64,000 bases of DNA from Penicillus capitatus (taxonomy: Eukaryota > Plantae > Chlorophyta): positions 434,001 through 498,000 of the forward strand of contig OZ287709.1 in NCBI GenBank assembly GCA_965649825.1. Direction: 5' to 3'. How positions within the stretch are numbered: position 1 is the stretch's first letter; each line of letters begins with the position of its first letter. Below are positions 1 to 64,000 of this stretch, one piece after another. The position numbers were made by a program, and so were the translations under genes. Under the pieces are notes generated by a model. It did not search any database. It was not told the origin of the DNA and saw nothing but the letters and a program-made list of their open reading frames with translations.

Positions 1-49
1 AAGCCATAGGCACTAAACCTCGGGGTAGAAATAGGCGCTACCATCAAAT

Positions 50-2130
50 ACTGGCCATCAATCAGCTTAACTTCATCATCATCCAGTCCAATAGAGTGTC
101 CTTTTTCTCTAAATTCTGTTACCGCATGCACTCAGGTATTCCGTTTTTGTGTCGTCTCAGCTTCGAACTGTCTTCTTAGGGAAACTCTGAAGAGATCTGC
201 AAGCTCGACACAGACGGTGTAAGTTAACAGCCGATGGCGCAAGAAAACAAGGCGAAGAGTCGAGAGAACCAATGTGTAAAAAGACTGTTTGACTTCCTGT
301 TTTATAATGACACCTAATTCGTTTCATTGAGTCAATTGTCATCATTCACTTCCACAACGGACACGGGCCTCGTAAAGATCTTTCAAGTCAGAGGGAGGCA
401 AGCTGGGAGGACTGTGGAGCGAACAAGACCATTTACAAGGACTTTGACGGTTCCACTCTAATGCGAGGGTTTTCGCGACTCAGAAGAAACGACGAGAAGC
501 CTAATACACCTGCCACAGAGTGCCTTGCGTCGTCGCGTCCACATCCTGTCCGATCGAGCTCGTGGCGTCGAGGGATTCATCTTTGTGATTCACTGATCTT
601 CGTGCTGCGTCAACGTCTTCTGTAAGCTTATCAATTGTTCTTTTCATATCGCTTATGGTTCTTGGATTTCATCAAGGACAGACACAGGCAGCAAAGCGAA
701 CTGGGTATCACAATTATCCATATGTTGCAGAATACAGCCATAAAGCTGTGAGCCAACCACTTCAGCGACTTTATATCCCAAAACTGGAACACGTGCTTCA
801 ACTACCGCATACGTTCGTGTTTCCACTCTTTGTGTATGACTATCGTATCTTCTTTCTTCAAATCGTCTGTTCATCTTGTCGAGCAAAATGGTTTGTAAAT
901 GTCCTTTCAATTGGTGGATCCAAAACAGGTCTCGTCGAAAGCACGAAGCGAACGACGCAAAAACGCACGAAGCGGAGAGAACTGTAACGGAGGAGCTTAA
1001 AGCTCCGAAACCATGTAGCGTAAGAACCGAAACAGACTTAACAGGGGAAGTTCGTAACAATAGCAATGGCTCTAATGTTTTCATGTTCTTAAGGACCACT
1101 GTCGCATCATCTGTTAAAATAACACAACACTTCATCCTTACGGGACCGTTCTTGGACGAGAAGCATCCCGTTGTCTCCTCTGGAGGAGTCACGCGCTCGT
1201 TTCAGCGACTCTATCGACAGCAGGTCGAGCCTCTTTTGTACAAGATCGAGACTTATTGCCGCTTGCTCCTGTTGATTCCATCTGTCAGAGATGTGCATCA
1301 CAAGCCCATATTCCTTCAGCCTTCATTTCCCTCTCCCCTCTTCACGAGTAGTACGAAGAGAAACGTATTTTCCCTGCTTGATCCTGGAAACCTTAGTCAG
1401 CAGTTCTCTGCACTTTTATCGGAATGAAATGAACTGACGTGGGTGTGTGATACGCATGCAGCTGGAGTGTTCCTTATTGCCTGCAGTGAAAATGCGATTA
1501 AATGTCTAAACACGTCAACCTGTGAGTGGGATCAAACAAATCGCATGCACATTCTCTTCCGTCACAATCTCGGACAGAGAGAGGTCTTGTCATTCCTCAT
1601 GGACTGGTCGGCATTGTTCGGAACGGTGGTCGATCGATGGTGTAGTTTCTAACCCTGTTTTCTCCGGTCTTGGGTTCATGTTTGGATACCGCGTACGGCA
1701 GCAGACTTCTACGACATCCCCAGCTGGATGTAACTCATCACTCCTTCAGGTCCGATCAGCTTCGCAAAGTTCCTTTGTCAGACACAGGAGAATCGTCTGC
1801 CATGTATTCAGAAAGAGGACACTTGTTGGCAGATTGTGCTTCCGTCTCAATCCAAGCCGCCTGGTCAAGGGGAGCAAGTGGCAGGAAGAATCTATGCCTT
1901 GTTGAATGTCTTTCGGGAAGGAAATACTGAGACGGTTGATCTGGCCAACAAGTGTCAAGTGTCGAGTGGATATCGTAGGCATGTAAAGGATTATCATCAG
2001 CATGACAGAAAGTGTGCAAAGGAGTGAGAAACACTTCTGTCCACGGTAGCAACACGAGAATCCGATGATCCTCCCCACCTAATGTGTGTTTGCAATACAT
2101 GCATACGGTTGCACCGTTAAGCGACATCTA
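50..2130 (-). mobile_element. Decayed hAT-like (DUF4371/ZMYM1-type) transposase relic
   Basis: Minus-strand fragments in the expected order, broken by stops and frameshifts: SFPKDIQQGIDSSCHLL (cf. TSxDIQNExI), EYMADDSPVSDKGTL (cf. FSIMADExTDxSxKEQL), CDG followed ~25 aa later by HFHC (cf. YDGA...VHC), ISDRWN (cf. TRW), LLDKMNRRFE. Motif matching by eye only; no TIRs identified. Confidence 0.45.
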
Positions 2131-2335
2131 AATACAGAAAGAGTGAGGAGCTGTTAAGAACTATGTTCCTGGCAAGACATCTGTGTCATGCGGAGGCCCC
2201 GACTGTCGCTGATGCGATCATTAAGACCATCTGTTCGGCGCGAGTCGCTTCTTTCGTCCAAGGTCCGTCGATCATTTGACGTTGTCCGACCATCCTTTTT
2301 GTCAACGAACTGCTACCTCGCCTTGTTCGCACAAC

Positions 2336-3918
<1,583 letters not shown>

Positions 3919-4297
3919 AACAACAGTTTCTCAAAATGCATAGGATTCCACAAAATGGGCACAGTGTTATTGCTGGCGGTAACAGCAGAAGAATCAGAGA
4001 TGAATACCTCACTCACTCTTGAAATATGAATCCGACAATCAGGCTTCTTTAATCCTTACGTTTAATGAAAGGGACGTTGGAATGGTGAATGCTACGCCTG
4101 GATCTTGTGAAATGACTTGTGTGAGTTGCAAACATGAATGAATGTCCTCGTTTGAAAAGACAGGCCGCCTTGGTGATGGTTGAAGCCGCCGTCTTGAACT
4201 TCACTGATTTTCTCCTATACGCGTTGCTGATCGCCGTACTTTTCTATATTATTCCACGTCGCATTGCGCATTGGTATCACAAAGGAAAAGAGAAACA

Positions 4298-7195
4298 ATG
4301 AAGCTGCTGCGAGACACATTGCAAGAGCCACTTCCCGATTTGGCACCTCTCATACAATTCTTATCCACGTCGGCGCATACGGACCCGTCTGCTTGTCTCG
4401 CCTTCGTCCACAGTGCCATCAGTCGGTCGCGCAATGCACACTTTATCAAGTGATTTGTTTTGCAAAGAGAATTCGAAAGAAGCCCATGTTTTAGATCATA
4501 CATCCATGCCATCCTGTTCAGAGCATGGATGTTGTCTCCAAACGAACGGGCATTGGACATCTTTTCTTTATTGTCCACAGAGCGGCTCTCAACGATGCAT
4601 TATGGTTTCCTAGTGGAGCATTGCCATTTCGAGAAGTACATGGTGGAGTGTCTCTTTCTGGCAGATGTCGGCTGGGATACATGGCAGAGACAAGTCCTTT
4701 CGCTGTGTCATCATTATCCACGTCTCGCTTGGTTTCTCTTGTCATTGATCGACCAGATACCGACGAAGAGCGATTGGGATAGGGCAGATGAAGACAATGG
4801 TGTAGAGGATAACATTTTCTTGATCGAGTTACTAAAAATCGCGGTAGACAGTACAGATCAAATGGACTCCGTCCTTGCAGAACGAAATTTGAACAGCATT
4901 GCGGAACTTTTGCTGAGAGAAAGAGATTCTGGAGCTCATGCGAAGAAGGCAGAGATTGAAGCTCTCTTACTTAAGGCATTACAATGCTTGCTTCCACAGA
5001 TTCGCCATACACTGTCACATGCGTCACAAGATATCTCAAAAGCGATGAGCGGTCTTGCAGAGAAACAACAAATGTCAGATACACTCAAGCAGCGAATAAC
5101 GGAACTGAAAACCGAACTTACTGAGAGAGAAGACTTTGGAGAGACAACGATGCATTCCTTGGGATGGGCCTTTGGGAGTCCGAAAGTCAAAGATCTTTCA
5201 GATCTGATCGCTTTGTGGATGCCCTCCGCTCAAAATGCTCAAGAAAGCAGTGTCGTTTCGTCAGACCCTTCATGCATGGTATTGGACGTCATTATTAGTG
5301 AGTGCCTTGGCTGGTCTCTCGCTGAAATGTGCTCCATCTATCATTCCTCTGCAATGCCTTTGACACCAGACTCCTTTGCATCTCTCACACTCCTGCTGTT
5401 CCATATCCTTGTCAAAAAGGCACATAAGAATAACCTGCTTTTTCATTCTATCCTTGCACTTTTACATGCCGTTTTGAGTCAGTTTAGACAAAAAGAGGAC
5501 ATTCAGTCATTGCTCAATGAACTTGGCCGTTCTCCCGTATATGCAGCATCCACGGCAGAGATTGCGTCAAAGGATAACGTGCGGAAGCTGGCCACTCAAA
5601 GAGTTATTTGCCTTTGCAATCAACTGATGGAGTGCAAATCCTCGCAGGACGGGATCATTGCGGACAAGGAACTCATCCAACAGCATCTTATGACATGGAT
5701 GATCCGTGTCTTTCCTTTTTGTGTCCTCTTCCCAGCACTTGCCGCTCGCCACATGACACTGAATGCCATTCTCTACGAAGCTCAACAGCGTCAGTTGATT
5801 GAAGCTCTGGATTTTTTTGCTCCTATTTTAGAACGGGGCCAGAATCTCGTGATAACTCATCTCTGTGACTTTCTATGCGAAATGGAGGCATTGCCTTCGG
5901 AGACGTTGAGTTTGTTTGTTCACAGTTACTTTGCGCAAAAGAGCGTCTACGATCGAGATTGCTTTCTGGACAGTGTCTGTGCCGAATCCTTTTACAGATT
6001 CCAATCTCCCAGTACTACCGTCGAAGGATTGCTCAAAGGCGCTGTCCTATTGCTAGAGGACTCAAAGAAGCAGAAAGCATCGATAGCTGTGCATCTCCGT
6101 CTCATGACTTCGCTCTCTCCTATGTTCCAGTTTGGTTGCGTGCGCGGCCATTCCAGTCATCCCCTGTTCGAAACGATCATCCATTTGGCAGAGCAGCTGT
6201 TTCTGTTGTGTTCAGAGATGCTGATGTCCGCGAAGAGGAGTGCCCTTTGCAGCCATCCAATCTGCATCTTCATGCAAAACTGTCAGAGTTTAGACTGGAA
6301 TATCCGCGTGCGTTATGTCCCACTGGTATCTTCATTTTTCACGGAAGGCGAATCCATTATGGAATGGACATCGATTTTTATGCCGGACACTCCAACGCCG
6401 TTAACAGATCTGGGAGATGAAGCATTGGCAGAGGCTTGGATGCGATGCCTCCGTCAGATGCTGTGGTTTGGCAGTCTTTCTGAAGAACATTGCTCGGCGC
6501 TCTGTACAGCTTTTAGAAATCTAAACTGCGCAGGAGCATCACCGCTGGAAAGACTCTGTTATACCTTTGCGCAAGAAGCCGCTCGACTGCCAGCGGAATG
6601 GCAATCGTGGGTCCTTGTTATGGCTTTGGCAGAAGTGACATCCACTGCCTCAGCCCTATGCATTCAGCGAACACTGTTTACTCTGCTTCCTTGTTATCTG
6701 CAGCATCTGCCCAGTGCATTTCCCGAAGGCCATCGACAAGACGTTGCCGTATTGGTCGTCGAGATTTTCTGCCGAGTGCTGTTTGTCATCGGATCGCATG
6801 CTGCTATGCAGGAAAACGACCGAAACTGTGTGCTGAACTTTGGCCAAGTGCAATTGGCGCATTACTGTATGGAGATGCTGAAGAACAAGATGCCTCCTGC
6901 TGATACGGAGCTGTTTATCTTGCGATCCTTCGCGGAAGGCGCATCGCTCATGTCGTCTATGAACACAGCGCCATACGACATCACAGAACTGCAAATGCTT
7001 CTCTCCTATTTCCTGCACCGCCTGATCCAGAGTGCCACGAAATGTGAGGCAGGTTGGATGCTTCCCAGTGGCCTCTCATTGCATCTGGTATTGGAATGGA
7101 TTGTCTCCTGGATCCAAAACGTGCGATCATCTGTACGTAATGCTCTCGTTTTTACAGCGAATAAACTCATCAAAGACCATTTAGAACATGTGTGA
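4298..7195 (+). CDS. Large uncharacterised, probably helical protein (~950 aa; short exon 1 plus a ~2.7-kb exon)
   Basis: 911-codon open frame 4460-7195; upstream exon MKLLRDTLQEPL...; no motif recognised. Confidence 0.8.
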
Positions 7196-7795
7196 ATCTC
7201 CCTGTTCTGTTGCACGTGCCATGGCATCGCGCACATTGTTCCTTTGACGGCTGTAGTTGTCGTAGTGCACCTGTCACACCATCTCACACTTTTTAATTTT
7301 GAAGATGCGAACCTGAAATTGCTGTTTGAGTTCGGCAACTTCGCCAATCAGATCTTCTACGGAATCTTCGAATGCGCTGGCAGGTGTCTTCTCTCCATCC
7401 GTCTGGACCTAACCATCGTCATCACCAAAAAGCGTGAGATCTCAGGATTCGTGATTTCTCACACTTTAATATTAATGTTGTATTTCAGAGGATGTGGTTG
7501 TCGATATCCAGCAAAAATGACATGGTCATCCTGCAGCAACTGCCTAAAGATGATACCCCTCCTCATCTTAACGGCATTTCGGACGGAGACACGCGCGTCT
7601 ACATTCTTATCAGATTTCCGAGAGTATGGGTTTCCCTTTCCATGATGAATGTCGCCGTATTGGAGACCTTATCATCCTTGATGCACTCGATCCTGCCCCA
7701 AAAGAAGAACAATCCACAAGGAGAGTGAGACAGAAGAGTGACTTTGGTTTGCCATCGGGCAGGACGAACTTCTCGAATCGATCCGGTTGATTCAT
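7181..7795 (-). CDS. RPB11: RNA polymerase II subunit RPB11
   Basis: Spliced: MNQPDRFEKFVLPDG / TATFIMERETHTLGNLIR / QLLQDDHVIFAGYRQPHPL / VQTDGEKTPASAFEDSVEDL...; predicted stop TAA at 7183-7181. Confidence 0.92.
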
Positions 7796-7900
7796 CGCTA
7801 GACCACGGCGAACGTACGCGCACCGGTTCGTCGTTTCGCGAACCGTCACATCATAAACCGCATTCGAAACATGACCCCCACCACAGCCATCATTCAGGAG

Positions 7901-8318
7901 TTATGGAAATCTCATGGCACGGAATCGATCCTGTAGTTGTCTGAACCAATTGGGCGCGTTATTTGAGGAACTCGTTTCGAACCCTGACTTGGCAATGCGA
8001 TACTTTGTACCAAGGGCGGCACCGAAACCCCATCCAATTCCCACCCCCAGGCCACATCCACCACCTGCAGCATGTCCAAGTCCCACCAAACGGTGAACAA
8101 CGGTACCCACCCATTCCTAAGCCCGCAAAGCCCATGGGTGATCCTACAGGACACTGTGATCATGACAAAGCGAGCGGGAATCTTGCGCTACCTCCAAAAC
8201 CCCATCCGACGCCAAATCCACAGCCAACACCTACACCTGATGGCATGTGTGAGACGCTCAGGATCCATGTCACTGTACCTATGCCGACGCCTGCGCCCGA
8301 GAATCTTCGCCAACCCAT
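7901..8318 (-). CDS. TGD5: Trigalactosyldiacylglycerol 5-like small Gly-rich membrane protein
   Basis: MGWRRFSGAGVGIG|VGVGCGFGVGWGFG...GGGCGLGVGIGWGFGAALGTKY, the Gly-rich pattern typical of TGD5. Confidence 0.8.
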
Positions 8319-8406
8319 TTGAGCGACGATGGACTCTGTGATGTGACGTTTCTATCTCCCCACTGCAACACCACGACGGGAGATGTCAACCCGCGGCGCA
8401 ATTCCG

Positions 8407-9498
8407 ATGCATCAAGTGTCGTGGAGGCAGACAGGAATCTTTATTCTATGTCTGCTGTCGTCCCAAGCAACAGCAACTCGACTGGGATGGCAACAGCACC
8501 GTACACAAGTCTCTTCTCTCTGTCTTAACGCTGACCCACCCATGCAGTGACACGGCGTACATAGGAGCCAGAAGACGATGCACCTGTGCGAGATGTCAGA
8601 TTTGGCCAGGCCATGATGCAGGGTCTCGCAATGGTTGATTATGTGCAGCTGGGTATTAGAGGTGCTCATTTGTGCTCTTTTAGATTTTGGTTTCCGAAAT
8701 GGGAGATGAGACATTTATCATTGCTGCCATTCTGGCCATGAAGCATCCTCGTGCCGTGATTTTCCTTGGTGCCCTCACAGCATTGGCCGCAATGACGGTG
8801 GCTGTGCTGTTGTCGCTGATCTGGCTTTTCTCACACTATTGCTGGTGCTCAGGCTATTTCTGCGGCGCTTGGTGTTGTGGTACCATCCCTCATCAGTCCT
8901 GAACTCACACACCATGCAGCAACGGTATTGTACACGATCTTCGGGGCGCGTCTATTGTATGTTGCCTACAAATCGACAGAACACGAAACAGAGGTAGGCA
9001 ACACATGAAGACGAATACATCTTTCGTCGTTCTTTATCAGTCTGTTGCAGGAAGAGATCAAAGAAGTGGAAGGCAAACTCGCAGAGAGAAAAGAGCCGCC
9101 GAGCATGGCCAAACGGTGGCTGATGCGATTCTGTACACCAGTGCTACTGGAAGCATGTATACTGACCTTTGTTGCAGGTAATAACAGCATCCTACCTAAT
9201 CTCACTCTTTTTCCCTTATCCAGAGTGGGGAGATCGAAGTCAAATTGCCACCATCACGTTGGCATCGCACTTGGATCCCTTTGGCGTTACCATAGGAGCC
9301 ATTGCTGGTCACTCGATCTGCACAGGACTGGCTGTTGTCGGAGGTTGCACCGTTGTCTAATGCGACATCCGGAGATCCATCCATCCATCTCTGTTTGTAG
9401 GACAGCTCATCGCGATGAAGATATCACAACGGACAGCGGCACTATGTGGAAGTGCGTTGTTCTTTGCATTTGCTGTGCACAATTACGTATGGGGATAA
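8407..9498 (+). CDS. GDT1/TMEM165 (UPF0016) Ca/Mn transporter
   Basis: Two family motifs, [11 protein letters not shown] and [11 protein letters not shown]; stop TAA 9496-9498; 5' start uncertain. Confidence 0.9.
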
Positions 9499-9749
9499 GA
9501 CAATAAATTGCTTGAACCTTTATCTGTAACCTCTCCTGAGCAAGCATGTGCCGTGCTGCACAGCGGATTGTAAATGAGGGATGAAAAATGTGCTTCGTAG
9601 ATTCGCCAGATGAAGCGGGCATTCAAAAAGAAGGATCCTTTACAGACTGTAAGTCGAAGAATAATCCTGAAGATTAGACCCGCCTAAGATGAAATGGGGA
9701 GACAAAAAAAAAAGAATCCGCAGCCTTCATGTCTGTGTGCCAATTCCAT

Positions 9750-10573
9750 GAGTCTTGGAGAAATTCGATCAGGATCCAGCCGCAAGTACCAGACGGAGGC
9801 AGTTTGTGTGGTGCTGTTCAAGCTTGTCTCACAGAATGAACCTGTCAATGGTAATCTGTTTATACCCGACAGCGACTAGCACATATGCCATCACTCGATC
9901 CCTTGTCAAAAATCTCATCTTCCAAGCTCTTTTTTTGTTTACTGAACGATCGATCCCTTGGCAATTTTCTCGATCTTCTGTTTGGTCTTGTTCTTGTGTC
10001 TCAGTCCTTCTTGATGCTTTTGTTGCTCGTATTCTCGCTGGGTTGTATCTTACAGACCGTATCCATCGCCTTTGAGACCACCTTGGTACATAATACGGTC
10101 TAGAATCAGAATCTTCACAAGAATCTATGTCAAACCTCACAAGCCCAGAGGTAAACTCATAGAAGAGCGATGAATGACCTGGACCACCAAGACAGCAGGG
10201 ATGATGCAGAATTTTTGAGAGCTGTTGATTTCTGTCGACCATTCTGGCGTTGTACTTGTATCCAGTCGGGAATGTCTGGGCCACATTGACCACCGTCTCA
10301 AAGAATGAAGGGATCCACGTCACACCGTTCTCCAATATCTTCTCCCCGGCTGCATTGCGCTGACATCTCTCGCTGTTCTCGATCAGCACGTAGGGCAAAG
10401 TGCCTCCCTCCACAGCTTCCTTGCAGCTTCTCAAAAACTTCTTCCCTACAGCTTCTGCTTAGCTTCCTCGTAGTAGGTTTTAGCGCATCGTAGGAGGTAT
10501 TTAAGTCGCCGGTTAGGGTTTTCCGTTTTAACGTATATTGCCATTTGCTTTCTTCTTTGCTTTTGTCTAGCAT
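9750..10573 (-). pseudogene. Possible degenerate non-LTR (RTE-like) reverse transcriptase fragment
   Basis: ORF 9829-10434 has FLRSCKE...LPYVLI, KIL..G..P.FF..VV...F..G...ARMVD..QLS, and after the stop KLEQHHTNCLRLVL (cf. RTE KLExFHxxCLRxIL). No recognisable QG or YADD motif. Confidence 0.3.
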
Positions 10574-10714
10574 TTCCGCTCACAATTTACCGTAATTTCA
10601 GAAGTCCTCGAAGAAGGTAATTTTCTGTCCTGTGTGAAGCTTTTTCGAAGGTTGCTTTGCCAAGTTCATACGTGTCGGAGTCGACGCCGCTGAAAAATCT
10701 TCCTGCTTTCGAAG

Positions 10715-11677
10715 GTGCTTGGTAGCGATAAGATGGTGCTCGGCCACGCTATCTTCGGATACCTCATCGAACGCGAACTTACGCGTTCCGAAGGTCGACG
10801 TCTTGCGAAGTTCTTGAAGATGGCAGAGAGCGAGTGTCACCGTTTGTGGGTCAATGGAAGGGAAGTTCCTTATCCTTTTACGACTTACAAGGCAATCGTT
10901 CTTATTGTTTTCCTAATTCAAGAACTAGATCGACGGTGCGTCCTGGAAAACCCGTCTAGTCCAGACGACTGCGTAAAAATTGGCACGGACGGGAAAGAAC
11001 GCACAGTTATGTGGGCAGACATTCTTACAACGCTGGACGATAGGGTACGGCAGGAAGGGTTCTCAAGGAACCCAGATGCCACGTTTGAGCGCCTTGCTAT
11101 CGCCGTTTCGTGTTTGTTTTGGTGGAATGGGTTTTATGACAATCCGGGAATGCGGAGGGGACCGAATAACGAGATTCAATGGTTTGTGACTCGAGCGGAA
11201 GACGGCATCTGTCAGTTTATAAATACGGTTTCCCTTGGGTTAGACGAGTACACCCCTCCACCTTCAGTCGGCGAGCCTCAGCCGGTGAACGAGACGCCGG
11301 GCGAGGGGAGCGGCGAGCCTCAGCCGGTGAACGAGACGCCGGGCGAGGGGAGCGGCGAGCCTCAGCCGGTGAACGAGACGCCGGGCGAGGGGAGCGGCGA
11401 GCCTCAGCCGGTGAACGAGACGCCGGGCGAGGGGAGCGGCGAGCCTCAGCCGGTGGCAAGTGTCCCGACGAACACGGAAAGGGTTCGTGGGGCCACAAGG
11501 TACCGGTTGCGTGAAACATACCAAAGGGAGAGGGCAAGGCGCGCGATGGTCAGGCATAGGTACAATCTCCGCGATACTCCTGCAAGAGAGGAGGATTTGT
11601 CTACGCGGGAAGAAGACCGGAAACGCGAACGCGCCGAAGGTTCGGCACGCTCTCGGAAGCGGTCAGGCCGTAGATGA
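10715..11677 (+). CDS. Orphan protein (320 aa): globular N-terminus, 14-aa tandem repeat, Arg-rich C-terminus
   Basis: Intronless ORF; (GEPQPVNETPGEGS)x4.4; tail with RYRLR and RYNLR motifs. Confidence 0.6.
   Translation: MLGSDKMVLGHAIFGYLIERELTRSEGRRLAKFLKMAESECHRLWVNGREVPYPFTTYKAIVLIVFLIQELDRRCVLENPSSPDDCVKIGTDGKERTVMWADILTTLDDRVRQEGFSRNPDATFERLAIAVSCLFWWNGFYDNPGMRRGPNNEIQWFVTRAEDGICQFINTVSLGLDEYTPPPSVGEPQPVNETPGEGSGEPQPVNETPGEGSGEPQPVNETPGEGSGEPQPVNETPGEGSGEPQPVASVPTNTERVRGATRYRLRETYQRERARRAMVRHRYNLRDTPAREEDLSTREEDRKRERAEGSARSRKRSGRR
11270..11455 (+). repeat. Perfect 42-bp coding tandem repeat, 4.4 copies
   Basis: Unit ggcgagcctcagccggtgaacgagacgccgggcgaggggagc read directly. Confidence 0.98.
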
Positions 11678-14119
11678 AACGCCCGAACGGTTGAGAGGGT
11701 CGGGTGCGGATACGGCAGAGGGTGTTTTGGTACCAAAATGGCGAAGCTAAAGGCGAAACCTTTGTCGAATGGGTGAGACAGTAAAGAAGCGGTTGGCAAC
11801 GGAGCATTGTCAGCACGGAACGATTCGGCGACCTAACTCGCTGGACGGCTGGAAAGAGTGGATGTGGCGCCGCCTGGGGGCGGATGAGAAGCAGGAGCGG
11901 GGCTCGGTCGACGGATAGTTGACGATCGAAGGAGTGATAGCCGCGGGAAGACGATGGTGGCGGGCTCGTCGCTCTTTTGCATTCCTTGTGGCGGGCGGTG
12001 AATGTTGCAGTGCCGCGCCGCCGTACCCCGGGTCTCCGGAATTGTGGCACAAAGACCTAGAGATCGATCATCGTCTCGGCTCAACGCGCGTCTTTTCCTT
12101 TGTCTGTGTGTCGTCGTACACCGTGGTTTTTCTTTTTCGAGTATCGAACTTTTTTCTCGTGCTTGTTCTAGCCCTGTTTTTTTTTTCGCTGCACTCGCAA
12201 AGCGATTTACAAAGCGTCCGCGAATTTATTCTGCTTTCGAGCTTCGGCGTGTCAGATTTCTAGCGTCACACATATCGCGGAGAGAACTCCGCGCACAGTC
12301 TGCGGATCCGGGATTCTCAGATCTGCCGTTTCCTACGAATTCGTTAAGCGACAACCCTGTGCGCAAGAAGAATTATGGCTGTCGCGTCTTGGGTTGCATA
12401 GAAGGAGGGTAGTCGACTAAGAGGACGCGGATGTTTCGGGTTGCCAAGATGACACGAATGCGCCCATTCGAGACAAGGGGTTCAGTGGATTGGTTGTTGT
12501 GGATGCAAAGTTGATGAGTTCCTTTTCTCCCTGCCAAGGGGCCAAGTGAGCCCAGCCGGTTGTCGTTCTAGAACACATTCTTAATTCTGTAACGTTGCTT
12601 GAACGCGTAAGATTCGTTCGATTAGTGCGCCTGTCGGTTTTTTCTTCTGACTACCGGGATTCTAAGTTGTGCTACCTTTGGATACGTTGAACTTTGTGTC
12701 CTCATCTCCGGGTTTGCATGCGCAGTCGTAGTAAAAAAAACAGCAAAACTGACATTAAATGATGCTCTCAGATGATTGCAATACGTATTGCGGTCTTGCC
12801 GACTGGACGCCGAAAAATGCGTAAAGAACACACGATTGTGAAGGCTTATAGCTTACAAAGACTGTTTAGCCGTTTGTGGTTTAAGGTAAAAAGATGGGGA
12901 ACGGACTAATATGTTTGTTGTAGCAAACACACTAACGCTATTCTTCGCCTCTCATATCAGATGCGCGTTGCGAAGATGGACAAGTGTGACAATGACAACA
13001 GAAATCTCAACATCGTCAATTATATCTATCCAGGTTGTGTCGCGTTATCGACGGACGATGCGAATACGACGAAGGCGTGTCGTTTAAGAAAGACTGTTGT
13101 GACGTTTATGAGTTCGGAATATAGACGCGTCAAACATAAACAAACGTCACGTCAAAGCGTCTCCGTGGCGGCTGCACGAAGGTGGACAGCTGTCAACTAA
13201 CAGGTTGTCACATCCTGTCTGTTTTGTTTTTTGAGGGGTTTTCATCTTGAGGGGCGTTCGCATGAGGTTCATGACGTGAGGAGTATTCTCGGAGGTATTT
13301 GTCGCCGGGAGATGTGAAAACTTCGTCTCGGGCCCACGACGAAGGACACGCTTCGACACCCAGACAAACTCTCGCTTACAGAGTGCTACACGTTCGACAC
13401 AGGTAAACGCTGGAAGATACGATACGACTGTTCGGCTTCCTTCTTTATTCTCTTGCCGCCAATCGTCTCTCTCATTCCCCCTTTTATTCGTCCTGATCAC
13501 GAGTCGGGTTCACAAGAGATTGTTAGCGCAAGGCTTGAACGTTTACAGAGCAAGGTTCTCTAAGGTTCGGATGTGCCCATTTTATGCAAAATGTGGAGAC
13601 TTCACAAATCAAGTGAGTCGTCCGGCGCTCAGGTCCATAGAAAAATGCCCCTGACGAGACCTTGTACAAGCTCCCTCTTGCAATCGTTGACCCTCAGAAA
13701 CGAGCCATACGATGTGACACCCACTCGAGAGAGCGTGATACACTAATTACAACGATGTCCAATCACAGTTCCGCCAAAACGCTATTCTTTCACAGGCGCA
13801 CTTCTTCTCTCCGGGTACATGTGCTTACCTTGGCCGTGATGTCTTCCGCCTATACTCGGTGGACAGGCGGTGGTGGGACACTTGGCAAGACCGGGCGTTG
13901 ACGTTTCCGGAATGACTCATCTCACAAGCGCAGCGGAAGTCTTGAAGTCAGATACAGATGGGCGATAGTTCGGAGGCCACACCGACAGTTTTGCACCGAG
14001 ACAACTTGTTATAATAGACAGCGTATTTTTTAGCAAACAGAAACAGATTGTATGCAAGTCACAAACGATGTTACAGACTCAGTTGTCAAACGAGAGATGA
14101 TTTATGTGTCTGAGCCTTG

Positions 14120-14240
14120 CTTAAATACCCAGTCCTTGATGTGACGTGACGGCGGAAGAATTTCAAGAAGTTCCAGAGTGAGTTCTCGGTATGGTTCTAG
14201 AAAGTTCAGTGAACTTCAACATGAATTTCTCAGGAACTCA
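14120..14240 (-). promoter_or_regulatory. Candidate heat-shock-element cluster with TGACGT motif and TATA-like box
   Basis: Perfect gTTCtaGAAagTTCa at 14194-14208, several partial GAA/TTC units at 14158-14240, gtgacgtgac at 14141-14150, TATTTAA on the minus strand at 14127-14121. Confidence 0.3.
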
Positions 14241-14364
14241 CTTCTAGTCACCATGACTCATCCCCACTTAGCGCGACTCAGCGACGACGGTTACGTCGCA
14301 CAACCAAGGTCGCCAAAACACAAGTGACGGAATCCATTACATTGCAGTCTCATCGGCGGTTTAT

Positions 14365-14558
14365 CAGAAAAGCGCCATTTCTTGACAACGAGAATGAGGC
14401 TGAGACTCCGATTCTGATGGTTCCTGGACAGAAAACGTAGTTGTTACGGTTTATGTCGTTGTTTTGGCAGTTGTGCTTACTGGGCTTTGAGACATGGCGA
14501 AAATGCGTTCACCCGCTCTGTCCTTTGCTCCTCTTTGGTAAATCGCTCCTCTAGACAT
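14365..14558 (-). pseudogene. 5' remnant of a gene homologous to the 62288 ORF (26-codon exon 1, 57-nt intron, then early stop)
   Basis: MSRGAIYQRGAKDRAGERIFAMSQSP vs MSSRTPYDRASKRRAIERIRTMATGQ (11/26 identical); intron gtaagcacaa...cag 14480-14424. Confidence 0.65.
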
Positions 14559-14592
14559 GCTAAGGCGTCGATTGACAGAGATACGTAAACGT

Positions 14593-14976
14593 ACGGCAAC
14601 GCGGCAGCAGAAGACACGGCAACGCGGCAGCAGAAGACACGGCAACGCGGCAGCAGAAGACACGGCAACGCGGCAGCAGAAGACACGGCAACGCGGCAGC
14701 AGAAGACACGGCAACGCGGCAGCAGAAGACACGGCAACGCGGCAGCAGAAGACACGGCAACGCGGCAGCAGAAGACACGGCAACGCGGCAGCAGAAGACA
14801 CGGCAACGCGGCAGCAGAAGACACGGCAACGCGGCAGCAGAAGACACGGCAACGCGGCAGCAGAAGACACGGCAACGCGGCAGCAGAAGACACGGCAACG
14901 CGGCAGCAGAAGACACGGCAACGCGGCAGCAGAAGACACGGCAACGCGGCAGCAGAAGACACGGCAACGCGGCAGC
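14593..14976. repeat. Perfect 23-bp minisatellite, 16.7 copies
   Basis: Unit acggcaacgcggcagcagaagac, no variant copies seen. Confidence 0.99.
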
Positions 14977-14979
14977 GCT

Positions 14980-15170
14980 GTTCATGGGCAGCGAAACAAC
15001 AAACGTTGTTCGTTCGACACATGATCGTGACGACGGCGACCGTGGCCGTAGATGTCGAAGACAGATTCATAACAGTTAACTCTCTTTGTTTTCCCGGAGG
15101 AGTTGTCCTGTATAATAGAGCTGTAGTGTGGGAATCACATCGATGCCCAGTTCATCGCATAGTTCCGCTC
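14980..15170 (-). repeat. Dispersed repeat: one degenerate 28-mer plus a conserved ~120-nt leader, homologous (inverted) to 61987-62138
   Basis: gaagacagattcataacagttaactctctttgtttt...cgatgcccagtt matches the reverse complement of 62003-62097; 14980-15007 equals the 62-kb 28-mer with 2 mismatches. Confidence 0.9.
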
Positions 15171-15291
15171 CGTTCTCGGTATCCGACTATTACATCACAC
15201 ACAAATCATAGACGCAGTAAGCCGAACATCAAAGGCAACGAACTTGACGTCCTTGCATTCTCTGGCCGTTTTTTTGGAAAACGTGTTTGAT

Positions 15292-15707
15292 CTAACTGCA
15301 GATTTCATCCATTTTTCGGTTCTGGTTTCGCTGATCTTGCTTCCAGTGCAGCTCCACTTCCTCCATCTCGCCCGTATCGCAAACCTCCTCCGACGAGACT
15401 TCCACCGTCACTGGCGATTCTGTCGACTGCATGGCACAGTGACGCACGCACTCAGAGATGGCTTCGGAAAGGACGACATCATACTTGGAGAACCTGCGCG
15501 GCAAAGTCCGTTCGATCATTCACTTAAACAACACGCTTTTCCACATTTCTGGGACTCGCAAAGATGTCGCTGCAACGCCTGCTCCACTGACTCCGATCCC
15601 GAAGCGACCCGGAAGCGGCCCCAACAACAGCATCTCCACTGTCGTTTAACGCCGCTTCTCGGCGCGAATGGTTGCAGGTCTCGGAGAACAGTCGGAGTGC
15701 GTCTCAT
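15292..15707 (-). CDS. Small hypothetical two-exon protein with transit-peptide-like N-terminus
   Basis: ORFs 15516-15707 and 15292-15519 join in frame through a 41-nt GT-AG intron. Confidence 0.4.
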
Positions 15708-15845
15708 CTTCCGTCAAGCAGGATGTTTGCGCGTGCGTGCGTGCATGCAGGCGTCTTTTCTCTTCAAGTCACATCTTGTACGTTTGTGCTCAACGAGGCG
15801 TGTTCCATTTTTTGCCTCTTCTCCAATTCTTTAGGTTTCTAAACA

Positions 15846-16781
15846 ATGGCGTCTGTAGCGCCTGAGGAATCGTGTCCGGGTGAGGGTCATGCGAATCGCG
15901 TAGCGAAGGAATTTACGCGTCTCTATTATCACATCCTCAACGACAACCCCGAATATCTGCATCAATTCTATGGCCAGTCGAGCACCGTAACTGTATCCGA
16001 AACACAAGACGATGGATCGAATCTCACTGTCCGCGCCGACACACTGGAATTGATTAAGGGGTTGACGCTGCGCATGTTTGCGGAAGTCCGAGTCACGCTG
16101 ACGAACTGCACACCTCAGACGTCGATTGGCGGGAGTATTCAGTTGATGGTGAGTGGCGTCATGCATCAGAAGAACTGTGACGAGGAACGTCTCTTTACTC
16201 AAGCACTGCTGCTGGCGAAACAGGATCAGGGGTACTACGTTCTGAATGATACGGTGCATGTGCATTCGCGCAGTTCGAGTTGGAAAGTGCTCAACTTCAG
16301 AGAGGAGCAGGAGAAAACCGCAGAAACGCCTGTTGAAGCGTCAAAGAGTGTCATGACCTCGACAGAAGAGGCAGAAGAGAAAGAGATGGTGGAGAAGACA
16401 CCGGAAACAACAGAACCTGTCACACCTGTTCATGTGAGACGAGTGATTGCTAAACAAAAATGTGAAAGAGTGAGAAACGCTGTTTAGGATCTGGAGGAGG
16501 AAGATGTAGAAGAGGAGACGGTGGCGGTCGTGACGCCAGAAGAAGTTGCGGCGCCAGTTACCACCAGTCCTGAACAGAGCAACATTGAACCACAGAAAGC
16601 ATCGGCCACTTTGGAAGATGCAGCAGTGGGGCCTCCAACGAGTCAGAACGTTGCGCCGATTGAGAAACCTCCAACCATGCAGACTCCGCCGCCGGCAAGT
16701 GCCCCTGGACCATCGGGCCGCAAGACGTACAGAGATGCGGTGAAGACTCAGAGTCACGCACCAATGGCGCAGGCCAAGTAG
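15846..16781 (+). CDS. NTF2-domain (G3BP-like) protein, apparently without RRM
   Basis: VAKEFTRLYYHILNDNPEYLHQFYG...FTQALLLAKQDQGYYVLND; one intron; acidic/Pro-rich tail ending TYRDAV...AQAK*. Confidence 0.85.
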
Positions 16782-17013
16782 AGAGACATGAGGTCTTTGG
16801 CCTGCTTGCTATCCTGTTGCATGACTTCCTTCATGATGATGATGAAATCAAAGAGAAATAATGGAGAGATCTTTTTGGTGATCGTCGGTATTGTGCGGAC
16901 GAGAAGGCGATAAACATACGTAATAGTATTCATTAATTGTGTCTTCGCGTGCATGACCGAAGAGGGAGCGGTGTTGTTGTCGGCTTATCTACACAGATGA
17001 CGTGTACAACTCC

Positions 17014-19984
17014 TTACGACGTTGACGTCGCCCCTTCGGATTTGTGACGTTCCGAATCAGGTAGATGCGTCATCAAGGACCCCTTGAAATAAGAAGAACG
17101 CGGAAACCACTCAGCACATCGTTTTTGCCACTGATCTGCCACTTCTGGCGCGGCAAACACAGGTCCTAGCAGTATCTGATGTACTTTTTCGCAATCCATG
17201 AGCGAGGGTCTTTGTTTTTCGATCACTTCAGATTTGAGGAACGATTCTGCATGGGCTGCTTTGTGTTCAGGATCCAGGATCATAAGCATCTCGATGCCGA
17301 CGATTTTGTGGAGGATACTCGAAGCGGATTCTTGCTCCATGTAATCTTGATTGTACTGATAGACGGTGCGTCCCTGCAACAACGCATCGATGCCTTCTTT
17401 CAATACCTCCCCTGCAGGAGTGACATCTTCCACTTCTGTCTTCTCTCGCATTTCGGCCACTGCGCACAACGACAGTCTAGGAAGCAGAAGGAAGGGATAG
17501 ATGTATTGCCTGATTTGCAAAGACGGACGGTCATGGCATGAACGGTGGGATGTGCCTTTCCTGCAATGTTCATGGCTCTTTGGACACAGGAAAGGGCCAA
17601 CAGCATCCTCCCTTTCCGAAAATAGACTTCGAATCCGAGCTCCTGTGAATCGAGCTTCTCTGCGTTGTAGCTTCGCAACACTGTTACGAATTTGGTTGCC
17701 TCTTCTAACGGCATCTTGGTCGTCGCCAGTTCCACGCCATCAGGATCCGGATCTGCCTTTGCTGGCCTAAATGCGAAATCCTTTGATGGTCTTGCTTTCA
17801 AAGAACACCGATATTACGGCGGTTGGCCTTTCTTGTGTGTATTTGCTGTCTCTTTCTTCTTCATCTTTGATTTCTGACAGACATCCGTCTCCGGACTGTC
17901 AGCATTTGGTCGTTTCAGAAGATCTGGGTCGTCATGAAGAGCCAGATAGCAACGAATCGCACCGCTGGCTGCTTTCATATAGGACGATTCACTGTACAGC
18001 TTGTCTTCCATATGCAGCATATCGATGTACGCTCTCAATGTCATCTTGCGAATACAGTACCCATGAAAATCGAACTGATCTTCTCCAAAATCGTCAAAGT
18101 GTTTGCTGACAGCGACAAACTTCTTCAGTGCCTACAAGAAGAGACCCAACATCAAACAAAGGTTCCCAAGCAGGACAGGGGGTGGATGGACTTTTCCATA
18201 GTTCTGTTTTCGGTAATGCGCTTCGCCACAAGCGATCTCATACCACAGGCATTGCATTTCGACGAGATTGACGATCTGCTCTTCGTCTTTGGTGAACAGA
18301 GCTGCCAAGTCATCCGCTTCTTCGATCCTTCCCGCTCGGAAACACGCCTTGACGGCGATGCAGTTCAAATAACGATCTGCCAAATCCAATTTCCTGCCCT
18401 GATTAGCCGCAGCAAAGGCACCTGTGCAAAAGAACATGGTTTCTGATCACACATGCCTCTGGCATCACCTGGCAGATCACCAGCATGCTTCAAGATCTTG
18501 GAGTGAACGACGTGGACCTCCGAAACAGTTGGCGTATGATTCAAGGCGTGTTGAATATGTTCCAGCGCCTTCTCTGTATCTTGCATCTGATCGTAATGCT
18601 GTGCCAAGAAATGATGCACCCAGAGAACAGATTGAGGATTCGTTTTGAGATCCACATCTGCATCACCTTCCGTTTTCGTTATCGCCGAACTGTACTCCTC
18701 AAAGATGCTCTGTAAGGCCAGAGCCTTTGTATGTGTTCGATAAAGCGGTTTCAAATCCGAAAAGAGGGATGGAATGCCTTTGAGCAAGAACCCTTTGACG
18801 TAACTCCGAGCGCTCTGCACAAAAGATTCGCCTTCCAGGTAGTCCAAAGGTATTCTCTTGGATGCAAGACTGGCCGGTTGCTGCTCTGCAAATTCTCTGT
18901 AGAATTCTTCGAGCCTCTGAAGCGTCTCTGTTGAAGGCGGTGTCTCGGAATCGGATTCCATACCGAGAGATGAACGCAGTCCCTTGTGGTATTCATAGTT
19001 ATCAGGCATCACACTCAATAACCACCTTTAACAGCTCCCCTCACACTCATTCTTTCAAAATGCCTTCGGATGCCGCACCTGTACTGCGTTTGTGCTTCTT
19101 CAGTGCGTTCCAGATGGGTATAGAGCCGAGCTTCCGCTTCAGCTATTCCCAGTCGATCCTTAATCATTCCCTGCACCAATCTCAACGATGCTGATGTGAC
19201 AGGTGTGTGAGAATGTCACACTTTTGACGCATGCAGCAGCTTCAAAGCATCTTCAAATTTGCCCATTTCTTCCAGAATCTTGCATTTAAACATGAGCAGT
19301 TCACTATGTTCGTACGCTTCCTCTTTCGGAATATCTTCTAACGTACTCTCATACGCAGTCAGCACCTGCACGGCGACTTCATAGTTCTTGTTGAGATAAT
19401 GCCCAGCCGAAAAGGCAATCCAGTTGTTCCTGTTTCCAGGTCTCAACTGCAACAACCGATAACGCGTATCCAGGAATCCACTCAAATCTCTCATTTGAAT
19501 CTGCACACATGCCCATCGCATTGCCTTCATACTCATATCATCTATGAGGCCCAGCTGACCTGTAGAAGGGCAAGGTCCCTTAGGATTTGGATATTGTCTT
19601 TGTCATGCTTCAGAGCATTCGTGTAACAGGATATTGCCTTTTTGTAGTCCCGGTCGGATCGATGGAGCAACCTAAACGCGACATCGTTGTCCCTTCTCGT
19701 CGAAATGCTGAATGGCTCGACCCATAGACGTGCCAACAGACGTGGCTCTTCACGTCGGATCTCAGGCCACGTGTGACGTGCTCGTACGCTTCCGTTTTCT
19801 TGTCTAAGCAATTCAGGGTCAGTCCCTTGAGCGCATGTGTCTCTCCGTGTTCCGGGAACTTCTTGAGAATCTGATCTGCCATTTTGATGCCTTTTTTGTA
19901 TTGTTTAAGTTCATAGAATTTGACGATTTGGCGCAAGTAGTTAGCCTCCTTAGAAGGCAGTGGCTGATTGCCTTGGTGCGACAT
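17014..19984 (-). CDS. NAA15: NatA auxiliary subunit, multi-exon
   Basis: [26 protein letters not shown]...HGETHALKG; [10 protein letters not shown]; [16 protein letters not shown]; EMQCLWYE; [13 protein letters not shown]. Confidence 0.95.
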
Positions 19985-20277
19985 GGACGCGGTATCGACG
20001 AAACGCCGAGCGGAGTGGAGAAGGAAGCTAATCGAATGCCGGTGCGGGCACCGTTCATCAGCACTACAGCGATTGCAGACTCAGACGCCCGCTCCCGATC
20101 CAGCATCCAAAACAAGAAACAGCAACTCCCCACTCCTGTCCCCCCTCCCCCCACTATCGCGTTTTTGAACGATTATGGTGATGTTAACAGAGAGAGTGAC
20201 CAATGGTCTTTTCACACAAGGATCAGAGGGTACACTCTCTCTATCATAGAAAACAGCAGCAGAGAATTATGCGCATA

Positions 20278-21776
20278 TCAGAGAAAGCTGTTCTGTAGAT
20301 AGAGTTGCTTCTCATTGCGTTCCCAGTCACGTGTCTGGGTTCTTAGTTTGTTCATCAGGGACGACGGAGATTTATACGTGCGCTTCTCCATCTGTTTGGA
20401 CACACGAGTGGAGTCCATGGCATTTCTCGGGCGGAAATCGAAAATGAGGTGCATCAAGGGATTCTCGTGCAGATGGCGATGGAATCCCGAAGAGAGAATC
20501 GAACGGAGGAAGTCCATTTGGATGTGTTTCTCCAGAGTAGACAGCAACAAGAAATCTCCATACTGAAGCTTGATCTTTGTTTCACGAATCCTGCCTCCTT
20601 CTTCAATAAAACTGCAGATATGACGAAACGCGGCTTTCTGCGATTGACGGTCTTTCTTGCCTCTCTTCGCATACTTGCCTTCAGATATATCCTTCATTCG
20701 ATCACGAGTCTCGTCCATCTGGCTCATGCATGTGCCGACACTGGCTGTATCGGAGCCTTCTTCTGAAAGGTCGCCTTCCTCTTCAGATCCAAAACCAAAG
20801 GTATAGAGTAGAGCCAATGCCATTCCTGCCGCTTCCTGCAAATGACTGTCTGCAGATTCCAGCATTGTCCGCAGACATACAAGCTCAGCATCGAATCGAG
20901 AACTCGCTATCATATTTGAAGTGAAAGATGAGAGAATGAGTGACCAGCCACGCACGGCTGATGTGACAAGAATGGAATTGGAATTCTTCCACAAAGCACA
21001 GAGAGAGTCCATCACGGACTGAATCTTGAAAAAGTCTTCTTCTACCACAAAACAACCGAGCGCGTAGGCCTCGAGGGCCGATGTACGCACATCAATGCTC
21101 TTCCCGGACAAAGCTCTCGGAATCAAATCGGACTGAATGGTTTCCCACACCCTAGATCACACACATTCTCACACATTTTCTATCCCTCTCCTGCATGACC
21201 TGGATGTGCAATCTTCCAATCCAAGGGTCAAAACTAAGAGACCTGCAGAGCATATCTCAAAGAGTCCCGCCGGAGAGATTAAGGAATGCGTGATTACTGA
21301 ATCCACGGGCGGCCAGTACTGGAACATCGCCACGGCCGCGTTTCACCGAACGCGAAAATGTGAGACACAGTCCCGTTTCTCTACAGAGTGATGGATCACT
21401 CCATGCGTTATCGTCGTCGTCTCTATCCCATGTCTTACCGTGCGACGCATTCTTCTTGTAAGACATAAGAGGACAACATATGGACTAACCCTCGTAGTGC
21501 TTGTGATTTGATCGACGACCTGCCCGCCGCGTGACGCTGCCTTCAGAGAGGAGCAGCTGAGAGAACCATTACTTTTCTTCATACAATCGGTCCATGAGTT
21601 CTTCGAAGGCGTCCGTGTCTGTCGCCTCGGACACGAGACTACCACTGGAGGTCATACTCACGCAGTCGACTTCGTTTTCTGCTGCTTTTTTCCCACGCGT
21701 ATTTCTTTTTTCTGAAAGCGAACGAACATACGAACATACGGTGCGGTATGCGAGTAAGGGGCGTGCTTTTGGTCAT
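20278..21776 (-). CDS. Interferon-related developmental regulator (IFRD) family protein
   Basis: FEELMDRLYEEK, VRGWSLILS, LQEAAGMALALL, HLHENPLMHLIF, KSPSS..NKLRTQ.R; start approximate. Confidence 0.85.
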
Positions 21777-21905
21777 TGGAACGACGCGATTCAACTGGAA
21801 ATGAGGAAGCCGTCGTCGTCAGAGACTCAAGAAACATCGGTTTTGACGCGCAGACACAGTTCAACGGAGATTCGCAGAGTTTTAACGCAGATGCTAAACG
21901 TCACG

Positions 21906-24764
21906 TCACTTGGCATCTGCCGTTTGATCGTAGCTCTTCCGCTCGTCGACTTCTTCAAAACGAAAAACGCCACTCTGTACGTCGACTCCCGCCACGACGA
22001 GGCGCAGTTTGTCGCCCGGTTTGATGGGACGGTCGATGCGCATCGTGCATTCCAGTCCCAAATCATCCACCAAGACAGACGCCATACCTCCTGATTGCTT
22101 CGACCAGAAAAGCATGGTCGCGTTCCATATCGAGTCCTTTTGATGCTCCTTCAAGTAATAGGCCAACCAGTAATTCACGCAGCCGTCTGCTGCTTTGGCA
22201 CGCATTCTGGATATCTGAGTGGTCAGAACGAGAAGACTCTCGAGGTCGGTAGAAACAAGGGGCGGATTCGCATTCCGAAGATGGGCCTTTATTTGGAGAT
22301 GGGCCAAAAAATCCGAGTAACGTCGAATGGGTGATGTGACTTGCACGTAGACATCCACACCTGCACGATATGTGCTCATGGAAAATGGTCCCATCATCGG
22401 AGAGAGCGCATACCTAGACTGGCGTGGGGATCGGCTTGGGTCGAGGAAGTAGTTCCGCGTGTCATTCGGGAACGCAGCGCAGCTGCACGGCAGGGACCCA
22501 TTGGCAATTTGTTCAGTTCGGTTGGCTTGGGCAGAATGGCACGCGCTTGACTGCGGTAAGGCAGAGCCAAGGAATGCCGAACACCTGGAACACAGAAAAG
22601 AGTGATGTCATGGCATCGTATGATGTGACGGCTGGTACCAAGTTTTCCGGCGACCTCTCCTGCCAGGATCATGAACTCTTGTATCATGCTTCGGGAGCCT
22701 GAAGAGTGATCTCGTCTGGCAATCATCACCTCGGGATCTTCGTCTTCGTCGTCGTCTTCGTCGTCGTCGTCTTCTTTCATTTTGGACATATTGACCTTGA
22801 CCCTGCATTCTGGCAGATCAATTTCGACAGCCCCTTTCTTCTTTCGCCATGCTTTTCTGCACAGATGCCTCTTTCGAGATGCATAGACTTCGTTAAGCTG
22901 CGATGCACCTGAGATTGCTGATCTCCATAAGGGTGACAAGATCTTCATCCGTTTTTTCCTCGATGACGACATCGGCTTTGTCGTAGGAGTAACTAAAGGA
23001 TGGACAGATGATCGAAGGAACGACATCGTACTGCTGAATGCCGCCTTCCTGGTTCAATATGACACCGAAACTTAGTGCACAGCGCTGCGTCTGTTTTTTC
23101 AGACTGAAACATCCCTCTGCCACTTTCCAAGGAAACACAGGAACGGTGCCCGTCGGGATGTAGAGAGAAACGACGCGCCTTCGAGCTTCTGTGTCCAAAA
23201 CAGAATCGAGATCGACCCATCGCGTCGGATCTGACACGTGGATCCAGACTCTAAAAAGACACTGATAAGCGACCAATCAGAAAGGCTGATGTGTCTGTCT
23301 GACTTGCGCTGTCCGTTTGGAAGAGACTCAACGCCAATGGCATCGTCGATCTCTCTCGTTCCAAGTTCATCGATGCTGAACACTTTCAGATGTGTCAAGT
23401 CACGACGGATCTCGGCATCCCGATCCGGAATCTGTCCCGAAGCTGCCTCCTGAACCCACAGAGATGTGGGAGGTCTATGATACGCACACACGTACCTCTG
23501 CAGCGGCAACGACGTTCTCCGGGAAGTCTATCTGAATCCCAGCCCTCAGCAAGGCAATGGGCTCGTGTCTGTCCAGAACTTTGAGCGATTCCAGCAACCG
23601 AACGGCGCCGTTCGGTGTTAACGATAGACCACAGATTCTCAGCGACTCCATCGCCAACGTCCTCTTGGCCAAGGTCGGCCCTTCTGACAGGGCAAACTCC
23701 TTTAAAGCCTTAATGCGTTCTTGGTGCTCTCCTGCATGCATCATCACACATCTACGCTCTTGCTACCCTGTACTCACCTTCTGTCCAATATACCCCTTCT
23801 GGTCGCTGTTTCCGTTTCTTCTCCAGTACTTCAGAAATGGCTTTCTTGAACGCCAGTTGTGCTTCCTGCGATTCGAATCTTCTATCTTCGCTCTGTCGCA
23901 GCATTTGGACTTCGCCTGGCGACATTCTAAAGTATAGTGGCGGATTTCGACTGATCTACAAACATCCTTTCCGTGGACAACAGACATGCCATGCCAAACC
24001 ACCACCTGCCGGAAGTATCGCCTGTCCGTTTTCAGTAGCGCGTAGGTCGTGTAGAGTCCCATCGGGCTGTCATCTTTCAACAAAAGGTTTGCCATTTCTG
24101 CCAATGTCAATGGCCGACTGGTCGTATTCATCGTCTGCCATGTCACTTCCACGCATCCAGCATTTACTCCTTTGGCATTTTCCACGAAGAACGTAATATC
24201 TTTATAGGTGTAGTGTGACCCAGGCAACACAAGAGAGATGTCTTGGCCCCGGACATGATGGGTGTCACCGTCCTGCACCATTCCTTAGCAGTCGTTTTGC
24301 AAGAGACATCAACGGACACCTGTTCGCAAACGATCCATTTCTGTTGATACTGTCCCTTTATGACGCCCAGCACAAGATCACGGTGTTTTCGAAATTCGAT
24401 GAGGTTTCCAGCCGTGAGTTTCTGACCTTCGGGCATATGCCGTACGGTGTCGCGAAAAACGTTAAACTCGACGTGCGATCGATCGGTTGAACAGGAGCGT
24501 AAACATCCAGACGGCTCTCGATGCCAGACCCTCTGGCAAGAGCGCACGATGGCCAAGGAGCGCTGTCGCATTTGTAACGATGATGTGACGGCTCACACTC
24601 ATCGATGGAACAACGTGAGCAGCATACTTCACATGCGCGGCCTTTGCCGATTGTGAACGTCCGTCTGTGGCATACGTGCGGAATTGCGTTGTGCCAATGG
24701 CGTCCTCTTCTCTCTCCTTTGTTGTACCACCTCCCGAAGAGCAAAAACTAAGGACGGCGTGCAT
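21906..24764 (-). CDS. RNase II/RNB family exoribonuclease, organellar type
   Basis: SIDELGTREIDDAIG, HVSDPTRW, SLYIPTG, IQEFMILAGE, QVTSPIRRYSDFLAH. Confidence 0.9.
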
Positions 24765-24848
24765 TAACGGCGAACTGCGGTATGAGTAAAGTATAACAAC
24801 CGTTTTTCTGATGGACGTTTCTCCGACAGCGAGGCACTCAACCTATTG

Positions 24849-27527
24849 ATGCCAGAAGAGACTTGTTGCCCAGGCCCTATCGGTGAGATTATCAGAGGAC
24901 ATGCTTCTTGCGACAAGGTATGCTCATTTGTGTGAAAAAGAGTGAGAGACATCGCAATTCTGCTAGAAGATTCCTTCACTGGACTACATCTATTACGATG
25001 ACCATCAGAATCGAGTGGTTCTGTATCTAGCTGGGGCAACCAAACCGTTGTCCGGAATGGAGTTTTTGTTGCAATGGGTCGATCGCATTTTCTTCTATCA
25101 TCGACAGAATCCGTCAGAACGCGACGTCAGACGCGCTCATGTTCTCAAATCCTTATTGGAAGAAGGATACGAGATCGACTTCTCGGTCCATAACACCAAG
25201 TCACCAGCCGCCACATGTCTGTCACTCGATGACCCAGAGCGGTGCGCTGTAGGCAACAAGGCGTCATTTACTTCTGTGTAGATTCCAATTCTGTCAACGT
25301 CTTGAAAGTGATCTTGAGGGCGGTATGCTCCGAGGGCTTTCCCAGTAATAAAAAACCGAATCTGAAATTAACAGATGATCATCAGTGTCTACCGATAAGA
25401 CATGCACTGAATGGTCGACGGTTTGAGTGTATCAGATTGTTGGTCGCGGCTGGGGCTTTACAAGGCCAACTGCAGCCTTTTTTTCATATTCTGTCCCAAG
25501 CTGCAACATCCATGGCTCCGGGACCTTCTGTTCAACCCTCTCTCTTTGAAGCGTTTCTCAGTAATGTCGCCGATCCGCTCAAGAGAAAGGAACAGAAGAT
25601 GAAGAGCTTTGAGAATGAGTTGATGCTGACAGAGGCTTTTGAAGAAGTGCCCCGAGCAGAGGTATTGGAGAATCAAGATGCTGTATGCGCTGTCCTGTTG
25701 TCGGCGATCGATGCTCTTGTTCAGCAAGCATCTCTTGATCCTTCCTCTGCTCTGACACTCCTCTCCGAGAACGATTATCATTTCCCAGCTGCCTTGGATG
25801 CAGCCTTGAAAAACCCACCAGCTCTACAGACAGAACCGTCTGTCCCAGACGCACCTATTTCGTGTATTGTATGCTTTGAAGAGATCACGGATCCAGCACA
25901 GCTATCCATCCGGATGCCATGTCATCATGTCACTTGCAATGACTGCTGGAAAGGTGAGCATCATCACCGATATGGCATTCTCGTATAAGAGGGAGCCCTT
26001 CATGATTAGGTGTTCTGAATGCACGTATTCATGATGGGGATGCTCATGAGACAATCTGTCCGTGGCCAGATTGCCGTTGCTATTTCCCCTTGACACATCT
26101 CTCTCTGATTTTTCCTCCTTCTCGTGTCACACAATTTACAAAACAACTTGCTCGGCGCTATGTTGCTCTGAATAAAAATCTCAAACAATGTCCTCGACAA
26201 GACTGTCCGCATGTACTGTGCCTCTCTGATCGATCCCTTGTGGATCCCAGAACGCCCGACTCCGTGCAATGCACTTGTGGATATGCCTTCTGCTGGTGTT
26301 GTCTGCAGGAGAGCCATGAGCCTGCCTTGTGTCAGCAGGTATATATCATCGGCCATACATTCTGCTGTATCGGCTGTGATCATGGGTGCTGGATTAGGCA
26401 GAAGAGTGGCGAAATGCGTTGGTGGTGTTTCAGAGTGAGAAGAGCTCAACAGACTGGGTGAAGTCTGAGACCGTCCCCTGTCCCCGCTGCCATTCGCCCA
26501 TCGAGCGGAACGGGGGATGCAATCACATGAGCTGTACCGTCTGCAGACAACAGTTCTGTTATCAGTGCGGTCGAAAATGGCGAGGCCATTTCGATCACTA
26601 CACCTGTCTGTCCACTCGAGCATCTATAAACGAAAAGTACGTGCCTGTTATGCACGAGTCATTGGCGATGAGAGTGGAGCGTCCTGTATAGGGTGGAGTC
26701 TGCCGTGCGTCTATGGTCTGTGCTGGAAGGCATTTTTGGAAGACTAAAGCAGTCAACAAATGTGGCATCTTATGAATGGCACTTGCGACAATACTTGACA
26801 CACGATTTGGATGTGGATCACGTTTCGTCTGTGGCCCATTACATGACCAATCTCTTGAGAGAAACGCTGCCCACGGAGGAGCTTCGTAAACGGGACGGCG
26901 ATTATCAGAGGATTCCGGTGGATATTGGATATCTGCAGCAGGCTCTGGACGTTCTCATTTCATCTAAACGTGTTTTGAAGAATTCATATATCTTAGCTTT
27001 TAACTTAAGAAGAGGCAGTAGCCGCAGAAAGTAAAGCAGCCCCCACCGCCTTCCTTCCCTGCCGTGCCTGATCTGCTGTGCCGCTGCAGGTTTTTATCAA
27101 AGCTTCAGGAGCAACTAGAAAACTCCATAAGCAAACTGATGGCTCTTTTTGCTATGATTCCCGGCTTCAGAGAGGTCACAGCAAAACGTCACATCATTGA
27201 CAGACATGTTCGATGTGTGCCTGTGCAGATACCAAAGAATGTGGTGGTCGGTACTGAGGGATTCGAGTTCACTTCAAACGGTAAGGGATCGATCGATGCA
27301 TGGTCGATCGGATCTGATGTTTGTTTGTTTGTTCAGATTCTGTATTTGAAGAGCAGTTTATGTACTGTCATGCTCTTCACACCCGCCGCTCACAAGTCCA
27401 CGTGACCTGCAGCATTGTCTCCCGTATGCGAGATGACATCCTGCGAGCGTCACGTATCGGATTGACCCGACACTCCAGACCGTATGAACAGAAGATTCCA
27501 AACGGCGTTAGTCCAACACACCTGTAA
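24849..27527 (+). CDS. Ariadne-type RBR E3 ligase with N-terminal ankyrin-like and UBA-like segments
   Basis: LPIRHALNGRRFECIRLLVAAGA (ankyrin-like); CIVCFE...CHHVTCNDCW (RING1); CPRQDC...CTCGYAFCWCC..ESHEP (IBR); CPRC..PIERNGGCNHMSCTVCRQQFCYQC (RING2); RVLKNSY (Ariadne domain). Confidence 0.9.
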
Positions 27528-27616
27528 TGTGAGCTACGTAGGCAACGTCCCATCATGACGTTTGTGCAAGAGGCGCGTGTCAAAAATGTCATTCGTCCAA
27601 ACCGCGCTCGTCGGTG

Positions 27617-28573
27617 ATGATTCGCTGTGCCGTGGCTGAACGTTATGACGCGCCGATCTTTCGGTTCGGCCTTGTCAGCGACATACAGTATGCCGATTTC
27701 GACGACGGCCATTCCGCCGTAGGCAAACGTCGCTATTACCGAGCCGCTTTGCCGTCTTTGGAACGTGCTGTTTCCGAATGGAATGCAGAGTCCGTTGATT
27801 TCGCGATTCAGTGCGGAGACATCGTTGACGGCGTGAACCGAACCAACAAACAGAGTACTGTTGCTCTTCAGCGTATCCTCGGCTGTCTCGACCGTCTCAA
27901 CGTCGAGTGCAAACATGTCTTGGGCAATCACTGCACATGTCAGTTCCAACGAAAAGACCTGCTGAAGAAGTTGCATTATGGGGGAGATGATTTGGGTTAT
28001 TATTCATTTGAACCAACGGGGCAATGGAGACTGGTGGTGCTGGACACATCCGACATTTCACTCTATGCTTGGCCAAAGGATCATCCGCATCACCATACTG
28101 CTCTGGAGATTATGAAGAGGGAGAATCCGAACGACGTTTGGTGCAATCCCAGTTTACTGAAAGGAAAGCAGCGTCGGTTTTGTTCGTACAATGGCGCTGT
28201 TGGTAACGTGCAGCTGAAATGGTTAGAATCTGAACTGGAAGCTGCTGCGAAGCTCGATCAGAATGTTCTTATTTTTACGCACATCCCGATCGAACCACAA
28301 GGCGTCACTCCTGGCGGCATCCTCTGGAATTTCGAAGAGGTGCAGACAGTCCTGCGACGCCATGCTTCCCGTGTGCGTGCCGTTTTCTCTGGGCACGTTC
28401 ACCAGTGGGTCCATTCCCAGGATCGATCTGGGATTCAGTACATTACTCTGCCAGGTGTGATCGAGATGCCTCCGGGAACCGAGAGCCACGGCATCGTCGA
28501 CGTGCATGACGCGTCATTGGTGATTCGAGGTTTCGCGAGACCAGAGCCTCTCGTTCTCAGATGGTCATCTTAG
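27617..28573 (+). CDS. ADPRM: Mn-dependent ADP-ribose/CDP-alcohol diphosphatase, intronless
   Basis: FGLVSDIQYAD, QCGDIVDG, VLGNHC, VVLDT, FTHIP, FSGHVH metallophosphoesterase motifs. Confidence 0.88.
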   Translation: MIRCAVAERYDAPIFRFGLVSDIQYADFDDGHSAVGKRRYYRAALPSLERAVSEWNAESVDFAIQCGDIVDGVNRTNKQSTVALQRILGCLDRLNVECKHVLGNHCTCQFQRKDLLKKLHYGGDDLGYYSFEPTGQWRLVVLDTSDISLYAWPKDHPHHHTALEIMKRENPNDVWCNPSLLKGKQRRFCSYNGAVGNVQLKWLESELEAAAKLDQNVLIFTHIPIEPQGVTPGGILWNFEEVQTVLRRHASRVRAVFSGHVHQWVHSQDRSGIQYITLPGVIEMPPGTESHGIVDVHDASLVIRGFARPEPLVLRWSS

Positions 28574-28745
28574 GCGACAACGATGTAATCATCACGTGTC
28601 GTCTTAGACCTTTCAGGGTGCCTTCTCGTGTACTGACAGTCCACGGTCGGTCGCTGCGTCTACAGTGTTGTCGCAAAGCTTTCTTTCTTGTTTACCTTTT
28701 TTTCGCTGGACTCTTTTGGAAACGCAGTCATTGACCGGCTCTCCT

Positions 28746-30129
28746 ATGGAAGCTACGTCTGGTGACACGCCCTCCCTTTGCCCTTACCAAAGCTTAACGA
28801 CACCGACAGTTGTGCATCATGCTCCAATACAGCGCACGCACAAGGAGGAGGTTCACCAACGCCGCCTGTTGTGCACGTTGACGTTGGAATGGTTATAGGA
28901 TGTCTTATTCGTCCACGAAGAGAATGGGTATCGCTTGTTCGGTGTGAGCGACGGACACCAAGGGGTAAACTGCGCCGCCTTTGTTGAGCAGCATTTCTGG
29001 TCAACGCTCAGACCGCTTCTTCCCATTCTTTCGCCCGAAGGGAGCGATGACGGTGCGGTTTGTTGATGCTCGTCAGGGCTTCAACTGACAGACGGACCGC
29101 ATGCCATGTAGACACGTTTCACATCCGAAAAGAGATTCTCGAGGCGATGGTCGAGGCGTTCCGCCGTGTTGATGCCAATTGGTACAAAGAAAGAATGTAC
29201 TCCGGTGCGTCGCCGTGTGCCATGGAAATGGATTTGAGAGTGAGAGGTTCTTAGGTGCGACGTTGACCATTGCGCTGTTGACAGGACGTCTCTTAACCGT
29301 GGCCAACGTCGGAGACAGTCTGGCCTATATACATGATGGCGAACGCTTTTTCCCAATAACGAAGAGCCATCGACTCGATGATAATCCGCATGAGCAGCAA
29401 CGGCTAAGGAGAGCAGGAGTGACCATTGCTCCACTCTGTTCCACAATGAACGGCCCGGCACAGAGAGACACGATGGGATATGGCCCACTGCGGGTTTGGC
29501 CAGGAGGACTGGCTGTTTCGCGTTCCATTGGTGATGCAGATGTGTCGAAGCATGTCTGGAGCCTTCCACATCTCCATCAGATGCTGTTGCCGACCCCAGG
29601 AGCACGACTGATCCTGGCATCTGATGGTCTTTGGGATTGCCTCTCCATAAAGACAGTCAAAAAAATGGTCAAGAAAAAGTCGATCTATAAATGCGCTGGA
29701 GAACTAGCGGAGCGTGTGGGGCGCGCTCACAGTGGACAGCTCAGCGATGACGTCACGATCGTTGTTGTTGATGTACTAAAAGCCGAAGAAGGCGAAAGTG
29801 GCCACAGAGATTTCAAATATGTGCTCCAAGATGCTGAAAGGCAGAGACAAAGCAATGGCCATGCAAGGGTGGGCAAGTTTTTTAAATCGCGGAGCATACG
29901 TTTGTCGAAGTCGTCTAAGAATCAGGCACCGGACGCCTTTCTTGCCGCCATGGATGGTTTGACCTTCGTGCCTGAGCATCTCATGGAGAGAAACATCGAG
30001 ACATCCGTGTCTCCCATTGACACATCGGTCGCTCCTATGCACAGAGACTACACCGTCAGTGACAAGTGGCTTGCGCATGGCAGTATCTACCGTCCACACT
30101 CTTCCGACGAGGAAGAGGGGCAGGAGTAA
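28746..30129 (+). CDS. Protein phosphatase 2C
   Basis: GVSDGHQG, VANVGDS, GGLAVSRSIGD, LILASDGLWD, DDVTIVVVD. Confidence 0.92.
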
Positions 30130-30352
30130 AGAACACAATTCAACGTGGGCGGGAGGGACACCGGATCACACACAGCATCTGTTGACAATGACGTGCAGAA
30201 CTCACGTTTCATCTGTCTTTTGCATCGTACTTCATAGTTAACGTCACTTGTCTGTTCAAGCAAGTTGGGGATCAAGCTTCGTGTGTTCTGCTGCCATTGC
30301 TTAAACGTCTTGTCACGATGCGGTCAGTCCGTCGCGTCCTTTTTGGCGAGAC

Positions 30353-31694
30353 ATGTCGCGCGATCGATTCTATACTGGTTGCGTCGTATTCGTCGGCAAC
30401 TTACCCGGTACGCCATCATTCACCGACCTCTGACCGGACGTCACGTCTGCCTCGGCAGGAGACATCACAGAAGACGAACTCGAAGACGTACTGCGTCGGG
30501 TAACGTCACCTGACCCGTCTATTCCGTTTCCTTCACCTTTCTTGTCAGTTCGGTCGGATACACCGCATTCAGCTTAAGACACCGCCACGTCCTCCTGCCT
30601 TCGCTTTTGTCGAATTCGAAGAGCCGCGGTGCGCCTCGACGCGACGGCCCATCATCGAAGGGTGAAGCTGAGGTGAACGGTGTGGTGTAGTGCGGCAGAC
30701 GAAGCAGCGCGCAAAGGAGACGTTGAGTTTCGTGGGACGACGTTGCGCATTGAGTTGGCTCGAGGAGGAGGTCCGCCTTCGATGTCATCTTATCCGCGCG
30801 GAGCTGGACGCAACACGCGTTCGCCTTATCGCGTCCTCGTTAGGGGACTGCCGCCATCCGCCAGTTGGCAGGATGTCAAAGTAAAAGACGCACGAAACGG
30901 TGTCAATCGTACGTTGCGCGATGGTCGTCGCCTTTTTACTTGGGGTCTTTCTCGCGGTAGGCTTTGGACGGTTGTGTGTGTCTTGCTGTTTTGTGTTGCG
31001 TGGCTTTGCTGTTGTATGATGATGATGCTGACAGGTAGATCTGCAGCCTCAACAGAACATGCATCACTTCATTTCTCTCTACTCTCACTCTTTTGACACT
31101 CAAAGTGTGACATGCTTCAGGATCATTTCAGAAAAGTGGTGGACCCGACCTTTGCTAAAGTGTACAGTGAGAGAGATCGACTGTATGGAGTTGTGGAGTT
31201 TGAATCGTACGAAGATTTGAAGTATGCCATTCGCAAACTTGACGATACAGAATTCAAGAACCGATACGATCGAGCATATATCCGTGTTGTCGATGACAGT
31301 GAACGCTCGCCCAGCAGCTCAGAATCGAGATCTCGTTCCCGCAGCCGCTCCAGGTAAAGGCATTGCACGCACGCGTGAGGGTTATCTGACTGACGAACGT
31401 TTTTGGTGCGACAGATCGCATGGCCGCGGTCGTCGTCGATCGTATTCTTACTCGGATTCGCGATCCAGGTCACGTTCCCGTTCGCGCTCAGAATCGCGAT
31501 CCCGTTCGAGATCAAGATCGAAATCGAGATCGTACTCCGATGGAAGCGATCGCCGTTCCCATTCGCGATCGGCCTCGCCTCGACGGGATCCACAACGTTC
31601 GGGCAGCCCACGTCAAGACGCGACAGAAAACGCCAAAGAACAAAGAAGTCGTCGTAGCAGCGAAGAAAGAAGAGACAGATCGCCTTCGAAATGA
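30353..31694 (+). CDS. SRSF1/SR30-34-like splicing factor (RRM + pseudo-RRM + RS)
   Basis: VFVGNLP, PPRPPAFAFVEFE, GLPPSASWQDVK|DHFR, RS dipeptide tail. Confidence 0.93.
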
Positions 31695-31897
31695 AAACCG
31701 TGGCCTGAGGAGACCGACCCTCTCTCTAGTTCTGTTGTGGATGATGGGTGTTATCTCACCGTCAGATGTTTCGTAAGCTGGGAACAACGAGTTTTAACAG
31801 ACCTTCTGGATTATCTGCATGCACCCAATGACCTGCATTCTCTAACACATGCACCTTTGCCCTTTCCTATAAGCCCATCCATCCCTCATACAGCATC

Positions 31898-33197
31898 TTA
31901 GTGATGAGGCATGTGCCTGTGTGTGCTCGACAGCGGAGTGGAGTTCGTATATGAGCTCAGGATTCCAACGCTCAGATTTTTCTGCTCGGACGATGTGAAT
32001 GGACGTCCCTTCGGGTGGATCTTTGATAATATCCCAGCAGCAGCTCTTTCTGAAGAAGATTGCCCGAATGTCCGCATGGAGGTAGGGGACATGATGGTGG
32101 CTGACTTGTAAGAGGCGTACATCTCTGCAGCGCCTTCGACATTGAACATCCAGCTCATGGGACCGTTGGGATGACCCTCTAAGTTACTTCCCAGCCAATG
32201 TGCCACTTTCAGACTGAAGCCCATTTCGGAGCGTATGTGTTTGTAGAGCCATTTCCTGGAAGGAATGGGCAGCGGAATGGACTAAAGAGGCCATTCAGGT
32301 ATACTCCATTCAAAAAGGCTGGGCCATACTTGAATCATTTGAATGATCCTGTCGACTTCCTGGTTGACTGGAAGGTAAGAAGGAACGCGCCCCAACTGCG
32401 AATCCAACACCCAGACCTGCCCTCGATCAGCCACCTCTTAGAAACAGATATTTGCGTTTTCGAGCGTGCACTTGTTTCGGTAGCTTCTGCGCAGCTTCAC
32501 GTTCCCCTTGTAGTAAACGCAAGTATTCCAGGGCGACTTTGCCACCTAGTGAATGTCCTGCAACGAATACAGGCCATCCCCTACATCCTTCACACATTCT
32601 TATACACTCCAATGCGGACATGCGACGTTTTTCTCTGTTTGCACAGATCGATGAGATCTTGTGCTGCCGCTTGGATGTCATGTGGCGGTTCAAAGATATC
32701 CAGAGCGGCAGAGGCACCATGGTTGCGTAAATCCACCAACATCAACTCCCATTCCCTACACATCGCCAACTCCATCAGACAGACAGTCCTGTGAATGGTC
32801 TGCATGTCAAGCTTACCTTCCACTGATAACAGCAGCCTGGTTTGCCAGACTTTTGGACAGAGACCGCCTACGCAATGTGATGACAGTTTTAAGGCCGTTA
32901 TCAATTACCAGTTTCGTCCAGCCCCGAGTAAACCGTGAATGACGATCCCTCGCTGTGGCTCCTCCTGCATGGACGGCCATGTGATGAATGGCTGAGGTTT
33001 ACTGACCAGACAGTCGAGGATGTGGCATTAGGTGATGGCGCTTTCACTTGCTCGTAGGCCAAGGCACTTCGCCAACGGCATGAGAGACCCGAAATCGACG
33101 ATACGAAGCGCGAACGAATCATGGATGCATCTGTCACATCAGATGGAGCGGCGTCTACTTTAGGAAGACCGATTGAACATAGTGATGATGCATGCAT
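31898..33197 (-). CDS. Alpha/beta hydrolase, ABHD11-like esterase
   Basis: VFILHGLLG..RNW, VDLRNHG, VAGHSLGGKVAL, AAHWLGSN. Confidence 0.85.
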
Positions 33198-33528
33198 GCG
33201 TCCATCTTGATAGGACGGAACAAACAATACGAGTGCTGCACATTGAGCGCTTATCTCAAGCGAAGTTTTTTGCTTCTGTGAACCCCAGAGATCAAATCGT
33301 CTGAGGGATCACGAACAGAATTCAGCGAGCGGAATATACCAAAAAAACAAGGGTACTCAGATCGATTATGAGCTTCAACTGTTCCCAACCATCCTCAGCA
33401 CATCCACAATGTTCAACGTAAAATTACATAAAATCAACAGTACCCCTCTTGTGTCCTCCTCGGCGTGCCATGCACGGAGGTTAGGACATAAGGAAAATAG
33501 GATCTTCGTACAGAGAGAGAATCCAAAA

Positions 33529-35247
33529 CTAATGTCTGGCTATAAACGACTGAGTTAATGCGGACGCGGTTGAAGCGGATGTTGCCTTCGAGGCTTCATT
33601 CTGGCGCAATTCTTGGCGCTTTTTATAGACCAGATTCGAAATCTGGAGCACGTCTGGGTAATAAGGAAACGATTCGACAAAGACGCGAGCCGTCTGCAGA
33701 TCTTCCAGGACGAGCTGAAAGAAAGAAGCAATAAAGTCAGTGTGGTACTGGCCATCTGTCAAGCACGTTTCTCGTAATTCCTCGAAGATTTCACGGACGC
33801 CTGCACCAGAGCGACAACTCACTAGATTACTCTTGAAAATATCATCCTTTGTCATCACAAACGACTAAACACACCAAAACAATACGATGATTAAAAAACA
33901 GATCGTGATGGCAGAGGAGACGTGCTTGAAGGCGGTTACTCAATAGAGTCCTCTTCTTCCAGATCATTTCGAGATGCTGCAAGAACTGCCGTCTCAGCTC
34001 GAGCAACAACAGCTCCTGGTGCTCTGTCAGTCTCAGACTCGTCTGTAGGCATCGCCACATCGACAAGATCAGAAGACAGATGGATAGGTTCACCAGAACA
34101 TTTGTCCAGAAGCTCTGCACTTCGTCCGAATCCACGGGTAGGGAGAAAGCGGCATCTCCATTTGCAACCAAGGCACACATACTCGTGGGGCACAACGTTG
34201 CACAGTTCATGCAGATTTCACCCTACCGTGTACAGATCTCTACGGTTAGATGTTCATCACACATATGGGACGATACCAGTTCGCCAACCGATAACTGAAT
34301 CTCTTCCATGATGGTCGCATCATCCGGATCTGTTTCATGTTTGAGGAGCAGCCCACTCAGGACATCCACGTACTGCTTCCAGATATCTTTCATATTCGCC
34401 TGGTTGATGTTGGCAAACTTCGAGGCAGAGAAATTTGTCGTTAAATGCTTGGCAACAGTCAAGCTCCGTTCCATCGACAATGCTTCGTTTTCTGCACAGT
34501 TCAGCAACTCTGGGACTTTCCCATTTGTCGTCGTGCGTTGAGTTTCTCTCATCAAACTATCGGTTTTGCATTTGAGCGTGTTCATCTGCCGGTCTCGCAT
34601 CTTGATCACTTTGTTCAGCAACAAATTGCTATTCTCAAGATCACGGTTTTCAACAGAAAGATTGTCAACACGTCTACGCAGGAGCTCAACCTCTTCAGAC
34701 AGATTCAGCATTTTAGCCTACAGCAAACACAAGAGTTTACACATCCCAGTCACGTCTATACGAAATCGCGTACTTTCTGCCGTTCTCTGAATTTCTTCTG
34801 CGCTTTTCTGTTTTTAACCTGAGCTAGAGAAGGTGTGCTGGTGGATTTCCGAGGAATCATTGTGGAAGAGTTTTCTGTTGAGCCCTGTTGAGTATCCGCC
34901 ATTTCCTGACCCTCAAACGGCGGCTGTATTCGATGCATCATCTGACTTTGCGCCTCAAGCTCCGTCGGAAAGCCAAACGCATCCAACGGCCTTCGCAGTC
35001 CGTCAAAAAACATCGAGTCTGGTGAAACGAATCCCGACGCAAGCGTCGACCCCAACGGCGGTAGTTGAGTCGGGAAAGATTCGAAACTGTAGCCACCACT
35101 GCCGTCGCTTGCAACCGGTGGAAAATCATAAGGATCCGTCCCGCCGCCTTCTTCGTCCATCAGCCACGACAAGCCGCGCGTATCCGGATCTGTTTGCTTC
35201 TTTACTGAAGGAAAACCAAATAAACTGTCTGTTTTCTGGGTGTACAT
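33529..35247 (-). CDS. bZIP transcription factor, multi-exon
   Basis: KNRKAQKKFRERQK basic region; L-heptad LSEEVELLRRRVDNLSVENRDLE; C-terminal VFVESFPYYPD. Confidence 0.85.
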
Positions 35248-37477
35248 AAGCAATGCGCGATTGGAGAAACGTCTGCGGTTTTGTTCAGAGATCGAAGGTT
35301 GGTGGTTTTTACAACGACAAAGTGCGTAAAATAACGTGCGTTTGAGTCATCCGCCTAAACCATGATCCGCATTGGATATTCTATGATAATGATGTGACGT
35401 TAGGAACGGGCGTACGTGTCGCTGGGAAAAGGGAAGTGAAAACCATAGGAGGCCACGCAACTCCGATTCGAAGACAAGCAATCGTGAAGAACACGGGAAC
35501 GTGGTAACCATCCGATGATATGTTGACATTTGTCACGAATGTGCTGACTATGAGTCACCTACCTACCCACCTCTACATGACAGCAGCGGTTCTACATCTC
35601 ACTTGGCAGTAGGGAAAGCAGAGCGCCTAGGAGGCTGAAGTTACAGCAGATGATGTTGGGGGAGAAACGGACGAAGCGTTTGGTGAGTGCAGCCACTGTG
35701 ATCACGATGCAGAAAATCCAAGTTCTTCGATACTCAGAGCATCATCAGGTCCTGTCGTGACGGTTAACTCGAGCACTGCCGAGAAGGGACACAAACAGAG
35801 GCACGCGGCTCCTCTATACGGCAAGCCAGTGAGCGGAACGCCATCGCGTCCGGGGCCCTCGACGGCAAAGCGCTGAAGGAATAGAGATTCATCCGTTTGC
35901 GCCCTTCACCTTCCGGTTTCTGTGGCCAATGAGACGGCGTCGTCTGCCAGCGCAGAACGACGTGGCGTCATGAGTCGGTATCTGTTCATGTTGCCGTATT
36001 GTTCACGTGAGTGGTGTTCTCTCCAAACCCCTTCCTGCGTTTGAGGTTTGAGATCACAACACGACAACATCGATTTGGCGCTGACGACAACGCATCGCAT
36101 TCGAGGATGTGCCATTGGCACTTTTGTCTGGCGTTGTGTCTGGGACCAAACTCCCCTTTACAGACTGAGCCTTGTCACTCGACTGTCTCAATGACCAAAG
36201 CCGTTACACCATCTACAGATCTATCTATTTACACAGCTTGTCTTTCTGCAACCCCCGACGAAAATTGACCAGAGATGCATTTAAGGCTTCAAATACAAAC
36301 AAACACCAGCGACAAAAGCGGATACGCTAAAGGAATGTGCAGCGAGCGACGCTTGCGTTCATGATTTCTTTTCTGAATGGGATGTTCTTTATTTAAATAT
36401 CGTGGCGGATTTTTCGTCTATGACACAAACAACGTACAACAGCTTTTCAGCAACCGGCTCCGCACACGACGGAATTCTGCCTCACAGCAGACCGAGTGCC
36501 TTCTTGGCAACTTCGGCATTCTATGTACACTTGTTTTTTCTATATACTTATAACAAAAAGGAAAAGCATGACAGGAACACACGCTTGGTTTATTGCATAG
36601 CAGCGATTGAGGTCTATCCTAATCCAAATTCTTCTACGAGTCTGCATCTGGACTCCATACTGCGTTTATGAAGTTTTTTTTTCTGTGTGCATGCATTTCA
36701 TGTGCGAATCATTGTGGCGAGATGTAAAACAGAACAGACAGAACACGGGCAGGAAGAATGATATCCGAAGTTGGCGACGACAAGGATCGCGGTGCCATGC
36801 GTTTTTAACACCAACCGCTTTGGGATCCGTCGTTCTACGTCACCGACACATGTTACAAGTTATTTTTCCGCACGGCGACAGTTATCGCTCGCGGAAAATG
36901 AATCTTCGAGTTCCATTGACAAACCAACCTTCACACAAACCCACCTGCAGTTACGACAGTGAAGATCGGTGCTTGAGAGTTCATGGTGGCAAGGTCAATA
37001 AGCCAGATGTCTAAGACGTATCTCAGACCATCGTTCGAGAAAATGGCTGTTCTGGGTGATTACGTATTCAACCAGATTCCACCCAGATACCGATTGTCAA
37101 GGATGAAGAATTATGCAGGACCCTGCCTTGCGGATTTCTCAGAAGTGTGACTGAATCCATCCAACGCTTTTATTGTTTCCACAAGGGTACCCTTCGCTCC
37201 ACCATCCGTATGGAAAAAAGGAAGTGTCTCAGAGAAAAACATTCCATTGAGATCATCAAAAGCAAAGGACACTGACCCGGTTCTGTCCATTTTAATCTTA
37301 TGTACCGTCTTACGGACGAGCTGTCCAACGGTGCATTTATTCAAAGGTGTCATCAAACGAAGGAAAAAGACCACGTTTCGTGGTAGGTAAGTATTACTAA
37401 TGTTCTACAGCATTCGGCAGTCGTAATTGTCTCTGGCACTGCAAATGAAGTGTGGCGGAAACCATGTCATCCGGGCA

Positions 37478-40400
37478 CTACTGGTTTGTTGTTTGGTCTT
37501 CGGCCTCCCGCTGCAGATAGGACTTCGATCCGAAAAAACTCAAGATCACGGGAAGAAAAACAAGACCATGCCAAGCACCGGCAATGACGACAGCAAGAAT
37601 TGACTTAAAGAAGGTCACCAGAACATATTGCCCGGCAAAGCTTAGCGCTAAGATTCCTAGAAGCGTCGTAAAGGCGCCGGAAGCGACTTCGCCGCCAATG
37701 CACATGAGTGCACCCTTTGCTCTTTCAACGCGATCCCCTTCTAGAGTGAGAAAAGAGTGAGCGATATGAGCCGAGTAATCAACGGCAATTCCGACGGCCA
37801 TAACGAAGGTCACGGCCGAGGCAAAGTTTAAGTATAGACCGATAGACGACATGCAACCGAAGAGCACGATGTCAGTCAGCGCTACCATACTGACGACGAA
37901 TGCCGCCGTGCGGATACAAGTCAGCACAATAACATTCATGACAAAAACGCCGATGCCGATGATGATCACATTGCGGATGGTCTCCCAAGCAATGGCGCGG
38001 AGTCCGTCAAAGAAGAGAAAGGTCTTAGAGAAAGCGATGGGATCAAGAGACGGTGCGGCATCTTGAATCGATGCCCTTATGCTATCTAGCAACTGGATAG
38101 ACTGCTTCCCATCCACAATATCCACACTAGATACCACAATTCGTGAAGAGACGACGCGAAGTCCAGCCTCTTCACTAAAGACAACATAGTCCTTGTAAAA
38201 GACGCCCGGCCCATCTAGGTATTCCTTGAGCCACCTATTGAAGGCAAATGCATCTGGAGCTGATCCAGCAACGAGCTGCTCAGCGTAACCCGATTCCGTT
38301 TGCAACCATTCTGAGTATCCCTCATACCTACAGACATGCACGATCCTGTCAGAGAGCGCGATGGACAGCGATGGTCTGCACCAAGAGCGAACAGGTGGGA
38401 CCACGTAAGGATTGGAGTCGATGGCAGATTTGAGGGCCACGAGTTCATGCTGGTGATAGAAATAGTCCCCTTCTGTCGCCTCCTTTGTGAAGACGGAGAA
38501 GAAGACCTGGTCTCCGTAGAAGTATTCCGATTCTAGATCAAAGGCCATCTTAAGAGGCGATTCATCTGGAGTAAACATGTCGATGTAATTGAAATCCATC
38601 TTGACTCTTGTGCATCCATAAATGGAGAAAAGAACGAGAAGACACTCGATGACGATCACGCTGATCCTTCCAGAAGGAGAAAGAGTGACGTACGGAATGT
38701 AGGTCCCAAAAAGCTTTGTCGAGAAGTTCGGGGCAGTTGGATCGAAGTCTCCGGCTCCAAAAATCTTTCTCCATGCCGATCGTTGCTTCTTGGCATCGGA
38801 GTTCGACGGTGGCGTGGCATTCTCTTCCTGAGCTGGAGAGGGATCGCGGGGCAAAACTGCCATCTCTTTTTCTCGTTCGTTTTTGGCCTCGTGCATGTCG
38901 ATCAAGCTCTCTGCGTAAGGATTGTCCTGGAAAAAGCATCTCAGTCCATAAGCGGGGCTGCCGTTTCGATATCTCGATTCTCTTCGGGCATCGAGAACCA
39001 AAAACGCCATGAAGAACGTCACCTGATAACAACACCAGATCTGCCTCCCCTCTCAGAGATATATGAGACGCACCTGGAACAGAAAATCGAAGAAGATCGC
39101 TAAGGAGGCGTATACAGCAAAAGCACGCATGGCTGGAAGGGTCGTGTATAATCCCAGGATCAATGCACAGCAGTCCGTTGCAGAGGTGACAAATATGGAA
39201 GCTCCAGCGTGTTCGAGCGTCTGCGAGATTTTTTCCACCACTGGCAAATCGTATTGCATTTTCTGATAGGCTCCAATGAGCACGAAGGTATCATCGAGCC
39301 CCAAACCGAGGATCAAAAAAGGCAGCACCACCATCACCATATTGAACTGCAGTATCCGTATTGGCACTGAGCATCGAGGCATTGTCGATTACCTTAACTC
39401 CGAAGATCTGAGCGATACCGTATGCAGACCACAGAGAGAACCCGATGGCCGTCAGAGAGGCAAAGGATAGATGCATCTTGCAGGCAAGAGAGCTGTTCTT
39501 GTAGAGGACGACATTCGTGTAGCATGTGACGAGCAAAAACCCTATGACCAGTAAACCGAGATCCTTCCATGCCTGCTCTTCTGTTGCCTTCTGAACGGCA
39601 TTCCAGTCAGCGACATAGCTATCGAGGAGCATGGTTTTCGAGATCTCTCTCAGTCGATCGACGATGCCTTCGATCCATTCCTGAGATTCGGGATCGATTT
39701 CAGCACCATCGACCTCCACCTGAAGGAGCACCGGGTATGTGTGGACGGAATGAAGAATACTGTACGCACTCTATCGTACTCGTACAGCAGCGTCATGGCA
39801 AAGCTCTCGACGTTGCTGGAGCGTTCGATATCGGGTTCACACGAAGGATCTCTCGGTTTTCCCAAAAATGCATCCACCTTCAGCTGCAGATCAAACCGAT
39901 CCAGCAAAATCTCTCCTGCGCTCATACCACGTCATCCTCGCGAGTGCACTCGATGCTGACCTACCTACTTCTGTTGATATCTTCCAAAGGATTGAAGTCC
40001 TCAGCAAAGATGATCTCCGGGTCGTAGTCCCACAGATCCAGAATGCTCGTCAGCTGCACGCAGACAACAGGTGTGATTTCTAGGGGGTGTCTAGGAGAGG
40101 CCTTCTTACGATGCAAGAAGCGTTTTGTGAAGGTCTGATACAGATGTCCTCCAAACGATATGGGACGTCTTTGTACCAGACTTCTGTATCTCGTATCTCC
40201 TCATAGACTCGATAAAATTCTTGAATGCTCTGTCGAGCGACGGTGTCATTTTTTAGCAACAGTCTTCCTTCGCAGCCTTGTTCGGTGATGGAGTGAGGAT
40301 TCCTGATCGAGAGCACTCTTGCCTGGGCAGATGTACGGCGTTTCATAGAATGCATCGACTGCAAAGAATTACGCGTTCGCCATTGGACGTGTAGTACTGC

Positions 40401-40737
40401 TCGACGTAGGACTGGTCGGCGAAGGCTTTGGCGTCGTCCGGCGTAAAGAGATCATCGCCATCGAGCTCGGTTTCAAACTTTGCGTACAAGACGACTGCCC
40501 AAATCAATGCAAAAACCGTCGTGACGCAGATGACAGAATACGGCCTGTTGCTCAGAATGACGGCCCACCGACGGAAGCTGTAGGAGATGCCTTCAAGATA
40601 AGAACGTCATCGAGCTAGCGTCGATGCTTAGACGATTTACTCTTGTTCACCGTCGTGCTTAGATTATCCAGACACGCTCTGATGGAAACGAGAGGTGCAG
40701 GAGTCCTTTTGCTCTCCGCTGTGTCTGCTGTCGCCAT
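37478..40737 (-). CDS. Patched/NPC1-related RND sterol-sensing-domain membrane protein
   Basis: FLILGLGLDDTF and GIAVDYSAHIAH motifs, GASIFVTSATD, multiple TM helices; start MATADTAESK at 40737. Confidence 0.9.
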
Positions 40738-40873
40738 CGTAGTGAACCAGGGTTGGTGAGATTAAGGCAAGGCACCGGAAAAGAACTGCTCAAAAGTTTT
40801 CGGCTTCTTCTAGACAATTGTTGAGAAATACCTTGTAGCAAGACGACGAAGACGATCAGATACAGCTCTTCTT

Positions 40874-41600
40874 TTATAAGACGGCGGATACGCATGACGT
40901 TAGGGATCGTCGCGATTTCTTCGTCTCGATAGGGAGACAGCGCACAAGACAGTCATAAGGCGCTGAAAGCAGGAGAGTTTTCGGCGGAAGACAGTGCAGT
41001 GGTGTAGGTAATGTCAAGAGACGTCGGTGGTACAGCTCCCCCGTCCGACGAGACATGCGAGTACTCCGTCCGCCAATGTCGTTTGCTCCACTTCATCCAC
41101 TCTGAGTGACTCTATTGGTTCAAGACAAACGAGATCTGCGCAGTGGCCGCGGATTGGCGTTGCAATACATAACAGCGGTTGAACATGGTCGCTTTTCCTT
41201 GCCCCACGTGGCAATGGCCAAAACGTCGTAAAACCGTCTGTTCGGAGCAGGACGCCGGAGAGACAGTCATCTTGCCCCAATACTCTGTCCTCGGCCTCTC
41301 GCCCTTCCGACATCTGACGTATCGCACTGTCGCCGAAGCGTGTGCGTAGCTATTTGGTTGGCATCTGAGCGACACATCTCGTCTGCACTTGTGCCTCATC
41401 ATCGAGTAGACGGTACAGCCACAGCGTGCCTCGTGCTCTGTCAGGTCTTCTAGCGTCGACAGACATCAGTCCCTGTGCGGGCAGGCTCGAGGCTATACAA
41501 GCTGTGTTTCTCTCGTGGGTTATCGTCGTCGAAATCTCGCAGTGTCGATAGTCGGAGACGGTCAAAGAGACATCATAGGCATCACACTGTCTTTCAAAAT
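40874..41600 (-). CDS. Hypothetical protein, unresolved exons
   Basis: Adjacent minus-strand open frames with plausible splice sites; no motif. Confidence 0.3.
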
Positions 41601-41716
41601 GTCGTTCATCTCATTCAGCACCTACTCAATCAAGTCTCTGGTACGCGTCTGTCCATAAAGAAGCCCAGAATCAAAGATCGAAAAAAATCACACGATCAAA
41701 ATATGACTGGCAGCGC

Positions 41717-43761
41717 TCAAGTGCGTCCGGATGACGATGTCAGCAAGTGCACAGTCTGTCCAGCTCTCGTTCGCGAAGCCCCTCTCCCTTGACATTCCAA
41801 ATCGTCCAAGTAATCTGTTTTGACGTCCCCTGTCACGTAGACTCCAGTAAAACACGATGCATCAAACTGACGAATGGACGGATTCAGCTGGTGAGCAACA
41901 CTCAGCAAATCGTCAATGGTCTGATAGATAAGGCCGTCTGCTCCAAGGACCTCCCGAACCTGTTCTTCTCCCAGTCCGTTCGCCACAAACTCTTTCTTAG
42001 ACGGCATGTCCACCCCATAGACATTTGGATACTTCACAGGAGGCGAAGCGCTGGCGAGGTAGACTCTCTTGGCGCCGGCTTTTCGGATCATGTCGACAAT
42101 TTGAGACATCGTGGTGCCTCGGACGATGGAATCGTCGACCAGCAGAACGTTCTTTCCGTTGAAGACGACCGGCATCGCATTGAGCTTTCTTCTGACGGAC
42201 ACCTCTCGTAGCTTCTGATCTGGCATGATAAACGTCCGTCCCACGTAACGATTCTTGACCAGTCCTTCACGGTATGGCAGATTCAGCTCAGAGCAAACTT
42301 GAATCGCAGCAGGGCGAGAACCGTCCGGAACTGGAACGACGATATCGATATCCCATTTCATCTGACTAAACAACCAAACACCACAATGTGCACACAAGTA
42401 TACACGATGACAAGATCGAGAAGATACCCTACCGTATCCGTTTGGCCAGTTTGGAGCCGAGAAGCAGCTGGAAGTTGTAGACAGAGATGTCATTGAGGAC
42501 AGAATCTGGACGAGAGAGATAGATGTATTCGAAGAGACAGGGATAGCATCTTCCCAAGACGCATCTCTTCGACAGCAGTTCTCCATCGGGTCGAATGATG
42601 ATCATCTCTCCAGGACGGACATCTCTCACGCGTTCAAACCCAATGGGCCCAAACGAACAGTCCTCCGAAGCAATGCACCACTCCTTTCCCAACGCCGATT
42701 TCCGAGATCCCAGCACCAACGGTCTGATTCATGCTGCATTGGCATTAGAGGAATGGCGAGAGGATTCGAGACCTGATTCCGTACGGGTCCCGGAAAGCGA
42801 CGATGCCGACATCCATGATGAGTGTGATGCAGGAATAGGCGCCTTTGATGAGTTTCATCAGAGAGGCGCCCGCCTCGAAGACCGTATCTATCTTTTCGGC
42901 ATCTGTTATCTCTTTTTTGTTCTGCAAGGCCGCCGCCACATCTTCGCATTGCTTATCATAGAGACAGGAATGTTACCTGTACCGAACTGTGATGCGCTCG
43001 GTGGATCTCGTCTGCCAAGACGTTCAACAGCACCTACATCCGGGCACTTCTCTTGAGCCATAGAGCGATCCTTGATGTGACTGCACTTCTGAATCGGACT
43101 GTGTGCGCAGATGTCGGTGTAGGTAAGAGTCTGAACTTGCGAGATGACTTCTAAGTTCTTCTGCATTGATGAGATTGCCATTGTGAATCAAATAGATACC
43201 GAACGGTGAATTCACAAAAAACGGCTGCGCCTCTTGCGCAGATGTCGATCCTGCCGTCGGATAACGTACATGTCCGATGCCACAGCTCCCAGTCAATCGT
43301 TCCAAAATCGCTCGGCTGCTGAAGACATCCTTAACGAGGCCATTGTTCTTGTATTCATGGAAAGTTGTCCAGTCCGTCGTCACCATTCCTGCGGAATCCT
43401 GTCCACGATGCTGTAGCATGAGCAGTCCTTCATATAACTCGACATTTGATGATCCCAGGTGTTTGAAAATGGCAATGATTCCACACATCCTCGTAACAGA
43501 TCTACACAACTCCGGTGATGATTGTTCGAGACAGAGCGCATCACTGGACCTGGTGCGGTTTCGTGAAGACAAAGGGGTTGAAAAAGAGACATGGTGAAGA
43601 GAGAGTGGCTGTCCTTGTAGAAAACGCGTCGGCCGAGAGAAAGCGTCGCCGGGAGTCCGACGGAGGACCCGAGGACGGGAGCGGGGACAATGTGGAACGC
43701 ATTCCAAGGGAGGCGAGAACGCGGTGCATTGCAACAGATGGGGTTGCTGCACCGTGCGCAT
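41717..43761 (-). CDS. PURF: Amidophosphoribosyltransferase (plastid PurF/ATase)
   Basis: Transit-like leader, then MCGII; QHRGQDSAG; GHVRYPTAG; HNGNL; CLFEYIY; LLVDDSIVRGTT; ASCFTGVY. Confidence 0.96.
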
Positions 43762-44499
43762 GGTGTCCAGTGGATGGACCTCAAGCGTCGACTTTTGCAC
43801 TTGGCCGCGTTTTCGAGAACTGGACGTCACATCAAGAGGAAGAGGATTTGAGAGCGCGAGCGGGATGTCCAACGCACAACGGACGGTGGCGTTTTCGAAG
43901 AGAAGGATATGAAGAGACGAGCCAGCGCCGAAAGAGAGACAGATGGTTGACCAGACAAAACGCGTGACTGTGTCTCCCGTTTAACGAGATTGCGCCTTGC
44001 ATGAGGTAAAATGTCCGCCAAGGCATTGGAAAGTAGCTTGGGGACAGATAGTGGAGGTAAGGGCAGAATCTACAGGCCCTTTCGTGCTGAAGCATAGAAT
44101 CGCGAAAACATAAGAGTATGTATGTTGTGTGAGCAGACATTGACGCGTACGCCCGTTCGATTGGTATCGATTCCCTCCAGCGCGCCGAGAGTGATGAAGT
44201 AAAGCTCAGGTCACACGTTGAAGGCATAGTGGAGCTGTGTTGAATAGATTCGGAGCGATATATCCAGGGGCAAAACGATGGACCCGACGAAGAGAGCACT
44301 GTTGGTCAACAGGTCCGATTCCCCAATTGCTGGCCGCCGCCGCCCTTGACCACTTCTTGTCCACAGGGATGGATTCGATTACGCGCAGCGAACAATGGTA
44401 AAGAGTGTAGCGAATGCGTCTGCGGATAAACGAAGACATCAAGGAGCAGCGCGTCCTCTTCGTCTGAAAGTGTGATTGTTCTGAGGACGGATTTGTGTG

Positions 44500-45864
44500 A
44501 TGGTTCCGTTACAGCCAATTGAGATGCCGACTCCGAAGAAGGAACTCGCCGCTCAACGAGCGCTGGCATCTTTGGCGGCGGAGTCGTTAACGTCTTCCTC
44601 TTCGCCATCGTTATCTTCAGGAAAAAACAAGGTAGCAGCTCCCATCAGGTGGCTGGACAATTGTATCCCTTCTCAGAGTGACACAGTTTCGCCCGAATCG
44701 TCTCAGTCGCGGCGCACAAGTGCGACATTGGAGTCGAATAACATCTCTGCTTCGAGCAAAAAGGCGATGGAGGATCCTGCGCCACTTCGGGATCGGGACG
44801 CTCAGCGTTGGGCGGATACAAATGGACGAGAAACGCCTACTGCGACCAAAGAAATGGCAGACGACCAAACGCAACTGTCACAATCGACGCATCGCCAAGA
44901 GTTTGAGGAATGGACGAAATATGTCTTGTCTGACGTCGAGCACAAGTGTCGAGCATGCGAGCTCGAAATGACGCAACAATTCGAACGCTCTGCGGCGAAT
45001 CTGCGACAACGTCTGCAGGAGGACATCCATAACTGCGAGACAAGAATGAGTGAATTGGTTCGTAAGTGTGAACAACGGATACAACAAGCCATCGCGGAAG
45101 CAACGGAGATGCGATTATCGGAGAATGGACCCATGGATGCGATGCACGAGCGACTTAAGCAGGAGTTCGCCAAGCGTATGCAGTCCATGGAAACAACGAC
45201 GCACGATCAAATTCGCCTGATCCGTGAAGAACAGCAAGAGGAGAAGTCGGTTCTGACATCACTGCTCGAAGAAAGAACGCATCAGCTACAAGAGCAGATA
45301 TCTTCGCTGAGTGATCGCAGTAGAGAGGCGACGTTTGTACCTCGGCAGAAGCCAGACGACGAAACAGTCGCTCCACCAGCGCCATCGCGAAAAGTGGACG
45401 ACAGACCTGAACCTCAGCCGGCAAATGGCTCCTCCTGCAAGGGTCCAAATGAAAGGCAACCTTCGTCCAATGCGTCAAAAAAGCCTGCCGTGGATTCGGA
45501 CGCTACAGAGAAGGTCCACTGGGAGCGAAACAGACCTCCGAGCACAGACCAGAATATCGGGTGTCATCCCAGTATAGACTCCATTCAGTACATGAAACGT
45601 CGACTGCCGCACTTGCTTAAGTCTCTCGAGCAGCAGCTACGTGAGTTCTTCCTGGAGATGTCAGACGATACAGAGACAGCGCTCGATAGCGAGATTCCTC
45701 AGCTACACAGGACAGAAAGCAAAAATCTGACAGAGGAATCGGATCCACTGCCGACGACTAGACCTAAACGCGATTGGATGGATGAGCAAGCACGATTGAC
45801 AATCATCGCCTCGCAGTTGCTGAGTGCTCAGAAGAGAATAATCAAACAGAAGAGGTGCAGCTGA
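44500..45864 (+). CDS. Hypothetical coiled-coil / low-complexity protein (~454 aa)
   Basis: Single long ORF rich in E/Q/R with helical periodicity in the middle. Confidence 0.7.
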   Translation: MVPLQPIEMPTPKKELAAQRALASLAAESLTSSSSPSLSSGKNKVAAPIRWLDNCIPSQSDTVSPESSQSRRTSATLESNNISASSKKAMEDPAPLRDRDAQRWADTNGRETPTATKEMADDQTQLSQSTHRQEFEEWTKYVLSDVEHKCRACELEMTQQFERSAANLRQRLQEDIHNCETRMSELVRKCEQRIQQAIAEATEMRLSENGPMDAMHERLKQEFAKRMQSMETTTHDQIRLIREEQQEEKSVLTSLLEERTHQLQEQISSLSDRSREATFVPRQKPDDETVAPPAPSRKVDDRPEPQPANGSSCKGPNERQPSSNASKKPAVDSDATEKVHWERNRPPSTDQNIGCHPSIDSIQYMKRRLPHLLKSLEQQLREFFLEMSDDTETALDSEIPQLHRTESKNLTEESDPLPTTRPKRDWMDEQARLTIIASQLLSAQKRIIKQKRCS

Positions 45865-46389
45865 AGTGCCGCTTTTTTGAGCCCATTGGCGTTCGGCATG
45901 GCATTTTAGGGCATTTCTGGAGAAGACCTATGCAAACCTGCTAAGGTTCTGCTCAAGTGCCACGTCGATTGGAGAAGGAGAACAGAGGGCTCTCTGTGCT
46001 GCTCTGTGGAAGTATCTGGAATTCGCGGCGATGCAATTGCGCCGTGAGATTCGCCACTTCGAATGTCTCGATGAGCAATTCCGCCTCGATTGTCGACGTT
46101 TTTTTCGCCAAATGCCGACGCCAAGAAACGACCTCGCAGACACGAAGATGCCTCTTCGGTGGATAACCACATTTTTCCAAGTTCTGAGAGACATGCAGCC
46201 AAATCTATGATCCTTTTAGATGGCCTCTCGGTTATCCATTCCTACACCACGCCTTCTTCTCAAACGAGCGATTTCGCTCTGCATGTTTTCGTTTTCGCAA
46301 TGCACGCACTCTATATCGTTTTCGCGTGATGCTTATGGTGTCGATGTGCGCGATCGTACAGTGTAAGGAAGGTGTTTCTGTCACACATC

Positions 46390-47031
46390 ATGGTGTCATT
46401 GTCAATGCTACCCCGTTTCAGCCGTTTACGACGTCGCATCGACGCGGATCGTGATATTCTCGTGCTCCGTCTGTCGCCTTGTGTTCCTCTCCGTTTTCCT
46501 CGCGATGCGTCACTTCATTCCTCGAGCAGAGTCCGTCCCTCTAATGCAAGGGCCAGACATCAAGAAGAAACCCAGCATCTCCCTGTTCAGACGTTTTATC
46601 GACGAAAAAATTCTGGGAAAGTGCGCAGCTCAACGTCACTTCATTCCGACAGCTCGTATAAGAGAGGGGGAGGTTGTAGGTTCGATGGACAAAAGCTCTC
46701 CGCTTTGAATGACTTCCTGCTGAATTCCACATCGAACGAAGTTCCCCATATCTTGACGAGAGATCTTACCAATCGTTCTACAGACCCGCCTGCTGCGACT
46801 CGCATCTGTTGCGGATGTAAATCTCCTCTGTCATCATGTGCTTCTCTGCCGATGACGAAAAGCATGTCGCGTTTCTCACTCTTTGCAGCCCTTGTCACTC
46901 TTTTGGTGTTTTTAGGAGAAACGGTGAGACAAGCAGTGTTGACGTGCTCCTTTGCATCACCAATAACGGATTCTGAAGAAGAGCCGAATTTGTCCTCACA
47001 GAGCAGCAGTGATCGTGCCTCTCGGTCCTGA
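46390..47031 (+). CDS. Possible hypothetical protein with one TM segment
   Basis: ~213-codon ORF with FSLFAALVTLLVFLG; competing minus-strand ORFs, so the coding strand is uncertain. Confidence 0.25.
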   Translation: MVSLSMLPRFSRLRRRIDADRDILVLRLSPCVPLRFPRDASLHSSSRVRPSNARARHQEETQHLPVQTFYRRKNSGKVRSSTSLHSDSSYKRGGGCRFDGQKLSALNDFLLNSTSNEVPHILTRDLTNRSTDPPAATRICCGCKSPLSSCASLPMTKSMSRFSLFAALVTLLVFLGETVRQAVLTCSFASPITDSEEEPNLSSQSSSDRASRS

Positions 47032-47289
47032 GCAGCAATAACCATCACTCACTCGCAATCGACCTCAGGGCTCTTCAGAGATTCCAGTGAAATAAGACAT
47101 TCTTTGAGCTTCCATTACCCAAAGCTGACGATGAAGCTTAGATTATCTGAGAGTTTTTTCCAGTCTTGTCAAAACACCAAGGTTGCATGGGTAGCATTAG
47201 AGGGTTTTTGAGCTAGCAATTTCCAATGCTTCTAGATTGCATCTTTCTTGGTGTGTCGTCCTTGTCGTTGTCGTCATCATCGAAAATCG

Positions 47290-49975
47290 ATGCAAAAGTG
47301 GATTCTTAGATCGCCTCTGGGGGCCAAACCCATACCGTGTCGCGCACTGCCCATTTCGAAGCGAAATGCACAAGTCGCGAAGCTACGTGCCCAGCCTCGC
47401 GCACAACCCCGTCGTCGCCGACATCTTCCTACAACGCATATCGTCCGAGCGGAATGGAGAGGGAGGACGTGGAAACGCAACGCTACGGAGTTTGCCGCCG
47501 AGTCTCGCGTCTCCCAAGATCTCGCTTTTGCAGCGGGTAAGGTGCGACGCGATGTTGACCGCCGTGGTCAGAGTCGTCGTAGGTGCATTTCAGCCGCTTG
47601 GTCCCTCTCCAACACCACAAGGCGTCAATTTCGCTCTCTATTCGCGTCATGCTTCCTCTGTGACGCTCTGTCTGTTCACCGCCGAGCGTCAGCCGATCAA
47701 AGAATACACACTAGATCGGCAGGAAAACCGAACAGCGGACAATTGGCATGTGGAAGTGAAGAATCTCCCGAAATCGGGAATTCTCTATGGGTACAGAGTG
47801 ACGGGTGACGGAGGATGGGAGTCGGGAAATCGCTGGGAGAAGAATCGCATTTTTCTTGATCCGTATGCCCCTCTCGTCTCGGCCCGGGAGAAATTCGCTG
47901 TCCGAGATAACCGCGAGGCATTTGAGCACAAAGTGCGTCAGAACGCGTGATCCGATACAGACCTAACCGCACCATACTTTGCATGTCATACATAGGTGGG
48001 GAGTCAGTTTCTGGGGACATTTGATTTCGAAGCGGAGCCTTACGATTGGGGAGACGATGACAAGAGACAACGCATTGATCAAAAAGATCTCGTCATCTAC
48101 GAAATGCCTGTACGTACATTTACAGCCGATCCCTCGAGTGGTCTCGACGAGGGGGAACGCGGAACGTTCCAAGGCGTCACCAAAAAAGTGTGCCCGTCTC
48201 ATGGATGGATGGTCAGGTTGCACCCTGTCAATGTTCTCTTTGCAGATTCCCCATTTGGTCAGCCTGGGCATCAATGCCGTGGAACTGCTTCCTGTATTTG
48301 AGTATGATGAATTGGAGTTCCAGCGTTTCAAGAATCCAAGGGATCATATGGTGAACATCTGGGGATACTCACATCTCAATTTCTTCGCTCCGATGAGCCG
48401 CTTCGCAGCGAACGGAGAAGGGCCAACGGGAGCGGCTCGACAGTTCAAAGACATGGTTGCCGCGTCGGTCGTCTCTTGGGATTCCTCTTTCGGGACTGAC
48501 GGTTGTGTCTGCTATCCAGATTCCACAAAGCCGGGATCGAAGTCATTCTCGATGTCGTCTACAACCACACAGCTGAATCGGATGACAAGACAGCCTATCC
48601 CATTTCTTTCAGGTCCGTCCGTCAGTGGCTTCCGAAGCCAGTCCCTCGTGCCACGAGTATATGAATGTATGGTGTTGGCAGGGGGATTGATTCCAGAGTG
48701 TATTACATGACAGATACGAATGCCTTCGTGCAGTTGATCAATTACAGTGGATGTGGCAATACCGTCAATGCCAATCATCCTGTGACCACTCAGCTCATTC
48801 TGGATTCGCTTAAGCACTGGGTGCAAGAATACCATGTCGATGGCTTTCGTTTCGATCTCGCCAGTTGCTTGTGTCGCGGTCGGTCTTCACCTGTCACATC
48901 ATTTATGTCTCTCATGCATGCTTTTGATTTCAGATGATAAGGGCCAGCCAATTGCAGCACCTCCTATTATACGCGCCATTGCCAAAGATCCCGTTCTAAA
49001 GGACTGCAAGCTGATTGCGGAGCCCTGGGATCTGGGAATGTACCAAGTGGGACAGTTTCCCAATTGGGATCGATGGTCCGAATGGAACGGTATGTATCGC
49101 GACGATGTGCGGCGTTTTGTCAAAGGAGATGGGGGAATGAAGAAGGCATTGGCACAGAGACTCTGCGGCTCATCCGATCTCTACCAAAACAACAATCGCA
49201 AGCCCTTTCACTCTATCAACTTCATCGTCGCCCACGACGGCTTTACTCTCTACGATCTCGTCTCCTACAATCAGAAACACAACGATGCAAATGGAGAGAG
49301 CAATAATGACGGTAACAATGACAATCTCTCGTGGAACTGTGGAGCGGAGGGGGACACGGGAGATGAAGGCGTGCAGCGATTGCGCCAGAAGCAGATGCGA
49401 AACATGATCGTCGTTCTGATGCTCTCTCAAGGAACGCCAATGATTTTGTGCGGAGATGAGTATGGACACACGTGCCACGGCAACAACAATTGGTATGGGC
49501 ACGATTCACAAATGACGTGGTTTCAGTGGGCGAAGCTGGAAAATGGCACTGGCAAAGATCTGTTTAGATTTACATCCGAAATGATAAAGTTCAGAAAACA
49601 ACATCCGTCGCTGGGACGCTATGAATTTGTCGGGTGAGCAGGCACAAGATATCTATACCTATGCTTGCCGCCATCGCATTTGTTAGGGAGAGTGATGTGA
49701 CGTGGCATGAAGATAACTGGGATAACGAAGAGAGTCGCTTCTTGGCGTTTACATGGCATGATGGAGAGGGCGGACAAGAGTTGTACTGCGCTCTCAACGC
49801 ACATGCGTTTTCCATCCAATGCCATCTTCCACCAGCACCACATGGAAAGAGATGGTGTCGTATCGTGGATACCAATCTGCAACCTCCTAAGGATATCACA
49901 CCTGGAGGGAACAGTGGCGTGGAACCTGTCTACACGATCGAAGCGTTTTCAAGTATTGTGCTAGTGGCCAAATGA
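47290..49975 (+). CDS. ISA3: Isoamylase, ISA3-type starch debranching enzyme (GH13)
   Basis: [62 protein letters not shown]. Confidence 0.93.
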
Positions 49976-50545
49976 GCCGAATCAGCCAAATGGACGTTGC
50001 AAATGCATCCATGTAAAGAATCTTGACGTCGCGTCCTGTCATTTCACGTCGCCTCAGTGATTGAATGACGTGTGGGGTCACGATCATAAGGGCGCATCGA
50101 GATTGTGCTGACGGGCAAGGCCAAATGTCCAGACGATGGATCGGATACGCTTAGCTGAAAAAGGGGTTCTCGCGTCATAAGACGGGTGGCTTCTCGTTTC
50201 CTGTCTTCCATTTCATTCGACGATCCGTCTTCTGGCGGTTACAGGTCGTCACATCCTTGCTTTCAACAGAACGCGGGATCAGGATTACTCTGACAGATGG
50301 CGTTGCCTTGGCATTCCGTTGTGTCTGTACGGAATGAATTGTTTTCCATCTGGCCACAGGCTTCATCTCTCTTTCGGCCAACGCAGACGAGATCTCTGTC
50401 TGGTCGAGGTGTCTTTTGGTCTTGCATCCTTCCAAGAACGGGGATTAGCATCTCCTTCATTTTCTGTACGACGTGGTCTGTCCATTCGTGTCCCATCTGA
50501 GCACTCGACAAAGTCTTGTTGGGCCAGGCTCTATTCACTCCGATC

Positions 50546-51802
50546 ATGTCGCGCTCTCTTGTCGCATCTGTTTCTCCGACGGCGCTGTCTTCGCGCCCAA
50601 CGCGACGTCTGCTGCCGAAAAAGACGCGACAGGTCACGCTGTCTGCTCGGTTCGCCAGAGAACGGCCTTTCGAGTGAGCACTCCGATTCTCACCGCCCAC
50701 TCTACCGTTCTCTTTCTCTTCAGCTGGGGAGTCTATCAAAACAGAGCGCGTCCCAAGGGACGTGGAACGAGCAGCGGAAAACAGCCAGAGGATGACAATG
50801 CCGAAGAGACATCCGAAGTGGAACCTGCAGCCGAGGTGACACCGACGGAAGCGGAAGGCAAAGAGATCACATCGTCCGAGGCCTCGGCCAGTAAACAAAC
50901 AACCTACAGATCTGATCACTTGACGCTGTTGAAATGGTGGAGGTGCCCCAAAAGCGAAACCAGCTGCACAGAATCCGTCTCCGTCTCCGCCGCCAGAAGA
51001 AACCGAAGATGCTGAAGAGGAAGATACCGTTGCTCCGTGGGTAGAAGACAGAGCCACCGATATACGCAAGTTCAAATCCTCTCTATTCAGTACTGTGGCA
51101 GGCTACGATCGTGGTTTTGCTGCCGTTGTATGTGTGACGTCACATCTGTCACACTTTTCATGTGATCGGTCTGTAGGCGAAAGACACGGCGCAGATTCGC
51201 CAGATCGTGGAGAGCTTGGAGACACTCAGCGGGTCCATTGACTTGACAGGCGATAGCAAAACGGAGCCCAGTTCCCAGCAACTCTTTGATGGGACATGGA
51301 AGTTGATTTTTTCCTCGGCCTTTAATGCAGGGAGTCGGCGAGTGAGACCATCCCCTTTGGGCTTCTCCCTGGGGCCTGTCTATCAAGTGATTGACATGCA
51401 GAAAAGAGAACTCGACAATGTACTCGAGCTGCTCTTTTTCAATTCTCCTCGCTTTCCCTGGACGCCCTCCAACGCTGTTCCCAAAATCCGCGTTGTTCTG
51501 AAGCATGAGATGAATTTCAGTATGTCCATTGTCAGCGTTGCATTGAAAGAAACCACTCTGCGCGTCCTAGACACGTTAGTTTCTATGCACATGGTCAGAA
51601 AGAGATGCTGAAAGTGTGATGGTGTAGGGGATTTGACATTCCCAAAGTGACACTGCCATCTCTGGCTGCCTTTGTACGCAGCTTAACGCGCCGCCAGAAG
51701 GATGGCGAATTCAGTCTGGTATATCTGGATGAAGATTTGCGGATCACGGAAGGCGATCGCTCTGAGCTACGTATCTTCGTTAAAGTTCCGGATCTGGAGT
51801 AG
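50546..51802 (+). CDS. PAP/fibrillin family plastid protein
   Basis: Transit-like MSRSLVAS...; DRGFAA; DGTWKLIFSS; VYQVID; VYLDEDLRITEGDRSELRIFVK. Confidence 0.85.
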
Positions 51803-52052
51803 TAGATGCTCATTCCGCCTCGCATCTCCATTTCTGGCTGGCAAACCACAAATCGCATGTTGTGATTCTTTGTTTCTTCTTTTTGATGTTACCAACAATA
51901 TCCTTGCATGTGAAATGACCCAAAAATCGAAGCGTTTGAATCTTATGACCCTCAATTTACAGAACAAGAACATGTGCGTCGTCATCGGCGACGACATCCC
52001 TGACGTTTGCCCCACGGTTTGAAATTTTCTTCCGTTTGCATACAAGAGGCCG

Positions 52053-52951
52053 TCAGGAGGGAATCTCCAATCCACTCAACTGCAAAACCTGGTACCATAG
52101 TGAAGCATCGATCCCAGCAGTTCCCTCTGCTACAGAGATAGAAGATATCCTCAAGGACCCTGCAGCGATGCGGAAACGTGCCTTGTGATTTCTGAAGGAT
52201 GATATCTTTGCTGCACGAGAGGATATACCAGCACTTTCGTTCGATTTCTCGCCTCAGTTGATGACGCACCCATTCTACACAGCACACTTCTTCAAAAAGT
52301 GTGACCTCGTGGAGGCTAACTTACTTGAATAACCAACAATGAGTTTGAAATCCTCAGGAGGAATTTGATCGGCCTGTACTTTTGTCTGGGCATCTTCGAA
52401 TCCGCCAGAGTAAACGCCATCGACGATCTTTGCGGATTTATCCAGTTCGCCATGACTGTGCAGAACGTGTAAGGAATTCATTTCCATAGGACCTCCGAAA
52501 TAGATCCGTTCAGTCTGGAACTTCCCGGGATTCCAGCCACGCGTCAAAGCGCCCTCGAGCAGTACACTGGATGGATAGTTTAACACGAGCCCCATCGACT
52601 CCCTCGCGTCATCTATCTCACACGTCACATCACACCTTTGATGCAATACAGCACGATAAGCACGCCTACCGTAAGTCATAAGAAGAATCACGGATCGATG
52701 GAAGAATCCCAGTTGATTGTGACGGCAAACAAGCAGGCATCCTCTTTCTGGCTGCGAGATCTCGTGGGCCCATGACGATGTATCGAAGTCAGAGACAGTC
52801 CTCCCCTGTTCCATCGACACGAGCTTGGCACGAACCGATCGCCAGTCGTCGCTGAGCTAAGTAGGAATTGAAGGTGGATGAGGTGGGAAGGAGAGGATCC
52901 ACACTTCACAGTCTGCAACGTCGTCGTTGTTCGGTTGGCCAACATCACCAT
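52053..52951 (-). CDS. DUF179 (AlgH/YqgE-like) protein
   Basis: DWRSVRAKL, GCLLV, FHRSVILL, GLVLNYP, YFGGP, KLIVGYS, W...QL..EI...CW. Confidence 0.85.
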
Positions 52952-53144
52952 GAGCCTCGAGGGCAAACCAGTACTGAGTCATAGACGTGCGTTTATTCAG
53001 AAGACTGCTGCTTTCTTTGTGCCTTGTGGATCGCCCATGGCGAGACGTTTTGCGTTGAGAAGACGACAGAAGACGACCGGCGTTTTCTGCCGGACTAATT
53101 TTTGACAACATCAAAACGAACACCTCTGCGTCAAATGATTCATC

Positions 53145-54117
53145 ATGTGGCTTTTTGTACTCGGCTGTGCTCTGCTATGGACGAACGCGGCGACGCAGCC
53201 AATGGGATTCGCCAATCAGCCCGAAGAAAAAGCGCCTGTGGTGAAATCCGATTTGAAATTCATTGCCTGTCAAAGCTGCGAAACCCTGATTGGCAAAGCG
53301 GATGAATGGGTCAGAGGCATGAAGCTTGAAGCCAAGCCCGGAAAGAAAGTGCGTCACACTTTGGTGGAAGTGTGATGTGACAGGTCTTGTGTTCGTCAGG
53401 TGACAGAGGCGGATATCTTTGGTTATCTAGAGAAGATGTGTGACCCCGATACGGATGAAGGGGAATGGATTACTATGATCGATCTCGTTGAATCGAATTC
53501 GGAACTTAAACTGGTCGACATGAACATGGTTTCACCATTGATGCTTGATTTGATGCATTTAAGGCTTCCTGTGTGAAGTTTAGGTGGGATTCTGTGGCAC
53601 GGAGTGTCGGACAGTGGCTAGAGCTTGTACGGATTTGATCGAGGAGATCGACTATGATTTGACGGAAGCTCTGTTCAAAGGAGAGAAAGATCAGCCGACG
53701 ATGCAACGACGTTTCTGTCGAGAGTTATCTTCTGTCTGCGCCAAGAAACCACCGAAGCTTCCGGCAGATCGCCCCGAGGGTCCACCATTCGTTGCCATGA
53801 CGGAAGAAGACTACAAAATGGCGAAGATGATGCAGCAGATGAAAGAGATGGGATTAGGAGGGCGCGTTTTCGATCAGGACTCCGCCCAACGGTTCATCGA
53901 CGAGCACTCCGGCGTGGAGGACGAAGATGAAGACGACGACGACACAAAAGAACGCGTAGAGAAGGAAGAGGTGCTTTCCAGACGGCCCTCGTGGTCAGAT
54001 GCTCTTCAATGGGCACAGAAGGAGGTTGGAAAGACACTGACCTCTGGGTTGGAATCGGCTCGGGATTTGTACGATCGATGGACGGAACGATTTCGAAAAG
54101 ATAAGAGAGAACTGTAA
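53145..54117 (+). CDS. Canopy/saposin-like ER protein (DUF3456-like)
   Basis: Signal peptide, ACQSCE...MC...ACTDLIE...FC..LSSVC, acidic tail, C-terminal KREL. Confidence 0.82.
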
Positions 54118-54267
54118 ATTAAGGAAGGGCATGTTGCCATCTCCCAAGGAGCAACAACTGGATTCGTTCATAACTTCAATCTCATCGGTTCATTGAATGG
54201 GATACGGTAGGTATCAGACATTGGAGACCGTCTGAACGCAAACAATACTCAATGCTAAGAATCATCT

Positions 54268-55980
54268 CTAGATTTTGCTTTGGACTGTCTTGAACGAGTC
54301 CACGATGGCATTGGCCAAATGCTCTGCTTTGCTGGAAGGCAGACCTGCCAAAGAGATACGGCCATCCTTTGTCATATAGACGTGATGTTTGTTGGTCATG
54401 TTCTCGACCTAGACAGACACACCAATAGAAGGATAAGTCGAATGGTCGAGAAGGGGGTATGGACCTGAGCAGGGGATAGACCAGTGAAGGAGAACATGCC
54501 GATCTGGGACGTTACAAATGTCCAGTCCTTGTCTGGCATGAGCTTGACGAGATGGTCGTAGAGCACTTTGCGAACATTCATAATACGTCCAGCCATTTGT
54601 TCCATCTCCATTTTCCAAGCATTGAAAAAGTCAGGGTTGCTGACCACTTCCGTAACGATGCGAGCGCCATGCACAGGAGGATTGGAGTAGATGGCACGCG
54701 CCAACTTCTTCAGCTGACTCAAGACACGGGGAGCAACCGCAGTGTCACTCACAACAAAGTTCAGTGCGCCGATGCGCTCAGCATAGAGTCCGAGATTTTT
54801 GGAGTAGGACTGCGCCACAATGACCTCAAGGCCCTTCTCGACGAAGAACCTCGGAGCGTAGGCGTCCTCCTCCAGCGATCCGGTGGCGAATCCCTGGTAG
54901 GCGACGTCGAAGAAAGGCAAGTGGTTCTTCTTCTGACAGAGATCGCAGATCTGAGACCACTGCTCCTTCGTCGGATCGATGCCCGTCGGATTGTGGGCGC
55001 AACCTTGAGGCAGACACACATGCGCACACATCCAATCTGCTGGCGACGTCTACCGTGCAGCAGGATCACCGATCCGTCGGGTGCGGCCTCGATGTCGGCG
55101 ACCATTCCCTCGAAGTCGAGTCCCGTTGTCTTGGGATCGAAGTATCGGTAGGACTTCCACGGCACCCCTGCGTCCGAGAAGATGGACTTGTGGTTTCCCC
55201 ACGTGGGATCGGAGAAGTAGATCGTCGTGTTTGGCATGAAGCGTTGAATGAAGGCTGCGCCCACACGCAAGGATCCGGTGCCCGACAGAGATTGGATCGT
55301 CACAATACGCCCCTACAATCTCACATCATGAGTTACCATCTCTATCCCAGTCCTTTCACCTCATTGAGGACGGGATTGCCATCTCCAAATAGCAAAGAGG
55401 CTGTCGCTTTCTTGAAAGCCGGCAGTCCGTCGATAGGCAGGTACTCTTTGTTCTCGCCCTTTTCCAACATCAGTTGTTCCGCCTATCGGAAATCCAATCG
55501 TCATGTACGTCATCTACCGACGCGTCGCTTACTTTCTTGACGACGTCCAGGACATAGGGCGTGAGCTCTTCCGTGCGGTAGGCGCCGACACCCAAGTTGA
55601 GTCTGTCGGGATGATCGTCGCGCTTGAACGCCTCGGTAACTCCGAGAATCGGGTCCGGCGGCGCTTGCTCAACGGATTCGAGTTTCGATGTCATGGTGAG
55701 TGAAGCGCGAACAGCGAAAGAACGGCGCGAACGGACAGTAGGTCGAACACGTTTTGTCTTCAGAGACAGGCACGCCTGCACGTACACACCACGTTGCCAA
55801 GCGTCACCCGGAATCCGACACGGAAAGATCGTCAAACTCGAATTCAAGAACGTTCCGCAACGTAGCAGCGTCAAGTAGACAAAGGAAAGATGAGAAAAAA
55901 CTGAACGTTGTGCAAACACTTACGCGTTTGTGCTGAGCAGTCGGCGCCGGAATTCGAGTAGCGAGCATGAAAGACGACAT
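54268..55980 (-). CDS. ASP5: Aspartate aminotransferase, plastid type (ASP5-like), catalytically intact
   Basis: Transit peptide; APPDPILG; LGVGAYR; SGTGSL; CAHNPTG; FDVAYQG; [12 protein letters not shown]; DGRISLAG. Confidence 0.95.
54801..55282. repeat. 482-nt segment ~98% identical to 57628-58109 (direct, offset 2827)
   Basis: Manual alignment: no indels, 8 substitutions, intron identical. Confidence 0.95.
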
Positions 55981-56091
55981 CTTTTCAGCGAACCCGACTA
56001 AATGCGATTGAAACCGACGACGGCTTGAGTTTCTGCACGTACCAACAGATTTAACCGCATGTCGAACGCTAGATCAGCGCGTGGAAGACGC

Positions 56092-56789
56092 ATGTTCCAT
56101 GCCCTTTGGCGACGTGGCCGCCGTCCGTCGCACCTTTTTCCTGATCATGTATCGCAATTTTGTTCAAGTTTCGTTCAATGGGGGTTGTGAGTGGAGAGGG
56201 GAAAGACGACTCTGGTCTCGACGGTTCAAGGTTGCCGCGGTGAGGAGTCAGGGTCACCAACTGACCGTATCGACTTTGAAAGGCCGCTCAAAGTACCGCC
56301 TGTCCTGCCAGACTGAAGAAAAGGGCGACAGAATTGACCTCTACGATGCAGCACTGAACTGCGCCAGACGATGTCAGTACAATACTGCCCAATCCCTTTT
56401 CGAGGAGCTGTTAGCAACTGACCCACACCTCTGCAAAGCATGGGTGTCTTATGCCCAAGCATGTCATCATCATCATTGCGCTGATTGAGATGTCGTTGGT
56501 GTAGATGATGCGACGTTGTTTTCAAGATGATGTTCATGAGGCTTATGACTATCCTCGGCGCATTTTGCAGCGCGGTATGCAGATCAATCCTCACAGTGGA
56601 TGTCTAGCACAGGCATGGGGACTGTTGGAGCTTCGGAGAGGCAACAGTCGCGGTGCTGTGAATCTATTGGAGAGATCCGTCATACTCGATCCGTCTTGTT
56701 CGCCTGTGCTTAAGTGGAATCCTGTCCAGAAAGCCAAAGAGAACATAGGACCCAGAAAAAAGAAAGTCGGCAAGAGAATGAAGCAATAG
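56092..56789 (+). CDS. Small HAT/TPR-repeat protein, probably organellar
   Basis: AQSLFEELL..DP...KAWVSYAQ; ILQRG..INP....LAQAWGLLELRRGN...A..LLERSV.LDP; start uncertain. Confidence 0.75.
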
Positions 56790-57082
56790 ACAGACATCGC
56801 AAAGAAAAGCATGTGGTATTAATGGAAGTGATAGGGTGAACGAGATCTGTCGTTTCTTAATGACGCTTTCTAGTTGTAACGGAGAATGAAATGCACAATC
56901 TGAAAAGCAGCAAAGGTGGTGGATAATATGCATGTGAATAAAAAACGGCTTGGAGTGGACAATCAAACACGAAACGCTGATGGATATGAGAACAGAACGA
57001 TTGAGAAAGTGGGAATTTCTTAGACAACATCCCCTCTTCTCGAAAACCGAAGAACGAGGAAAAAACGAAATGAAGTTTATTC

Positions 57083-58852
57083 TCAAGCAGAATTGTAGAC
57101 GATCATCTTATCTTGTACGCATCTGATCGTAGCAACGATGACTTCGGCAACGTGCTCTGTCGCATCCAGAGATAGGGCTGTCAATGTCAGAACACCATCG
57201 GCACCAAAATACACACGGTCTTTATCTTTTAGAAGGCGGACCTAGTGACAACATAGTCTATGGATTGATTAAGTGATGCGTGACACAGCACCTGGAAGGA
57301 AGAAAATCCAATAAACAGGTATATTCCACGCTGAGAGGACAAGTATGACCAATCCCGATTTGGCATCAATCGCCAAAGGTGATAGCAGATTTTTTCACGG
57401 ACATTTCGGATGCGTTGATGCATGATTTTCAGAGCAGTCTTCCATTGTGCAAACAATTCAGGGTCATTCATGACCTCTGTGACATGTCGACTACCGTGAA
57501 CAGGAGGAAATGCATACATGGGACGTGTCAAGAGCAACAGCTGGCTCTTTATACGATTGATCACTGCACTGTCGTCCATCACAAAAATCAGTCCTCCAAC
57601 ACAGTCCCTGCCAAGTCCCAGATTCACGGAGTAGGACTGTGCTACAATGACCTCAAGGCCCTTCTCGACGAAGAATCTCGGAGCGTAGGCGTCCTCCTCC
57701 AGCGATCCGGTGGCGAATCCCTGGTAGGCGACGTCGAAGAAAGGCAAGTGGTTCTTCTTCTGACAGAGATCGCAGATCTGAGACCACTGCTCCTTCGTCG
57801 GATCGATGCCCGTCGGATTGTGGGCGCACCCTTGAGGCAGACACACATGCGCACACATCCAATCTGCTGGCGACGTCTACCGTGCAGCAGGATCACCGAT
57901 CCGTCGGGTGCGGCCTCGATGTCGGCGACCATTCCCTCGAAGTCAAGTCCCGTTGTCTTTGGATCGAAGTATCGGTAGGACTTCCACGGCACCCCTGCGT
58001 CCGAGAAGATGGACTTGTGGTTTCCCCACGTGGGATCGGAGAAATAGATCGTCGTGTTTGGCATGAAGCGTTGAATGAAGGCTGCCCCCACACGCAAGGA
58101 TCCGGTGCCAGAGGGTGTTTGTACAGATAAAGCACGTCCCTACATGACATTTTATCATCATCGCTCTCGTTGAATGTGCGCAGTTAAACGACTTTATGCA
58201 ATGCATTCGAATCTTTCCCTAGGACAAGCTCAAGTGTCAGTCTGTTGAATAGAGGAGAACCGTCGAGCTGAGTGTATTCTTTGTCAAGTCCCTTCTTGAA
58301 GATTCTATCATCCGTTCTCTGCGCGAATCGTAGAGAGGCAATGTCAATTGCTGCAAGAAACAACGAAGGCACAACTCGGTGCAAGACGTTCATTTCGCGT
58401 GGTAGCGATTGTTGAGTATGCGTGTCTTCATCAGCTACGACTCCTCGCTTTGCTATATCCTCCCCGTTTGTGTCCAGGGCCCTTCCTATATTCGATGTCG
58501 GCCGAATAAACATTGCAAAGTAAGAGTCGGTCGGGGAAAACGTCGACTTCGTCGCATCGCTGTCCCATCAAAGACAAAAATATTGAAGAGACGAACGCGT
58601 TCAACTGACAGTCAAATTGACGAGCAATGCGCTCATCTGATAGAATAGCCAACTATGCGCGTTGTTTGCAATGTGTCTGAAAGAGTCCGCGCAGGCAAGA
58701 CCCTCAGCGGTTTGTTTGATCCCACTTCTGCCACCAGGGCAATATCTCCCTCTCGTCTCTTCTTGAGTCGAGAGGGAGAAGATAACGTAGTAACATGAAT
58801 AACAAGCATCCACGATAAGACCATCATCCATCTCGCCAGAGGATTGCCTCAT
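57083..58852 (-). CDS. Divergent AspAT paralogue lacking the PLP lysine (putative pseudoenzyme)
   Basis: SYSVNLGLGRDC replaces [12 protein letters not shown]; DGVLTLTA replaces DGRISLAG; four intron positions match ASP5; frame open from ~58513 to TGA at 57085-57083; N-terminal exons unresolved. Confidence 0.85.
57628..58109. repeat. Second copy of the 482-nt near-identical AspAT segment
   Basis: See 54801-55282. Confidence 0.95.
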
Positions 58853-59177
58853 CCGCTCTTTTCGTTCGGACAGTTACGCATCTGTCCCTTTCTTTTCTAT
58901 TTCTGATATTGTCTGCTCAGACATGATCGAGCTTGGTGCCACAATAAGAAAACAGTAGTGCAAGAGTTCGAGTCCTACGCAAAAGTCTGGATCTTATTAA
59001 TCCATAGGCGGTGTTCAAAGAGAGATAACGTCTTCTGTCATTCCTTCAGGACGTCATGTTCAATAAGAAGACAGTCAATGTCGCTGACGCTGACGGCGCC
59101 GTAAACGACGACTCGAAACTCTCATGTCGATGTGACGCTTCTCCAAAAGCTGCTGGACATTTGATACCCGATCGGTC

Positions 59178-60290
59178 ATGAATGAAGTGCATATGCCGTT
59201 GTCGATAAAACCTGACAATTGCTGTTGTGTTTGCCATAGTTTGAACAGATTTCATTAATTGGTGCCGGAACATATGGCAAGGTCTTCCGTGCCGTGCGGC
59301 GCGTCGATGGACGTCTCGTTGCGATCAAGAAGGTCAAAACGCGTCGCGATGCCGGCGTCCACAGCACAACAATCCGCGAAATCGGCATCCTAAAACAGCT
59401 CCATCACCCCAACATCGTCAGGCACGCTCTACAGTCAACTAACTCTCTTGACCCCTTGTGGCCCCAGTCTTCTGCAGATCATTCCACAGTCCAAGAGCAT
59501 ACTCATTGTCATGGAACACATGGAATGCGATTTGAGACACTTTATCGCACATCGATCTGCCGCCATTAACGATGTGTTCATCAAAGTAGGGGCCAACAGT
59601 GTAGAACGATGCCCGTGAGGATCTCTTACTGCGCAGAGAGTGATGTTTCAATTGGTCCAAGGATTGGCTTATCTGCATTCCAAACGCATCTTGCATCGAG
59701 ATCTGAAGTCGCAGAACATTCTACTAGATCCCTCTACAGTAGTCGCCAAGATCGCCGATTTTGGACTGGCCAGAACATTCAGTCTGCCATCCAGAGCTTA
59801 CACACATGAAGTTGTGACGCTGTGGTATCGTGCGCCCGAGATACTGATGGGTATGGAGACCTACAGTTGTGCCATTGATGTCTGGTCTCTTGGCTGCATC
59901 TTTGCTGAGCTGACGTCTGGCTGCCCTCCCTTTCGTGGCGATTCCGAGATCGACCAAATGCTGAAAATCTTTGAGGTTCTCGGAACACCGACAGCAGCAG
60001 TTTGGCCTGGCGTCCAGGATTTACCGTTTGACATCGACCAATGTCCACAGTGGCAGGCCAAATCGTTAAGAACGATCATGCATGTGCCAGATCCTCAGGC
60101 ATTGGATCTGCTTGGCAAGATGCTCCATTATGACCCCAGAAAACGCATCTCTGCTGCAGATGCCATTCACCATCCCTTCTTTTCCAATCTTAAGTCTGAT
60201 GTACCAGATCGAACATTACAACCCACAACACTGGCAAATAGAAATCACACATGTTTACCTGGTGTCACACTTTGCTCACACAAGAACTAG
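59178..60290 (+). CDS. CDK1/CDKA-like cyclin-dependent kinase with atypical HSTTIRE helix
   Basis: MNE|FEQISLIGAGTYG, VAIKK, GVHSTTIRE, HRDLKSQN, ADFGLAR, YTHEVVTLWYRAPE, GDSEIDQ. Confidence 0.92.
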
Positions 60291-60298
60291 TCCATATG

Positions 60299-61074
60299 TC
60301 AAACGGGGATGTTGAATTCGAGTAATGCATCGAGTCCCCATCGTGTTACTAAAAGATGGTACATAAAGTTCTTTCCCCATCCTTCTTTCTCTTGAATGGC
60401 TAGGAGTCTCGATCGATGAAGCTCGATACGTTCTTTCGTTGGATCTGCCAGAAACCGACCTAGTTCATGAAAAGAGGCAACATCTCGCACATGGCGTCTC
60501 TTGTGAAACACCCAAGTTGGAAACCGCGTCTCGTGCCAATCGTACCCTAACTCGCCAGCCAGACCAACAAAGTAGCATCTCCATTTTCCAGAATGTGCAT
60601 CGGCGTTAGTGAACGACCATGTTTCATCGAAGATCGCCTAAAATTGCCCGTGGACGGCACAGCATTGAAGGTGCACTTCTTTACTTGAGGTTCGCTGTAT
60701 TCCATAACGACCTGTTCGTCATGCTCGCCCACGCGTAGAATGCTCACGTAGAGATGTGACGTTCCATTGCTATTGGCCCGAATGGACACCCAAAGAGGCC
60801 GGACGGCAAGTCTGCAGTTGTCTTTCACGACCTCCACACGCACAGAGTCGTTGTTCTGAATCCATCGGCGTCCCAATGTCTCGAGCTCTTCGGCGTCGAG
60901 GTTTGGGAAGTCTTCGTCGCGAAAGTGCAGTACTTTGGCACGATCTTTGGCGTTTTGGATGGCATAGTACCATGAAGAGGGAACGATCGAAAACGCAGAA
61001 TTCGCAACAAAACGGCGCTGGGAAGAAAAGCGATGGGCGAAATGCCACGCCCTTCGACCAAAGACGTGACGCAT
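60299..61074 (-). CDS. Hypothetical protein with mitochondrial-presequence-like N-terminus
   Basis: MRHVFGRRAWHFAHRFSSQRRF...; ORF 60547-61473 plus terminal exon 60299-60540; the true start could lie further upstream. Confidence 0.55.
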
Positions 61075-61986
61075 TCGTGTGGTGTAGAGGCCGCGTTGGA
61101 TGTGTCCTGCCAACACGATCATGACGCGACCTATTCTGAAGGCGCTGGGAACGAATTGGAGGTAGCGATGGTTGATTCTTTTGCCGACTGAGAGCCAAAG
61201 GCGCTTTTGTTTTGCACAGACATTTTGAAAGTACCTTTTGCAGACTTTTATTCGAAAAACATCATTTCGGTTATGGTTTGGTGTGAAGATCCTTCTAAAT
61301 CTTAAAAAATCAAACAACGTTGCATCTCCATTTTGAAGTTCTGTCGAATTGTATTTTCGGATCTGTTGTCGTGGAGTCCAGACAGAAGCAATTCGCGCCT
61401 GTCTGTAAAATGGTGTACTTCGCGATAAACCATGCAGTTCGTTGCTTTGATACTTGAATTGTTCTAATAACAACCATTATTCGATGATCCATGGACCACT
61501 GCGACGCGACATGTTGGTTACTTCATTCTCCACGCTGCACGTGCAGCAGGATTTGGGAGAAGGTCCGTCAAGGCAACGACAAACACTGATGGATTACAAA
61601 CGAGGCAGAGTTACTACAGAAAACGTGTTTAAGTATCCAGATGTTGATGTGACCCAGAAGGGGACAGCTGTCCAAAGAGTACAACAGCGATCTAGCAGCT
61701 GTCCCTTGACAAGGTGAACATCGAATTTAATCAATTCTCTCACTCCTTTAGTATGTGTGACCCTCACAATCCAGGTGTGTTTTGTTATGCGAACACATAG
61801 TCTGGAAGGGCGGATGCAAAAGACCATGTCTTTGAGGTCAAAATGCGCGAGATTTCGAATCTTTCGTTAGCGGCGGGGACATAGACAAGGTTCTGAAGGT
61901 GGTGGATGTTTCTGTATCTCGGGCTGAGTACGCATGGATATTTATCCTGACGTTCTTGACCTTCAAAGAAACTGTAGGTCGGCTTT

Positions 61987-62110
61987 GCGGAATTGTGTGA
62001 TTAACTGGGCATCGGTGTGATTCTACACTGAAGCTCTACTGTCCGGGACAACTCTTCCTGGAAACAAAGAGAGTTAACTGTTATGAATCCGTCTTCATTA
62101 TCTTGGCCAC
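61987..62110 (+). repeat. Conserved leader homologous to 15045-15170 (inverted)
   Basis: aactgggcatcg.tgtgattc...aaacaaagagagttaactgttatgaatc.gtcttc shared. Confidence 0.9.
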
Positions 62111-62265
62111 AACGTTTGTCGTTTCGCTGCCCACGAACAACGTTTGTCGTTTCGCTGCCCACGAACAACGTTTGTCGTTTCGCTGCCCACGAACAACGTT
62201 TGTCGTTTCGCTGCCCACGAACAACGTTTGTCGTTTCGCTGCCCACGAACAACGTTTGTCGTTTC
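62111..62265. repeat. Perfect 28-bp minisatellite, 5.5 copies
   Basis: Unit aacgtttgtcgtttcgctgcccacgaac. Confidence 0.99.
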
Positions 62266-62287
62266 TCTCTCGACCAACCGCCACAGC

Positions 62288-62920
62288 ATGTCTTCACGCA
62301 CCCCATACGATAGAGCATCGAAGAGAAGAGCCATCGAACGAATTCGCACCATGGCCACAGGTCAAGTAAGCACAACCTCTAAAACTGCCACTATAACCCT
62401 AGCAATTACCTGTCTTGTCTTAGGAAACCCCAATGCCGCCTCCAGAGCAGCACCAGCCTCAAGCAGACGTCGAGTAGGACACGGAACCATCTGCCAACGA
62501 CATCCAGCCAGGGGAGGAAATGGAGGTGGACCAGGCGCACAGAGTCTGGCTGCAGAATCTTCTGGTGAGCTCGGACCCGGTGGACCTTCTTTGTCAACTC
62601 GACCACTACGAGTTGGAAAGAATCCTCGGCAAACCCATGCAGAGACTCGAGCAGGGTATGAAAACTCTGTTGTTATATTAAGAACGACATTTGTTTCTTT
62701 TGGAGTGATCACCGAAGACGATCAACTGACCGGCGAAGCATACGTTGACTTTGAGAGTGTCGAAATCGCCGCAACCGCTGCCGACTTGGCACTCGAGCTC
62801 AACGGTGCAAAAATCAATGGCCAACCAATCACGATCTGTCGATCAATTACAGAAGTCCAAACATTAAATAGATACTCACACTACTCTCAAACCAATCTTT
62901 CTTCCTTCAATTTGCGATAG
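62288..62920 (+). pseudogene. Intron-containing RRM protein gene, probably disrupted
   Basis: 26-codon exon 1, 58-nt intron 62366-62423, in-frame TAG at 62475, then HRVWLQNL (RNP2-like); in another frame LRTTFVSFGVI...TGEAYVDF...LNGAKINGQPITI (RNP1 and helix), joinable by a putative 56-nt intron 62565-62620. Confidence 0.6.
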
Positions 62921-62955
62921 CACGAATTAAAGGATGAAAGATTGGCTTGAGAGTA
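62882..62955. other. 31-bp inverted repeat (hairpin) with 12-nt loop
   Basis: tactctcaaaccaatctttcttccttcaatt / aattaaaggatgaaagattggcttgagagta, 3 mismatches. Confidence 0.9.
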
Positions 62956-63249
62956 AGGATTTAGCCCTCGGTCTGAAAACGTTGAAGAGGAACTACGTTT
63001 TATTTTCGTACCATTCGACCATGCGGTAAAAATCGACAGACCAAAACACAAAACGGTTGCATGAAAGGACACGCTTTCATAGAATTTCACTCATCATACG
63101 AGAAAGCTTAAAGCATAGCGATTATTGCCTCTCCTTTAGCTTTGCTTTTAGGAATCCGTTTACTCTTTTGGACGATGACGAAGAAAGAATGGAGACTAAG
63201 AATCTAAAACGCGAATGAGCCTGGGACATGATGAAGGCCCTAGTTCTTT

Positions 63250-63900
63250 GAGACGATTGTAAAACTCCGAAAGATTTGGACCCAGAACAATGAAGAATGC
63301 TTTTAAGATGTTACCGTTAGCTGAAGATTCATCGCTAAGTACGGAAGCGCGTAAAAACGTCGTTTACTGCCACGTGATCAATGTGAACGCAATTACAACA
63401 ATGTCATCAACAGTGTGGCGCTCCTGGCCACATTCGCGCAGCTGACAAAGAAAAGGTTTAGATGACGTTCAAAAGTCTTCATTGACTCTTTAAGACACCA
63501 AAGATATTGATTGCATAGCGCTGCACAATGCTTCTGGTATGTCATCAATAACAAGAGACGGATATGCTGACTGCGTCAGTTTTGAAGGCAGAACGAGCAA
63601 AATAGTGTTTCTAAACGATATGCTTCTAAATGTCAAAGGCACATCCTGGTGATCAAAATCTACTTGCCGATTGCCTAGTATCAACTGCAAGGAAGATATG
63701 AGCCAGAACGAAGCCTAGAATTCGACAGAAAGGACTTGTTTTGATGAAGAGGCGTTACGGTTTTTCTGCATCCGTTCTTAATACCAATCATTCGTGGTCA
63801 CAGAATTTAGTTATGGTAAAGTCAAAACTGCATGTGACCTAAGAAATTGCAGCGCAGATGATTCGGCTTCGTGTATGATGAGAACTCGACATGAAAAAAT
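63250..63900 (-). mobile_element. Decayed non-LTR reverse transcriptase relic
   Basis: With stops: SFDFT..F.DH (domain 3-like), LGNRQV, SLVIDDIPEAL, then in the same frame TVDDIVVIA.T...Q...LSDESSANG (cf. F/YADDxVLxA...LxxES..G). Confidence 0.4.
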
Positions 63901-64000
63901 ATATTGAGTGAACATGTTTGCACAGAATTCGAATACAAAATCAAAGCACATAATAGTCCACTAAACTTTGGCGGACCAATGAAAAGATTGTCGATGCGCA

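Follow-up and report, generated by a model that had tools for sequence, protein, structure and literature searches.

A probable conserved pseudoenzyme of the aspartate aminotransferase family whose core is copied from its active neighbor

Introduction

Dead enzyme paralogues are common, and aspartate aminotransferase (AspAT) is among the best understood of the enzymes that use pyridoxal phosphate (PLP). The 64-kb stretch of DNA analyzed here (the window) is eukaryotic and has a tandem pair of AspAT paralogues, both on the minus strand and arranged head to tail. Gene A is an intact AspAT gene, and gene B, located about 1.1 kb upstream of it, has no codon for the catalytic lysine. The locus raises the question of whether B is a decaying pseudogene, a subunit that helps to build an active site together with the product of A, or a protein conserved for something other than catalysis. 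A sequence-only reading of the window had proposed the second course, in which B, with its own site dead and the residues that complete a partner's site kept, would pair with its active neighbor. Here the exon structure, residues and divergence of B are compared with those of A and of the copies in other genomes.

Results

The tandem pair and its copies in other genomes

The active member of the pair occupies a single interval.

54268–55980, minus strand: gene A, an intact plastid-type AspAT gene with six exons and a transit-peptide-like N-terminus

Its introns are 47–148 nt long, its presequence is rich in Ser and Arg, and every catalytic residue of active AspATs is present, as the sequence-only reading had assumed of the neighbor. 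The top named relatives of A are AspATs of Caulerpa lentillifera, followed by those of Ostreobium and Bryopsis, which makes a green alga of bryopsidalean type the probable host; the alga is represented in samples ERZ25074695 and ERZ26696514. When ORFs between B and A and the candidate first exon of B were searched against Pfam, nothing significant was found. Antisense ORFs over exon 5 of B (57379–57978), with a twin over exon 5 of A, were judged to be by-products of codon bias.

B is present in a second assembly (L001), which is 99.5% identical to the window and represents another haplotype or strain. A related species (L003/L004) has about 81% DNA identity to the window and the same gene order, and its orthologous B occurs in two 99.5%-identical copies with an LTR retrotransposon between them. 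This doubling could reflect either a genuine, recent duplication event or duplicated haplotypes. The orthologue has V258, C266, F297 and Ala386; its four exons, GT-AG sites and stop position match those of the window, and its frame is intact. A more distant relative (L005) has the flanking genes in common and one AspAT gene, with no trace of B, so either that lineage, at least, can do without B, or B arose after the split. An assembly artefact was ruled out because the structure is identical in three independent assemblies.

A word-indexed search for further orthologues of B returned a single orthologue besides the ORF of the window itself, and two metagenome scans returned none. An exhaustive search of representative proteins uncovered gene C, described below, and found no family closer to B. 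Among the collections searched, there were no RNA-derived contigs of this species.

Exon structure and 5′ end of gene B

The conserved exons of B span 58318–57083 on the minus strand, with 361 codons and no stop over four exons, in agreement with the roughly 350 stop-free C-terminal codons counted earlier. They are given here with two segments upstream of them, numbered after the exons of A.

57083–57241, minus strand: last exon of B, ending with a TGA stop at 57085–57083, the position of which is kept in the related species
57292–57830, minus strand: exon 5 of B, 539 nt, equal in length in genes A and C
57881–58139, minus strand: exon 4 of B, 259 nt, equal in length in genes A and C, with G108/T109 and W140
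58190–58318, minus strand: exon 3 of B, the most 5′ exon to show clear coding constraint, with Y70 inside
58376–58513, minus strand: putative first coding exon of B, with ATG at 58513 and 46 codons, joined to exon 3 via a 57-nt intron
58431–58652, minus strand: relic of the ancestral exon 2, with PDRLLLCNVYS, in a frame that differs from the rest of B

Four GT-AG introns had been placed at ancestral positions by the sequence-only reading, and each has its counterpart in A. Three of them, 50 nt each, are at the exact positions of introns 3–5 of A, and the fourth, 57 nt long (58375–58319), is at the position of intron 2 of A and is kept in the related species, where its counterpart is 55 nt long.

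The predicted protein matches Pfam PF00155 (E = 1.6e-59, 202 bits with a cut-off of 19.7), and AspATs in PDB match it at E = 7e-91. An AF2 model has a pLDDT of 84 and a pTM of 0.85, with residues 1–36 disordered, and its TM-scores to solved AspATs are 0.81–0.85.

The first 52 codons of B, which take in exon 3 and the beginning of exon 4, differ between species at 5/6/22 first, second and third positions. The orthologue has an in-frame TAA just upstream of the exon 3 acceptor, so exon 3 cannot run further 5′. As for the putative first exon, its ATG and frame are conserved in the orthologue with a 3-nt indel, and its 3′ end (HTQQSLPREMNVLHR) resembles the 3′ end of exon 2 of A. The exon has no codon periodicity, with 10/14/15 differences by position in a hand count on the interspecies alignment, and in the second haplotype its frame is shifted by 4 nt inserted at 58488. 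The disordered residues 1–36 of the AF2 model fall in this exon, too. All genomes compared share an alternative start ATG at 58393.

The relic of exon 2 has 71% interspecies identity with three gap openings of 1, 4 and 3 nt, and its PDRL motif is absent in the orthologue. Because of the 1- and 4-nt indels, the relic is probably no longer coding, and its non-triplet indels and non-coding-like identity rule out the frame 58652–58431 as a coding exon. The degraded LGVGAYR region noted earlier is thus real as the remains of an ancestral exon, but it lies outside the frame of B and probably outside its coding sequence. The 5′ limit of 58852 given with it did not hold, as the ATG there and its ORF are unconserved in the related species. 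Whichever start is taken, B is without the first ~55 residues of AspAT, among them the N-terminal arm, the beginning of the small domain and the LGVGAYR region. In the predicted B protein no transit peptide was recognizable, unlike in gene A.

Loss of catalytic residues

Residue numbering was fixed by alignment to solved AspAT structures. Position 258 of B is Val (GTG at 57627–57625), where A has AAA, and in the alignment with mitochondrial AspAT it reads qsysVnlgl against QSYAKNMGL. R266 is replaced by Cys (TGT at 57603–57601), S296/N297 by Ala/Phe (57513–57508), and R386 by Val in the window (GTT at 57193–57191) and by Ala in the orthologue. Each of these replacements had been named in the sequence-only reading, and all stand against the solved AspATs and gene A; Y263 and F360 are lost as well. 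Among 196 fetched homologues, K258 and R266 are absent only from B's own ORF. Val at 258 was found in all four B copies, namely in the window, the second haplotype and both orthologous copies.

Two residues that act across the AspAT dimer, Y70 (TAC at 58276–58274) and R292 (CGT at 57525–57523), are retained in the window copy as had been reported. Y70 is present in all four B copies and R292 in three, since one copy in the related species has Leu at 292 and the other Arg. The cofactor-pocket residues G108/T109, W140, N194, D222, Y225 and S255 are all present in B, with SGTGS of the window being SGTCS in the orthologue. Exon 5 alone carries N194, D222, Y225, S255, V258, C266, R292 and A296/F297.

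Judged from its residues, the B protein would be dead as an aspartate aminotransferase (EC 2.6.1.1, subgroup I-alpha), because V258, in place of the Schiff-base lysine, can form no internal aldimine, and R266C and R386V/A remove the arginines that bind the cofactor phosphate and the alpha-carboxylate, respectively. The earlier claim that B could not transaminate by itself is borne out to the same extent, and the catalytic losses, read from the states found in both species, had already occurred by the time of their common ancestor.

A core overwritten by gene A

When B was aligned to A by blastn, only one internal segment aligned.

57614–58112, minus strand: gene-conversion tract in B, 499 bp, 97.4% identical to 55285–54787 of gene A
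54787–55285, minus strand: donor of the tract in gene A, the counterpart of 57614–58112 of gene B

The tract covers 144 codons, approximately residues 107–257, which is the core of the cofactor-binding large domain. In the window, A and B differ in the tract by 9 synonymous and 0 nonsynonymous changes, and the 50-nt intron within it (57880–57831) is 100% identical to that of A. Outside it, B is ~50% identical to A in DNA, protein identity is 33% on the N side and 43% on the C side, and synonymous sites are saturated. Such saturation prevents the duplication from being dated by synonymous sites, with 4-fold differences of 0.68 between A and B and 0.65 between A and the distant relative.

Of 21 informative sites in the tract, 19 unite the A and B of each species and one unites the orthologues. 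The tract has equal edges in the two species, with A–B identities of 97.9% and 97.5%, and an 8-nt intron indel is shared within the A–B pair of each species. Around the tract intron, a 200-nt stretch has zero A–B differences, which suggests a more recent conversion event. At the polymorphic position 55217 in A, the other haplotype carries the base of B. This pattern shows that the central 144 codons of B have been overwritten by A repeatedly, independently in each species and with equal edges.

The V258 codon (57625–57627) is at the 3′ edge of the tract, and both codon and boundary are identical in the related species. The tract probably halts at codon 258 because homology ends there, in which case the boundary would be self-maintaining. 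Selection against restoration of the lysine is possible, yet it would not be needed to explain the boundary.

Because the tract is copied from A, its zero dN was rejected as a signal of selection on B (55217, where A shares the B state, also bears on this), and its perfect pocket residues are uninformative about what B needs.

Selection outside the tract

dN/dS (ω) was computed outside the conversion tract between the window B and the orthologue of the related species, so that ω is an average over two lineages, coming from a single interspecies comparison. The B flanks have dN of 0.17, dS of 0.65 and ω of 0.26 (bootstrap interval 0.18–0.37), which differs from ω = 1 with a Fisher p of about 2e-12. 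The comparison with an orthologue had been put forward in the sequence-only reading as a check, and its outcome is well below 1. With the same species pair, ω of gene A is 0.03.

Differences in the B flanks by codon position are 39/31/71 (chi-square p of 7e-5), and the divergence is 0.16 at 0-fold sites and 0.35 at 4-fold sites. Between species, the introns and flanking DNA of the locus diverge at about 0.2–0.38, with 0.29–0.38 for local non-coding DNA. A single gap opening, of 3 nt, falls in the flank exons (651 nt), versus ten in the 640 nt upstream; this gap is in frame, lies in the last exon and is the sole exonic indel between species. With 7–10 openings expected, the Poisson probability of seeing one is 0.0004–0.007. 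In neutral simulations, a stop-free frame survives in only 0.3–1.2% of runs. None of the four B copies has a stop or frameshift in exons 3–6 or has lost a splice site; only the region of the former exon 2 behaves neutrally.

Among 55 flank positions that are invariant in the family, 29 are kept in both species and 20 are replaced in both. Because these replacements are mostly to the identical residue, the new states of B are themselves conserved.

Judged from these divergences, the B flanks have been under purifying selection since the common ancestor of the two species, about tenfold weaker than that on A. The constraint acted on an already dead protein, because both species share V258 and C266. 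Thus, the flank ω of 0.26, the one in-frame indel, and the conserved splice sites and frame mark B as a selected gene rather than a decaying pseudogene.

Within species, B varies mostly by amino-acid changes, albeit with small numbers. B of the second haplotype has 2 nonsynonymous changes and 1 synonymous change relative to the window in addition to its 4-nt insertion, and gene A has five SNPs there, all synonymous. Between the two B copies of the related species, the flanks have 3 nonsynonymous and 2 synonymous differences. The amino-acid-changing variants in B fit weak or recently relaxed constraint.

Gene C, a probable sister

Gene C, at an unlinked locus, was modeled from P0200, an ORF of the sample that also gave the second haplotype but on a different contig. 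The tetranucleotide signature of that contig correlates with that of the window at r = 0.94–0.95, as the halves of the window do with each other. The model of C is complete with 404 residues, its introns are at the positions of those of A and B, and its exons 4 and 5 are equal in length to theirs.

Like B, gene C is without the AspAT N-terminus. It keeps Y70, K258, R266 and R386 and has lost T109, W140, N194, Y225, R292 (Thr) and N297. In the flanks, B and C cluster with 98% NJ bootstrap and have 12 of 41 derived residues in common. A divergent Caulerpa paralogue (g6320), located four gene models from the AspAT gene g6316, joins the two. This grouping may partly be long-branch attraction, and from the alignments C is a probable sister of B. 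As the sister gene has lost several cofactor-binding residues, the intact pocket of B is most simply a by-product of conversion.

Provided that the grouping holds, B and C would be members of a small group of truncated AspAT-like proteins in this algal lineage that have lost their active sites in different ways, and decay along different routes would point to a function that needs neither catalysis nor cofactor.

Discussion

With a probability of roughly 0.72, we take B to be a lineage-specific, protein-coding and catalytically dead paralogue that arose from the plastid-type AspAT lineage of A and is conserved as a conversion mosaic. The product is predicted from the model to fold as an AspAT that is short of its N-terminal arm and of the start of the small domain. 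Its role would be non-catalytic, most likely protein binding through the large-domain surface of AspAT, and it might act as a homodimer or together with another AspAT-type subunit.

Three other explanations were weighed. The first is that B heterodimerizes with A and supplies Y70 and R292 in trans, making an enzyme that is half active or altered in specificity. In AspAT, each active site takes residues from both subunits, with Y70 and R292 acting on the site of the partner. The large-domain core of B, protein-identical to A through conversion, would make much of its dimer surface match that of A. Y70 is kept in gene C too, and the fold type has a precedent in LCB1, a subunit without the PLP lysine that is paired with LCB2 (PMC3794620). 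Residue 292, however, is variable among the B copies and is Thr in C. Since B has kept 29 of the 55 invariant flank positions anyway, the retention of two particular residues is at chance level, and it carries no signal of a partner-completing role, contrary to what the sequence-only reading had drawn from it. The N-terminal arm of AspAT clasps the partner subunit and stabilizes dimers, and B is without it. A has a plastid-type presequence and no transit peptide is visible in B, so their products may end up in different compartments. With R292 unconserved, the arm and the transit peptide missing, and two residues kept as expected by chance, we regard such an enzyme as unlikely.

Even so, the conversion-matched large-domain surface invites a more speculative and rather doubtful thought, that B, and possibly C, would be a dedicated non-catalytic partner of the plastid AspAT, forming a half-site heterodimer. 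If this were true, recombination rather than selection at the level of residues would maintain the fit of an enzyme with its dead regulator.

The second explanation is that B is a decaying pseudogene whose open frame is upheld by repeated conversion from A plus chance. Its catalytic residues are gone, the ancestral exon 2 is frameshifted with a degenerate N-terminus, the candidate first exon has a 4-nt indel polymorphism, SNPs in B are mostly nonsynonymous, and the more distant syntenic relative has no B; the zero dN in the tract is explained by copying. However, conversion misses the flanks, and it is there that ω is 0.26, the differences are three-periodic, and the single indel is in frame. 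Splice sites kept in four copies and B-specific replacements conserved between species also argue against decay, which leaves this explanation improbable.

The third, that B is an active enzyme with new chemistry or a non-covalently held cofactor, or else a PLP/PMP-binding sensor or buffer acting through W140, N194, D222, Y225 and S255, is very improbable: every pocket residue of the central tract is present and AspAT mutants at lysine 258 have been crystallized (e.g., K258H, entry 1AKA), but those residues derive from the copying of A rather than from a demonstrable need of B, R266, Y263, N297, F360 and R386 are also lost, gene C has lost T109, W140, N194 and Y225, and the N-terminal piece of the small domain, which closes the site, is absent.

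The preferred reading, a conserved and non-catalytic mosaic, makes B a pseudoenzyme paralogue, which is a known kind, here combined with partial concerted evolution. It stands out as a clean and unusual case of evolution: catalysis was clearly lost before the period of measurable purifying selection, and B is a natural chimera in which the core is continually replaced by A and the segments with the dead residues evolve separately. B is useful for asking what a non-catalytic AspAT fold does, and also how gene conversion shapes a pseudoenzyme beside its parent.

Plant PDX1.2 and the trypanosomatid AdoMetDC prozyme are dead paralogues retained by selection, with a demonstrated regulatory partnership with the active paralogue. 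They differ from B in fold, and for B a partnership is only proposed. A likeness is also found in serine palmitoyltransferase, in which LCB1 and LCB2 are fold-type I PLP enzymes and the lysine-less paralogue is conserved as in B. LCB1 has lost the PLP lysine and other catalytic residues, yet it is conserved, and it is thought to function next to the active subunit, the dimer of the two having only one active site (PMC3794620). The LCB1–LCB2 partnership is experimentally established, ancient and essential, whereas B is limited to a narrow algal lineage with a partner that is only proposed. Unlike LCB1, B lacks its N-terminal part, and conversion keeps one segment of it identical to the active gene.

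The nearest case in the literature is mammalian GOT1L1, which like B is a divergent AspAT-family paralogue of doubtful enzymatic role. Recombinant GOT1L1 has no aspartate racemase activity (PMC4282708), and a structural role in the central apparatus of sperm has been proposed for it (PMC12297659). It comes from an unrelated animal duplication, and no gene-conversion mosaic has been reported for GOT1L1. A literature search for a conserved lysine-less AspAT paralogue or an AspAT pseudoenzyme found nothing relevant.

As in other tandem duplicates under partial concerted evolution, one segment of B is near-identical to A including introns, the flanks diverge, and homogenization is species-wise. 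What differs from the usual case is that the recipient is dead and that the tract is the cofactor-binding core, ending at the codon of the catalytic lysine in both species.

Incidentally, two more predicted AspAT-like proteins resemble B in being without K258, although they are uncharacterized, come from unrelated lineages and are no orthologues of B. One is a metagenome protein (P0210) with K258R, N194D and R386K, and the other is an ankyrin-repeat fusion of the gall wasp Belonocnema kinseyi (P0219, XP_033222937) with K258N and R266Q.

Genes and ORFs around B

Gene B, the catalytically dead neighbour of the intact aspartate aminotransferase (AspAT) gene A, lies among the following features of the window.

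56081-56789, + strand: two adjoining ORFs between B and A, with a weak TPR/HAT-like look
59294-60290, + strand: CDK-like Ser/Thr kinase gene, divergently transcribed from B
62109-62265: perfect tandem repeat of a 28-bp unit, 5.6 copies, within overlapping ORFs

When the two ORFs at 56081-56789 were searched against Pfam, they matched TPR_14 with an E value of 0.098, which falls short of the cut-off. This segment is kept in the related species and has no counterpart in L005, the more distant relative with the same flanking genes and a single AspAT; it arose jointly with B. The kinase gene, conserved in both L003 (the related species with orthologous B) and L005, marks the gene that originally adjoined the lone AspAT.

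Two copies of the B unit in a related species

L003 contains two copies of a 2.9-kb B-bearing unit that are 99.5% identical to each other. Upstream of the second one, an LTR retrotransposon with gag-protease, RT and integrase has integrated.

L003 8382-11263: B unit, one copy
L003 11247-11731 + 17194-19595: B unit, the other copy
L003 11730-11892 and 17031-17193: LTRs of the retrotransposon

Residue 292 is Leu in one B copy and Arg in the other. The doubled unit may be a genuine recent duplication or a haplotype duplication of the assembly.

Gene C and other divergent AspAT-like proteins

A third AspAT-like gene, gene C, was found on another contig.

L006 (ENA ERZ25074695 ctg340446_32x) 8982-10645: gene C, 404-residue model

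Its introns occupy the positions of those of A and B, and its model lacks the AspAT N-terminus. K258, R266, and R386 are all retained, while T109, W140, N194, Y225, R292, and N297 are missing. Gene C probably comes from the same source organism as the window, according to its tetranucleotide signature (r = 0.94-0.95).

Caulerpa lentillifera has a strongly divergent AspAT-like paralogue, P0209 (g6320), four gene models from its normal AspAT, P0003 (g6316). In P0209, the LGVGAYR motif is degraded and R292 is replaced by Ser with K258 retained, and it clusters with B and C in the tree of B's flanks outside the gene-conversion tract. The Schiff-base lysine that B lacks is also absent from two further AspAT-like predictions: P0219 of the gall wasp Belonocnema kinseyi (XP_033222937), an ankyrin-repeat fusion with K258N and R266Q, and the JGI metagenome protein P0210, with K258R, N194D, and R386K.

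Differences between haplotypes

At codon 173 of gene A (window 55217), a silent polymorphism was observed, and the other haplotype of A has B's base there, which is consistent with exchange between A and B in either direction. In L001, the second haplotype or strain, a 4-nt insertion relative to the window at 58488 (GGAA duplication) shifts the frame of B's candidate first exon. The 28-bp array aligns with L001 at several 28-bp offsets, with an 11-nt gap inside the array; the multiple-offset alignment suggests that its copy number differs in L001.
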